This document shows, piece by piece, positions 1 to 64,000 of a stretch of DNA of 64,000 nucleotides. The DNA is taken from NCBI RefSeq assembly GCF_037042905.1, contig NC_087261.1, forward strand, positions 1,798,001-1,862,000. Direction: 5' to 3'. This DNA is from Lytechinus pictus (taxonomy: Eukaryota). Under the pieces are notes generated by a model. That model was not told the DNA's origin. It did no database searches and saw only the letters and a program-made list of their open reading frames with translations. The position numbers were made by a program, and so were the translations under genes. Position 1 is the first letter of the stretch. Each line of letters begins with the position of its first letter.

Positions 1-526
1 AATATAAATGCTGTGGATCACCATATGAATCTGTCAAAATCATTAATCTATCATATATGTAGGAAGGACTTTTCCCATAATTTTGGTGCCTTTGCCCCCA
101 CCCTCCCAAAGCTCTACCATGTGTTATATGATTGATAGGCAACATGTACATGTGCAGGATGGTGATGGTATTTCATCATATGTTGCCAAAGAAAAAATAT
201 TTTAACTGTTTATTGTCTGTATCTTGTGCAATGAGGTAGCAAACGTCATTTGACGTGTGCATGCATTAGTCAACTATATGGACGTGTGTAATATTCCTTT
301 TAATCAGTTGTCATTTCAGTTTCAATCAGTGCATTTTATAAAGTATAATTGATTATTCTGTCTGTACCTTTGTCTCTGACAGGGTTGTTTTTTTAATCTC
401 AGGACATATTGTAGCCTATCTTGTATGATTATTATATTTTGTAAGCACAAAATTCATGCTAATGTATATTCATAAATTATGTATTATGTACAATAGAAAT
501 TTTGACATGATGAGGTGTTTTAGAGT

Positions 527-712
527 TTGTTGTGTCAGTGCAAGAACGCCCCTAGCAAAACATTTACCTGCACTGACTGCATCGGTGCAAAATTGCCCAA
601 ATGCAATGTGTCCTTATGCATGCTGATACACGTTTACGGTTTTTTGTTTTTTTTGCACACTTGTGATGCGCGAAAGTGTGGTGTTAAGGGCATTTTTGCA
701 CCGACACAACAA
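527..712. mobile_element. MITE
   Basis: Imperfect TIRs ttgttgtgtcagtgcaagaacgccc / gggcatttttgcaccgacacaacaa. Confidence 0.6.
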
Positions 713-1732
713 GTTGTACCCTCAAGATGGCCTTGTTCGTGGATAAATATTGAACAGGTTGATATTAGATGGGGCAAGAATATTCTATGGTTTTGTTAGA
801 ACAATTGATATCGGATCTTTTTAAAGATACGCTCATTGTATTTAGCTTTATAACAGCATTACATTATGAGCAAAAAAATTCATGACTTTTGTCTGTACTC
901 TTGTGAGGAAATTTGTACTATGATGTGCTGTATTTTTCTTCAGTAAGAAATGTAAAAGGATTATGAATGAATTTAATAATAGTGGAATTATGGAACGAAA
1001 AAATATTGTGACATATTGTGAGATAGACAGATAGACCAATATAGATGTAATTTTTTATATTCTTGAAAGAGTATTGTATATACCACTTTGATTTTCATAA
1101 CTGCCTATGTTTCGAGATAATGTCAAGAAAGTTGTCAAATTAATAAAATTACACTTTTTCAACATTTTTCTGAGTGAAATGTATTTTTTTTTGTTACTAT
1201 CTGGCTGTACTTCAGAACAAAAGCCAATTTCAGAGAATCAAATCAGCTCAATTCATTTCATTGCCTTGCTTTACAATTCAATTTATTTTCACCTCTTTAT
1301 AATTGGCAAACATAAAGACATAGAGAAACATTAGCAGTTATGAATAAATTGTTTTTTAAATTTAAATATTATATATCCTAAAGTGAGAAAAAGACTGAAA
1401 TAGTGAAGCAACTGTGAATGACATGTGTAAAGATCGACAATGAGCTACAAATCAAATAAAATAGAGAAAGGGGGAGAGAAATTATACGGATCAATGCATG
1501 GAGAGAGAGAGGAGGAGAATGACTGTTTCATATAGTTCAATTCACAAGGACTGTCAGGTTTACAAGAGAATACATGTAGGATAAAGTGCGAGAGCTGAGT
1601 ATTATCTTTTGTAAAGGAATGAAATCTTTGTGGGTGTTTCGTAAAGCTGTTCATAAATAAATCTTGACTTTACACATGACTGATAACCCTGTTCTTATGC
1701 TGAATAACATGCCCCACCTTCTTCTGTCTGCG

Positions 1733-2210
1733 TGGGCGTGTCGTGGTCTAGTGGGCAATTCCATCAAATATGTACGTCCGACCCCCTATATGTGGGACCA
1801 TCATGAAATTTTCTGTCTCTGATTGCTTGTTCTTTTGACAGTCTGTAATGCTATCAAATGACCATGACTTGGTCAGTTTATGAAGTGAAGGAAATCTTGA
1901 GAAAAATGGGGGTCGGACGTACAAAATGGTTGATTATTTTATGGAATTGCCCTAGTGGTTCTGACTCTCACCTTTCAAACAGAGGATCGTGGGTTCGAAT
2001 CCTAGCCATGGCGTGTTTTCCTTTAGCAAGAAATTTATCCACACTGCTGCACTCGACCCAGGTGAGGTAAATGGGTACCGGCAGGAAGTAATTTCTCAAA
2101 AAGCTGTGCGCACCAGAATCGGTAGACTAGCTTAGCCGGGGTAATATAGGAGACCTTGAGCACCTCGCAAGGTGGATACGTGCGCTATACAAATCCTATA
2201 TTATTATTAT
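1733..2210 (+). mobile_element. tRNA-derived SINE (family A) interrupted by a MITE
   Basis: A-box gtggtctagtgg, B-box gggttcgaatcc, (att)n tail; relatives at 15221, 17985 (-), 36938. Confidence 0.85.
1753..1952. mobile_element. MITE with GGGCAATTCCAT TIRs, 4-bp TSD (TAGT)
   Basis: TIRs and TSD visible; removing it restores the SINE A-box. Confidence 0.88.
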
Positions 2211-2643
2211 CATATGAATGAATTTCCTATTTGTCCATGCCTGATCAAGTTTGTGCTGCTGTTTTTGCCTGATTGCTATGAAAGCATCATTGCACTTAAA
2301 CAAGCAACTAGAGAAACAACAAGTCTTGTTTTATAATTACCTTACCTCTCAAGCAATCCAGTCCAAGGAAAACTTAAAAACTCAAGAGCATTTCTCTAAT
2401 GCGGGCATTTCATTGGTTGAAAATCAAGTTCTGTTTGATTTTTGGAGTTGCGTGATCGCATCTCTTTCTTCAATTTGTCCCCGGGTTTAAACTTGCTTTG
2501 ACCTCTGTGATTATTCAGCTTATCCGAGGTCAACTTATGCAAGTTAACCTGTATGATCTAGATTCTATTTTATATGTTTGTTAAAGTTTCCTCTTTAGTT
2601 GTTCTTCTAATGATGACCCAACCAAATAAACATTAAGTAATAA

Positions 2644-2855
2644 GGGCAATTCCATAAAATATGTATGTCTGACCCCATGTACAGTGTAGCCTATGTGACG
2701 CCTTCATGAAATCTTCTATCTCTGATTTCTTGTTCTTTTGACAGTCTGTAATGTTCTCAAAGGACCATGACTTGGTCAGTTTATGAAGTGAAGTAAGAAT
2801 TGAGAAGAATGGGGTCGGACGTACAAAATGGTTGAATAGTTTTATGGAATTGCCC
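2644..2855. mobile_element. Second copy of the GGGCAATTCCAT MITE, 4-bp TSD (ATAA)
   Basis: Same TIRs and internal sequence as 1753-1952. Confidence 0.88.
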
Positions 2856-2894
2856 ATAAATAAATTAGTAAATTTCTATTTCCATGGTTTACAG

Positions 2895-3003
2895 GTTTTC
2901 CTTGCCACCAGCAAGCCTGTCTGGACGATGGTTGTTTGGTGATAGAGGTGCAAGCAAGAGGAAGATGATGTGTCCTGTGGAAGAAAAGAAGCTCAGAGTC
3001 AAG
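2895..3003 (+). CDS. VWA8: VWA8 exon (FSLPPASLSGRW...CPVEEKKLRVK)
   Basis: tttacag acceptor, AAG|gtaata donor, phase fits next exon. Confidence 0.8.
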
Positions 3004-6000
3004 GTAATATCCTACTCTCCATCTCAATTATCATCAGTTTGCTTTTAAAACCTTTTATCCCAAATTTAACATTTGAGGAACGTTCAGAAAAAGCAGTAAT
3101 ATCTATATTATATTGATGATGGGAACTTCATGTGGTCTGAAAACAGTCTCTTATGTACAGTAATTCCTGTAGAGAAATCTTACTTTGTTGTTAAACAAGG
3201 GCTAGCACTTAAATTGGCGTAGCCTTTACTCTTTACATCAGGAGGTTTAAAACAATACACTGACAATATGGTTCTCAACCGTCCTTTTTTGTCTGAAAAT
3301 TCACCCCCCCCCCCCTCCCCTTGTTAAATCCAGGATCTGCCCTGGATATAAGGGGTAACCAAACTGGGGGTTAAACTTTAAGTTAAGACTGATAACATTT
3401 GTTGAAAATTTATCATCTTGCTTTTTACGTATCCAAACCTATGCTAATTTCAAATAAGTTCCATCTATAAATCATTTACTCACAACTAATTTTGGGTGAC
3501 TTAAAAAATCCTCCAAAAAGTGCATGCCTCTTTTCCAATTGAGATTAGGATGTGTAGTATTAATTGTTTATTTATGTTTATCTTCAATTCTCTATTCCTA
3601 TCAATTTTAGTCAAAATTTATTCTGATTGTACTTTCAGGGGCCAGCACATATCCAGGTTAGGGAGCATAAGCTAGATCGAGTAGATTCCCGAGCTTCGAG
3701 CTTCAACGAACAGATGGCATCATGGCAACTACCAATGAATGAGATGAACATACCGACCGATGTTGCTGTTACTAAAGGTATGTCATGTCATGGTATCTGT
3801 AATTGACATTTTTCTTGTGATGGTTGTATTTTCTGACCTCTTTGGATGTATCAACGAATGTTAGTAAGAAACTAGACTAACAATTTTATTGTTTTTCATC
3901 TTCTTACATCATTAGTTTGGGGGATATCAAAGTCAAAGGTCAAAGTTCACAGGGTGCATTATTATTCAAATACTTCATTCTCAAGAAAACCGAAGAACCA
4001 CTTGACAGATCAATTACAAACTTGGTTCATATTTAAGGGACAATATTGCATCTGATTGGACTTGGAGGTCAAAGGTCACAAGAGTTGTTATATCTGGGGA
4101 GCATTTCATCAATATTTTCATCCGACAAGTTGTCAGATCTGACATCTTTCCATGATTTTGATTGGCAGAGAGGCACTGTTCCTATGGTAACTGTCGGATA
4201 AAATGGGACTTGTCGGATAAAACGTCTGACAAGTCCTTTCATGAAACGCCCCCCTGAAAAACTTTCTCCTGTGATGACTTCAAACCATTTCAAGGATCAT
4301 CCTTAAGCTTGCCTCATGTAACCTAGGAGTCGTTATTAAAGGAGAATGAAACCCTTGAAACCAGCTGAATCCATATCAAAGAGAAAAATCAAAGAAACAT
4401 ATTGTTGAAAGTTTGAGGAAGATTGAATGAATAATAATAAAGTTATAAGCATTTGAATATTGAGATCACTAATGCCATGTAGATCCTCCCATTGGCAATG
4501 CGACCAAGATCTGTGATGTCACACACGTACAACTCCCTCATTACTTAAGTACTTATTTCACTTATATTCTCACTTTTATAGAGTCTATCACAAGGTGAGG
4601 TGTTCTCTTTATGAGAGGACAAGTACAGAGGTTTCACAACATTATATCATTGATGAATCGTTTGTCATATGATTAGAATGAGCAAAAAGAGATGTTTTGG
4701 GGTATATTTTCAGTGTCCAAAAGGGGAGAGTTGTTCATCAGTGACATCATAGATCTTGGTCGCATTGCCAATGGGAGGATCTCCATAGCATTAGTGATCT
4801 TGACATTCAAAAGCTCATAACTCTTCTATTGCTAGTCCTATTTTACTCAAACTTTTGTTGATCTTATTCTTTGATTTTTCTGCTTTCACAAAAGCTAACT
4901 TGCTCCAAGAGTTTCATTCTCCTTTAACATTTTAACATGCTACATGTAGGTGTGTATTACTGATCTGGCAATGATAGGGGCATAATTTATTATCATGAGC
5001 ACATTTGAGAATCTATTCAGTTTTATGAGAAATCAATAAAGAACCATTTTTGTTGGGTATGTGCTTTTGAACAAGACTTCTCATGGCTTTTTAGTGCATG
5101 CCCCATTTCCATACATTTGCTTTATTATTGGCATAGATATGCACCAACTCTTATTTTATCTCATGTTTGTATTGCTGATGTTCTAGTCATATATTTTTAT
5201 TTTTTCTTTGTTTTCCTAATTTTACTCTTATGTTCTTTTTAATCAGAGATGAATGTCTATAGGCTTTTGCCTGATTTCAGGCCCTGACAACTTGTCTTTT
5301 CAGGCATTTTAAGGCTTTATTTCATAGAACACATGTGGTCTGGCTTCTTTTGAACCCTAGCCGCGCGAGTGAAATTGACCGGAATCCTTGTTTAATGATA
5401 TTGGAAATACTGATTTGTTTTTTCTTTAATTCAAATGACATGTAATAATTCTTGTGTATCTATAGAGAAGTCATCCGAGATGGTCCATGTCTGTGTCGGG
5501 AACCCAATCAGTCTGTATAGCATGAAACCCTTGGGTCAGTCTATTCAGTTCCTGGACCTGTACGATGTATTCCCCTATCTAGGCTACAGACCAGCCCAGC
5601 TTGCAGCCCTAGGTGGTCCACTCCAGGGACAGGTCGTTCTCAATGATCCAAAGGTATGTTTAACTCCAATGAGTTGGGATATGTCAGTGAACAGTTCAAG
5701 AGAGCCATAGACCCATTGAGATAAATGTCAGCTGATCTTTTTTATTGCACTAGGACAAAGACATTAACAATGCACTGCTTGACCAGTTGGTATAAATGCT
5801 TGAAAACAAACAGGCTTTTTTAATAGAGTTTGCTGATTTCATATTCTACAGTCCTGTACATGGTAGAAAATTGTCTCCTTCCCGCACAAAGGCCGTTAGC
5901 GCGCACTGTGCGTGGCCCTCTTGCACAAAGGCCGTTAGCACACGCTGCACGTCGCCTTCCCCCAGAAGGGCTGTTTTCGTGCAGTGAACAGTACGCGCTA

Positions 6001-9000
6001 TCGGCTTTTGTGCGGGAAGGTGACGCGCAGTCCGCGCTAACGGCCCTTTCGCGGGAAGGTGACACGTAGTGCGCGCTAACGGCCTTTGTGCGGGAAGGCG
6101 ACGAAATGCTGTGATTACGGTTGTGCTCAAAAGTTTGTGAACTCCTTCATGCTGAGTGTTGAATGTAGACAACACTACAATGTTTGGCAAGCCCAGAGAA
6201 ACATACTTTATTGAATGTTATATTGTATCACCTGACTTTTCAATTAAATAACTAAAATTTGGCTGAACTCAAACACTTTAAATATATTCTTTTTCTGGTG
6301 TGGCTCATTTTGTGAGCACCAATGTACAAACTCAGTTTGTCCCCTTGTGCCTCTTTCAAGTTTGAATCAAGGTGGGGTATTCACAGAATAACCAGGTACA
6401 GACATGATCATGATTCTTCTTTGAAAGGATGTATCATTGGGCCTGTCCTGGGCCTATACTGTAGATCTAAATCTATTTATTTTGAGCAAATGCCCATGTC
6501 TAATCATCTGGATTTCACATTTTATAGGACTTTGGGGCTTCAAGGTATTCAATAAGGGTACTGTATACAACTTTTTAATGTAAGAAAGGGCCCTTGAACA
6601 GATCTGAAATACAAAACCTAATGTATCAATGATAGTGCAAGATTCTTCTCTCTATTCCTTGATAGTCCCACACCAGTCTCCTCATTGACCCGTCCAATGG
6701 CTCCGTCTGGAGACTCTACACCTCAGGGCTCCTGGAGGAGACTGTTACCAACATCAGACGTACCGTAACCAGCGGCAACCAGCAGGACCAATACAAGATG
6801 TGCTCCGAGTTTGCCCATGAGAACTGGCTGGTCTTCTATGTTGATGGAGGGTGAGTCGTGACTTTGTTCCTTAAAGGCCACCGCACACCTTACGACTGTT
6901 TGCGATCCGATTTTGGAACAAATCGCATTTTGCTCATTTTCTGAAGATATGAATGGAACATATCATTTTATTTGAGGTTAAAATTAATTGAAATAATAAT
7001 ATTATAACCATTTTGAAAGATTGCAAGCCCTTATTGTGGAGTAAAGTCCAAATTAGTTTCAAATCGTAGCCAATCGTAAGACTACTATGACGTCATTACG
7101 ACTAGATATTAAATTCGCTTTTATTCTAAGAAGGATGATAGCATAGTCACAAATTTGATCATAGGTATTTGTACGATGATTTAGAACATTACACAGTAAG
7201 ATATTCCTAGTCTCAATATTAGCATCAAATTCTACTACATTATAACCTGAAATCGGGTCGCAGACCAGTCGTAAGGTGTGCGGTCGCCTTAACACCACCG
7301 CACACCTTACAACCAGACTGGTTTACGATTGGTCTGCAACTGAGTGAAGGGAGATGAATCGCAAGGTAGTCATAGGCCTCGACATCGCACACCTTGCGAT
7401 CCAACTATGCTAGTCTGCGACTCACGCATGCACTTTTTGCCATAGCAACAGAGATAATGATGCTTAGTACTGTGTATGCACCTTGCATGTCATGTCCGCG
7501 TCCGTATTTAAGTGTGACTCTGCTGTCTGATTGGCTGGAAGTTGGATTGAGCTTGCGATGCAGTTGTAAGGATTCGACATGTCTTTATGATTTTCCTTGC
7601 GACTTGTCTCTGACCGGTCAGCGTCTCTCAAGCTGACAAGTGCTGTGACGTCACATTTCACCTCACTCAGTCGCCAATCAGTTGGGTTGTAAGGTGTGTG
7701 GTGGCCTTTAGATAGGCCTTATGCATATGATGTCATAATCTAGGGAGAAGAAAACCAGTCCTCCCAATTAAGTTGACGTTGAAAAACATTTACATTACGA
7801 AAGAGAAGATCAAGATGAGCAGAATGATGTTTATGACAAAGAGGAAGAAAAGGCAAGAGAGGGGATCAAAGATGAGTGTTCTATGTTTCAATGTTTAATT
7901 AAATCTATTGAAGCATATGAAGCAATATGTAATAAGTTATTTCATTGGAAATTAAATGGGAACAGTTACAACAATAGTGGTCTTGGTCATTATTCTAATT
8001 ACAATAAGTTTGATCTTTGATGATATTGCTTTTTTTTAGTATTGTATATGAATTATTAATCTTGTGGATTCTGCACCAATTGTTAAATTACCGGTAATAT
8101 GAAATTGTAATCCCATGCTGTTATTCTTCAGTATTTTTGTTGGGTATGTTTGATAAAACTGAATGGAATTTTAAGTTGAATGAATGATTGTTTTTTTTCA
8201 CTCTCTCTCTCTCTCTCTTGTTTGATAGATCCAAAGTTGAATGGATGGATGTGTTGAATGGCGAAGCATATACAGTTAATCTCCCAATGAACATCAAGTC
8301 TCTCAAGCTTGCCTCTCCTGATGCTTGGCTACTGGTAGAAGCCAAGACAGACAGGTTGGTATACTTTTTTAAAAGATAAATACCAGTTGTAACGATCTCT
8401 AAATGAGTTCAAACAGAATCCAATAAAATTACCGCTCAAGAAATTGTATGTATAAATGAAAAAATATGTGCCAAATTGCTTTGGAAGAAAATGTGTAATT
8501 GATGAGAAATGAGTGAAATCAGCACAGAATTCCATCAAATGTCGGGTACTTTTCCAAGCAATATTTATACACTGTCCCACATATGCTTTTCTGTGTAAGT
8601 GATCATGAGGATTATTGGCTTTGAGCTAAGATTTCATGATTTTAAAAAGACAAGTTTACATTAATGTACCAGATCTGGATATATGATAATATGGTGACAA
8701 TTAACCTTGACTTAAAACACTTTCTGATAAAATGATTTTTTGCTGCAACTACTTTCTTTTACCTATTGATATGATTATTCAGTATGTTTTATATTTTTGT
8801 ATTTATGTTGATTATGTATGTTTTTATAATGTCTTTAGTGACTCCAAACAATATGAATATCCAATATGGACAATCAATCCACCAATATAATTTTCTATTT
8901 TATGCTGTGATATAGGAAATACTTAATGACCCGTCCTTCCCATGATGCACCAGTCAGTCAGCTACATGCCATCTTTGATGCCAGCCCAGGTGACACGGGT

Positions 9001-12000
9001 ATGTATTCTACTATTTTTCAGTATTAAGTCACCTTAACTTTGATGAAAACGTGAGATGTGGTTTACAACAACAAAGTATTCTATTCTTTTTTCATAGTTG
9101 CAGACAGCGAAAGCTCTGTGTCATCAGGCAGCCTACCTCTTGCGGTATCACATAAAGGTTTGTCTAAAGACGATCTGAGTTCCGTCATTGGTGAGAATAT
9201 GGATGCACCAAACAGACTTATGGCTGATCCTAACAGCTATGGCTCTGTAGCTGTCGGCTTTCCCGATTTGCAGGTGAGCGTCTGTTTTTTGTTTGTTTTT
9301 AGAGTGTTCCTAAAACATATCTTTTATTTGAAGCAGTCATATAATCTCTAATACCTCATTCCCACATGTATGCTATCTGTTACGATTGGCCTTTTGTAGC
9401 TGATCGCCAAAATTTTTTGAGCCGTTCAAAGTTTTTCTTCAGACAAAACGATTGCTGCAACTGACATCAAGATCTGATGAGATCTGGCACGATCACTATG
9501 GTTACTCCATGATTAAGACCACGGTCTTAATTTAGGCGCAAAACGTGACAGTGGAACTAGATATAAGCAATGTCAATTTGAAGTTATGATATAGTACCTT
9601 TCCAAATGTTTTGGCATATTTTTCTATGTATTGTACATGTATTGTAAATGCTGAAAATAATAACTCTTTAGACAGCTTACAACTGTATGAAATGTATTTT
9701 TTTCATTTTGCCAGTCTTCTGTAGATGTGTACAGTGCACCACGTCCTGCCCCACCTTCAGCCCAGCCTTCAGGACGTGACCCCCTAGCATCTCTCATGAA
9801 GAAGACTGGTACAACAGCCCCCACCGGTAGCCCTGTGGTACTCCCAGACTCTGCTCAGGTCGTCAGGGTCCTCAACAGCAAACAGGTTCCGAAGGAAGTC
9901 TTCCCAGATGGTAAGAGATTTAAGACCCCATTCTCAACTACTTGCCAGTTTAACATGTAATGGGAATACCAGTACTCTAAACGATCTTACGTGGCCGGCC
10001 AAACCAGATTGGAACCATCTCGCTATTTTCAAGACAGCTTTGCTTCGTTAAATTGGTTTAATTTAAGCATAGGTGAGGATACGGCCATTCTTCAGGAAGC
10101 AATTTTTCACAAAGAAGTATCATGTTGGGCCTGCTTCTCAATACAAACTGTGTGTAGAATGCATACGCTGTGGTTTCATATCTAATGGGAAACATGTGAC
10201 CCTACTAAAATCATCCCAATTGCAACAAGATCGCATTACGGGAAGTGGCTTTGGAAACCCTTTCAAGAGATGGTGATGAGAACAGGGTGTATTATTCCTT
10301 ACCCTTGTTCAGGCACTCCTTATAGTTTTCAGACATCATGGGTCGTTGTAAGAAGCAAACATTCAATTCCAAAGTATAAGTCTAAAAAAATCTAGCATAG
10401 GTCCTTTGATTAAACACAAATTTGTAGTTAATTTGTTTTCACTTGCGTCGCAACTTTCTTGCAATTCCTTGTTATGCTAGATTTCGGGCCTAAACTTGGT
10501 TTAAAATTGAACATGAGTTTCTAGCAACAACAAACCTTCTATTTTCTTTTTTTTTTAATGTCTTTGAATTCTGTCCCTGACCTTGTCAGATTAGCCGGGC
10601 AAGGGGAGGTGATCTCCTGTGAGCGTTCAGATCTACTGAGGTACACAGGGTTCTTCTCTCAAATTTGAAAGCAGAGTATATCAAAGTGTCCTAAAAATCA
10701 TTTTTCATTTAATATTCTAACTTTGCATTTCTTATCTCCATTGTACCATGCAGAGAAAGTTCCTGTGTCCGGTGAATTCCTGGAAATAGCTGACATGTCT
10801 TCACTAACTCTCAAATACATCCCCATTCCAAGGTATGTAAATCCATCTCTTTAAAGTTTTTATTCACAAATCTACAAAGCCACTGGGAGATACAGGCTTT
10901 TGCACATCCTCTCTCTGAAATGATCTCCCTCTTATTTTTTTTCAAGACTGCACTTCTTTTGACACATTTACCAGTTACCTATTCCATGCTTCCTACTCTT
11001 ACTTTCCCTCAAGTCTCTCTTTAATTTTTCACCATACGTTCTTCTTCCATTGCACCTTGAGCGCTCTGCAGAGTGGACTTGACACACCATATGTATTATT
11101 ATGAGGTATTTTAATTTGAAAATAGGCTCATGACTCTCTGATGTTTAAAGATGCTTGTCCTATTGGTTTGACCAAAATGTGTGTCATCATTCATCAATCT
11201 TCCTTTTTGTGCAAATGCATGATAGGTAGATCTTATTGTGATAATAATATGGTCCTTATATAGTACATAATATTCATAATAATCTATGAGCTTTATAAAA
11301 GTTTTCTATGAACTTTGTATGGTTTGCATGTTGGTGAAGCTGAAATAGAGGAGGTTTACTGTTCACCGTCTTAGTCATGAAAAAGACTGTTGGTGAATTG
11401 AGAAGTGAAAAACAAAGAGATTGAGTGGGAAAAGAAAGGCGAGAAAAGAGATAGATGGCAGAGGAGAATAAGCTTTCATGAGATAAGTTGTAAGATATTG
11501 TACTTCCTATTATTTGTGTATGACCAAATTTCGCTTTTTCCTGATGAAAATAAATGAAACATGCAAATGTCAAGAACCATAATATTATGTCTTTCTGCAG
11601 TCCTACAGTACATCGTAACTACACCCCATGGGTGTCTGATAGTAAGATTCTTACAGCTCCTACACCAAGCGAGGGCGTTGTCACTGTCGACTCGGGTGGT
11701 CATGTGAGGCTGTGGGAGACAGGGCGCCCTCAGTTGTCCAAGTCGCTCACCGACTGGTATAAAATGATTGGAACCGCAGAAGACGCCAAACTGCAAGTAA
11801 GTGAAAATATGTTGCTTTTTATTATATATTTTCAAATTCTTTTAATCATTACTGTGTACCCTTTTCTGATATTGATTTTTTACTATCTTATCCTTAAGGG
11901 CTAGGGTTCTAAAGTTTGTTTTGTTGAAGTGCCAAGTTTGTTATCGGAAATCTGTACTGCTCCACTGTCTGAAACTTGTAGCGAGCAAAATGTTACAGTG

Positions 12001-15000
12001 TGGGTTCAAAGCATTTAAATGAAAACTTTAAATTGTATTACTTAAAAAAGACTTGTATACAAATTCAACGCAATAGATAAGGAAAAACTCATAATTTACT
12101 TTTTTTAAGCAGCTTGCATATGCCACTCAACTTGGGCAAATGCGCACAATTAGGGCTTTATTTATCATGTATTCATACTTGTGATTCTGTTCCGATAAAA
12201 TTCTATAATATGTCCAGTGTTAAGAGGGAGCTCACCTAGAGCTGAATGAGATAATTTTCTCAATCTTTTACTGTCTTTATTCCCATCAGATCACGTATGA
12301 TAAGGATGAAGTAGGTGATATATCAGAGCCTAAGTTTGGAGAGATTGATCAGTCTAATAACCCTCATGTTGGCGGCAACCGTTGGGCAGGAGGAACGGGT
12401 AAGATTGATTCTATTATACCTTTTAGAAAGTAAAATATCAAGACCTAAACTACTTCATATACTCCCTGCATTCTTATCCAGGATGCAGTACTTTTATATG
12501 AAGTCTTATGATGCATCATTACTATCAAGATGAATATTAGCATTCTGTTATATTACTCAAACCACAACATTTGCCAAAATAATATGTGATAAGTATGCTT
12601 CCATTCATTGACCTTATACATATGAGAGGATATAAGAATAAGCGTAGAGTTGTCTGGCATGTGCCAGCTGCAGATCACCAATGCATGCAAGGCAATGGCT
12701 TCAGCCTCTAAGATGGCGATGCGATGATGTCAATACATAAGTGTTATTCCTATTTTTTCAATCATTGCCAAATAACAATCTTAAAGTTGAAATACAGAGG
12801 ATGGCAATGGGAGAAAATAGAATTTACATAATGTATGAATTACTTGTAAATGTACTTAAGTAAAGCAAATATGTAGTTCTTTTAATGAATTGTTTATTTT
12901 ATAGGAGGTCGAGATACCGCTGGTTAAGGTGGTATACGAGGTCCATTCAGATTAGATGCTGGTCATGATGTTCATCATTTTGATATTTTTTTTATTTATT
13001 AGGAGGTCTAGATACCACTAGTTTAGGTGGTTTAGGTAGGTGGAGGACCATTTAGATGCTGGTCATGATGCACATCATTTTAATATTTTGATGTCTTGTT
13101 TATTTTGTAGGAGGTCAAGATACTAAATTAGATTAGACATTCATCATTTTGATATCTTGTTTATTTTGTAGGAGGTCGAGATACCGCTGGTTTAGGGGGT
13201 GTCGGAGCAACATTCATATTAGATACATGTACAGGTCATGATTTTTATCATTTTGATATTATGTTTATTTTGTAGAAGGTCGAGATACTAAATTAGGTTA
13301 GATGTTCATCGTTTTGATATCTTGTTTATTTTGTAGGAGGTCGAGATACTGCTGGTCTGGTGGTATTGGAGGGCCATTCATATTTGATGCTGGTTTTGAT
13401 GTTCATTTTGATATTATTTTCTTTAGGTGGTCGAGATACTAAATTAGATTAGATGTTCATCGTTTGATATCTTGTTTATTTTGTAGGAGGCCGAGATACC
13501 GCTGGTATGGGTGGTATAGGAGGTCCATTCAGATTAGATGCTGGTCATGATGTTCATCAAGTCTCACAGGCTATGAAGGATGCTGTACCAGAAGAGGTAA
13601 GAATTTATTCATATTAAAAATCTGTTTGATAATGATAATATTGATATTATCATCATCATCATCATAATAATGATATAATAATAATGATAATAACAATGAT
13701 AATAATAGGTACATTTATATAGCACGTAATAATTAATGTTTCTGAGTGCTTTACATTGTAATTATTATTACTCCGGTCATCGGATCCTTGCATGCCTGCA
13801 AACAATGTATGCACTCTCTCCACTCCCTGGGGAGCATTCCAACAAGAGTTCCAAGACTCCATTGCTAGGCATACTACATAGGCTTTGTCAACCTGGCCTG
13901 TGCATTACAACATTGTAATGAGAAGAATAAATCATGTTACCTATTGCTAATGGGGATAACGTGATTTACTGATTACCACGTGTGGTTGTGCATTATTCAT
14001 TGTAAGTGGTGACAACTTCTGAAATGCCCTAAATGAAGAAGTGCCCATAAATAAATGAATCAGTGATAGATATTTGCAAGTAGATAGGGATTATGATACA
14101 TTTTCATAAAGATAATATCGATTAGTCCGAAATTGCATTATTCCAAAGGTTCAGTAGTTGCAAAATAACTACTAATAACTTCATTTGGGATCATCGAACC
14201 TCCAGATTTAAGAAACATATGTAGTTTTCAGATCAACAGACATGAACTGATTTTTGTAATAATGCCTCAGATTTAATGAAACTTGGGAATTATGAACCTT
14301 AAGAATAATGAACATTTGGAATAGCAAGTTGTAACTATTTATCCACCTAGGTGAGGAAAGCTGCAAGAGAGATGGCTCAGAAGGCTTACAAGGCAAGACT
14401 CAAGGAAATTGATATGTCTGAGTATGATGCAGAGACCTATGACAGATTCTCAGACGGTGTCAAGAGACAGGTCACTTCCCTTAGGGTTATTCTAGATAGT
14501 CTACAGGTAGGTTAACATGCAATCAAGTATGAGTAGTTTGCAATCAATTATGATAGGTTAGGCAATCAAGTATGGATTAGGCAATCATGTATGGATTTGG
14601 CAATCAAGTATGGATTTGGCAATCAAGTATGGAATTTGCAAGTGTCGTTTTTCAAATCATGTACGGTGGTTTTGCAATATTAGATAATGGCTATGTTCTC
14701 AAATATGGTGGATTGCAAATCAAACATGAATTTTCATTCAAATATGAATGTGTGATCAAATTTAAATTGCGTTCATTGTGTCAGATTGCATTTTAATGTG
14801 TTGAATTTTTCAATCAATTATCGTGGATTCACAATCAAATACAGCAGATTTCCAATCAGATATGCTGGATGCTCAACAAATAATTCTGTTTCCAATCATT
14901 TTCTTGGTAATTGGTTTGTTTTTGTATTTTTTTTAGGCAAAAGCCAAAGAAAGGCAGTGGATCAAACACCAATCGTCTGGAGATCTTGATGAAGTGAAAT

Positions 15001-15921
15001 TAATTGAAGGACTGACCGGAGAGAAGGCTATCTACAAAAGGAGGGGCGAACAAGATCCAGAAGTAAGAAATGGAATAAAGAGACAAAGAGAGATGTAGTG
15101 AGAAAGAAAGAGAGGAAGAGACAAGGGTAGAAACCCAGAAAAAAAAGCATGGAAAGACTCAGAGAGGGGGGAAAAGAAGGAAATAAATGAGAAAGAGATC
15201 ATACTTGAAGTGTTAGGAATATGGAGTGCTGTGGCCCAGTGGATTAGTCTCCAAACTTTGAAACAGAGGGTCATGGGTCCAAATCCAAACTACATGTATT
15301 GTGTAATTTCCTCCAACAAGAAATTGATCCACAATGTGCTGCACTCGACCTAGGTGAAGTAAATCAACTGAATTTTATTAATTTCTTCTTTCACTCTTAC
15401 TCTCTTTCAGATGGGAAGCCCACAGGAGCATCCAAAGAGATTAAGGCTTGTAGTTGATGTGAGTGGTAGCATGTATCGGTTCAATGGACATGATGGACGT
15501 CTAGACAGAACTCTACAGGCTATATGCATGGCTATGGAAGCGTTTGAAGGCTATGAAGAAAAGTTTGCTGTAAGTGTGCCCTCTTCTTATTCTTCTTAAT
15601 ATGTTTGAAATTTTCTTGATCTTCAAATATCAATGCACATATTTATACCATTGGTACAAGCCTGCTGAGCTTTTGATTGCCCCCCCCCCCCCCACTATCT
15701 GTATTCATATATTACTTTGTATATATTTTTATTGTGGAAATGAATGGAAAATTAAAAAATTGGGTTCATTTGAAATCTTATCTGAAGTTGTGGTATAACT
15801 ACGTGTATGGATAGCCAATAGTGACACAAATCTCGAACAGTACAGTTTCAATTTTTTACCATTAAAGCATGAGGAAATGGCACAGTAAAGATAAGAAACA
15901 TACAATTGTAACATCGTTTTT

Positions 15922-15952
<31 letters not shown>

Positions 15953-18900
15953 TGCTTCCCATAATTTCAACATGTAGTTATAACATGGCCTAACTTAAAC
16001 TCAGTTTCAGAATACAGGTGTAAAAGTTCATAGATATTGCAAGTCAGATGTGATTTGGGTAAATATTAAGTTTGTACCAGGTAATTTCATTTTGCCCTAT
16101 TTTCTCATCTCATTCTTTTTCCTAATTACCTTAAATGTGTTCAGCAGAAACTACATGAAAATAATGTGTCATCTCTTTTTTGTGTGTGTTTTTAGTATGA
16201 TATTGTAGGCCACTCTGGAGAGACATGTGATGAAGTCTTCCTCAAATCTGACAAGGTTCCAAAGAACAACAATGAAAGACTCAAAGTCCTGAGGGTAAGT
16301 TATTTCCTATGCAACCCTCAAGATTGTCCATCCTTATAATTCTTGACTAAGCTACTCTTGATAATATTCAAATTCAACGTCTTACTAATCACATCATTAC
16401 GACTTCTCTAAGCATTTTATATTGTTACCCTAGTCATTTGATTCTGGATTACCCATAAATGTATATGCATAATCTCCAGTCACTGGTGATAATTCCAGAA
16501 AAGCTGTCAAGGCGCTATTATAGCTAAGCCAATGACATTGATGTTTGCATTCCAACAGGTACCTATTTAAGACCTTGATAGAAAGAAATGCCTAGGTTGC
16601 ATTTGTAAACAAGACCTTCTGGTTAAAATGCAAGAGTTGGAACCACTACATCATGACACTTCCACTTGAATATATTCAATTTATTTCTCAATACTTTCAT
16701 GACTTAAATCTTCAGTATCCATACATTCCTATAAGATTAGGAACCATGTTGAGTTCTGCCTTGGATACAAAGTCTGAGGCACCTTCAAGTCTTGTTTAGA
16801 TATGAATGATTTGATTTGATTTGATTTTGATTTTATTTTATTTACCAATATAAAATCAATACATATATATAAAATTACAACATAATATTATACATGATAA
16901 AATAACATTGGATGGATCGCCCTACTCAGCTGAGCCATTACAGCACAACGGTTCTGCCGAGGGGTCCAGCTATATCAAATAAAAAATATGAAATTCATAT
17001 TACAAAAATAAATTCTTTAACAAATTTGTGTAACATAAAAGCAACATCAGTTAAAGGGAGAAACAGCAATCCCACCCCATCCTACAGTAGAAACTGAGTA
17101 CCCAACCGCACCCACCACCCATCCCAAAAGTGCCCCCAAGTTATATGTTTGAACTTTGGTTTAAAGGGAAATAGTTTTCAGGATTTGGTCATTAAGTGTC
17201 CATGATGTCCATGATAAAGCACAGCAATGATTTTCATGGGTTCTAGATATTGTGAGACAAAATGCACCATGCTAGAAATTTAGCAAAATAATGACATCTT
17301 CCATCAAGGATATTTAAGAGACTAATTAGTGGTGCGCTAGCAACTTGTAGTCTTCCTAATTCTGAGATTACTTCTCTTTCTTATCTATCCTAAATTGTAG
17401 AACCTCCACACTAACACTCTATCTTGCTTAAGCGGTGGCAACACTTGTAGTCTTCCTAATTCTGAGATTACTTCTCTTTCTTATCTATCCTAAATTGAAG
17501 AACCTCCACACTAACACTCTATCTTGCTTAAGCGGTGGCAACACTGTTGAAGCAGCTACAACGTCCATCCAAGATATCCCCAACAAGACTGAAGATTAGT
17601 ATTTTATCAACTTAATAATCCTTCAATTTCTTCTCATTCTTATCTTTCTCACATCTCAGAACCTCCATGCTCATGCTCAATTCTGCCTCAGCGGTGACAA
17701 CACCGTTGAAGCAGCAAAGACAGCCATCCAGGACATCGTCAAGGAGGAAGCCGATGAGTACTTTGTCATCATCCTGAGTGATGCTAACCTAGATCGGTAT
17801 GGTATCAGTCCTAAGGTTCTATCACGCGTCATGCAGCAGGATGAAGATGTTAATGCCTATGCCATCTTCATAGGATCTATAGGAGATCAGGCAGGAAGGT
17901 AAGGAGGGGATCTACTGCATTTTGGGTGATTGACAGGAGAGTAAAGACAAGGCATTGGTAGAGATGCCAACCATTACCTGTTTTAATAATAATAGCTAGA
18001 TTTATAAAGCGCTTTTTGCCTGAGGATACAAAGCGCTGCTATTATTACCCCGGGTTTAGCTCGAGCTACATGTACCATCACCGTTACTCAGTGCATGCAA
18101 GGAATTACTCCTGCTGGGTACCCATTCACTCACCTCACCTGGGTCGAGTGCAGCACAGTGTGGATAAATTTCTTGCTGAAGGAAAACACGCCATGGCTTG
18201 GATTCGAACCCACGACCCTCTGTTTCAAAGGCGAGAGTCAGAACCACTAGACCATGACGTAATTATTACCCTTTTGCAACCAAATTACGGCATTATGTTT
18301 TTCCTTCATTAAATATGAATTTCTTTATTATTATTTTTTTTTTTAATTGTATCCTATCGATGGAAATTTTCTCTATAGTTCTCTATTTCATAAAACTTAC
18401 ACAAGTTAGATAATTGGATGGATGTCGTTTTAGGTACTAGATCAAAGGTCACGAGTTGGTCTATATTAAAAAATACAGATTTAAGGATCACTGAATTCAG
18501 TTTCTCATTCCCAGAGTTTGGCAGGTCTGGTTGTAATTGCCCTATTTAGAAATTATTTTTTTGTTGGAAATTCCTATTCTTTTGCTATTCCTTTTTTTTT
18601 GGGGGGGGGGGTAACACAAGGTTGGGAGCTCTGCATTGGTAAGTGCATGTCAGTCTAGGACAGCATTTCTTTAAAATTTGTCAGATAAACAGTCGTTTGT
18701 CGGATAAAGCTACAGACAAGTTCATTCATGAAACGTTCCCAGTGCCTCTCAGCCAATCAAAATCATGGAAATTGTATCGTCTGACAATAAATGTTGATGA
18801 AATGCTCTCCTGTTCTCAAGAGATGATGTCTATCCAATTTCATTAGGATCAACTTGAATTTTGTTTGCCCTCCTTAACAAGGTTTCTCATTCTGTTTTCT

Positions 18901-19013
18901 TTCATTTCAGATTGGTTCGTAATCTTCCCGCTGGACATGGGTTCGTCTGTATGGACACCAAAACTATCCCTCAGATCATGCAACAGATATTCACTTCTAC
19001 TATGCTCAAATAG
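2895..19013 (+). CDS. VWA8: von Willebrand factor A domain-containing protein 8, 5'-partial; join(2895-3003,3639-3777,5466-5653,6666-6850,8229-8354,8916-8998,9098-9273,9715-9910,10754-10832,11601-11796,12290-12398,13487-13596,14351-14506,14937-15062,15411-15569,16196-16294,17660-17898,18911-19013)
   Basis: 18 GT-AG exons join in one frame (2578 nt, stop TAG at 19011-19013). Peptides match the VWA8 C-terminal half as I recall it: GVVTVDSGGHVRLWETG, PHVGGNRWAGGTGGRDTAG, PKRLRLVVDVSGSMYRFNG (MIDAS DxSxS), EEADEYFVIILSDANL, IPQIMQQIFTSTML. The 5' exons (AAA domains) lie upstream of the window. Confidence 0.95.
3639..3777 (+). CDS. VWA8: VWA8 exon (GPAHIQV...SWQLPMNEMNIPTDVAVTK)
   Basis: tttcag acceptor, G|gtatgt donor, open frame. 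Confidence 0.88.
4095..4256. mobile_element. Short MITE (ggggagcatttcat...atgaaacgcccc)
   Basis: Imperfect TIRs; rearranged relative at ~18655-18812. Confidence 0.65.
4340..4923. mobile_element. Non-autonomous TTAA DNA transposon, Kolobok-like (AGG...CCT termini)
   Basis: TTAA TSD at 4336-4339 and 4924-4927, TIR aggagaatgaaac, internal inverted repeats; near-identical copy at 29564-30148. Confidence 0.88.
5466..5653 (+). CDS. VWA8: VWA8 exon (...GNPISLYSM...LGGPLQGQVVLNDPK)
   Basis: tatag acceptor, AAG|gtatgt donor; inside ORF 5435-5710. Confidence 0.9.
5872..6107. repeat. Fold-back array of a ~39-bp GC-rich unit (3 direct + 3 inverted)
   Basis: ccttcccgcacaaaggccgttagcgcgcact units followed by their reverse complements. 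Confidence 0.8.
6666..6850 (+). CDS. VWA8: VWA8 exon (SHTSLLIDP...YKMCSEFAHENWLVFY)
   Basis: gatag acceptor, GG|gtgagt donor. Confidence 0.9.
6875..7289. mobile_element. PIF/Harbinger-like MITE (AGGC...GCCT, 3-bp TSD TAA)
   Basis: TIR aggccaccgcacaccttacgact; inverted copy at 22654-23026. Confidence 0.85.
7292..7707. mobile_element. Second MITE with the same TIR family but a different interior
   Basis: ccaccgcacaccttacaacc ... ggttgtaaggtgtgtggtggcct, followed by TTA. Confidence 0.75.
8229..8354 (+). CDS. VWA8: VWA8 exon (SKVEWMDVLNGE...WLLVEAKTD)
   Basis: polypyrimidine tract + gatag acceptor, AG|gttggt donor. Confidence 0.9.
8916..8998 (+). CDS. VWA8: VWA8 exon (KYLMTRPSHDAPVSQLHAIF...)
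   Basis: tatag acceptor, G|gtatgt donor, phases consistent. Confidence 0.85.
9098..9273 (+). CDS. VWA8: VWA8 exon (...APNRLMADPNSYGSVAVGFPDLQ)
   Basis: catag acceptor (alternative in-frame AG ending 9103), CAG|gtgagc donor. Confidence 0.9.
9715..9910 (+). CDS. VWA8: VWA8 exon (SSVDVYSAPRP...QVVRVL...EVFPD)
   Basis: gccag acceptor, G|gtaaga donor. Confidence 0.9.
10754..10832 (+). CDS. VWA8: VWA8 exon (KVPVSGEFLEIADM...LKYIPIP)
   Basis: tgcag acceptor, AG|gtatgt donor. Confidence 0.88.
11601..11796 (+). CDS. VWA8: VWA8 exon (...GVVTVDSGGHVRLWETG...)
   Basis: ctgcag acceptor, CAA|gtaagt donor. Confidence 0.93.
12290..12398 (+). CDS. VWA8: VWA8 exon (ITYDKD...PHVGGNRWAGGT)
   Basis: catcag acceptor, G|gtaaga donor. 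Confidence 0.93.
12885..13486 (+). repeat. Tandem array of 7 degenerate copies of the splice acceptor plus 5' part of the next VWA8 exon (pseudo-exons)
   Basis: Repeated tgtttattttgtag|GAGGTCGAGATAC-like units with exon-start positions 12905, 13003, 13111, 13172, 13276, 13337, 13427; long (~90-108 nt) and short (~60 nt) units. Confidence 0.92.
13487..13596 (+). CDS. VWA8: VWA8 exon (GRDTAGMGGIGGPFRLDAGHDVHQVSQAMKDAVPEE)
   Basis: Only array copy with an open frame running to the GAG|gtaaga donor. Confidence 0.93.
14351..14506 (+). CDS. VWA8: VWA8 exon (VRKAAREMAQ...SLRVILDSLQ)
   Basis: cctag acceptor, CAG|gtaggt donor. Confidence 0.93.
14518..14641 (+). repeat. ~19-20 bp minisatellite (ggcaatcaagtatggattt-like), about 6 units
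   Basis: Direct tandem units visible just after the donor at 14507. Confidence 0.75.
14937..15062 (+). CDS. VWA8: VWA8 exon (AKAKERQWIKHQ...GLTGEKAIYKRRGEQDPE)
   Basis: ttttag acceptor, GAA|gtaaga donor. Confidence 0.93.
15221..15365 (+). mobile_element. Truncated SINE family A
   Basis: Similar to the 5' part of 36938-37213. Confidence 0.7.
15411..15569 (+). CDS. VWA8: VWA8 exon, start of VWA domain (PKRLRLVVDVSGSMYRF)
   Basis: tttcag acceptor, GCT|gtaagt donor, MIDAS motif DVSGS. Confidence 0.95.
16196..16294 (+). CDS. VWA8: VWA8 exon (YDIVGHSGE...ERLKVLR)
   Basis: ttttag acceptor, AGG|gtaagt donor. Confidence 0.93.
17343..17610 (+). pseudogene. Two tandem pseudo-copies of acceptor + 5' part of the next VWA8 exon (100-bp unit)
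   Basis: Near-identical 100-bp units. The second extends as NLHTNTLSCLSGGNTVEAATTSIQDIPNKTED*YFI versus the true NLHAHAQFCLSGDNTVEAAKTAIQDIVKEEADEYFV. Confidence 0.9.
17660..17898 (+). CDS. VWA8: VWA8 exon (NLHAHAQFCLSGD...AIFIGSIGDQAG)
   Basis: ctcag acceptor, AG|gtaagg donor. Confidence 0.95.
17985..18260 (-). mobile_element. tRNA-derived SINE family A
   Basis: Reverse complement has tggtctagtgg and gggttcgaatcc boxes plus an (att)n tail. Confidence 0.85.
18911..19013 (+). CDS. VWA8: VWA8 terminal coding exon (LVRNLPAGHGFVCMDTKTIPQIMQQIFTSTMLK*)
   Basis: tttcag acceptor, TAG stop; AATAAA at 19065-19070 is a possible proximal poly(A) signal. Confidence 0.95.
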
Positions 19014-19209
19014 ATTCTCTCTCTTTTATTGAGCAGCAATGTGTGTTAATGTATATTATTGGGGAATAAAACTTAACCTTATACTCCCCATTGTGTCCCC
19101 CCTCAACGTTTTTCACGATTTGTCCTCCACGCGAATTTTGTTTACTGCACCACTCGTTTACTTTTAAGTCTTGTTTTTGAGACCAAATTTGCGACTCCCA
19201 TGTATAATT

Positions 19210-20178
19210 CAGGGGATGTTTCACAAAGAGTTAAGTATGACTTACAGTCATGTGTAGTGCTGATGCACATGTTATGTTAGGCTCAATCTTATTGATTGAG
19301 ATGCAGTCGTACGCGTCCTCTTGGTATGATTTGACCAATGCGGTGATGCCTTTTATACCACCCGTATTGGAAATTTAACCCTATCTAGGCCGGGGTATTT
19401 TGGGAGTTCATATGGCCGGGGGGGGGCCTCCCAGGCCCCCCTTGAGATCTTGGCCGTCGACCGCGCGATCGCGTCGAAAATTGGAAGGGGGGTTGTCTCG
19501 GACATAATCTACAAAATTGTATAGTAATTTTTTTCATGCGAATTGCTATTGAGTGATTATGGTAATTTAGGCGTAATTAGTATGCGAAATCATACTTTTT
19601 CCTCTAACTCCCAAAATAAAGCTCAAAATATTCTAATTTGTGGTATAGAAACTCTTTGTGGTGTTCTTAGCAAGTGTACATGAACAAAATTGTGATATCA
19701 AATCATTTTCTTATGTATTATATTGTTTTTTGCAATTTCTTATGTATTTCTTTGTTTTTTTTTACCTTTTGTTTTTCGTCGTTTTTTCAATGAAATTTGT
19801 TGGGGACTCTTCTCAGATCATAAAAAGCATGAAATTAATACATTTAGACCACAAAACTAAAAATAATCATACATTTATGATTTTTGGTTGAAAACACAAT
19901 TTGCATTGACTTTGTACACAAAATCACGTTTTTGAGCAATTTTTGGTCTGACATGCACTTACATAATGTTGCGTAATTTTGGAACCACATACCTGGGCGA
20001 CGCAAAAATTGGTCTCAAAACTTGCGCAAGACTTGAAAGTAAAAAGTCAATGAGCGGCGCGGTCAAAAAATTTTGCGCGAATCGTTGAGGGGGGGGGCCT
20101 CCAAGGCCCCCCCCCCCGGCCTAGATAGGGTTAAGTGTGACTCTAGTCACAATTAACTTTTTTTTTTAACACCCCCAG
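19210..20178. mobile_element. MITE host (ggggatgtttcacaaag...aacacccccag) split by a piggyBac-like insertion
   Basis: Imperfect TIRs; continuity restored by removing 19379-20130 and one TTAA. Confidence 0.6.
19379..20130. mobile_element. Non-autonomous piggyBac-like element
   Basis: TTAA TSD (19375-19378, 20131-20134), perfect TIR CCCTATCTAGGCCGGGG, CCC/GGG termini. Confidence 0.9.
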
Positions 20179-21956
20179 GTCTTAAACTGGTGCTGTTGAA
20201 ATTCACTGCTTAGAAGCCTTATTGCCAAGAGAATAATATATTTACAATATTAGCCTACATCTTCTAGAACTGGAAAGTAACATTTTATTTTCTATGGTTG
20301 CAAATTTTCTATTAATTGCAGATTTGCAACATAAATTTTGTATTGATTTTGAATGTATGTCTTGTACCACTCCAAGGCAGATTTGACTGAATTTTATGAC
20401 ATAGTGTAATTTTTTAAATATGATATATTATGTACATACATGTACATGATGTAAATGAGAAAATATTGTATATAATGAAACTATTTTCTTAATCATTGTT
20501 TTTTTTCATTGGAGTTTTAATATCATTGGATTTGACAAACTTATGATAATTTCAAGAGTAGCCCAGCAGTATTAGAATCATGTATTTCAGATATAGCAGG
20601 GTTTACAAGACATTCATGAGTATAACCCTTAGGAAACTATTGACTTATATAAAGGTTTCCAGTTTTCAGTTTCCTATGCAGGAATTTCTTGGTTCTTCAG
20701 TGACACAAGCGAACCATGGTGAAGCAATTGAAAATATGTAGTGAAAATCTTAGCAAAATATCTATTTCCATAAAAATCTTAGAATTTATGTGTTGTTATA
20801 GCCCCCTCTAGGGCCAATCAATACAGAAAGAGTTGTAATGAAGCACAACTCTAAACAAAATAATATGAAATCTTGTTTTCAACCAGTCCAAATAATATGG
20901 GTACTTTGCTAGGCTACTATATTTTTAGTTTTTGAACCTTTGAAAGTTTCAGATTTTTTTCAGGATGGTAAGCCACTTGTTTTATCAAAAGAGAAAAAAA
21001 AACATGCTGTGATGATTCAATGACTTTTGCTCTGGTGAGAATTGCTCCACTTTAAATTCCATGCACTAATCAAATGATTAATTCAACCCTTTATTTGATA
21101 CTCTACCCTACCTTAACCCTAAACCTAACAGAAAACCCAATGGCAACCCTAATCCTACAGCTTAGATGAAATAAATCACAGAGCAATTTTTGCAAGAGCA
21201 AGTGTCATGTCACCGCTGTGATATTTATATTTGAATTTTTCTTCATTTGTTTTTTTTTGGGGGGGAGGATCTTTGTATTTGTTATAAAATGTTTTTTTAA
21301 TGAGAATATATGCTGCATACAGATTTATTATATGGCTTTGTTCTTATATTAGAGAATGTTGCTTACTTGAAATGTGTATGAGATTAATTATGTTCCTTTA
21401 AGAAGCTCACTTAAATTGTTGTGATTGATTTGATAATATTTGTATTCTTCTTTTGCTCCTTGAATTCTGAGGAGTTTTGGAGACTTTCTTTGAAAATTAA
21501 TATTTCTTAAAGTCCATGCTATATAGTCAGGGACGGTTGGATTGCTTTGATATTATTTCTTTACTGTTAAATCAGACTCTGACAAAAATTTAGTCTTGAA
21601 CTTAAATAGTGATTCATTCAGGGATAGGTGGATTTTAATGGATTCATCTTTGGTGCATTATGTGTACAGGTGTATGTCATAAAGAATATTTGTCTTAATA
21701 ATTGTATTTATTGAGTTTGATTGCAAATTGTATATGTAATGATGAAATGATGAACTGATATGAATATATAAAAAGATATATGTAATATTTGAATGTATGT
21801 GTCAAATCTCTTCGTAGAAGTTGATAATATAATCCCTTCTCTTTTGGGGCATCCTTTTCCCCTTCCTGTTTCCTATTCTCTTGTAATTAACCCCCCCCCC
21901 CCCCTTCCCAGAGAAAAAGAGAGAGAAGGAGTGGAATAGAAGAAATAAAGACAGAT

Positions 21957-22212
21957 CAGGGCCCCGTCTTACAAAGAGTTGTGATTGATCCGATCAATCA
22001 CAGGTATTGTTAGTCAAAAACTCCAACATCAAATGCATTGTTTGTTCAAACTGTTTTTGATACGATGTATATTCATCATTGTGTCGACAATCACTATGTT
22101 CCTCTTTGTATCCAAAGGATATTTTCCGAATTTCCTGTATGAAAATTAATGACATTGCATGATTTCCATAGTTGTTTGATTGGATCTATAATAACTTTGT
22201 AAGACTGGGCTG
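21957..22212. mobile_element. MITE
   Basis: cccgtcttacaaagagtt / aactttgtaagactggg TIRs. Confidence 0.6.
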
Positions 22213-22219
22213 GATTTGT

Positions 22220-23480
22220 TTGAGAAGATAGAAACATAGAGGGTGTAAGAGGAGATACATTGAAATATAATCAGAAAGAAGAAGAGGGAGGGGGGCCAGG
22301 GAAGGTTATGATGGAAGAAGTAATAAAGAGTGATGCTAAGAGGGGTAAGCTTGGTAATAGAAGGAGAAATAAAGTTCAAGACCGGGAAGTAAGAGAGAGA
22401 AAAGATGAAGACAAAGGAACAAGGTAGTGTGTAAGGAGAAGAGAGAGGTATGAGAGATGAAAACAGAGACAAGAAATGGATGTAAGAGAAGAAGAGATTG
22501 AGGGATGAACAGAGAGGGTATAAGAAGTGAAGAGATAGAGAGGTGTGGGAGAAAAAGAACTAGAGGGGTGTGATAGAAGAAGAGATTGTGAGAGGGGTGT
22601 AAGGGATGGATTAGAGGTAGAGACAGGAGTGGATGTAAGAGAGAGGGGTGTATAGGCGACCGCACACCTTACGTTTGGTCTGCGACCCGATTTTGGAATA
22701 AAACCTAGTAGAATTTGATGCTAATATTGAGAATGTTCGAAATCATCCTGCGAATACCTATTTTCAAATCTGTGACTACGCTATCATCCTTCTTAGAATA
22801 AAAGCAAATTTAATATCTAGTCGTAATGACGTCATAGCAGTCGTACGATTTTGCATTTACTAAAAAATAAAGGCTTGCAATCTTTCAAAATGGTTATATT
22901 AGTATTCTTTCAATTAATTTTAACCTCTAATAAAATGATATGTTCCATTCACATTTTCAGAAAATGTGCAAAATGCGATTTGTTCCAAAATCGGATCGCG
23001 AACAGTCGTAAGGTGTGCGGTGGCCTTATGAGATAATATTGAGAAAGAGAGGTGTATGAGATGAGATTGAGAAAGAGATTGATAGATAGAGGGGCGTGAG
23101 AGAAAATAAAGATAGGGCGAGGGATGTAAGTATGTAATACTAATAGGAGAGATGGGTTGAAGGCAGGGGTGTCGGAGAGAGGAGAGTGAAAAGAGAGATA
23201 CGGGGGGAGGTGACGGGAGAAGTAAAGATGGAGAGGGGGTGTGAGATGGATGGAGAGACAGAGATGACGTACGAGAAGTAAATACGAAAAAGAGGGATGC
23301 ACGCGGGAAGAACAGGTGAAGATGGAAAAGCGTATAAAAAAGGGAGTGCTGTGCGTGAGGAACGGAGAGGGTAAGGTTTTTAAAAAGCAGATGATTTTTA
23401 TCAAAAGAAATGGAAAGTGAGACAGAGAGCGATGTTAAGAAAGAACATATAAAAAAGTAAAAATGGAGAAAGAGACAACT
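22220..23480. repeat. GA-rich low-complexity region
   Basis: Purine-rich degenerate repeats such as gagaggggtgtaag. Confidence 0.75.
22654..23026. mobile_element. PIF/Harbinger-like MITE, inverted copy of 6875-7289, TSD TAT
   Basis: TAT|aggcgaccgcacacc...ggtggcct|TAT. Confidence 0.87.
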
Positions 23481-24439
23481 ATAGATCAGCCTATGCGGGG
23501 GTTCATATAGTGGAGCAATAAACGAAAGAAAATATTCATAAAAAAATGAAATAAATCGGTAGCGTCTGGATTAAAACAAACTCCTAACCTTGGCTTTGAA
23601 TTTCCATGGCATGTTTCGGAGATGTCCAAATTATCATTTGCTGTGTGCGTGTATTGTTGTTTATTATTTCTGGATACACTATATAGAATCAATAATGCAT
23701 ATATTTCTTTGTTTTACCGCAACCCGTTCGGTTTACCAAAAAGCGATGTTAATGTCAATGAAACATTTCACTTCGAACAAAGCAAACACCAGGATGCCTA
23801 TCAAAGTTGGGATTCATTACATAACAAGTGTGCGCTTAAACAAAACCCACCTGGACTCCCAAGTACCGTTTAACTTTACATGTGGGCACCCGGCGGATTA
23901 ATTAATCATACATTACAATTCAAAAATAAAGAAACAAGATTGTATCAAATTGTACGATATGTTTTTAGCTTGATTGCCTGTGAAAAACAACTTTCAGAAC
24001 AACACTTGAAAGGATCACCAAGCAGGATTTGCCACATCTCTTGTTGGTGTTGATAACGATGTGAGCGGTGAGTTACACTCCGTGCAAGGACACCCTATCC
24101 GGGTCATATCTCACTCTGGATGATAAAGGTAAATATGGTAATGTTACAGTTAGACCACACGGTGGTCAGCGAGTTACATCATTGTTTTGGGGACGAAAAT
24201 GAAAATATACAAAGAAAAGATCATACCCGGACTTAGATTTTGTTTATTTTTAGAAGATGACGAAACTGTGAAGTGGACATTTGTTAATAAATGAAAACAA
24301 GAGTTTGGGTCATCGCTTGAAGTGATCGAAGGATAGAGGGGAAAACAAGATCGTGGATATGTGATCATGGGGGATTTGACCCCTGGTTGAACCGCGACTA
24401 GTGAAACTCCCCTAAGCACTTTTATGTCCACTAACAACT

Positions 24440-25145
24440 GTATACCATCACCACTGGCTACTATCAACAACAACATCACACTCACAACTTTATCATGACA
24501 ATACTAAGCATCAGTGCACCATTACTACTACCATATACCAGATTACAACCATCATCACCACCACCATCATTACCATCACCACAACCAACACCATCACAAT
24601 CATCATCACAAACATAACCATCACACCATTGTATCCTTTACCACTACCATACATCACAATGCCCATTGGCGGCGGAAGCCAAAAAAATTTAGGGGGGGTC
24701 CACCTGAAATTTTGGGATGGACACAGGTAAAAATTTGACAAGCAAAAAAAAAAAAAAAAAGTTATCGACCTAAATTTTAGGGGGGGAACAAACAAAATTT
24801 TTGAAAACGAAAAAAAAAAAAAAGGTTTTCAACCAAAATTTTAGGGGGGACCACAAACATTTTAGGGGGGACGCAGGAAACAAAATTGACAAGCAAAAAA
24901 AAAAAGTTATCAACCAAAATTTTAGGGGGGGACAGGTCCCTCCCGTCCAACCCCCCCCCCCCCCCCCGCTTCCGCCGTCCATGCCATCACCACCATTTTA
25001 CCACGACCATCAATACCATCATTACTGCCACTACCATCACCACCATCATTACTATCATCACTATCATTAGCTGCCCCAAGACCATCATCATCACTACCAT
25101 TACCATTACAACAATAAACACCATAATCAATCATCTTCATCATTG
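24440..25145. repeat. (CAT/CAC)n degenerate microsatellite containing a TIR element at 24664-24983
   Basis: Triplet repeats; inner TIRs cattggcggcggaagc / gcttccgccgtccatg with internal aaaattttaggggggg repeats. Confidence 0.75.
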
Positions 25146-25269
25146 AAACAATTTTTCATTATCATCTCAAGCAAGAATCAATTTTCTGACATCTCGTATA
25201 CTCGTGAGAAATTTTCAAAACACAATGCAAACACACACAAAAAATATTTCATGCATATTTTTTCACATT

Positions 25270-25275
25270 TTTATT
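25270..25275 (-). promoter_or_regulatory. Candidate poly(A) signal of the TIR-SAM gene (~2.5 kb 3' UTR)
   Basis: AATAAA on - followed by a U/GU-rich tract (+ strand gcaaacacacacaaaaaa at 25227-25244). Confidence 0.4.
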
Positions 25276-27793
25276 CAAGTTATTTCACTGCTTAACAGCA
25301 CAGTCCAATTGGCAAAATATGTCAAACATAGAAGCATCCATGAGAATTTACTATTTTCTGCTTTATATGTTTACAAAAAATGATTGATGAAGCAATATAT
25401 ACAAAATCATCAAAGTTGCATAACCTATTTACAATATTGTTGGAAAGGCAATATAATGGACGGAATTTTAAAAATATGATGACTAACAGGATATCAAAAA
25501 ATTATGAATACTCTCATGTTAATCAAATTCGCCTGATGTCCTCTTTGGGGACAGTAAAATGGACGGAATGAATGGAATACATGTATAATGGTATTGATGA
25601 TTTCAGAGGTTTTAATGAACCTTTTTTGTGTACACCTTGGTGATTGTAAATGATTTTAAAGTTGTGGAATAAATTCAATTCAATTCAATTCAATTCAATG
25701 CAAATCAATTCAATACCAATTCAATTAAACTTAGGAATAATATCCTCATACATGTACATGTATCTGACTTTTAACATAATGATGTACATTTTTCCTACAT
25801 TAATACTTTCCATACAGTGTATATATACTTTTGAAGCACATCTAATATAAATTGTGACAGCATAAGACATATATGGTTAACTGGATTTAGATGAGGATTG
25901 ACGATGTACAGTGTACATAAAATATATAGCACAAGGCTTTTTACATGTAAATTCAAACTTGAATTTTACAAATTTCAGTCCCCATTTCATAGGCCTGTTC
26001 TAAACATTATACATATATACATCATCGTTTTCGATCCAAATTCATTCTGTTCTGCTATCAATGAACCTATATCAATTCTAAACTCATCACTGAATGATGT
26101 ACTGTATGAAGATTGACAATAAATTTAAAACAAATTTGCGATATATTCTGAAATATCATTTGCATATCAAAACAGTTGTGTTGCATAGTTAACATTTAGC
26201 TGCCCATGACATTATCATTATTCACAAATACAAAATAGCACAAACTGCAAATAAAACATGCACATGTATTATCTACCTAACATGTTAACGACATAGACCA
26301 GTTAATAAAATAAAGCTTGCAGTTTTACTTAAAAAACACAAATATTAAACTGTTAATTCCTTTTTTGTTAATTAAAATGATAAATCTTAAGCACAATTAG
26401 TATTGTTATTGATAAATTTGTTAATAGTATGAAATTTATGCCCAAACAAGTTATATCTTAAATTCTGATATATCTTCACTGTAATAATAAAAAAAAGATA
26501 TTCATATAATTATGATGTACATGTAAATGAAACAAAGGAGAACCTAAATATATATAGCTCTTCAATAGTCATTTATCAATACTCATGTTTACATGTACAT
26601 GTACATTATTTAATAAACTAATACACTGATAACACAGTAGGCCTAATCTAAATACATTCCGATGTATATGAAATACATTTTCTGTTATTACTTATTTAGT
26701 CTTTTCTCATTATCCAGCAAAAATGAGGAGTGATCTGTCATTTCACCTCTGAAAATACTTATTATAAAAAAAAAACAGCTTGAATTTGCAGTGCATATGG
26801 CAACTCACACAAAGAAGTCTTTAAATTTCTTGCCAGTTTAGACGGTCCATAGTCCATACCATATTTTTTTATTAATCACACATAAAAAACAAAAACAAAT
26901 AAAAACAATACTCAGTTGAAAACTTTCTCAACAGTCCTGCTCCTAATATATGTATATGCATATTTGTATGCCCTAACTATCAGGTACAATGTACAGCACA
27001 CTTTAATTTAAAACAAAGCACAACCCACTTAATTGCACAATTATCAACACATTCACTGAAATGATTCTCTTTTAATTGCATAAAACCAGATATTCTTTTA
27101 TGTATTCTGTGCACAAAAGTGTATCAAACAAACAAGTACAAAATCACCATTATATGAACTGTGTGCTTTACAATTATGACCAAAAATTGACAATGAGCTT
27201 ATATTTGTAATTTACATGTAATTGATTCAAACTAAAGTTTGCTTAGATAAAAAAAAGTTTTACATTATCCAATTCTTTATAAACAAGAATTCAGATAAAA
27301 TTGCATCACCTGCTGCTGCTGTGTAAAATCAATTGCCCTACCTCACAGCACATATAAAAAGTTATATCCTGACTCCTGAAATAATATGAAGTTAATGTCA
27401 CTGTACAAGTTCTACAGTGATCAGCTATTTCCAAAACACCAAACTTTATGCATTCTAAAAATTGAATCATTTGTTGAAGCATAAACCTCAAATCCATGCA
27501 CTTGTTCATAAAATTATTTAATTCCATAAACTCTAGACATAAAAAAGCTCTGTGGTGATTCTAAATTAAGTAGAAACTGATCAGAACTTTTTTTAAACTT
27601 GATTGTCCAAGCAATAAGCGATTATCTCGTGAACATTTCATGAATGGAATCCTATCCAAAAAGAAAAGTTGTTTTTTAAAGAATGGAAAATCAGAGAAAT
27701 AGATAGATGAAGTGTGAACAAAATTTTAAAAAAGGAGAGTTATGAACAAAGGTTGGTTTCCCCTTTAACAAGTCATGTAGTGTAATATATTTC

Positions 27794-28341
27794 TTACATT
27801 CTAAGATTTTGCAAGTGTTTTCTTACCCTTTCAAGTAAGAGATGAAAATTCTGCTTGTAGAGTTTCTCATTGCTGAAGTCCACTGGGCTCGTTCGGGCAA
27901 GAATCTTCTTCACTGCCGACATCCCACAATCAGGCGGCCATGGAACAAACCGTAGCATGACCGGAATGATCAGACGACGCAACGAGTCAGCCAGAATCAG
28001 ATCCTTCACGCAGTTATCCGACTGGAGGTACCGCGACGTGACGCAGGAGACGATGATCGCGGACGATCGCATGTTGCGGTGGATGTGGTCTTGCGCCGTC
28101 TCGTGGGCGGAGGCGGGGATCTGGGAACCAGAGGATTGCTGGCCGGACCCAACGGTGCGGTGGCTGCCCCCACTAGAGCCCCGAGTGTCTTGGGACATTG
28201 TCGGGATGGACTCCGCCCAGCAAGGGATGCCGTTGCTTTCTAAAAGTCTTTTAATGTCCTGAACCTTATTATGAGCATCCCATTGATATGATATGAACAC
28301 CCTTGGTTCAACTATGTTACTATTCCCACTCCAAGAAGCAT
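27794..28341 (-). CDS. Coding exon 4: TIR3 and stop
   Basis: catcag acceptor, ORF 27794-28390, VFISYQWD...SDNCVKDL...IIPV. Confidence 0.9.
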
Positions 28342-31300
28342 CTGATGTGGAAAAATAATAGATAAAAGAAAAATTGTTTACAATAAACATCCCTAATTAA
28401 AATCAATACGCATTTAACTCCCTAGAAAAGGGCTGAAAAGGACTACACATGATGCTATTGGCCTATATACACATGTCCTCTTCCTCTCTACCGATCCTTT
28501 ATTAATTTTTCAATCTCTCTTTTATTTCTTTCTTGTATGTACAGTGTATGATGATTAATACTGTTTCTTTATCAAAGGGTACTGGCTAAGTTTACTAGTT
28601 CTAGTGGCTACATGTAGTTCTAAATTCATATTTGTATCTGACCAAACCACAAACAGGTTAATTAGGTATCTTTAAACATTAGAAATGCCATGACTGATTC
28701 ATCACTGTTGCTAGTACATGTACATACTGAACAGTAGCACTTCAAACTACACCTTCTAATCAAGATAACAAGAGAACAATGCAATCAATTACAATATCTT
28801 ATAACAACTATTCAATAAATCAAAACAGTTTATCATATGTGAATACAAACACTTGAGTGATAACAAATATTTGTGACATTCATCAATACATCATTTGTTT
28901 TAACCTACAAAATGAGTTTTCCAGTCTCATTGCTTGGACTTTGGTGCACATCGTTTCATTGTAAAATGATAATCATGTTGATATTCACACCTAAATAACT
29001 GCTTATCAACAGCAGATGACGTTTGTTTAATAATGTTCTTGTAAGATTAAAAATAATTTGTACTATGAATGAAGACAACATGGATAAGAATGTAAATGAG
29101 AATGAGAGTCGTGCAAGTATTTTCATGGTATTTTTAACAGGGTTGAACTTAAATTTGGAAATTGGATATCGTTGCTGGGATGTTAAATCCTTGTATCTCA
29201 AAATAATAAAAGTTTGATGACAGCTCAGAATACATTGTATTTTAGAAATGTGGCAATCTCTTATTGTCAGAAAACAGTCTCTAAATAATCCTGTCATGAA
29301 ATTTTCTAGGCAAAAAAAAAGCTGTAATTTACAATTTTAATGGTGGCAACTTAATTAATATATTTTGTCTGATAATGCCTACAGAGAATATTTCTTGGGA
29401 AACATAGTTCCTTCTCATGTCAAAGGTGTCTAAAATCTAGCTTTCTCTGAGCTTTCCTAATATTTTGCTATTTTGGTAATTGACATACAAGGTATTAAAA
29501 CCCATTAAGTAGTAGGTTTCACGGTACACCAGGTATCTTTCTTGGAAAAATGTTGGTCCTTAAAGGATAATGAAACCCTTGAAACCAGCTGAATCCATAT
29601 CAAAGAGAAAAATCAAAGAAACATATTGTTGAAAGTTTGAGGAAGATTGAATGAATAATAAGAAAGTTATGAGCATTTGAATATTGAGATCACTAATGCC
29701 ATGTAGTTCCTCCTATTGGCAATGCGACCAAGATCTGTGATGTCACACACGTACAACTCCCTCATTACTTTAGTACTTATTTCACTTATATATCTCACTT
29801 TTATAGAGTCTATCACAAGGTAAAGTGTTCTCTTTATGAGAGGACAAGTACAGAGGTTTCACAACATTATATCATTGATGAATCGTTTGTCATATGATTA
29901 GAATGAGCAAAAAGAGATGTTTTGGGGTATATTTTCAGTGTCCAAAAGGGGAGAGTTGTTCATCTGTGACATCATAGATCTTGGTCGCATTGCCAATGGG
30001 AGGATCTCCATAGCATTAGTGATCTCGACATTCAAATGCTCATAACTCTTCTATTGCTAGTCCTATTTTACTCAAACTTTTGTTGATCTTATTCTTTGAT
30101 TTTTCTGCTTTCACAAAAGCTAACTTGCTCCAAGAGTTTCATTCTTCTTTAAAAGGACGAACATTTGCCCAAGAAAGATACATGATGTACCGTGAAACCT
30201 ACTACACTATTCTTGTTCTCCATGGAAACCTTCAGAAGTTAAAACCCCATATCAAGGAACAGGTTACTACAGATCACCTGCTCATACGGACCACTTTGTT
30301 TCCCTGGGATAGTCTTTATATACAAGTATGACTTGTAACTTACGAGATGTTGTCCCAAGGACTTGGAGAGGTTTCAGTCCATCCATCATACGGTTAAGAT
30401 AACTCTGTTCCAGGACCACACCTGGTACTCTCTTCAATGGCTTAATCTGATGTTCCAGGACATCCATAGCCTCAGTATACATCTTAGTCTCAAAGTCTAT
30501 AGCACTGCATTCTCCTGTAAAGTGAATGGTAAAGTCATCCATTAGGAATCAAGAGAACGCCCAAGATAATTCTGTTTTCCAGGGGGGGGGGAAATAAGAT
30601 GGGGGCTTGGGTGAATTTGCCCCTGAAACACCCTACAGACTACAGAGCTCTGGAAAACTAATAAAGAACCCTTGAAATCCCAGAGGTTTTAATAGAAACT
30701 TTAATACAATGCAACAAATCGGGCTGGTGAGAGAAAAAAGTAGCCACAGAAGAAAAAGTACTGATTTTTTTCCCCTGCAGTTTTCTTACTCTGACCTGGA
30801 TAAAGTTGGGTAGGCCTGGGAGGAAGTAAGTACTGCAGCTAATTTGTCAACCTTTTCTAAGCCAAAGCAGCCTCTCCAATTCTCGTCAAGGTGTTATATC
30901 CTTTATCTGTAATTGTTTTTTTTCTCTCTCTTCGATTCTTTTTTTAATGAATGCATATAACCATTTTCATTCTGTGTTTTGAATGCCAAATAAAATCAAT
31001 AACAATAATGATATACATACTGTACAAAAAATATCATGATGGAGCACTTACTGCAATTATAATTACACAAAAGGAACGAATGGAATACTACCAACCAAAT
31101 TCATGATTTTCATATTTCCATATGAATAAACAGAGTTCTTCTTTCAGGTATGAAATATTCAACAAATATTGTCATCCTGTATTATGTATGGTTTATTTAT
31201 AAATTTACATTTTAGTGTGCATGGTCATGGCAAGTCCCCCCACCCCCTCCAATCAAAGTGTCAGAAGATAACAATGTCAAGTATCAATTGGGCATTCCAT

Positions 31301-34300
31301 AGGTTGGTGGACATGAGTGTCTTTGTACATATAGCCCATCTGAACCGTAACGTGAGTAACCACTTTATCTGCACCCCTAGTAAAAACCATGTGTTCTTTA
31401 TTTTTTGAATTATATACAAATTTGTCTCCCTAATATACTTCTTTGAAATGGATATAATCAACTTTCATAAAAGCCTTGCATGAGGACACTTTTCACTTAT
31501 GTCCACTTTTCATTTTATGCATGTCCAAATCATGTAACATGAGTAACCGTCACATTTCAAAGATTTGCCAGGAGCATAATGAAATTTCCCAAGTTTTGTT
31601 TTTATACAAAGGATAATCAGACTTCGTACTATGTTGTGATAAAGAGATGTTTAGTTCCTTTCAATAATAATGGAGTTACAGCTCCAAGTATGAGTCAAGG
31701 TGTCTCCAAATGTAACGTGGGTAACCGTGGAATAGCCCAATTGCTGTTCATGCCTGCAACAGCCCTTATGACCAGCCACCCCAAAACCATCAAGATGCCA
31801 CCCAAAATGGTTTGAGTTTCATTGGACCGTATTCTGAACTCGGGTTTAAATCAAACCCTGGTTTAAAGTTGTGGTTTAACTATGGAGAGCCGATTGGGGC
31901 ACAAATCCCTAACAGTACACATTCAATTTAAACTCATATGACGTCCAAATTGTCAGGGAATGACAACTGAGGTATTTTAAAGTATTTTTCATCATTATGA
32001 AAGCAAAAGGAAACAAAATAGTGAACATAAGAAATATACAATATAAACAGAATGTTAGAATTTTTGGCTCCCCATAACTTTAGCACAGACTTAGACCATG
32101 GTCTAACTTAAAGCTGACTTCAGAATACGGGCCAATTGAGTTTAAAAGAGCATATCCTGAGCTGTACGATATCCTAAGCTTCTAATGATGTAAAACTTGT
32201 CAAAATTCCATCAACAATAAGCCACACACTTATTTGATTGAATGCAGAAGAATCAAAGCGAGACCTTCAAAAATAAAAAATAAAACATTTGAAGCCACTC
32301 CAGCATCCACATTGTGCAATCTCAGTGAAACTTCCAAGATGTCCAAAAAATGGTGTCAAAGAAACTCTTGTATCTTGCTTTCTATTCATCTTAAAATCTT
32401 GAAATTTTGACAGTACAGAGAAGAAGAACTACTCTTTCAGCTCATCTGTTTCAGTTTTTGCTTTATGAAGGCCAAGTTTACTATTTTGGCTATTTACAGA
32501 AAACCTTCCCTGGCGCCCATTGCAGAAAGAGTTGCAATCAATCGCAACTCTAAAAATCACGTGCAACTTGATTTTCAACCAATCAACAGCGCGCATTTGG
32601 GACTTGCGATTAATTTTTTTTACTTGCATTTAAACGCAACTCTTTCTACAACGGACCCCAGGCGACTTATTGTTTGTTTTGGGGTGGATGGTGACAGTTA
32701 ATATTCAAAGAAATGTTAACAAACCTAAGACTGCTTTGAGCGAAGGTCTGAGTTTCTCCCAGGAGTTCTTGAACATGGCCGTCACCAGGTTTTTACCGAG
32801 CCAGTCAGCAAAGAGGACTTCATGGAAGACAAACGGCGAGACACTGGAAGCATCCGTCATGATTACTAAGAGGTGTTTGGCTGCGGCTAGGCTGGGGCCA
32901 TTGATCTGGAGGAACTCGTCTCGTGAGCTTCCCAACTTCTCATGGCTCGTTACCTAAATTGGCATCGAGACAAAAGATTTTGCTGCTGTGACACGGGTTC
33001 ATTAGAAGAGCAAATTCACCACTACACAGTACACATAAATCCAATAGAGCTGAAATGTCCCTGACATGCAAAGATTTAAACTATCAGAGAATATATCATA
33101 AGATGATAAAGTGGATCCTATTCAAATGATTAGATGCCCAGGCACCTCACCAGGAATTTATTCAGAATAACACGTAAATTTCATTCATGACTAGTGATAA
33201 ACAGTCATTAAGCATTATGAGCAGTTATGGTTTTGATACGAGGATTATCTTTCAAATAACAAGGATCCATACTTCCATATAAGATCAATATAACAAACAT
33301 AATTTTACTAGGAATATGGCAAACCACATTATTGTCTGTATTTAAGTTGTTAATACAAATTTCAAGGGGGAAAAGTAAATTTTATCACAATATCAAAAAT
33401 ATTGTATGATTGGAAAAAAAATGATTTAAAATCAATCTATAGGGAAAACATAAGTAATTTCAGTTTGTTTAGCCTTTTGGTTTTTAGTACATTTTGGCAC
33501 TTCATCCATGTATACCAGCCATTTGTAAGTTGATTACTCTAAATTAAAGACTTCCAACCTCTTCCCTTAGGTTACCTTATCTTTTGACTTACTGTTAGGC
33601 CTTTTCTCTTGAGATCCTGCTTCAGATTATGGGCCAGCTTGACATCAGCTGGGTCATAGATGATATAGATGGTGTCTGTTTTGGGGCGTTGCGTCCGAGC
33701 CCTCAGGTGCCAGTTATCTGCCAGCTTGTGTTCCTTCTCCAGGATGGCCACTATGTGCTGTAGGATCTTCCTGCGAACCACCCTGCTATCCACCCCGAGT
33801 CGTTCCTGCATATCTTGATCCATGAGGGACATGAGCAGGAAACCGTCAATGTCCATCTCCGCAAAACTCTGACAGTAGAACTCCTTGATTCCGAGATCAT
33901 GGAGCCAGCTTTGGAGGTCATTCCTGCTCCACCGACAAAGCTTCTTGTCTTTGTATTCCTTGGTGAACTCTTCAGTGTTTATCACAGGAGCATAAGGAGC
34001 GTTGATGCTGATGTACGGCTCCAACTTGAGCATGAGAGAACCTATAACTCTTGATGCTCTTTCGGCGATACTGGTATTATTGTGATTCGATATGTTAACG
34101 AGATCACGCAACAAGGAATTGTATTGCTTCGGAATTTCCACACTCTCACAGAGTACTGCAAACACCTTAGGGGAATTGCTTGAGTTCTGCCTCTCCAGCA
34201 AGCAACGTAATTCATAGATAGACACCGGGCACTGAAAATAACATTCTGTTAAGAAACACACAGCAGCCCTGCACTTTTCAACAGCTTCCATGCGATGTGC

Positions 34301-34678
34301 GAACCAAGCCGGACTGTCCGTGTTGTGTTCATCCTTATCAAACCAAATATCCTCTTCAAGGTTATTTTCCTTGAATTGTCTTACAGCAGTGCACACAAAC
34401 AAGCGTTCTAGGAATCCTCCATCGGGCGAGTATGAGATGAAAATGCCCTTCTTGACTTTCTTGACTGAATTCTTTTGCTCTCCTTTACTCTTCTTTGGAC
34501 TCTTTTTGGCAACTTTATTTTCAACTGGGGCTCCATGATCACCACCGCTGTGAACATTAGATTGGTCCATCGTGACGTCTTTGCTTCCTGATCCGGTACA
34601 CTCCTCACCTTCAGCGCACCCTTCCTTGTTGGAAACAGGGGTATCGTCCACTTCCATTTTTTTCTCTTCTCCACTCAT
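27794..34678 (-). CDS. TIR-SAM-TIR-TIR domain protein, 677 aa; join complement(34678-33593,32953-32725,30514-30344,28341-27794)
   Basis: First in-frame ATG at 34678 after an in-frame TAA (34712-34714); canonical GT-AG sites with phases 0,1,1 reconcile. TIR box-1-like starts GIFISYS, TIYIIYD, RVFISYQW. SAM signature WSRNDLQSWLHDLGI...FAEMDIDGFLLMSL...LGV. Confidence 0.88.
29509..30241. mobile_element. Inverted pair of Penelope-type LTR fragments split by the TTAA element
   Basis: 29509-29559 and 30153-30241 are inverted copies of parts of 46610-46706. Confidence 0.7.
29564..30148. mobile_element. Kolobok-like TTAA element, copy of 4340-4923
   Basis: TTAA TSD at 29560-29563 and 30149-30152; near-identical to the VWA8-intron copy. 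Confidence 0.88.
30344..30514 (-). CDS. Coding exon 3: end of TIR2 and linker (ECSAIDFETKMY...)
   Basis: tttacag acceptor, C|gtaagt donor, ORF 30282-30542. Confidence 0.85.
31822..32135. mobile_element. MITE
   Basis: ttggaccgtattctgaa / ttcagaatacgggccaa TIRs. Confidence 0.7.
32509..32662. mobile_element. MITE
   Basis: cctggcgcccattgcagaaagagttgc / gcaactctttctacaacggaccccagg. Confidence 0.7.
32725..32953 (-). CDS. Coding exon 2: core of TIR2 (...SPFVFHEVLFADWLGKNLV...)
   Basis: aatttag acceptor, G|gtttgt donor, ORF 32705-32935. Confidence 0.87.
33593..34678 (-). CDS. Coding exon 1: low-complexity N-terminus, TIR1, SAM, start of TIR2
   Basis: ORF 33572-34711; donor ACA|gtaagt; acceptor ttttag| with exon start at 34776 (5' UTR part). 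Confidence 0.9.
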
Positions 34679-35240
34679 CTTGGATTTATCAAGTCCGTGT
34701 CCTTTAATCACTTAAAGCCAGGTGATCAATCACAAAAGATTCAATCCGCTCCATTCCACTAAGTGTAGCTTACAACCTAAAAGTATAAAGTAAAAATTAA
34801 AATCATAAGGGATCTTTGATTTCATGGAGTAACTTTACAATCCAAAGTCATATTCATAATCGATTGATATCATTCATTAATTTCTCTGGAATTTGCTACT
34901 ACTAGCACTAGGCCTAGTCTCTACTGAAGTTGATGGAGATATTGATTTGGCCTTCACCCTTCTCTCAATATGCTATTTATTGGCCAAAGTCAATGGCATT
35001 GGCAATTGAATGTGGCCAATAATAAAATAGCAATGCCAAATTATAAAGTGACAAAGACAAGCATGACGAGACTCGTCAAGGGTTAACAGTGACAGTGTTA
35101 CCATATAATTTCATGATCATCACTCACTTCTTAATTCTTCTCCAACTGACCAACAAATCAGATCACTCTCTCCCTCTAGTATCATTTCTTTTATCAATTC
35201 CCGTCGCATTGATTAGGCCTAACTTATGTCCTAATAATAA

Positions 35241-35600
35241 TACGGAGGCAGTGTAGCTCAGTCGGTTAGGGCGCCTGTTCCGGAAAAGATCGTAGATCTC
35301 AACGTGCGTGGGTTCGAGTCCCGCAGCATGCCGGAAGACGTCTAACAATAAAACTGATGCTAGCATTGTGTGTTAGCGTGCCTCACCGCTGTGTTCAGTG
35401 CGGGTGTGAATGCAGTTGGAAAACAAATGTTGGTCCCGTGTATAGGAGAGTCACAACCTATGCACGTTAAAACCAATACACTCTTCGTCAAAGAGTAGGG
35501 TGTTCACCCGGTGTATTGCACCTGCCGGTCCCCGGTACTACAATACTGCAAGAATCTTCAGGATTGAAGGAGGCAGTGTAGCTTGAAGAAGAAGAAGAAG
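35241..35600 (+). mobile_element. tRNA-derived SINE (long-variable-arm, Leu/Ser-like head) with (GAA)n tail
   Basis: tagctcagtcgg A-box, gggttcgagtccc B-box, (gaa)n tail, candidate TSD aataataa. Confidence 0.75.
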
Positions 35601-35813
35601 AATAATAAAGACGCCTGACGGCACTGATCCACACACAGTGAGTGACAACTGAGACTGAGTCTGAGTGAGTGACACTACTCACCAGACATCAAATTCATTG
35701 ATTTAAACTTAATTCTTCCGAATTCATGATCAGAATAACTTGTTTCAATCAAATAATCCCTCTAATAATTTGTTAGATATCGAAAATTAATGCTAGGTAA
35801 AAAGAAGACTGAC

Positions 35814-36010
35814 CTGAAGTTAAAAACATCGCGTCGATCAATCGATAGAAGCGCCACCATACATGATTTCCAATGAGTGGTACAACACAATACACATGTT
35901 TTCATTCCACACCGCCTCAGCCGCGGGGAACCGCCAGTCAGAGGTTCTCGTAAAACTGTGCTGTCTGATTATGCAAGCATGGCAACGAACAAAGCGTTGT
36001 GTTGTTAACG
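35814..36010 (-). promoter_or_regulatory. Probable non-coding first exon / promoter of the TIR-SAM gene
   Basis: Minus-strand donor CAG|gtcagt at 35814/35813 within a locally CpG-rich stretch; pairs with the acceptor at 34777-34778. TSS not determinable. Confidence 0.45.
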
Positions 36011-36937
36011 TTAGCGAAGCCCCAGACAGGTGTATGAGTAAGTTCGGTAAATTTACTCCCTTCGGAAAAAGAAATATTCATAAAAATGTACAGATTTCAT
36101 GATTAATTTTGTAATTTTTCACCAATTAATCATTTTACTAAATCGCAATATTTAAGCAAAATGAAAAAATCTGTCTTGATATGCTGTATTGACGTTATTT
36201 AGGTTTGATTTTTCTCTGCAGTTATCCAATGTGGGGAGGGGGTAAACTTCAAGAGAGAGCGTCCCAATCGATTTCTTCCCCTTCTCCGATACTATACTTC
36301 ATTCATACCACTCATCTCTTTACCCCCTTTAGGGTGTAAACAAGTTTGGCTTATGAATAAAAACAAGAAAATTATTACAAGGCTTAAATAAACGTTTGAG
36401 TGTTGGCGTTTCTTCATACTCTTGCCTTTTGAAAATATTGACAGAATACAAAAATTATTTCTTTCTTTTTTTTTCCTTTTTTTTTAACGCAGGCGGAGCG
36501 GATGTAAGCTTCCTTTTGACATGGAACAGGACTACTGAGATCGAATATCAATCTGAGAATCAATGAGAAGGGGACTAGGCCGGCGTAGGCCTACTCAGAT
36601 TTTTATTAGATGCCAGGCGCGTAGACAGGGGGCAGTGGGGCGCCCCCCCCCCCCAAAAAAAAAAAAAAAAAGTCCCCAAAAAGTAGGGAGAAATTAAGGA
36701 GAAAAAGAAAAAGCGAAGGGGAAAAGGTAAGAAGGTATAGCCTTATTGTTTTTCTTTCATATTTTTTGTCAAAAGAATAAGAACCTAAACGGGACGCTCC
36801 TCTCTCTCTTCGATAATTTTTTTTTTACAAAAAGTATACGATGAAACTGTATTACACATCACTGCACATCCATCTACTGTCTTTTTTGTGCCATTAATTT
36901 GGAATGTCGAATATCACTCAAGTTTCTTATTCATTCA

Positions 36938-37213
36938 TGGAGCGTTGTGGCCCAGTGTATTAGTCTTCGGACTTTGAAACAGAGGGTCGTGGGTTCGAAT
37001 CCCAGCCATGGCGTAATTTCCTTCGGCAAGAAGCTGATCCACAATGTGCTGCACTCAACCCAGGTGAGGTAAATGGGTACCGGTAGGAAGTAATTCCTTA
37101 AAAATATGTGTGCGCTATGAACGCCTAGCTTAGCCGGGTAATATAGGAGCGCCTTGAGTACCCAACAAGGTGGATATGTGCGCAATATAAATATCCTATA
37201 TTATTATTATTAT
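36938..37213 (+). mobile_element. tRNA-derived SINE family A, full length
   Basis: A/B boxes, body shared with 1953-2210, (att)n tail. Confidence 0.85.
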
Positions 37214-38851
37214 TCAAAAGAAGCACTTAATATGAGCGAAATTACACCTTTTTTCAAAATAATTCACACAGTTACCGTGTTTCTCGTGCATGAGAAGGGA
37301 TGCATCATTCATTTCCCATTTTAAGCTCTCTTTTTTATTCGAAATAGAGTCTAATAATTTAAGAAAACTCAAATTATTGGGAGCAGGTTATAAAGTTTCC
37401 TTAAAATTTTGAAATTTCAGTAAACGACAATCGCGGGAAGGAATATCTTTCTTCTACTCGATTTTGTGAGTGAAAGGTAAATAATGTGGCAAAATTGTTG
37501 CTATCAAATCTGATCTGACGAAGATATACCGAGGTAGGCGTTTTAAACCACTCAATAAATGCCCTTTTCTGTTCTAAACAAAATCATGAAACGTTTTAGC
37601 TTCCACGCTTCGGGTGGGAAGAGGAATCATTTCAAATTCCTCAATCAAGTTCGTTGTTGTTGTTTTTTTATTATTATTTTTAATCATAGCAAGTCAATTG
37701 AATTCGAGCTGATAAGGGTATACTAGAGACATCTTCTTTTGAATTGAATTTGATGAGACACCGGGAAACTCCCCCTCCCTGTACCCCATCCCCTAGAGAA
37801 CACTCTTTGCGAGCTGTGTAAGCGTTGCCGCCCCCGGCCCTCCAAAATTAAATCATGGCTAAGCGGTTGTTCGATGCAGCTAGGAAGGTCACATAAGATA
37901 TTAAGCTCGTAAACCATCAAGTACTTTGGAGGGGGTCAAAACTTTGGTTCTCATGGAGAAAGACGAGAGAGACGGTAATAAATCCGTGGGTGTTAATGGG
38001 TCGACTTGCCTCCTCAATAATTTGGTGAGCCCCACATTCACCCTACCCCCCCCCCAAAAAAAAATGTTAATTTTGAGGTAGGCCTACAGTGTATTTCAAT
38101 TATAAGGAATTTTTTAGGCCCTAACTGTTGTCCTAGTAATATTGTTATGCAGATATCCTTTTGAAGCACCATGACCAAGAAATAGGAAAAATAGAAGAGG
38201 AATCAGGTTGATTTTATATTCTGTAACTGTCTTGTCAAAATCTATCACAAAATGAGCTTTACGTTTAAAGGAATGTCAATATTTTTGAATATCGACCAAT
38301 ACATCATGCTCCCCAACCCTTAAACCCTTTACTTCAATATGTCACTTTTGTAAGCTTGTAATACTTGTTTCATAAATATCTTTTTTCTAGATTTTTATGG
38401 ACATTTGTGAAGGCGAAATCAAGATATTATTTTGATTTAAATGCTACGTGTTATTGTTCTCAAATTGAATTATCGGAATATTATACGCGACCCATCAGAC
38501 CTCTCATTTTATACTCCTATTCTTTCTGTTTTTCTTTTCTCCATTTTCCACTATCTAAAAAAAATAGAGTCGGTTGCCCCGGCCATATACCCCTCCCCAC
38601 TTAGTGCCATCCGTGTTTGCCTCTCATTCTTCTTTCATTTTTAATCATTTTCTGTCCTTGTTTCCTAAAAGTTTTGTTATCCATTTTCATGTATATTTGT
38701 GTTAGATCTCGTAAAAGTTTTTTTCTTTTTGAGATTTGACTTAAATTTTTTTATATAGGCCTATACCTGAATACGTTGCCAACGTATTCAGGTATAGGCC
38801 TATAAAAACAACGTTGGTGAAACAATTTACAAAATCATCATTTATCCTCAT

Positions 38852-39955
38852 CAGTGGCGTAACTACGGAGGGCACCTGCCCCCCCCCCCCCCCCCCCCCC
38901 CCCCAGTGAATAGGATAAAAAGAGGGAGAAAGGGAAAAAAACGTAGTGGGAATGAAGAAATTATTAAATTGTACATTATAATATGTTATATCATATCATG
39001 TATATTATGTTAAATTACATAAGAAATATTTTTTTCCAGAACTTTATGAAACATTATTTGATCAGGGCCTTGTGCTCATCGTTCCTGGTGCTCGCATAGT
39101 CTGTTTAACGAGATATATAATCCTGTTGTACTAAAACATCCCGTTTTCAAGTCAATATACACCAAATATATTTTCTCGCACTTCGAGTTATTGTTTTATG
39201 TAGTGGCATATGCTTCTTCTTCATGACTACTAAAAGTGATTGCCCACTTTTAAGGTCTGAATATAAAACTTTCCAGTCCGTGCTTACGTTCGCATTAGTG
39301 GATTGGTGAGATATGTCTGCTCTTCATGAATTCCTAAAACCAGTCCCTTTTTCTGAACTAAAAATTACAAATTTTCAGCTCGCGCTTCGCGCTCACATCA
39401 TTTGGTTAGTGAAATACGAATGATCTAAGTGATAAGTGAATTCCTACAAATAAGCCTTAGAATACCCCTTTTCAGGTCAGAATTTCCTAAATTTTCAGCT
39501 CGCGCTTCGCGAGTGAGATGCGTATGATAATCATGATTAAAAAAGTGCTTCATTTGTTTAGATGTAACTCTAACAAAATCAGCAAGCGTTTGGCACTCGC
39601 ATTAGATGGCTATGGTAAGATATGTATACTCTTAATAGATTCCTAAACAATAATCCTCAGTGATCCTTAAAATGTCCCTGTTTGGGGTCAATATATACAC
39701 AAATTTCAGCTCGCGCTTCGCGCTCGCATCATGATTACAAAAATTTGCTTATGATGTCCCTTTTTAAGTCTGAATATCAAAAGTTTTAGCTTGCGCTTCA
39801 CGCCCGCATTATTTGATCGGCAGTGAGATACATAGTCCTTAAAATGTCTCTAAGTCAGTATAACTGGCAAATTAGCGCGCTTCGCGCTCCGACTAAGTGA
39901 CTCAAATTTTTTGCTGGTGCCCCCCCCCCATGCCATGACCCACGGTACGTCACTA
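38852..39955. mobile_element. Non-autonomous hAT-type element, 8-bp TSD ATCCTCAT
   Basis: TSD at 38844-38851 and 39956-39963; TIR cagtggcgta / tacgtcacta; internal repeats with ttcagctcgcgcttcgcgctc. Confidence 0.88.
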
Positions 39956-40208
39956 ATCCTCATTGTTTAAAGGTAAAGTCCATCCAGAAAAAAAACCTTG
40001 ATTTAAATCAATAGAGAAAAATCAAACACGCATAACGCTGCAAATTTCATCAAAATCTGATGTAAAATAAGAAAGTTATGATATTTAACAAAACAGTTAT
40101 ATGCACAACCCAGATATATGCAAATGAGAGAGTCGATGACATCCATCGCTCACTATTTTTTTTTTAATTATACAATATTTTAATTCTTACATATTTTACA
40201 GTAAGGAC

Positions 40209-42941
40209 CAGTGTTGTAGTCAAGGCATAAACCTCCAAGGCCAAGGCCAAGGCCAAGGCTTTAATTCCCAAGGCCAAGGCTTCAATACCCAAGGCTGAGG
40301 CCAAGGCATGGAAACCCAAGGCCAAGGCCAAGGCTTGAAAACCTCAAGGCCAAGGCCAAGGCCAAGGCATTTCAAACTTTAATAGGTGAGAGCGAGCGAA
40401 CTGAGCGAGCAAAAATTTTGACTTTTGTACATGAAAAACAAAAATAATTTCATGGTAGATTTAGACATTATTTTAAAATAATAATATAGTTACCTTTGTA
40501 CATATAATTATTATTATTATGTTATTATTAAATTATTATTATAATTTATTATTTTTTATGTGATTTACATTGCAATAATTATTATTACCACGGTCATCTG
40601 ATCCTGGCGTGCCCGTTCTCAACGTATGTCATTCTCCACTCCCTGGGACAGGGGCGGCAGAACGTATTTTATTTGGGGGGGGGGGTCTAAACCAAAAAGG
40701 GTACTTATATGTCAAAATTGGCATTTGGTGCAAACAGATGTTTTCAAAATGAGATTATCAACTACGTGAAGTAGTTGTGTATTTTGTGGAAATTAAGTTG
40801 ACCAAAGCCTTTTTAGTGATTTCTCATTGATAAGACAGATATTTTGATTTAGTGGTTAAAAAAAAATCAATTTTGAAGTTGAAAAACTTGATGTTTGGTC
40901 AATTACAGGGCTAATCACTTTTAAAAGGACATCATTGCGAGATGTTGCCAGCGCGAATCATAAGCAAAAACTTGTTGACATTGTGACATAAGAATTAAAT
41001 ATTCCGGGCTGTTTTTGTACTCATGAAAAAGATGTGCATCTAACTAAGAATTAAGCGCGAGCTGAAATTTTTAATATACTGACAGGTCTGCAAAGTAAGC
41101 TGTTAAGGACTGCATTTAGCATGTTTAGTGACTCATAAATATGATACATAACTCACCGATCAAATAATGCGAGCGCAGAGCGCGAGCTCAAAAATTTGTG
41201 ATATTCCAACCTGAAAATTGGACATTCTAAACATTTTTTTGTAAACAGGAACATATTGAGTACCTTACATGTACCTAACAATAATTGATGCAAGTGCAGA
41301 ACGCGAACCAAATATTTGTGATATTCTAACCTGAAAATTCTAAACATGTTTGTAACCATGAATAGGATTAATACTGTACTAAACAATAAATGATGCAAGC
41401 GCGATCCAAAATTTGGCGATTTTACGAACCTAATTTACTATAAAAAAAAAAGGTATTTTATTTTAAAAGGGCACATTTCATTTGGAAAAAAGAGCATTTT
41501 CGATTTTGGAAAAGGGGCATTTTTTCCTACAAGGATTTTTTCGGGGGGGGGCAAGAGAGCACAAGTTGAAATTTTCAAATGCTGACCTGAAAATGAGTCA
41601 CTTTTAGGACTCGTGTCCATTTTCATGTTTTTTTCCTGCTCACAACCCTTTTAAATTTCAATTTTCATTTCTTGTATCTTCTACACTTATTTTACCTCAA
41701 AAACCGGAATAAAGAATACTAACAAAATAAAGTTATATTCCCTCTTTCTCACCTCTTTACAAATATCAGAACCCCCTCTCCCCCCTCAAAAAAGAGAGAG
41801 AAGTTCCACCACCAAGAATAAACTTAGAAAAGGAAAAAAGGAAAGGTAACCGGTGTGTTGGCTCAGTTGGTAGAGGGTTCAAACCCCGGCCGCGTCAGAC
41901 CAAAAGACGTTTAAAGATGGAAGTTGCTGCTACCCTGTTTGGCGTTCAATAATTAAAGGGATAGAGCCTCGTCGATCTGGCGCTGCACAGCGGCTGCCGG
42001 GCCCACGATCAATTGGGCAAAACAAATTTTAGGAGTATTTCATTTCTGGTGTCTATTTCGAACAATAAAATATGGATTGAAGGAGTAAATGTGATATTAT
42101 TTTCTTAACATATTGTCACAATCTATCACAAAAATTAGCTTTTCTTATAGTAAGAGGGTGAAAAATTTTGCTTGCTCACTTCAATTGCTTTCAACTTTTT
42201 TTGGCAGAAATTTTGCTCTATATATATGCCATGCTTGGCCCCTCAAAACTTTTGGTTCATCATGCCATTGACATAACCCATTTGGATATGATAAAATTGA
42301 AGATTGTGTTCAAGTTTTCCAAATCTTTTCAGAATATCATTAATACTTAAAACATTCTTCTTGGCCAAAGGAAATAATACAATGAAAGTCCTTGTTATTA
42401 TTCTTTATGAAAAATTGTTGTCAAAATTAGCTGTCAGATCTGTCAGAATTATTCCTGTCATCAAATCACTGTAATCTTTATCATAATGATTATTACCATC
42501 ATTATCATCATTAGTCATGATTACAACACGTTACCAATAAATAATGCTATTTTTCATCATTACTGTTTTCTTTGTCACATACATGAATATGATGATAATT
42601 CTTGATGATGGTGATAATCACAATTTATGGCACTGCTAGTACACTTACTACTGCTGACTGGAAGTAGTGCCATTGAATATACAGAACAATTACTAAAAAC
42701 ATAGTAACATTTATAATGACTTAATTATTTAAAAACAAATGAAAGTACAAAAAACAAAATGCCTTGAAAAAGCCTTGAAAATGCCTTGAAAATGCCTTGA
42801 AATTTCAAGGCTCAAAATCCTCAAGGCCAAGGCCAAGGCCCTCTCAAGGCCAAGGCTTGAATGTTCAAGGCCAAGGCTTTGAAAAAGTAGGCCTTAAGGC
42901 GCCTTAAGGCCAAGGCCGAGCATCAAGGCACTACAACACTG
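40209..42941. mobile_element. Non-autonomous hAT-type element, 8-bp TSD GTAAGGAC, subterminal (AAGGCC)n arrays
   Basis: TSD at 40201-40208 and 42942-42949; TIR CAGTGTTGTAGT / ACTACAACACTG; no transposase ORF. Confidence 0.92.
41848..42080 (+). mobile_element. tRNA-derived SINE (family B) with a deletion in its head
   Basis: ttggctcagttggtagag A-box fused to gggttcaaaccc B-box; a longer head of the same family on - at 55865-55958. Confidence 0.65.
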
Positions 42942-45900
42942 GTAAGGACCAACTTGACTGAACCATATATTGTTAAAACAATGGTAATTCCACAAATTCA
43001 GAATATGTATAAAATGACAATGGGGAGAAAATTATTATAAAATGCAAATGAAATAGTGAGTGGATTATGTCATCAGTGCCTTCATTTGCGTACCGACCAG
43101 GATGTGCACATAACTCATACATCAGATTTTGATGAAATTTTCAATGTTATACTTGTTGATTTTTTCTTATTTTATTCAAATCATTTTTATTGGAGTGGAC
43201 TTTCCCTTTAATATTCAAATTCCCATTATAACATACCCCCACACCCACACCCTCACACACACACCCACACACACACACACACACACACACGCACCCCTTC
43301 CCTTAAATATATAAAGAGAGGTGGAAAGGAGAGAGGGAAAAAGAGATCTTATTGGCTTTATATAGGTAGTGTTTTGGGGAAAGATTTTTTTTTTAATGTA
43401 CATATAATTTTTTTTTTTACTGTTTCGAGGGGTACAGACTTTTTACAGAAATGCATTGTTGTACAGCAGCTAGCTAGGAAAGGATAAGACGATAATATTA
43501 CAGCAGTTCGATGCATATGAATTGTGCATTCATTTGGGAAGTAATGGCGCTGCGTTAGACCATATGGTTCCTTTGTATGTTCGCAGAAAGACTCGTAAAA
43601 TTGAATTAGTAGTGTGGATGAATTTTGTGCAATATAATACTGCAATATGGTTATTATTTATGAATGCTATAAAGTATAAACATGCACAAAGTGTTTGACC
43701 TTTCTAATGTAGTTGATTAGCACAATAAGTTCAGATTTGTTAAAGCAATAAAGTATGACGAAGATGAGGGACGCATGGAGAGTATACAGTTTATTATCGA
43801 GGACAATTTTTATTGATCCAAATTATAAGCAATTTTCGAGAAGAAAAAGTGGTGTACTGTCGGAGATTGTTTCAGGCCTTGTGGTAAACTATTAAAAAAA
43901 TAAAAGTACATTTATTTAAAAATCTATTTAAAAAAAAAGAGTTACAGCTATTTTAACTTTGTCGTTATGGTGATTACCATGGTAACAGGGTCAGCATCCA
44001 TCAAAATCAATGATTCCATGGAAGATACCATTGTTGGAAGTCTTATATGAAACGGACCCGTGATATTTTGATCAAGGATTTATTTGATTTAGGGACATTA
44101 TCCCAATAAAATAATTACCAATCGCGTTGGCGTTAAAATGGATATTCCCTATAACATGTATAAAAAGGCCTTTTTTCACCCCCCCCCCCCTTTATTCTCC
44201 TACTTCATGTACTTCTCGACCCTTTCCCTCATTTTCTCTTGCTTCTTTTTTTTTTTTCTTCATTTTCTTCTCCTCATAATTTTCTTCTTTCTTTTTCTTC
44301 TCCTTTTTCTTTCTTTTGATCATCATATTTCTTTCACACTCTTGATATTCGTTTATATATTCGTTCTTTTTTCAAGACTCAGGTAAAATTAAGTTAATCA
44401 TATTAATCAATGATTTTTCCAGCCGTCAGTCATTAAGGAAATTGCGTCTTATTTTGGAAACAAAACGCAATGTAATTTACGCATAAAATAAACAAATGTG
44501 CAACTATAGATATCGTAACAAATTAGGGCAATTTCATGCTCAGTTTACCAACTATCAACGTCTCCTTTACTGAATTTACACTCCCCCCCCCCCCGCCCCA
44601 CCCCCTCTCCTTGAAAAAAAACATACATACGTTACATATTAACCCTCATTTTTTTCATTCATTATTCTATTTACTTTAATAATGTGCCCGCGTTTTTTTT
44701 TTTTTTTTTGAAGCGCTGTCAGACCCACAAACGGCGCCGGGTCGTATTTTCGGCACGCGACCGCACGCACCCCATAAACAATTAACGCAAGTATAATAGC
44801 ATGAAGATTTGTTTATAATACGGGTATTCCTTTTATTTACCCTGTTAATATACCAAATTATCCCCTCTCAGTTATGTTTTATCTTAAACACCCCCTAATG
44901 GACTAGTCAAGAGTCTATGACGGATATTTAATAAAATACAGGTAAGATTAATTTTGACAGCGCATTGTATTAATCCTTTCAGATGATCACAGGTTAAAAC
45001 ATATTATGGGAGGAATAACAAAAGAACTGCAAGTTGGGGATGTTTATTTATTTATTTCTTTTGTATTGCATTTACCGAAATCAAGTTAATGACGGAATAC
45101 CGATGAGAAGTGTATTAATAATGATCGAAGATATCAAGGAGGAAGGAGCAGAACCAGGATAAAAATGATGATTATGAAGGAGAGGGAGGAAGATGGCTAC
45201 TATTATGAGGAGGGGGTGGGGTGGGTAAAAACCTTTAAATAACTTTTCAGAAATAGTATATTAATGACTATTATTGTCACATTATTAATCAAACTTTAAA
45301 CAAACTATTTGAAGCTTTTATGGGTCACGCGCAGTATATAGGCATACTCCTAATCCCAAATGTTATGTGTGAACCCATCGCTAGTATTTAAAACTTTATA
45401 ATGAAATAAACCCCCCCCCCCCATCCAAATATTCTGAAGTGCTGTTAATTCAATCCAATCCAATGATACAGCGCATTTTCCTTTTGGTTACAAAGCTCCG
45501 CAATCGTGAAGAACAGAGTCTCATGCAAATTATACTTGAAGTGCACGCTCAAAGGGATTATGGACATGTTCGTAATATTCATTTTGAAAAACAATAGTAT
45601 ATATCAAGAGCACGGCTATTAATATCTATAGTTTGAAAATCTCTGATGTTATAATTAAAAAAATGTAAGGGAAATCTATAATAGTTACCCTATTGCAGGT
45701 GTTTTGATACTTAGTTTCTTTTTAATTGATATGGTTTCATTGATCCAATAATGCTTACTTTCAACATGATTAACATCATAGAAATGCATTAACATAATCG
45801 ACTTATTTATGAATTCTCTCCGAAAGAAAGAAAAATAAATTATCTTTTTTTAGTATTATGATAAACAGATACACTTAAGAAAGAAAATACAAGAGCAATC

Positions 45901-46611
45901 ATTAGTTTCCCCTTCCATCATTCCCTGAAACGAAATTTATATTAGCTTTCAGTTTTGTTCAAAAGTGTTCTATAAAGCATATCCCAAATTAGTCACCAAT
46001 ATCTAAATCAGTACGTCTATCAATGATAAACTTCCCTACCGTCTAGAAATATTTTACGTATTGAATGAAATGATGAATGACGTAGTTCATCTTGATAAGA
46101 TGGATCACAATGACAGTATCCATATTCATCCCGTTATACGAGGAAAGGTTGCAAAAGGCGCCAAGCCCATTCGGCACGCGACACCGCGCGCACCTGATGC
46201 GTGTCATAAAACAACGTAAATAATCCATAGTCGTGATAAGATGAAGATTTGTTTATTTTACTGGTATTCTCTTTATTCATCTATTTTTAGTTACTTTTTA
46301 ATCTTAAACACATTCCTAATGGACTAGCCATGAGTCTACGACGGTTACTTAAAAGAAAGAGATTATACGATCTTACGTACCAGTATAGGGCAGAATATCA
46401 TTGTGGTAATCATTTGGGAGTTCAAAGATTATGAAGATGATGGAAGGAATATTTAAAAAATGTCAATTCTTTTTCCGTTCGTTCGTTCGTTACTTCGTTC
46501 GTTCGTTCGTTAGTTAGTTAGTTAACTGGTTGGTTAGTTGGCTTGTTTGTTAGTTACTCTGTCTGCCTCTCTGTTTATTTGTATCGAGTATAAAATTCAA
46601 ATTAAATTGTA

Positions 46612-46768
46612 ACTTCTGAAGGTTTCCATGGCGAAGAAGAATAGTGTAGTAGGTTTCACGGTACACAATGTATCTTTCTAGGGCAAGTGTTGGTCCTGAA
46701 AAGGACCACCCAATCTCGACGTGTCGACAAGTGTGTTCTTGTCGTCTTCAGGAGAATGAACAAAGTTG
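46612..46768 (-). mobile_element. Penelope-type solo LTR-like mini-element with a degenerate hammerhead ribozyme
   Basis: Flanking direct repeat AATTAAATTGTA (46600-46611, 46769-46780); minus strand TCTC-CTGAAGA-C-GACAAG(aacaca)CTTGTC-GACA-CGTC-GAGA. Confidence 0.7.
46711..46758 (-). ncRNA. Minimal type I hammerhead ribozyme motif, core GAAA mutated to GACA
   Basis: CUGANGA box, 6-bp stem II, minimal stem III, GUC site, stem I UCUC/GAGA. Confidence 0.6.
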
Positions 46769-46852
46769 AATTAAATTGTAGACGGAAAACCGATGAGAAA
46801 AATTGTTAAAAGAGAGGGATAGGAAAAGAAAATGAAGTAAATGAAGAACATA

Positions 46853-47018
46853 CACTGTAAAAACTGAAGTGCTAATTTAGCACTTACAGTGCTTGTATAG
46901 TGACTGCACTACGAGTGCTGATTTTTAAGTTCAAATTTAAACTAGACAATCAGCACTCGTAGTGCAGTCACTATACAAGCACTGTAAGTGCTCAATTAGC
47001 ACTTCATTTTTTACAGTG
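46853..47018. mobile_element. Palindromic MITE (CACTG...CAGTG, TA TSD)
   Basis: ~70-bp near-perfect inverted arms around a ~25-nt spacer. Confidence 0.88.

Positions 47019-64000: not shown

What the first reader, a model, noticed from the sequence alone, without database searches (positions are those of the whole stretch)
12885..13596. Array of seven decoy splice acceptors with partial exon copies before a VWA8 exon; all lead to stops
Seen: the unit 'intron 3' end + first 15-75 nt of the exon' occurs 8 times. From copy 2 on it alternates long/short, a higher-order repeat. Decoys at 13172 and 13337 have the same acceptor context as the real site (gatatcttgtttattttgtag|GAGG). Translating from each decoy AG in the phase of the upstream exon gives a premature stop in all 7 (TAA within 8 codons for 12905, TAG for the others). 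All decoys read GGT at the codon where the functional copy reads GGC. Established: scanning normally favours the first suitable AG after a branch point, so correct splicing should rely on exon definition from the donor at 13597. Inference: either tolerated junction duplications or a tunable unproductive-splicing (NMD) array whose copy number sets VWA8 dosage.
Basis: partly seen in the sequence, partly recalled or inferred. Interest (0 to 1): 0.75.

Follow-up and report, generated by a model that had tools for sequence, protein, structure and literature searches.

The report
Silent splice-acceptor minisatellite in urchin VWA8
In the painted sea urchin's VWA8 gene, the border between an intron and the next exon has been copied seven extra times in a row. 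The gene models use only the last, genuine copy, so this is a tolerated repeat of a known kind ("mirage"), not a shown dosage control.

Summary
Eight head-to-tail copies of "intron tail + exon start" lie at 12880-13561. They come as long (~100 nt) and short (~61 nt) units, and the last six form three S+L pairs with a 165-nt period. Two decoys share the real site's 21-nt acceptor context, and all seven lead to stops.

The NMD-dosage reading is not supported.
- Every gene model (L. pictus twice, L. variegatus, S. purpuratus, Diadema, Ptychodera) joins ...WAGGT|GGRDTAG..., which is the last acceptor.
- Three RNA runs cover both flanking exons. They give zero depth over 12888-13281 and at most one read's worth over 13282-13478.
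- "All lead to stops" has about a 0.75 probability by chance.
- The GGT/GGC contrast is a L. pictus-specific synonymous change. The real exons of L. variegatus and Diadema read GGT.

L. variegatus carries an array at the same position, but with four decoys, a different order, and one acceptor AG lost. Diadema has none. The array is therefore older than the split of the two Lytechinus species and is still turning over.

This matches the "mirage" minisatellites described in amphioxus. Earlier notes from this scan flagged the same kind of array in about a dozen other genes of this genome.

Caveat: the read tool did not list junction reads from donor 12398, so low-level decoy use hidden by NMD is not excluded.

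The parts
12293..12398 (+). Upstream VWA8 exon (...ITYDKDEVGDISEPKFGEIDQSNNPHVGGNRWAGGT + first base of a split Gly codon). Donor CGG|gtaagatt at 12399.
   Evidence: tblastn of L. pictus VWA8 P0270; donor sequence; RNA depth in bin 12297-12493.
12880..12979 (+). Decoy c1 (long): original intron tail, AG at 12903-12904, then 75 nt of exon-like sequence from 12905. In-phase TAA at 12925. 89% alike to the real unit.
12980..13079 (+). Decoy c2 (long, the most diverged, with a small insertion): AG at 13001-13002, exon-like part from 13003. Its 3' end and the following tail (GCACATCATTTTAATATTTTGATGTCTTG) match unit Lv4 of L. variegatus.
13080..13146 (+). Decoy c3 (short): AG at 13109-13110, 36-nt exon-like part with two internal deletions. 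In-phase TAG at 13134.
13147..13250 (+). Decoy c4 (long): AG at 13170-13171. Its 21-nt acceptor context is identical to the real site.
13251..13311 (+). Decoy c5 (short): AG at 13274-13275, exon-like part starts AAGG.
13312..13404 (+). Decoy c6 (long): AG at 13335-13336. Acceptor context identical to the real site. Best match in L. variegatus is unit Lv1 (86%).
13405..13461 (+). Decoy c7 (short): AG at 13425-13426 (ttttctttag|GTGG). Best match in L. variegatus is unit Lv2 (93%), whose AG has become GG.
13462..13486 (+). 3' splice-site module of the real exon. Candidate branch points are ttcAt (A at -28) and ttgAt (A at -20), followed by a pyrimidine tract and AG at 13485-13486. No other AG lies between them.
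   Evidence: The branch-point assignment is inferred from sequence, not shown.
13487..13596 (+). Real VWA8 exon (G|GRDTAGMGGIGGPFRLDAGHDVHQVSQAMKDAVPEE). Donor GAG|gtaagaat at 13597.
   Evidence: RNA depth in bin 13479-13675.
13080..13561 (+). Higher-order repeat: three short+long pairs with a 165-nt period. The last pair ends in the start of the real exon.
   Evidence: TRF period 165 over 12967-13539; family D4, 121 nt, 88% alike, 165 nt apart.

Best explanation
This is a 'mirage'-type minisatellite. A segment of about 100 nt, made of the last ~25 nt of the intron (candidate branch point, pyrimidine tract, AG) plus the first 73-75 nt of a VWA8 exon, was duplicated in tandem by slippage or unequal exchange.

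One copy later lost two internal pieces and became the short unit. In the L. pictus lineage, short+long pairs were then amplified as a 165-nt higher-order unit.

Only the last copy is continuous with the rest of the exon and its donor at 13597. The spliceosome pairs that acceptor with the donor across a 110-nt exon (exon definition). The seven upstream copies stay inside the 1088-nt intron and are removed with it.

The array is a tolerated by-product of repeat turnover, not a device.

Shown: the anatomy; the use of the last acceptor in all gene models; the lack of RNA depth on the decoys; an array at the same position but rearranged in L. variegatus; no such array in Diadema.

Inferred: exon definition as the reason for the choice, and neutrality.
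For: Anatomy:
- 8 copies against 0 expected by chance.
- TRF period 165, 3.5 copies; aligned units.

Identity of the locus:
- The window is L. pictus assembly GCA_037042905.1 (exact match of 12300-13800 in L004).
- The gene is VWA8.

Acceptor use:
- P0270 and P0271 (L. pictus), P0001 (L. variegatus), P0151 (S. purpuratus), P0152 (Diadema) and P0153 (Ptychodera) all read ...WAGGT|GGRDTAG(M/L)GG... This needs the last acceptor.

RNA:
- In three stranded, rRNA-depleted runs the exon-bearing bins have mean depth 3.3-6.2.
- Bins 12888-13084 and 13085-13281 have depth 0 in all three runs.
- Bin 13282-13478 has 0, 0 and 0.26.
- Eight further runs each hold 0.16 of the sampled words of 11500-15700. 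The exons alone predict 0.162; exons plus the array predict 0.30.

Evolution:
- L. variegatus has an array at the same place with units L, S, L, L, real.
- It shares the short type and a specific junction variant with L. pictus.
- Its short unit has lost the AG.
- Array blocks are 80-86% alike between the species. A 596-nt intron-only stretch is 83% alike, and flanking stretches that include an exon are 79-87%.
- The Diadema intron (367 nt, same position and phase) has no copy.

Known class:
Against: - No junction read from 12398 to 13487 was listed by the read tool.
- The RNA samples carry a diverged haplotype: four synonymous differences in the 106-nt upstream exon, in all reads. Reads from a diverged array might therefore have failed the 90% threshold.
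- Exon depth is only about 5-10 reads per run, so the bound on decoy use is roughly 5% of steady-state mRNA. NMD could hide more.
- The first 13 nt after the decoy AGs are less diverged than the rest of the unit: 3/91 against 83/411 differences, Fisher P = 2e-5. The test is post hoc and the copies are not independent. Plain neutral drift does not predict it.
Confidence: 0.8

Rival explanations
1. Unproductive-splicing sink. Some pre-mRNAs splice from donor 12398 to a decoy AG. The mRNA then carries a premature stop and is destroyed by NMD, so the number and strength of decoys set VWA8 output.
For: - Two decoys have an acceptor context identical to the real one over 21 nt, and every unit carries its own candidate branch point and pyrimidine tract.
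- All decoys give stops.
- 10 of 11 decoys across the two species keep the AG.
- The 13-nt core after the AG is unusually well kept.
- Copy number differs between species, as a 'tunable' element would.
Against: - No RNA depth on decoys in three runs, and exon-only word share in eight more.
- No gene model uses a decoy.
- The stops are expected by chance, P about 0.75. Keeping 10 of 11 AGs has P about 0.11 under uniform drift.
- One decoy lost its AG in L. variegatus.
- Array blocks diverge between species about as fast as the flanking intron.
- Diadema does without any array.
- By earlier scan notes, the same repeat type sits in many unrelated genes of this genome. That fits a mutational by-product better than gene-specific control.
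Confidence: 0.1
2. Decoy acceptors as a cis-acting splicing aid. The repeated branch-point, pyrimidine-tract and AG modules recruit U2AF/U2 near the real site and raise the efficiency of the last acceptor without being used themselves.
For: - The tail plus core is nearly identical in c4, c6 and the real unit.
- The core is less diverged than the rest of the unit.
Against: - There is no direct evidence.
- L. variegatus units near the real exon share a derived change (attatgtag), so concerted evolution can explain the local similarity.
- Diadema splices the same exon from a 367-nt intron with no repeat.
Confidence: 0.05
3. Assembly artefact. The array does not exist in the animal, or not at this size.
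For: - No DNA run of this species was available to lay on the array.
- Only one L. pictus assembly carries the protein on record.
Against: - The copies differ by 13-31%, so each is uniquely placed. Assembler-made expansions are near-identical.
- An independently sequenced species has an array at the same position with shared unit types and junction variants.
Confidence: 0.02

Closest known systems
Amphioxus 'mirage' minisatellites (Adh3, globin BflGb6/BflGb9, troponin C, PGBD5)
   Same: - Tandem, minisatellite-like duplication of an intron/exon boundary.
- Many copies keep the AG.
- The authentic end copy is the one found in the transcript.
- Units of tens to ~160 nt.
- Copy number differs between haplotypes or species.
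- Concerted evolution within the cluster (PMC3087553 section 16; PMC3902484).
   Different: - The host is an echinoid, not a cephalochordate.
- Copies here are old and diverged (69-87% alike), against 81-100% for BflGb6.
- There is a two-type (long/short) higher-order structure.
- An array sits at the same position in a second species.
- My four literature searches turned up no description of mirages in sea urchins. This is a limited search.
Human F7 intron 7 37-bp VNTR spanning the exon 7 donor (Borensztajn et al. 2006, PMC1557585)
   Same: A minisatellite whose end unit spans an exon/intron border. It yields several identical pseudo splice sites that stay silent, while the exon-adjacent site is used.
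   Different: It lies on the donor side, where the first copy is used. Here it is the acceptor side, where the last copy is used. The F7 case was tested with 50 constructs; nothing has been tested here.
Poison exons and regulated unproductive splicing coupled to NMD (own knowledge, for example in SR-protein genes)
   Same: Alternative splice choices that would bring in a premature stop.
   Different: Those elements are strongly conserved and their transcripts are detectable and rise on NMD block. Here the decoys vary between sister species and no such RNA was seen.
NAGNAG and other tandem acceptors (own knowledge)
   Same: More than one usable AG close to an exon start.
   Different: Those sites lie 3-12 nt apart, share one branch point, and both products are usually in frame. 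Here the AGs lie 60-108 nt apart, each with its own upstream module, and none gives an open product.

Membership tests
Mirage minisatellite (tandem duplication of an intron/exon boundary) | Head-to-tail repeats of minisatellite unit size | tested here: met
   8 units of 60-108 nt; TRF period 165, 3.5 copies, score 593.
Mirage minisatellite (tandem duplication of an intron/exon boundary) | The unit spans the boundary and carries the splice signal plus exon sequence | tested here: met
   Each unit is about 25 nt of intron tail with AG, plus 35-79 nt of exon-like sequence.
Mirage minisatellite (tandem duplication of an intron/exon boundary) | One end copy is the authentic boundary that enters the transcript | tested here: met
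   The last unit runs on into exon 13487-13596, which is encoded exactly in P0270.
Mirage minisatellite (tandem duplication of an intron/exon boundary) | Regular splicing is not disturbed and the extra copies are not used | tested here: inconclusive
   Gene models use the last acceptor. RNA depth is 0 on most of the array and at most one read near its end. No junction reads were listed, depth is low, and NMD was not blocked.
Mirage minisatellite (tandem duplication of an intron/exon boundary) | Length instability and repeat turnover | tested here: met
   7 decoys in L. pictus against 4 in L. variegatus, in a different order, with shared derived changes among neighbouring units. Variation within the species was not testable.
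NMD-coupled unproductive-splicing regulator | A stop-containing splice form is detectable in RNA | tested here: not met
   No depth on the decoys in three RNA runs. Word share fits exons only in eight runs. Sensitivity is about 5%.
NMD-coupled unproductive-splicing regulator | The alternative sites are conserved between species | tested here: not met
   Copy number and order differ, one AG is lost in L. variegatus, and Diadema has no copy.
NMD-coupled unproductive-splicing regulator | The form rises when NMD is blocked, and output depends on the element | not testable with these tools
   Needs experiments.

The most novel reading that the evidence does not exclude
The decoys are not inert. The acceptor core (AG plus the first 13 exon-like bases) is kept in the copies by selection or by directed conversion from the real junction. 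The array then works as a copy-number-variable sink or aid for 3' splice-site recognition. Lytechinus genomes, unlike Diadema, tolerate such arrays at exon edges in many genes, which would make them a natural, genome-wide experiment on acceptor choice.
Probability: 0.07. Interest if true: 0.6.

Novelty: new member of a known kind. Interest (0 to 1): 0.25.

Why it matters
The locus is a clean natural competition assay. Two decoys have the same branch-point candidates, pyrimidine tract, AG and first four exon bases as the real site (c4 also the same first 19 exon-like bases but one), yet they are not seen in mRNA. Acceptor choice here must therefore depend on what lies further downstream: the rest of the exon and its donor.

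The pair L. pictus / L. variegatus shows the array has lasted since before the species split while being reshuffled. This gives a time frame for how such arrays turn over.

For annotation, the array is a trap. A gene finder that takes the first good acceptor will truncate VWA8.

It does not reveal a new regulatory principle.

Tried and rejected
1. Direct junction counts. Neither 12398>13487 nor any decoy joint could be read. I fall back on depth per bin.

2. Transcript-derived protein fragments of Lytechinus spanning the junction. Two word searches for lengths of about 100-317 and 382-1216 aa found nothing above 79% identity.

3. The S. purpuratus locus. Neither P0151 nor P0002 is on record with a contig.

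4. GGT versus GGC as the mark that tells real from decoy. Rejected: the L. variegatus real exon reads GAGGTC and the Diadema exon GTGGTA.

5. GAG|GTCGAG in the decoys as a donor that would make 3-nt micro-exons or recursive sites. Rejected: it scored below the 6/9 cut-off of the donor scan. No inserted letters appear at the junction, and the real exon of L. variegatus has the same GT.

6. A 33-nt in-frame pseudo-exon 13003-13035 with donor-like TAG|GTAGGT. RNA depth there is zero.

7. Preferential birth of tandem arrays at exon edges. A permutation test on the VWA8 loci gives 3 of 9 arrays touching exons in L. pictus (2.8 expected) and 3 of 11 in L. variegatus (3.4 expected). There is no enrichment. 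Diadema has 0 of 18 (3.8 expected, P = 0.011), which is avoidance.

8. An RNA gene in the intron. No Rfam match at E up to 1 in 12300-14400.

9. The original mirage paper (PMC117041) is not held. The class is cited from PMC3087553 and PMC3902484.

Database proteins were used by id instead.

Full report
**What is there.** The window is Lytechinus pictus. Bases 12300-13800 occur exactly in locus L004 of assembly GCA_037042905.1. The gene on the + strand is VWA8. An 80-aa exon peptide finds full-length VWA8 proteins, named as such by NCBI for L. variegatus, L. pictus, S. purpuratus and Diadema.

The upstream exon ends at 12398 (CGG|gtaaga). The real exon is 13487-13596 (ttttgtag|GAGGCC ... GAG|gtaaga).

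**The array.** Between the two exons, the junction of intron tail and exon start occurs seven more times.
- The 20-mer TTTGTAGGAGGTCGAGATAC matches 8 times with up to 3 mismatches, all within 12898-13499. Shuffles give none.
- TRF reports 12967-13539 with period 165, 3.5 copies.
- Long units (90-108 nt) carry about 25 nt of intron tail plus 68-79 nt of exon-like sequence.
- Short units (60-61 nt) are long units with two internal deletions.
- The order is L, L, S, L, S, L, S, L(real).
- Copies are 69-87% alike, so this is an old array and not a fresh one.

All were checked.
- Decoys 13172 and 13337 share the real acceptor context over 21 nt.
- Every decoy leads to a stop in the phase of the upstream exon.
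- All decoys read GGT where the real exon reads GGC.

Two of these carry no weight.
- Given the local base composition, a stop is expected every 14 codons, and three of the seven decoys are out of frame with the real exon. The chance that all seven fail is about 0.75.
- The GGC is a synonymous change private to L. pictus. The real exon reads GAGGTC in L. variegatus and GTGGTA in Diadema.

**Which acceptor is used.** Every protein model reads ...WAGGT|GGRDTAG(M/L)GG..., which needs the last acceptor. This holds for two L. pictus RefSeq releases, L. variegatus, S. purpuratus, Diadema and the hemichordate Ptychodera.

I laid three stranded, rRNA-depleted RNA runs of 2026 on 12100-18000.
- The bins that hold the 106-nt and 110-nt exons have mean depth 3.3-6.2 on the RNA strand.
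- The two bins covering 12888-13281 have depth 0 in all three runs.
- The bin 13282-13478 has 0, 0 and 0.26, which is about one read.
- A transcript spliced at a decoy would keep everything from that decoy to 13596, because no good donor lies between.
- So decoy forms are at most about 5% of steady-state VWA8 mRNA in these samples.

Eight older runs from two studies each hold 0.16 of the sampled 31-mers of 11500-15700. The exons alone predict 0.162, and exons plus the array predict 0.30.

Weak points:
- The tool hid 13 weaker joints, so I saw no junction read from 12398 to any acceptor.
- The RNA individuals differ from the reference at four synonymous sites of the upstream exon.
- NMD was not blocked.

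**Relatives.** The L. variegatus VWA8 locus (L001) has an array at the same place.
- Its units are L (exon-like part from 50714), S (50809), L (50870), L (50976) and the real exon 51082-51191.
- The short type is shared. L. pictus c7 and L. variegatus unit 2 are 93% alike, and c6 and unit 1 are 86% alike.
- The odd tail GCACATCATTTTAATATTTTGATGTCTTG follows c2 in one species and unit 4 in the other.
- The array therefore predates the species split.
- It has since been reshuffled. L. pictus amplified S+L pairs, which are 88% alike. L. variegatus units 3, 4 and real share a derived attatgtag. The L. variegatus short unit has GG where the AG was.
- Blocks of the array are 80-86% alike between species. 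A 596-nt intron-only stretch is 83% alike, and flanking stretches that include an exon are 79-87%. This is the pattern of drift.
- Diadema has the same intron position and phase, a 367-nt intron, and no junction copy.

**How it most likely works.** Each unit carries candidate branch points (ttcAt at -28/-29 in six of the eight units; ttgAt or ttaAt at -20 in seven), a pyrimidine tract and an AG. The decoys are therefore complete 3' splice-site modules, and two of them equal the real one.

What sets the last copy apart is downstream. It alone continues into the rest of the exon and reaches a good donor 110 nt away. Pairing of acceptor and donor across the exon is called exon definition. I infer it selects the last copy, and the others leave with the intron.

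The donor-side analogue is documented. The human F7 intron 7 VNTR has identical pseudo-donors that stay silent behind the exon-adjacent one (PMC1557585).

[quoted passage not shown] The reported properties are the same: splice signals are kept in many copies, regular splicing is unaffected, length is unstable, and evolution is concerted (PMC3087553 section 16; PMC3902484).

Earlier notes of this scan list the same kind of array in BRCA2, cubilin, NCAPG, VPS51, DDX19, SLC4, ABCC4, CSTF3, ATP7 and CTR9 of this genome. The word 'mirage' reached me from those notes, and I checked it against the papers.

This locus is one more member. Its particular points are the long/short higher-order structure and an array at the same position in a sister species.

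**An unexplained detail.** In the long decoys of both species, the first 13 exon-like bases (GAGGTCGAGATAC) differ from the ancestral proxy at 3 of 91 sites. The rest of the exon-like part differs at 83 of 411, and the intron tail at 25 of 175.

The test is post hoc, and the copies share ancestry. The rest of the unit is internally repetitive and prone to slippage. Concerted evolution may also contribute. Still, plain drift does not predict this, so it keeps a small door open for functional decoys.

**Are arrays drawn to exon edges?** In the VWA8 loci, arrays touch exons as often as random placement predicts in both Lytechinus species. They never do in Diadema: 0 of 18 against 3.8 expected, P = 0.011. 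The data suggest tolerance in Lytechinus and not attraction.

**Verdict.** This is a new member of a known kind, of modest interest.

No N was filled.

Noticed in passing
window 17343-17658: A second acceptor-plus-exon-start duplication lies in the same gene. Two 100-nt units are 99% alike (TRF), each with ttgtag or ttgaag followed by a diverged copy of the start of exon 17659-17899. RNA joints go from 16293 to the real acceptor 17659 (16 reads), and the bins over the copies have depth 0.
   Followed up: partly
L004 21993-22413 (L. pictus VWA8, upstream of the window): A donor-side array: about 5 copies of the exon end plus GGTGAGTATG (period 79/170, 81-86% alike). The real exon is first and diverged copies follow it.
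   Followed up: partly
L004 17911-18109 and L001 25239-25508: A tandem repeat of 111-117 nt overlaps the acceptor side of the exon for residues 645-684. It is present in both Lytechinus species.
   Followed up: no
L001 52932-54099 (L. variegatus): The homologue of window exon 14351-14506 and its flanks is tandemly duplicated in L. variegatus (period 417, 2.0 copies, 99% alike; period 194, 2.2 copies). tblastn finds two extra exon copies at 87%. A DNA contig of 'organism B' shows a go-back joint 14632>14351. Whether this is real or an assembly duplication was not tested.
   Followed up: no
L001 59676-60445 (L. variegatus): The last coding exon (LPAGHGFVCMDTKTIPQIMQQIFTSTMLK, the stop, and 27 nt after it) is repeated 6.9 times as a 113-nt unit, 95% alike. 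L. pictus has one copy.
   Followed up: no
window 12905-12917 and the equivalent positions of all units: The first 13 exon-like bases of the decoys are far less diverged than the rest of the unit (3/91 against 83/411). The cause is unknown: conversion, constraint, or a slippage-prone remainder.
   Followed up: partly
window 12313, 12373, 12376, 12388: All RNA reads of three 2026 runs differ from the reference at these four synonymous sites of one 106-nt exon. The RNA animals carry a haplotype about 4% diverged from the assembly in this exon.
   Followed up: no
window 13763-13886 and 15222-15364: Highly repeated, transcribed elements with thousands of reads, many loose ends, and a tRNA-like motif GGTTCGAATCC in the loose-end consensus. 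They are probably SINE-type repeats in the introns.
   Followed up: no
P0002 (XP_011670963.1, S. purpuratus, 915 aa): This older gene model repeats two exon-derived segments and skips the exon upstream of the junction studied here. It may reflect similar duplications or haplotype mis-assembly in S. purpuratus.
   Followed up: no
L003 (Diadema antillarum VWA8 locus): None of its 18 tandem arrays with period of 20 or more touches an exon, against 3.8 expected by random placement (P = 0.011). In Lytechinus the observed and expected counts match.
   Followed up: partly

What the first reader, a model, noticed from the sequence alone, without database searches (positions are those of the whole stretch)
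27794..34678. TIR-SAM-TIR-TIR protein: candidate non-canonical innate-immune enzyme or adaptor
Seen: a 677-aa protein with no evident signal peptide, TM segment, LRR, ARM or death domain. It carries three TIR-like domains (GIFISYS...IWFD...CPVSIYEL; TIYIIYD...SPFVFHEV; RVFISYQW...IPCW...SDNCVKDL...IIPV) and one SAM between TIR1 and TIR2. Established: SARM1 is ARM-SAM-SAM-TIR, SAM oligomerisation activates its TIR NADase, and a Glu in helix C is catalytic in SARM1, plant and bacterial TIRs. The motifs here look more like the TIR_2 type than TLR/MyD88 TIRs. Inference: a SARM1-analogous but differently wired, self-assembling NAD-consuming or nucleotide-messenger-producing protein of invertebrate immunity. 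I do not recognise a characterised protein with this architecture.
Basis: partly seen in the sequence, partly recalled or inferred. Interest (0 to 1): 0.85.

Follow-up and report, generated by a model that had tools for sequence, protein, structure and literature searches.

The report
Conserved TIR-SAM-TIR-TIR protein, SARM1-related
This is a real, expressed sea-urchin gene for a soluble protein with three TIR domains and one SARM1-type SAM domain. It belongs to an ancient, nearly single-copy animal family that nobody has characterised and that is a good candidate for a second SARM1-like NAD-processing enzyme.

Summary
Observation confirmed. A four-exon, minus-strand gene (34678-27794, all GT-AG) encodes exactly 677 aa. 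RNA-seq contigs and stranded reads join all three junctions as predicted.

- **Domains:** all three TIR-like regions fold as TIR domains, and the SAM domain is real. There is no TM segment, signal peptide, ARM, LRR or death domain.
- **Not an orphan:** the protein is 97.6% identical to Lytechinus variegatus LOC121430660. It has collinear orthologs at 38-65% identity in echinoderms, hemichordates, amphioxus ("Bf-TIR-SAM-like"), a tunicate, bichir, lungfish, molluscs, annelids, a brachiopod, a nemertean, a bryozoan and Nematostella, essentially one per species.
- **SARM1 link:** the SAM domain is specifically SARM1-SAM1-like (E 2.8e-15). SARM1 TIR is the top structural match of TIR3 and among the top matches of TIR2. 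TIR1 is nearest to MyD88/IL-1RAcP-type TIRs.
- **Active-site position:** the catalytic-Glu position on helix C is Glu in TIR1 (42/43), Glu in TIR2 (42/43) and an invariant Asp in TIR3 (43/43).

Interpretation partly supported. A differently wired SARM1 relative that oligomerises through its SAM domain is the best reading (about 0.5). Enzymatic activity is untested, and an immune role has no support. No functional study was found. The same scan had already noted the Glu/Glu/Asp pattern on this stretch.

The parts
33593..34678 (-). Exon 1 (aa 1-362): start codon, disordered Lys-rich N-terminus (aa 1-74), TIR1, SAM, first strand and helix of TIR2
   Evidence: ORF and splice donor GTAAGT; joint 32953<33593 seen in RNA contigs and reads; Pfam TIR_2 and SAM_2
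34010..34456 (-). TIR1 domain (aa 75-223); Glu156 codon at 34211-34213
   Evidence: Pfam TIR_2 34.7 bits; profile hits MyD88 E 7.5e-5, TLR2, RUN1; structural match to IL-1RAcPb TIR Z 14.7; E156 conserved 42/43
33725..33943 (-). SAM domain (aa 246-318), SARM1-SAM1-like
   Evidence: Pfam SAM_2 E 5e-8; profile against PDB: SARM1 SAM1 E 2.8e-15, next liprin 2e-10; Foldseek match to SARM1 tandem SAM, rmsd 1.3 A, 30% identity; 74% mean column identity
30435..33691 (-). TIR2 domain (aa 330-465), encoded across exons 1-3 with introns 1 and 2 inside; Glu407 codon at 32819-32821
   Evidence: TIR_2 24.8 bits, below threshold; domain model pLDDT 88.7; best PDB matches are all TIR domains, including SARM1 and TIR-1; E407 conserved 42/43; most conserved region of the protein, 74% column identity
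32725..32953 (-). Exon 2 (aa 363-439, ends in phase 1)
   Evidence: AG acceptor and GT donor; both joints seen in RNA
30344..30514 (-). Exon 3 (aa 439-496): end of TIR2 plus a conserved helical linker
   Evidence: Splice sites; joints in RNA; linker helices 475-483 and 488-494 in the model
27794..28341 (-). Exon 4 (aa 496-677 plus stop): TIR3
   Evidence: Acceptor CAG; joint 28341>30344 in RNA; Pfam TIR_2 47.7 bits
27797..28309 (-). TIR3 domain (aa 507-677); invariant Asp609 codon at 28001-28003
   Evidence: Structural match to SARM1 TIR Z 16.9, rmsd 2.2 A over 126 residues; HMM alignment puts D609 on SARM1 E642 and on the Glu of the Cat1 WCWDEL motif; D609 conserved 43/43
28097..28204 (-). 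Disordered Ser/Gly-rich insert in the BB-loop position of TIR3 (aa 542-577). It holds a conserved R-G-x-S-S-x-S-x-R-S motif (R549, S552, S555 and R557 conserved in at least 90%)
   Evidence: pLDDT below 50; conservation

Best explanation
The gene encodes a cytosolic, SARM1-related multi-TIR protein of an ancient animal family that predates the cnidarian-bilaterian split.

Proposed mechanism (inferred, not shown):
- The single SARM1-SAM1-type SAM domain drives homo-oligomerisation.
- Oligomerisation brings the TIR domains into the head-to-tail contacts that TIR enzymes need.
- TIR2, and probably TIR1, each keep the helix-C Glu. They would cleave or cyclise NAD(P)+ or a related nucleotide, either to deplete it or to make a small-molecule signal.
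- TIR3 is the most SARM1-like in fold but has an invariant Asp in place of the Glu. It also has a conserved Ser/Arg motif in a disordered BB-loop insert. It would act as a regulatory or partner TIR that completes or gates the active assembly.
- The MyD88/IL-1RAcP-like TIR1 and the disordered basic N-terminus would stand in for the ARM domain of SARM1 as the input or autoinhibitory end.

Shown: gene structure, expression, folds, conservation and residue identities. Inferred: oligomerisation, catalysis, and the division of labour among the three TIRs.
For: - Gene and transcript are real.
- Three TIR folds plus a SAM domain appear in a confident model (pLDDT 82.9, pTM 0.67).
- TIR3 matches SARM1 TIR at Z 16.9. 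TIR2 alone matches TIR-1/SARM1 best by Foldseek and SARM1 at Z 14.3 by VIA. The SAM+TIR2 unit aligns to the SAM-TIR part of SARM1 and TIR-1 at Z about 14.
- The SAM profile is far closer to SARM1 SAM1 than to any other solved SAM domain (E 2.8e-15 against 2e-10).
- At the sixth residue of helix C, TIR1 has E156 (42/43), TIR2 has E407 (42/43) and TIR3 has D609 (43/43). D609 aligns with SARM1 E642 and with the Glu of the Cat1 WCWDEL motif. E407 aligns with D609 (hhalign E 1.4e-4). MyD88, a pure scaffold, has Gln where TIR1 keeps Glu.
- Purifying selection is strong. There is 50-65% identity between phyla and 38% to Nematostella, and the proteins are collinear over about 600 aa. There are zero changes in SAM and one in TIR2 against L. 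variegatus.
- Precedent: two TIRs in one chain form a composite pocket in the Drosophila enzyme Raw (PMC13455253).
Against: - No activity data exist for any member.
- A Glu at this position is necessary but not sufficient. From my own knowledge, TLR TIR domains carry a similar WCxxE motif and have not been shown to be NADases.
- The Trp that stacks on nicotinamide in SARM1 (four residues before the Glu) is Val in TIR1, Phe in TIR2 and Asn in TIR3 (read).
- TIR2 is below the Pfam threshold, and its profile finds no solved TIR by sequence.
- The nearest relatives of TIR1 are scaffold TIRs.
- SARM1 uses two SAM domains to build its octamer. One SAM domain may behave differently.
- I had no coordinates or PAE, so the contacts between domains are not established.
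Confidence: 0.5

Rival explanations
1. A non-enzymatic TIR scaffold or adaptor, or a negative regulator. The three TIRs and the SAM domain nucleate or cap TIR signalosomes (TLR/IL-1R-MyD88-type) purely through protein-protein contacts, as MyD88, MAL and TRAM do. The conserved acidic residues would be structural.
For: The TIR1 profile is closest to MyD88 (E 7.5e-5), TLR2 and IL-1RAcP. TIR3 has Asp instead of the catalytic Glu in all 43 orthologs. The SARM1 Trp position is not kept in TIR1 or TIR3. Amphioxus TIR adaptors, including SARM, have been reported to regulate MyD88 and TICAM pathways by binding (PMC6043800).
Against: Glu is kept at the catalytic position in two TIRs in 42 of 43 species from cnidarians to chordates, whereas the scaffold MyD88 has Gln there. 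TIR2 and TIR3 match SARM1 and other enzymatic TIRs (SPARTA, plant TIRs) closely in structure, alongside receptor-type TIRs such as Hydra TRR-2 and IL-1RAcPb. The family is present in species names across phyla as a single copy, unlike the expanded adaptor sets of urchins, amphioxus and bivalves.
Confidence: 0.3
2. A partner or modulator of SARM1 itself. Its SARM1-SAM1-like SAM domain co-assembles with the SARM1 SAM ring, and its TIRs tune the TIR assembly of SARM1, either activating or poisoning it. It would not act as an autonomous enzyme.
For: The SAM domain is specifically SARM1-SAM1-like (E 2.8e-15; 30% identity and rmsd 1.3 A to SARM1 SAM). TIR3 is SARM1-like in fold, keeps equivalents of Y568 and D594, but has Asp at the E642 position, as might be expected of a pseudo-enzyme partner.
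Against: No co-occurrence or interaction data. TIR1 and TIR2 keep Glu, which a pure modulator would not need. Whether the family's losses track any change in SARM1 was not examined.
Confidence: 0.12
3. A mis-joined or non-functional gene model, with the exons belonging to separate genes or to a pseudogene.
For: None found. TIR2 is split over three exons and scores below the Pfam threshold.
Against: Single RNA contigs of 4.0 and 4.4 kb and spliced stranded reads span all four exons. The frame is open, with canonical splice sites. A gap-free 677-aa ortholog exists at 97.6% identity, and collinear orthologs exist in more than 40 species.
Confidence: 0.01

Closest known systems
SARM1 / C. elegans TIR-1 / Drosophila dSarm (ARM-SAM-SAM-TIR NAD+ hydrolase)
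   Same: The SAM domain is specifically SARM1-SAM1-like. SARM1 TIR is the top structural match of TIR3 and among the top matches of TIR2. SAM is directly followed by a TIR that carries the helix-C Glu. The protein is cytosolic and conserved across animals.
   Different: No ARM autoinhibitory domain, with a TIR (TIR1) in its place. One SAM domain rather than two. Three TIRs rather than one. The C-terminal TIR has Asp at the E642 position. The phyletic pattern differs: no arthropod, nematode, teleost or tetrapod names appear among the hits, although SARM1 exists in those groups. No sequence-level TIR match to SARM1 beyond E about 0.01.
Amphioxus 'Bf-TIR-SAM' hybrid gene (Zhang et al. 2008, PMC2575513) and its RefSeq and UniProt orthologs ('Bf-TIR-SAM-like protein', 'uncharacterized protein')
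   Same: The hit list shows the same family: a Branchiostoma ortholog at 50% identity over 668 aa, and sea-slug orthologs that sources name 'Bf-TIR-SAM-like'. The 2008 paper reports a cloned cDNA with the TIR-SAM combination.
   Different: The paper gives only the domain combination and evidence of transcription. It reports no three-TIR description, no function and no active-site analysis. I could not verify that model Brafl1_131196 is the exact ortholog.
Drosophila Raw (DD-TIR-DD-TIR, cADPR-specific hydrolase; PMC13455253)
   Same: An animal protein with several TIR folds in one chain, in which two TIRs are proposed to build one catalytic pocket with essential Glu residues. It is a precedent for division of labour between TIRs in a single polypeptide.
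   Different: Raw has death-like domains and no SAM domain, and its authors describe it as a distinct TIR family. No homology to Raw was tested or seen here.
Scaffold TIRs of the TLR/IL-1R pathway (MyD88, TLR2, IL-1RAcP)
   Same: The TIR1 profile hits MyD88 (E 7.5e-5) and TLR2. The best structural match of TIR1 is IL-1RAcPb TIR.
   Different: No death domain, LRR, Ig or TM segment. TIR1 keeps Glu where MyD88 has Gln. Pfam scores TIR_2 above TIR for all three domains.
Prokaryotic enzymatic TIRs (SPARTA TIR-APAZ, Thoeris ThsB, CRISPR-associated Cat1)
   Same: TIR3 and TIR2 match these in structure at Z 13-16.6. The TIR3 helix-C motif aligns with the Cat1 'SDWCWDEL'. All three TIRs are of the Pfam TIR_2 type.
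   Different: No sensor or effector partner domains of defence systems. PADLOC models give no significant hit. This is a eukaryotic, intron-containing gene inherited vertically.

Membership tests
TIR domain superfamily (three copies) | Flavodoxin-like five-strand beta-alpha fold that matches solved TIR domains | tested here: met
   TIR3 Z 16.9 to SARM1 TIR and TIR1 Z 14.7 to IL-1RAcPb TIR. For TIR2 alone, the top 12 hits of an unbiased PDB scan are all TIR domains, Z 15.2-12.5.
TIR domain superfamily (three copies) | Pfam TIR_2/TIR score above the gathering threshold for each copy | tested here: inconclusive
   TIR1 34.7 bits and TIR3 47.7 bits against a cut-off of 28. TIR2 reaches only 24.8 bits, E 3.3e-5.
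SAM domain | Pfam SAM_1/SAM_2 above threshold and a five-helix fold | tested here: met
   SAM_2 33.3 bits and SAM_1 29 bits. rmsd 1.3 A to SARM1 SAM.
SARM1 / TIR-1 / dSarm orthologs | N-terminal ARM/HEAT autoinhibitory domain that binds NAD+/NMN | tested here: not met
   No ARM hit in Pfam. The region before the SAM domain is a disordered tail plus TIR1.
SARM1 / TIR-1 / dSarm orthologs | Tandem SAM1-SAM2 that forms the octameric ring | tested here: not met
   Only one SAM domain (aa 246-318). It aligns to SAM1 strongly and to SAM2 only weakly.
SARM1 / TIR-1 / dSarm orthologs | Single C-terminal TIR with the catalytic Glu (E642) | tested here: not met
   The C-terminal TIR3 has an invariant Asp at the aligned position. 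The Glu is present in TIR1 and TIR2 instead.
Enzymatic (NAD-cleaving) TIR domains | Conserved Glu on helix C at the position of SARM1 E642 | tested here: met
   E156 in TIR1 and E407 in TIR2, each 42/43. The register is supported. TIR3 has Asp.
Enzymatic (NAD-cleaving) TIR domains | Measured NAD(P)+ or nucleotide turnover that depends on that Glu | not testable with these tools
   Needs biochemistry. No published assay was found.
Conserved metazoan TIR-SAM-TIR-TIR orthogroup ('Bf-TIR-SAM-like') | Full-length collinear homology with the same domain order | tested here: met
   97.6% identity over 677/677 aa to the L. variegatus protein. Single BLAST HSPs cover about 600 aa to orthologs in more than 40 species, including Nematostella.
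ecTIR-DC families of Gerdol et al. 2017 | Assignment to one of the numbered families by architecture | not testable with these tools
   The paper is not held. The citing papers do not describe a SAM-containing family.

The most novel reading that the evidence does not exclude
This is a second ancient family of enzymatically active animal TIR proteins, alongside SARM1 (and the recently reported Raw). Three non-equivalent TIRs in one chain would divide the work. TIR1 and TIR2, with Glu, would make or destroy a nucleotide signal. The SARM1-like TIR3, with its invariant Asp and a conserved, probably phosphorylated BB-loop motif, would gate assembly or process the product. The whole would be switched on by polymerisation through the SARM1-type SAM domain. 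The system would date from before the cnidarian-bilaterian split and would have been lost in ecdysozoans and in most vertebrates.
Probability: 0.3. Interest if true: 0.8.

Novelty: new variant of a known kind. Interest (0 to 1): 0.55.

Why it matters
[quoted passage not shown] This family has four notable features:
- It is deeply conserved and nearly single-copy.
- It has a SARM1-type SAM domain.
- Two of its TIRs keep the catalytic Glu.
- One TIR has an invariant Glu-to-Asp change.

It occurs in tractable models (Lytechinus, Nematostella, amphioxus, Aplysia). It therefore offers a direct test of two questions: whether NAD-derived TIR signalling in animals is broader than SARM1, and how several TIRs in one chain cooperate. 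If the protein turns out to be a scaffold, it would instead be a conserved non-canonical adaptor that tetrapods lost. For genome annotation, the gene should not be labelled SARM1 or 'ADP-ribosyl cyclase', as some automatic names do.

Tried and rejected
- **Single-sequence PDB searches** with each TIR found nothing meaningful. Profiles were needed, and even the TIR2 profile found no solved TIR by sequence.
- **PADLOC** defence models gave no significant hit.
- **Protein Atlas** returned only the family's own cluster, dSarm fragments and generic TIR_2 clusters.
- **Whole-protein Foldseek** gave SARM1 with a meaningless global superposition (TM 0.1-0.2, rmsd above 20 A). Reading the result domain by domain was required.
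- **Internal duplication:** hhalign between the three TIRs gave only TIR3-TIR2 at E 1.4e-4. TIR1 against the others was not significant, so a recent internal duplication is rejected.
- **Literature:** Gerdol et al. 2017 is not held. The terms 'ecTIR-DC', 'TIR-SAM', 'three TIR domains' and 'bbtTIRA' gave no functional study of this family. I could not establish whether amphioxus bbtTIRA or bbtTIRC belong to it.
- **Full-length window protein:** it could not be submitted by reference because it is spliced. I used its exon pieces and the 97.6% identical P0152 as a proxy for the fold and profile work.
- **Rejected readings:** SARM1 ortholog (the ARM, tandem-SAM and C-terminal-Glu tests fail), recent bacterial transfer (introns, vertical distribution), and a false gene model (RNA evidence).


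Full report
**1.
The minus strand between 34678 and 27794 carries four coding exons: 34678-33593, 32953-32725, 30514-30344 and 28341-27794. All have canonical GT..AG borders. Joined, they give 2034 nt, that is 677 codons plus a stop. The ATG at 34678 is the first one after an in-frame TAA.

I laid two RNA-run contig sets and two stranded raw-read RNA runs on 28000-33900. They show precisely the three predicted joints: 28341>30344, 30513/4>32724/5, and 32949>33589 with a 4-base ambiguity. Single assembled transcripts of 4.0 and 4.4 kb cross all exons. Read orientation is uniform and consistent with a minus-strand RNA. Read depth inside the introns comes only from high-copy repeats.

**2. The domains are real.**
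On the window's own exon translations, Pfam gives:
- TIR_2 for aa 79-199 (34.7 bits);
- SAM_2 and SAM_1 for aa 250-309;
- TIR_2 for exon 4 (47.7 bits).

The middle TIR is split over three exons, so I tested it on a near-identical ortholog (below). It reaches only 24.8 bits against the 28-bit threshold (E 3.3e-5).

AlphaFold2 with a 43-ortholog alignment gives a confident model (pLDDT 82.9, pTM 0.67). It contains three complete beta-alpha-beta TIR-like units and a five-helix SAM domain. The disordered stretches are 1-71, 496-506 and 542-575.

Structural matches, domain by domain:
- **TIR3 (507-671):** human SARM1 TIR at Z 16.9 and rmsd 2.2 A, then SPARTA, Hydra TRR-2 and plant TIRs.
- **TIR1 (75-223):** IL-1RAcPb TIR at Z 14.7.
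- **SAM+TIR2 (237-464):** aligns to the SAM-TIR part of SARM1 and TIR-1 at Z about 14.
- **TIR2 folded alone (pLDDT 88.7):** matches TIR-1 and SARM1 best by Foldseek. In an unbiased scan of 48,161 PDB representatives, its top twelve hits are all TIR domains (Z 15.2-12.5).

No other Pfam domain is present. There is no hydrophobic segment (highest 19-residue hydropathy 1.47).

**3. What organism and what family.**
An exhaustive HMMER scan with exon 1 found 46 cluster representatives at E below 1e-30. A word-indexed search with the best of these returned named orthologs.

The window protein is 97.6% identical, 677 of 677 residues without a gap, to Lytechinus variegatus LOC121430660, an 'uncharacterized protein'. 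The window therefore comes from a very close Lytechinus relative, a sea urchin.

Collinear, full-length orthologs exist as follows:
- other echinoids (77-81% identity);
- starfish, brittle stars, crinoids and a sea cucumber (about 59-65%);
- three hemichordates;
- Branchiostoma (50%);
- Styela (45%);
- the bichir Erpetoichthys (44%) and the lungfish Protopterus;
- many molluscs, plus Lingula, Owenia, Capitella, Lamellibrachia, Tubulanus and Watersipora (50-57%);
- Nematostella vectensis (38% over residues 47-671).

Nearly every species name appears once. No arthropod, nematode, teleost or tetrapod name is among the 120 best hits. That is an observation on this hit list, not a proof of loss.

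Two sea-slug entries are named 'Bf-TIR-SAM-like protein'. The name goes back to amphioxus, where Zhang et al. 2008 listed TIR-SAM among novel hybrid genes and recovered a cDNA for it (PMC2575513). Automatic UniRef names such as 'NAD(+) hydrolase SARM1' or 'ADP-ribosyl cyclase' are transferred labels. I found no functional study. The Gerdol et al. 2017 survey, which probably classifies this family, is not in the library.

**4. Relationship to SARM1.**
A profile of the SAM domain hits SARM1 SAM1 at E 2.8e-15 and C. elegans TIR-1 at 1e-12. The next family, liprin, is at 2e-10, and Shank is at 1e-5. This is a specific kinship, not generic SAM similarity.

The TIR3 profile finds Cat1 and SARM1 TIR weakly by sequence (E 0.004-0.02). 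SARM1 is the top structural match of TIR3 and among the top matches of TIR2.

The defining SARM1 features are nevertheless absent. There is no ARM domain, there is one SAM domain rather than two, and the C-terminal TIR lacks the Glu. This is a SARM1 relative with different wiring, not a SARM1 ortholog.

The profile of TIR1 is closest to MyD88, TLR2, RUN1 and IL-1RAcP.

The three TIRs are very divergent from each other. Only TIR3-TIR2 is detectable by hhalign, at E 1.4e-4. All three are already present in Nematostella, so the triplication is older than the cnidarian-bilaterian split.

**5. Active-site reading.**
In all three domains the candidate catalytic residue is the sixth residue of helix C.

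| Domain | Residue | Conservation across 43 orthologs |
|---|---|---|
| TIR1 | E156 | Glu in 42 |
| TIR2 | E407 | Glu in 42 (Gln in the bichir) |
| TIR3 | D609 | Asp in all 43 |

The register is supported in four ways:
- The HMM alignment puts D609 on SARM1 E642 (CLKDL against VHKEI).
- It also puts D609 on the Glu of the Cat1 WCWDEL motif.
- hhalign puts E407 on D609.
- The MyD88 alignment puts E156 on a Gln.

TIR3 also keeps equivalents of SARM1 Y568 (Y514) and D594 (D539). Four residues before the acidic residue, where SARM1 has Trp, TIR1 has Val, TIR2 has Phe and TIR3 has Asn.

TIR3 carries a disordered Ser/Gly-rich insert at the BB-loop position. Within it sits a conserved R-G-x-S-S-x-S-x-R-S core, with R549, S552, S555 and R557 conserved in at least 90% of orthologs. 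This looks like a regulatory, possibly phosphorylated, element in the loop that controls TIR-TIR assembly in other TIR proteins. That reading is an inference.

The same scan had independently noted the Glu/Glu/Asp pattern on this stretch. I verified it here.

**6. Selection.**
Mean column identity across phyla is:
- 74% for SAM;
- 74% for TIR2 plus its linker;
- 56% for TIR1;
- 44% for TIR3, whose variable loop lowers the figure.

Against L. variegatus there are 16 differences. Six lie in the disordered N-terminus, none in SAM, one in TIR2, and none in the structured parts of TIR3. Single-copy status and this degree of conservation resemble a core signalling enzyme such as SARM1. They do not resemble the expanded, fast-evolving immune TIR repertoires of urchins, amphioxus or bivalves. 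Nothing in the data ties the gene to immunity.

**7. Most likely mechanism.**
I commit to a SARM1-related multi-TIR nucleotide-processing protein that oligomerises through its SAM domain (confidence about 0.5). Its proposed parts are:
- the SAM domain brings chains together;
- TIR2 (Glu plus Phe, the most conserved domain) and probably TIR1 supply catalytic pockets;
- TIR3 (Asp, regulated BB loop) acts as a partner or gating TIR.

Two TIRs in one chain forming one pocket has a precedent in Drosophila Raw (PMC13455253). A distant AFDB homolog with 23% identity superposes over the whole length at TM 0.58. Together with pTM 0.67, this suggests a defined arrangement of the domains. I had no coordinates to inspect it.

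The main rival is a pure scaffold, adaptor or negative regulator (about 0.3). A modulator of SARM1 acting through SAM co-assembly is possible (about 0.12). An artefactual gene model is excluded.

Caveat from my own knowledge: a Glu at this position is necessary but not sufficient for NADase activity.

**8. Novelty and score.**
The architecture is already catalogued in databases and has been mentioned once in the literature, but it is functionally unstudied. It is a new variant of a known kind: a SARM1-type SAM-TIR protein with three TIRs and no ARM domain. Interest is moderate to high for TIR and NAD-signalling specialists.

Noticed in passing
window 29509-30205 (intron 3 of the gene): A very high-copy repeat at 29560-30152 is transcribed from both strands (depth hundreds of times that of the gene) and has sharp boundaries. 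It has internal 161-nt inverted arms (29606-29766 / 29946-30106, 80% complementary). It is flanked by a second pair of 53-nt inverted arms (29509-29561 / 30153-30205, 91%), as if one foldback element had inserted into another.
   Followed up: partly
window 31330-32690 (intron 2): Further repeats are expressed from both strands, with many variant letters, small indels, chimeric joints and loose ends. They are probably dispersed transposon copies rather than part of the gene's transcript.
   Followed up: no
window 48568-50340, + strand: Three consecutive ORFs (134, 114 and 379 aa) look by eye like a frame-shifted reverse transcriptase of a non-LTR retrotransposon. No family search was run on them. 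A related fragment lies at 55143-55478 on the minus strand.
   Followed up: no
window about 35270-35370, minus strand, 0.6 kb upstream of the start codon: A stretch that reads like part of a tRNA (...GGGACTCGAACCC...). ARAGORN finds no tRNA gene anywhere in the window, so it is probably a tRNA-derived SINE remnant near the promoter region.
   Followed up: partly
window about 25900-27793: The RNA contigs extend about 2.1 kb beyond position 28000 on the 3' side. This implies a 3' UTR of roughly 1.9 kb, if it is unspliced.
   Followed up: no
window 28019, 28184, 28202, 28314, 28334/28337, 30396, 33596, 33713, 33778: Exonic single-base differences between the assembly and the raw RNA reads of two runs. 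Some are fixed (28184 A>C in all reads) and others are at about 50%. They are most simply allelic polymorphism between individuals. No DNA run of the same animals was checked, so RNA editing is not excluded.
   Followed up: no
window 60090-60650: A run of 564 N (assembly gap or masked stretch).
   Followed up: no
P0253 (hit): A Batillaria attramentaria database protein fuses radical-SAM/MiaB-type Pfam domains (PF04055, PF00919) to a TIR_2 part of this family. This is probably a gene-model fusion of neighbouring genes rather than a real architecture.
   Followed up: no
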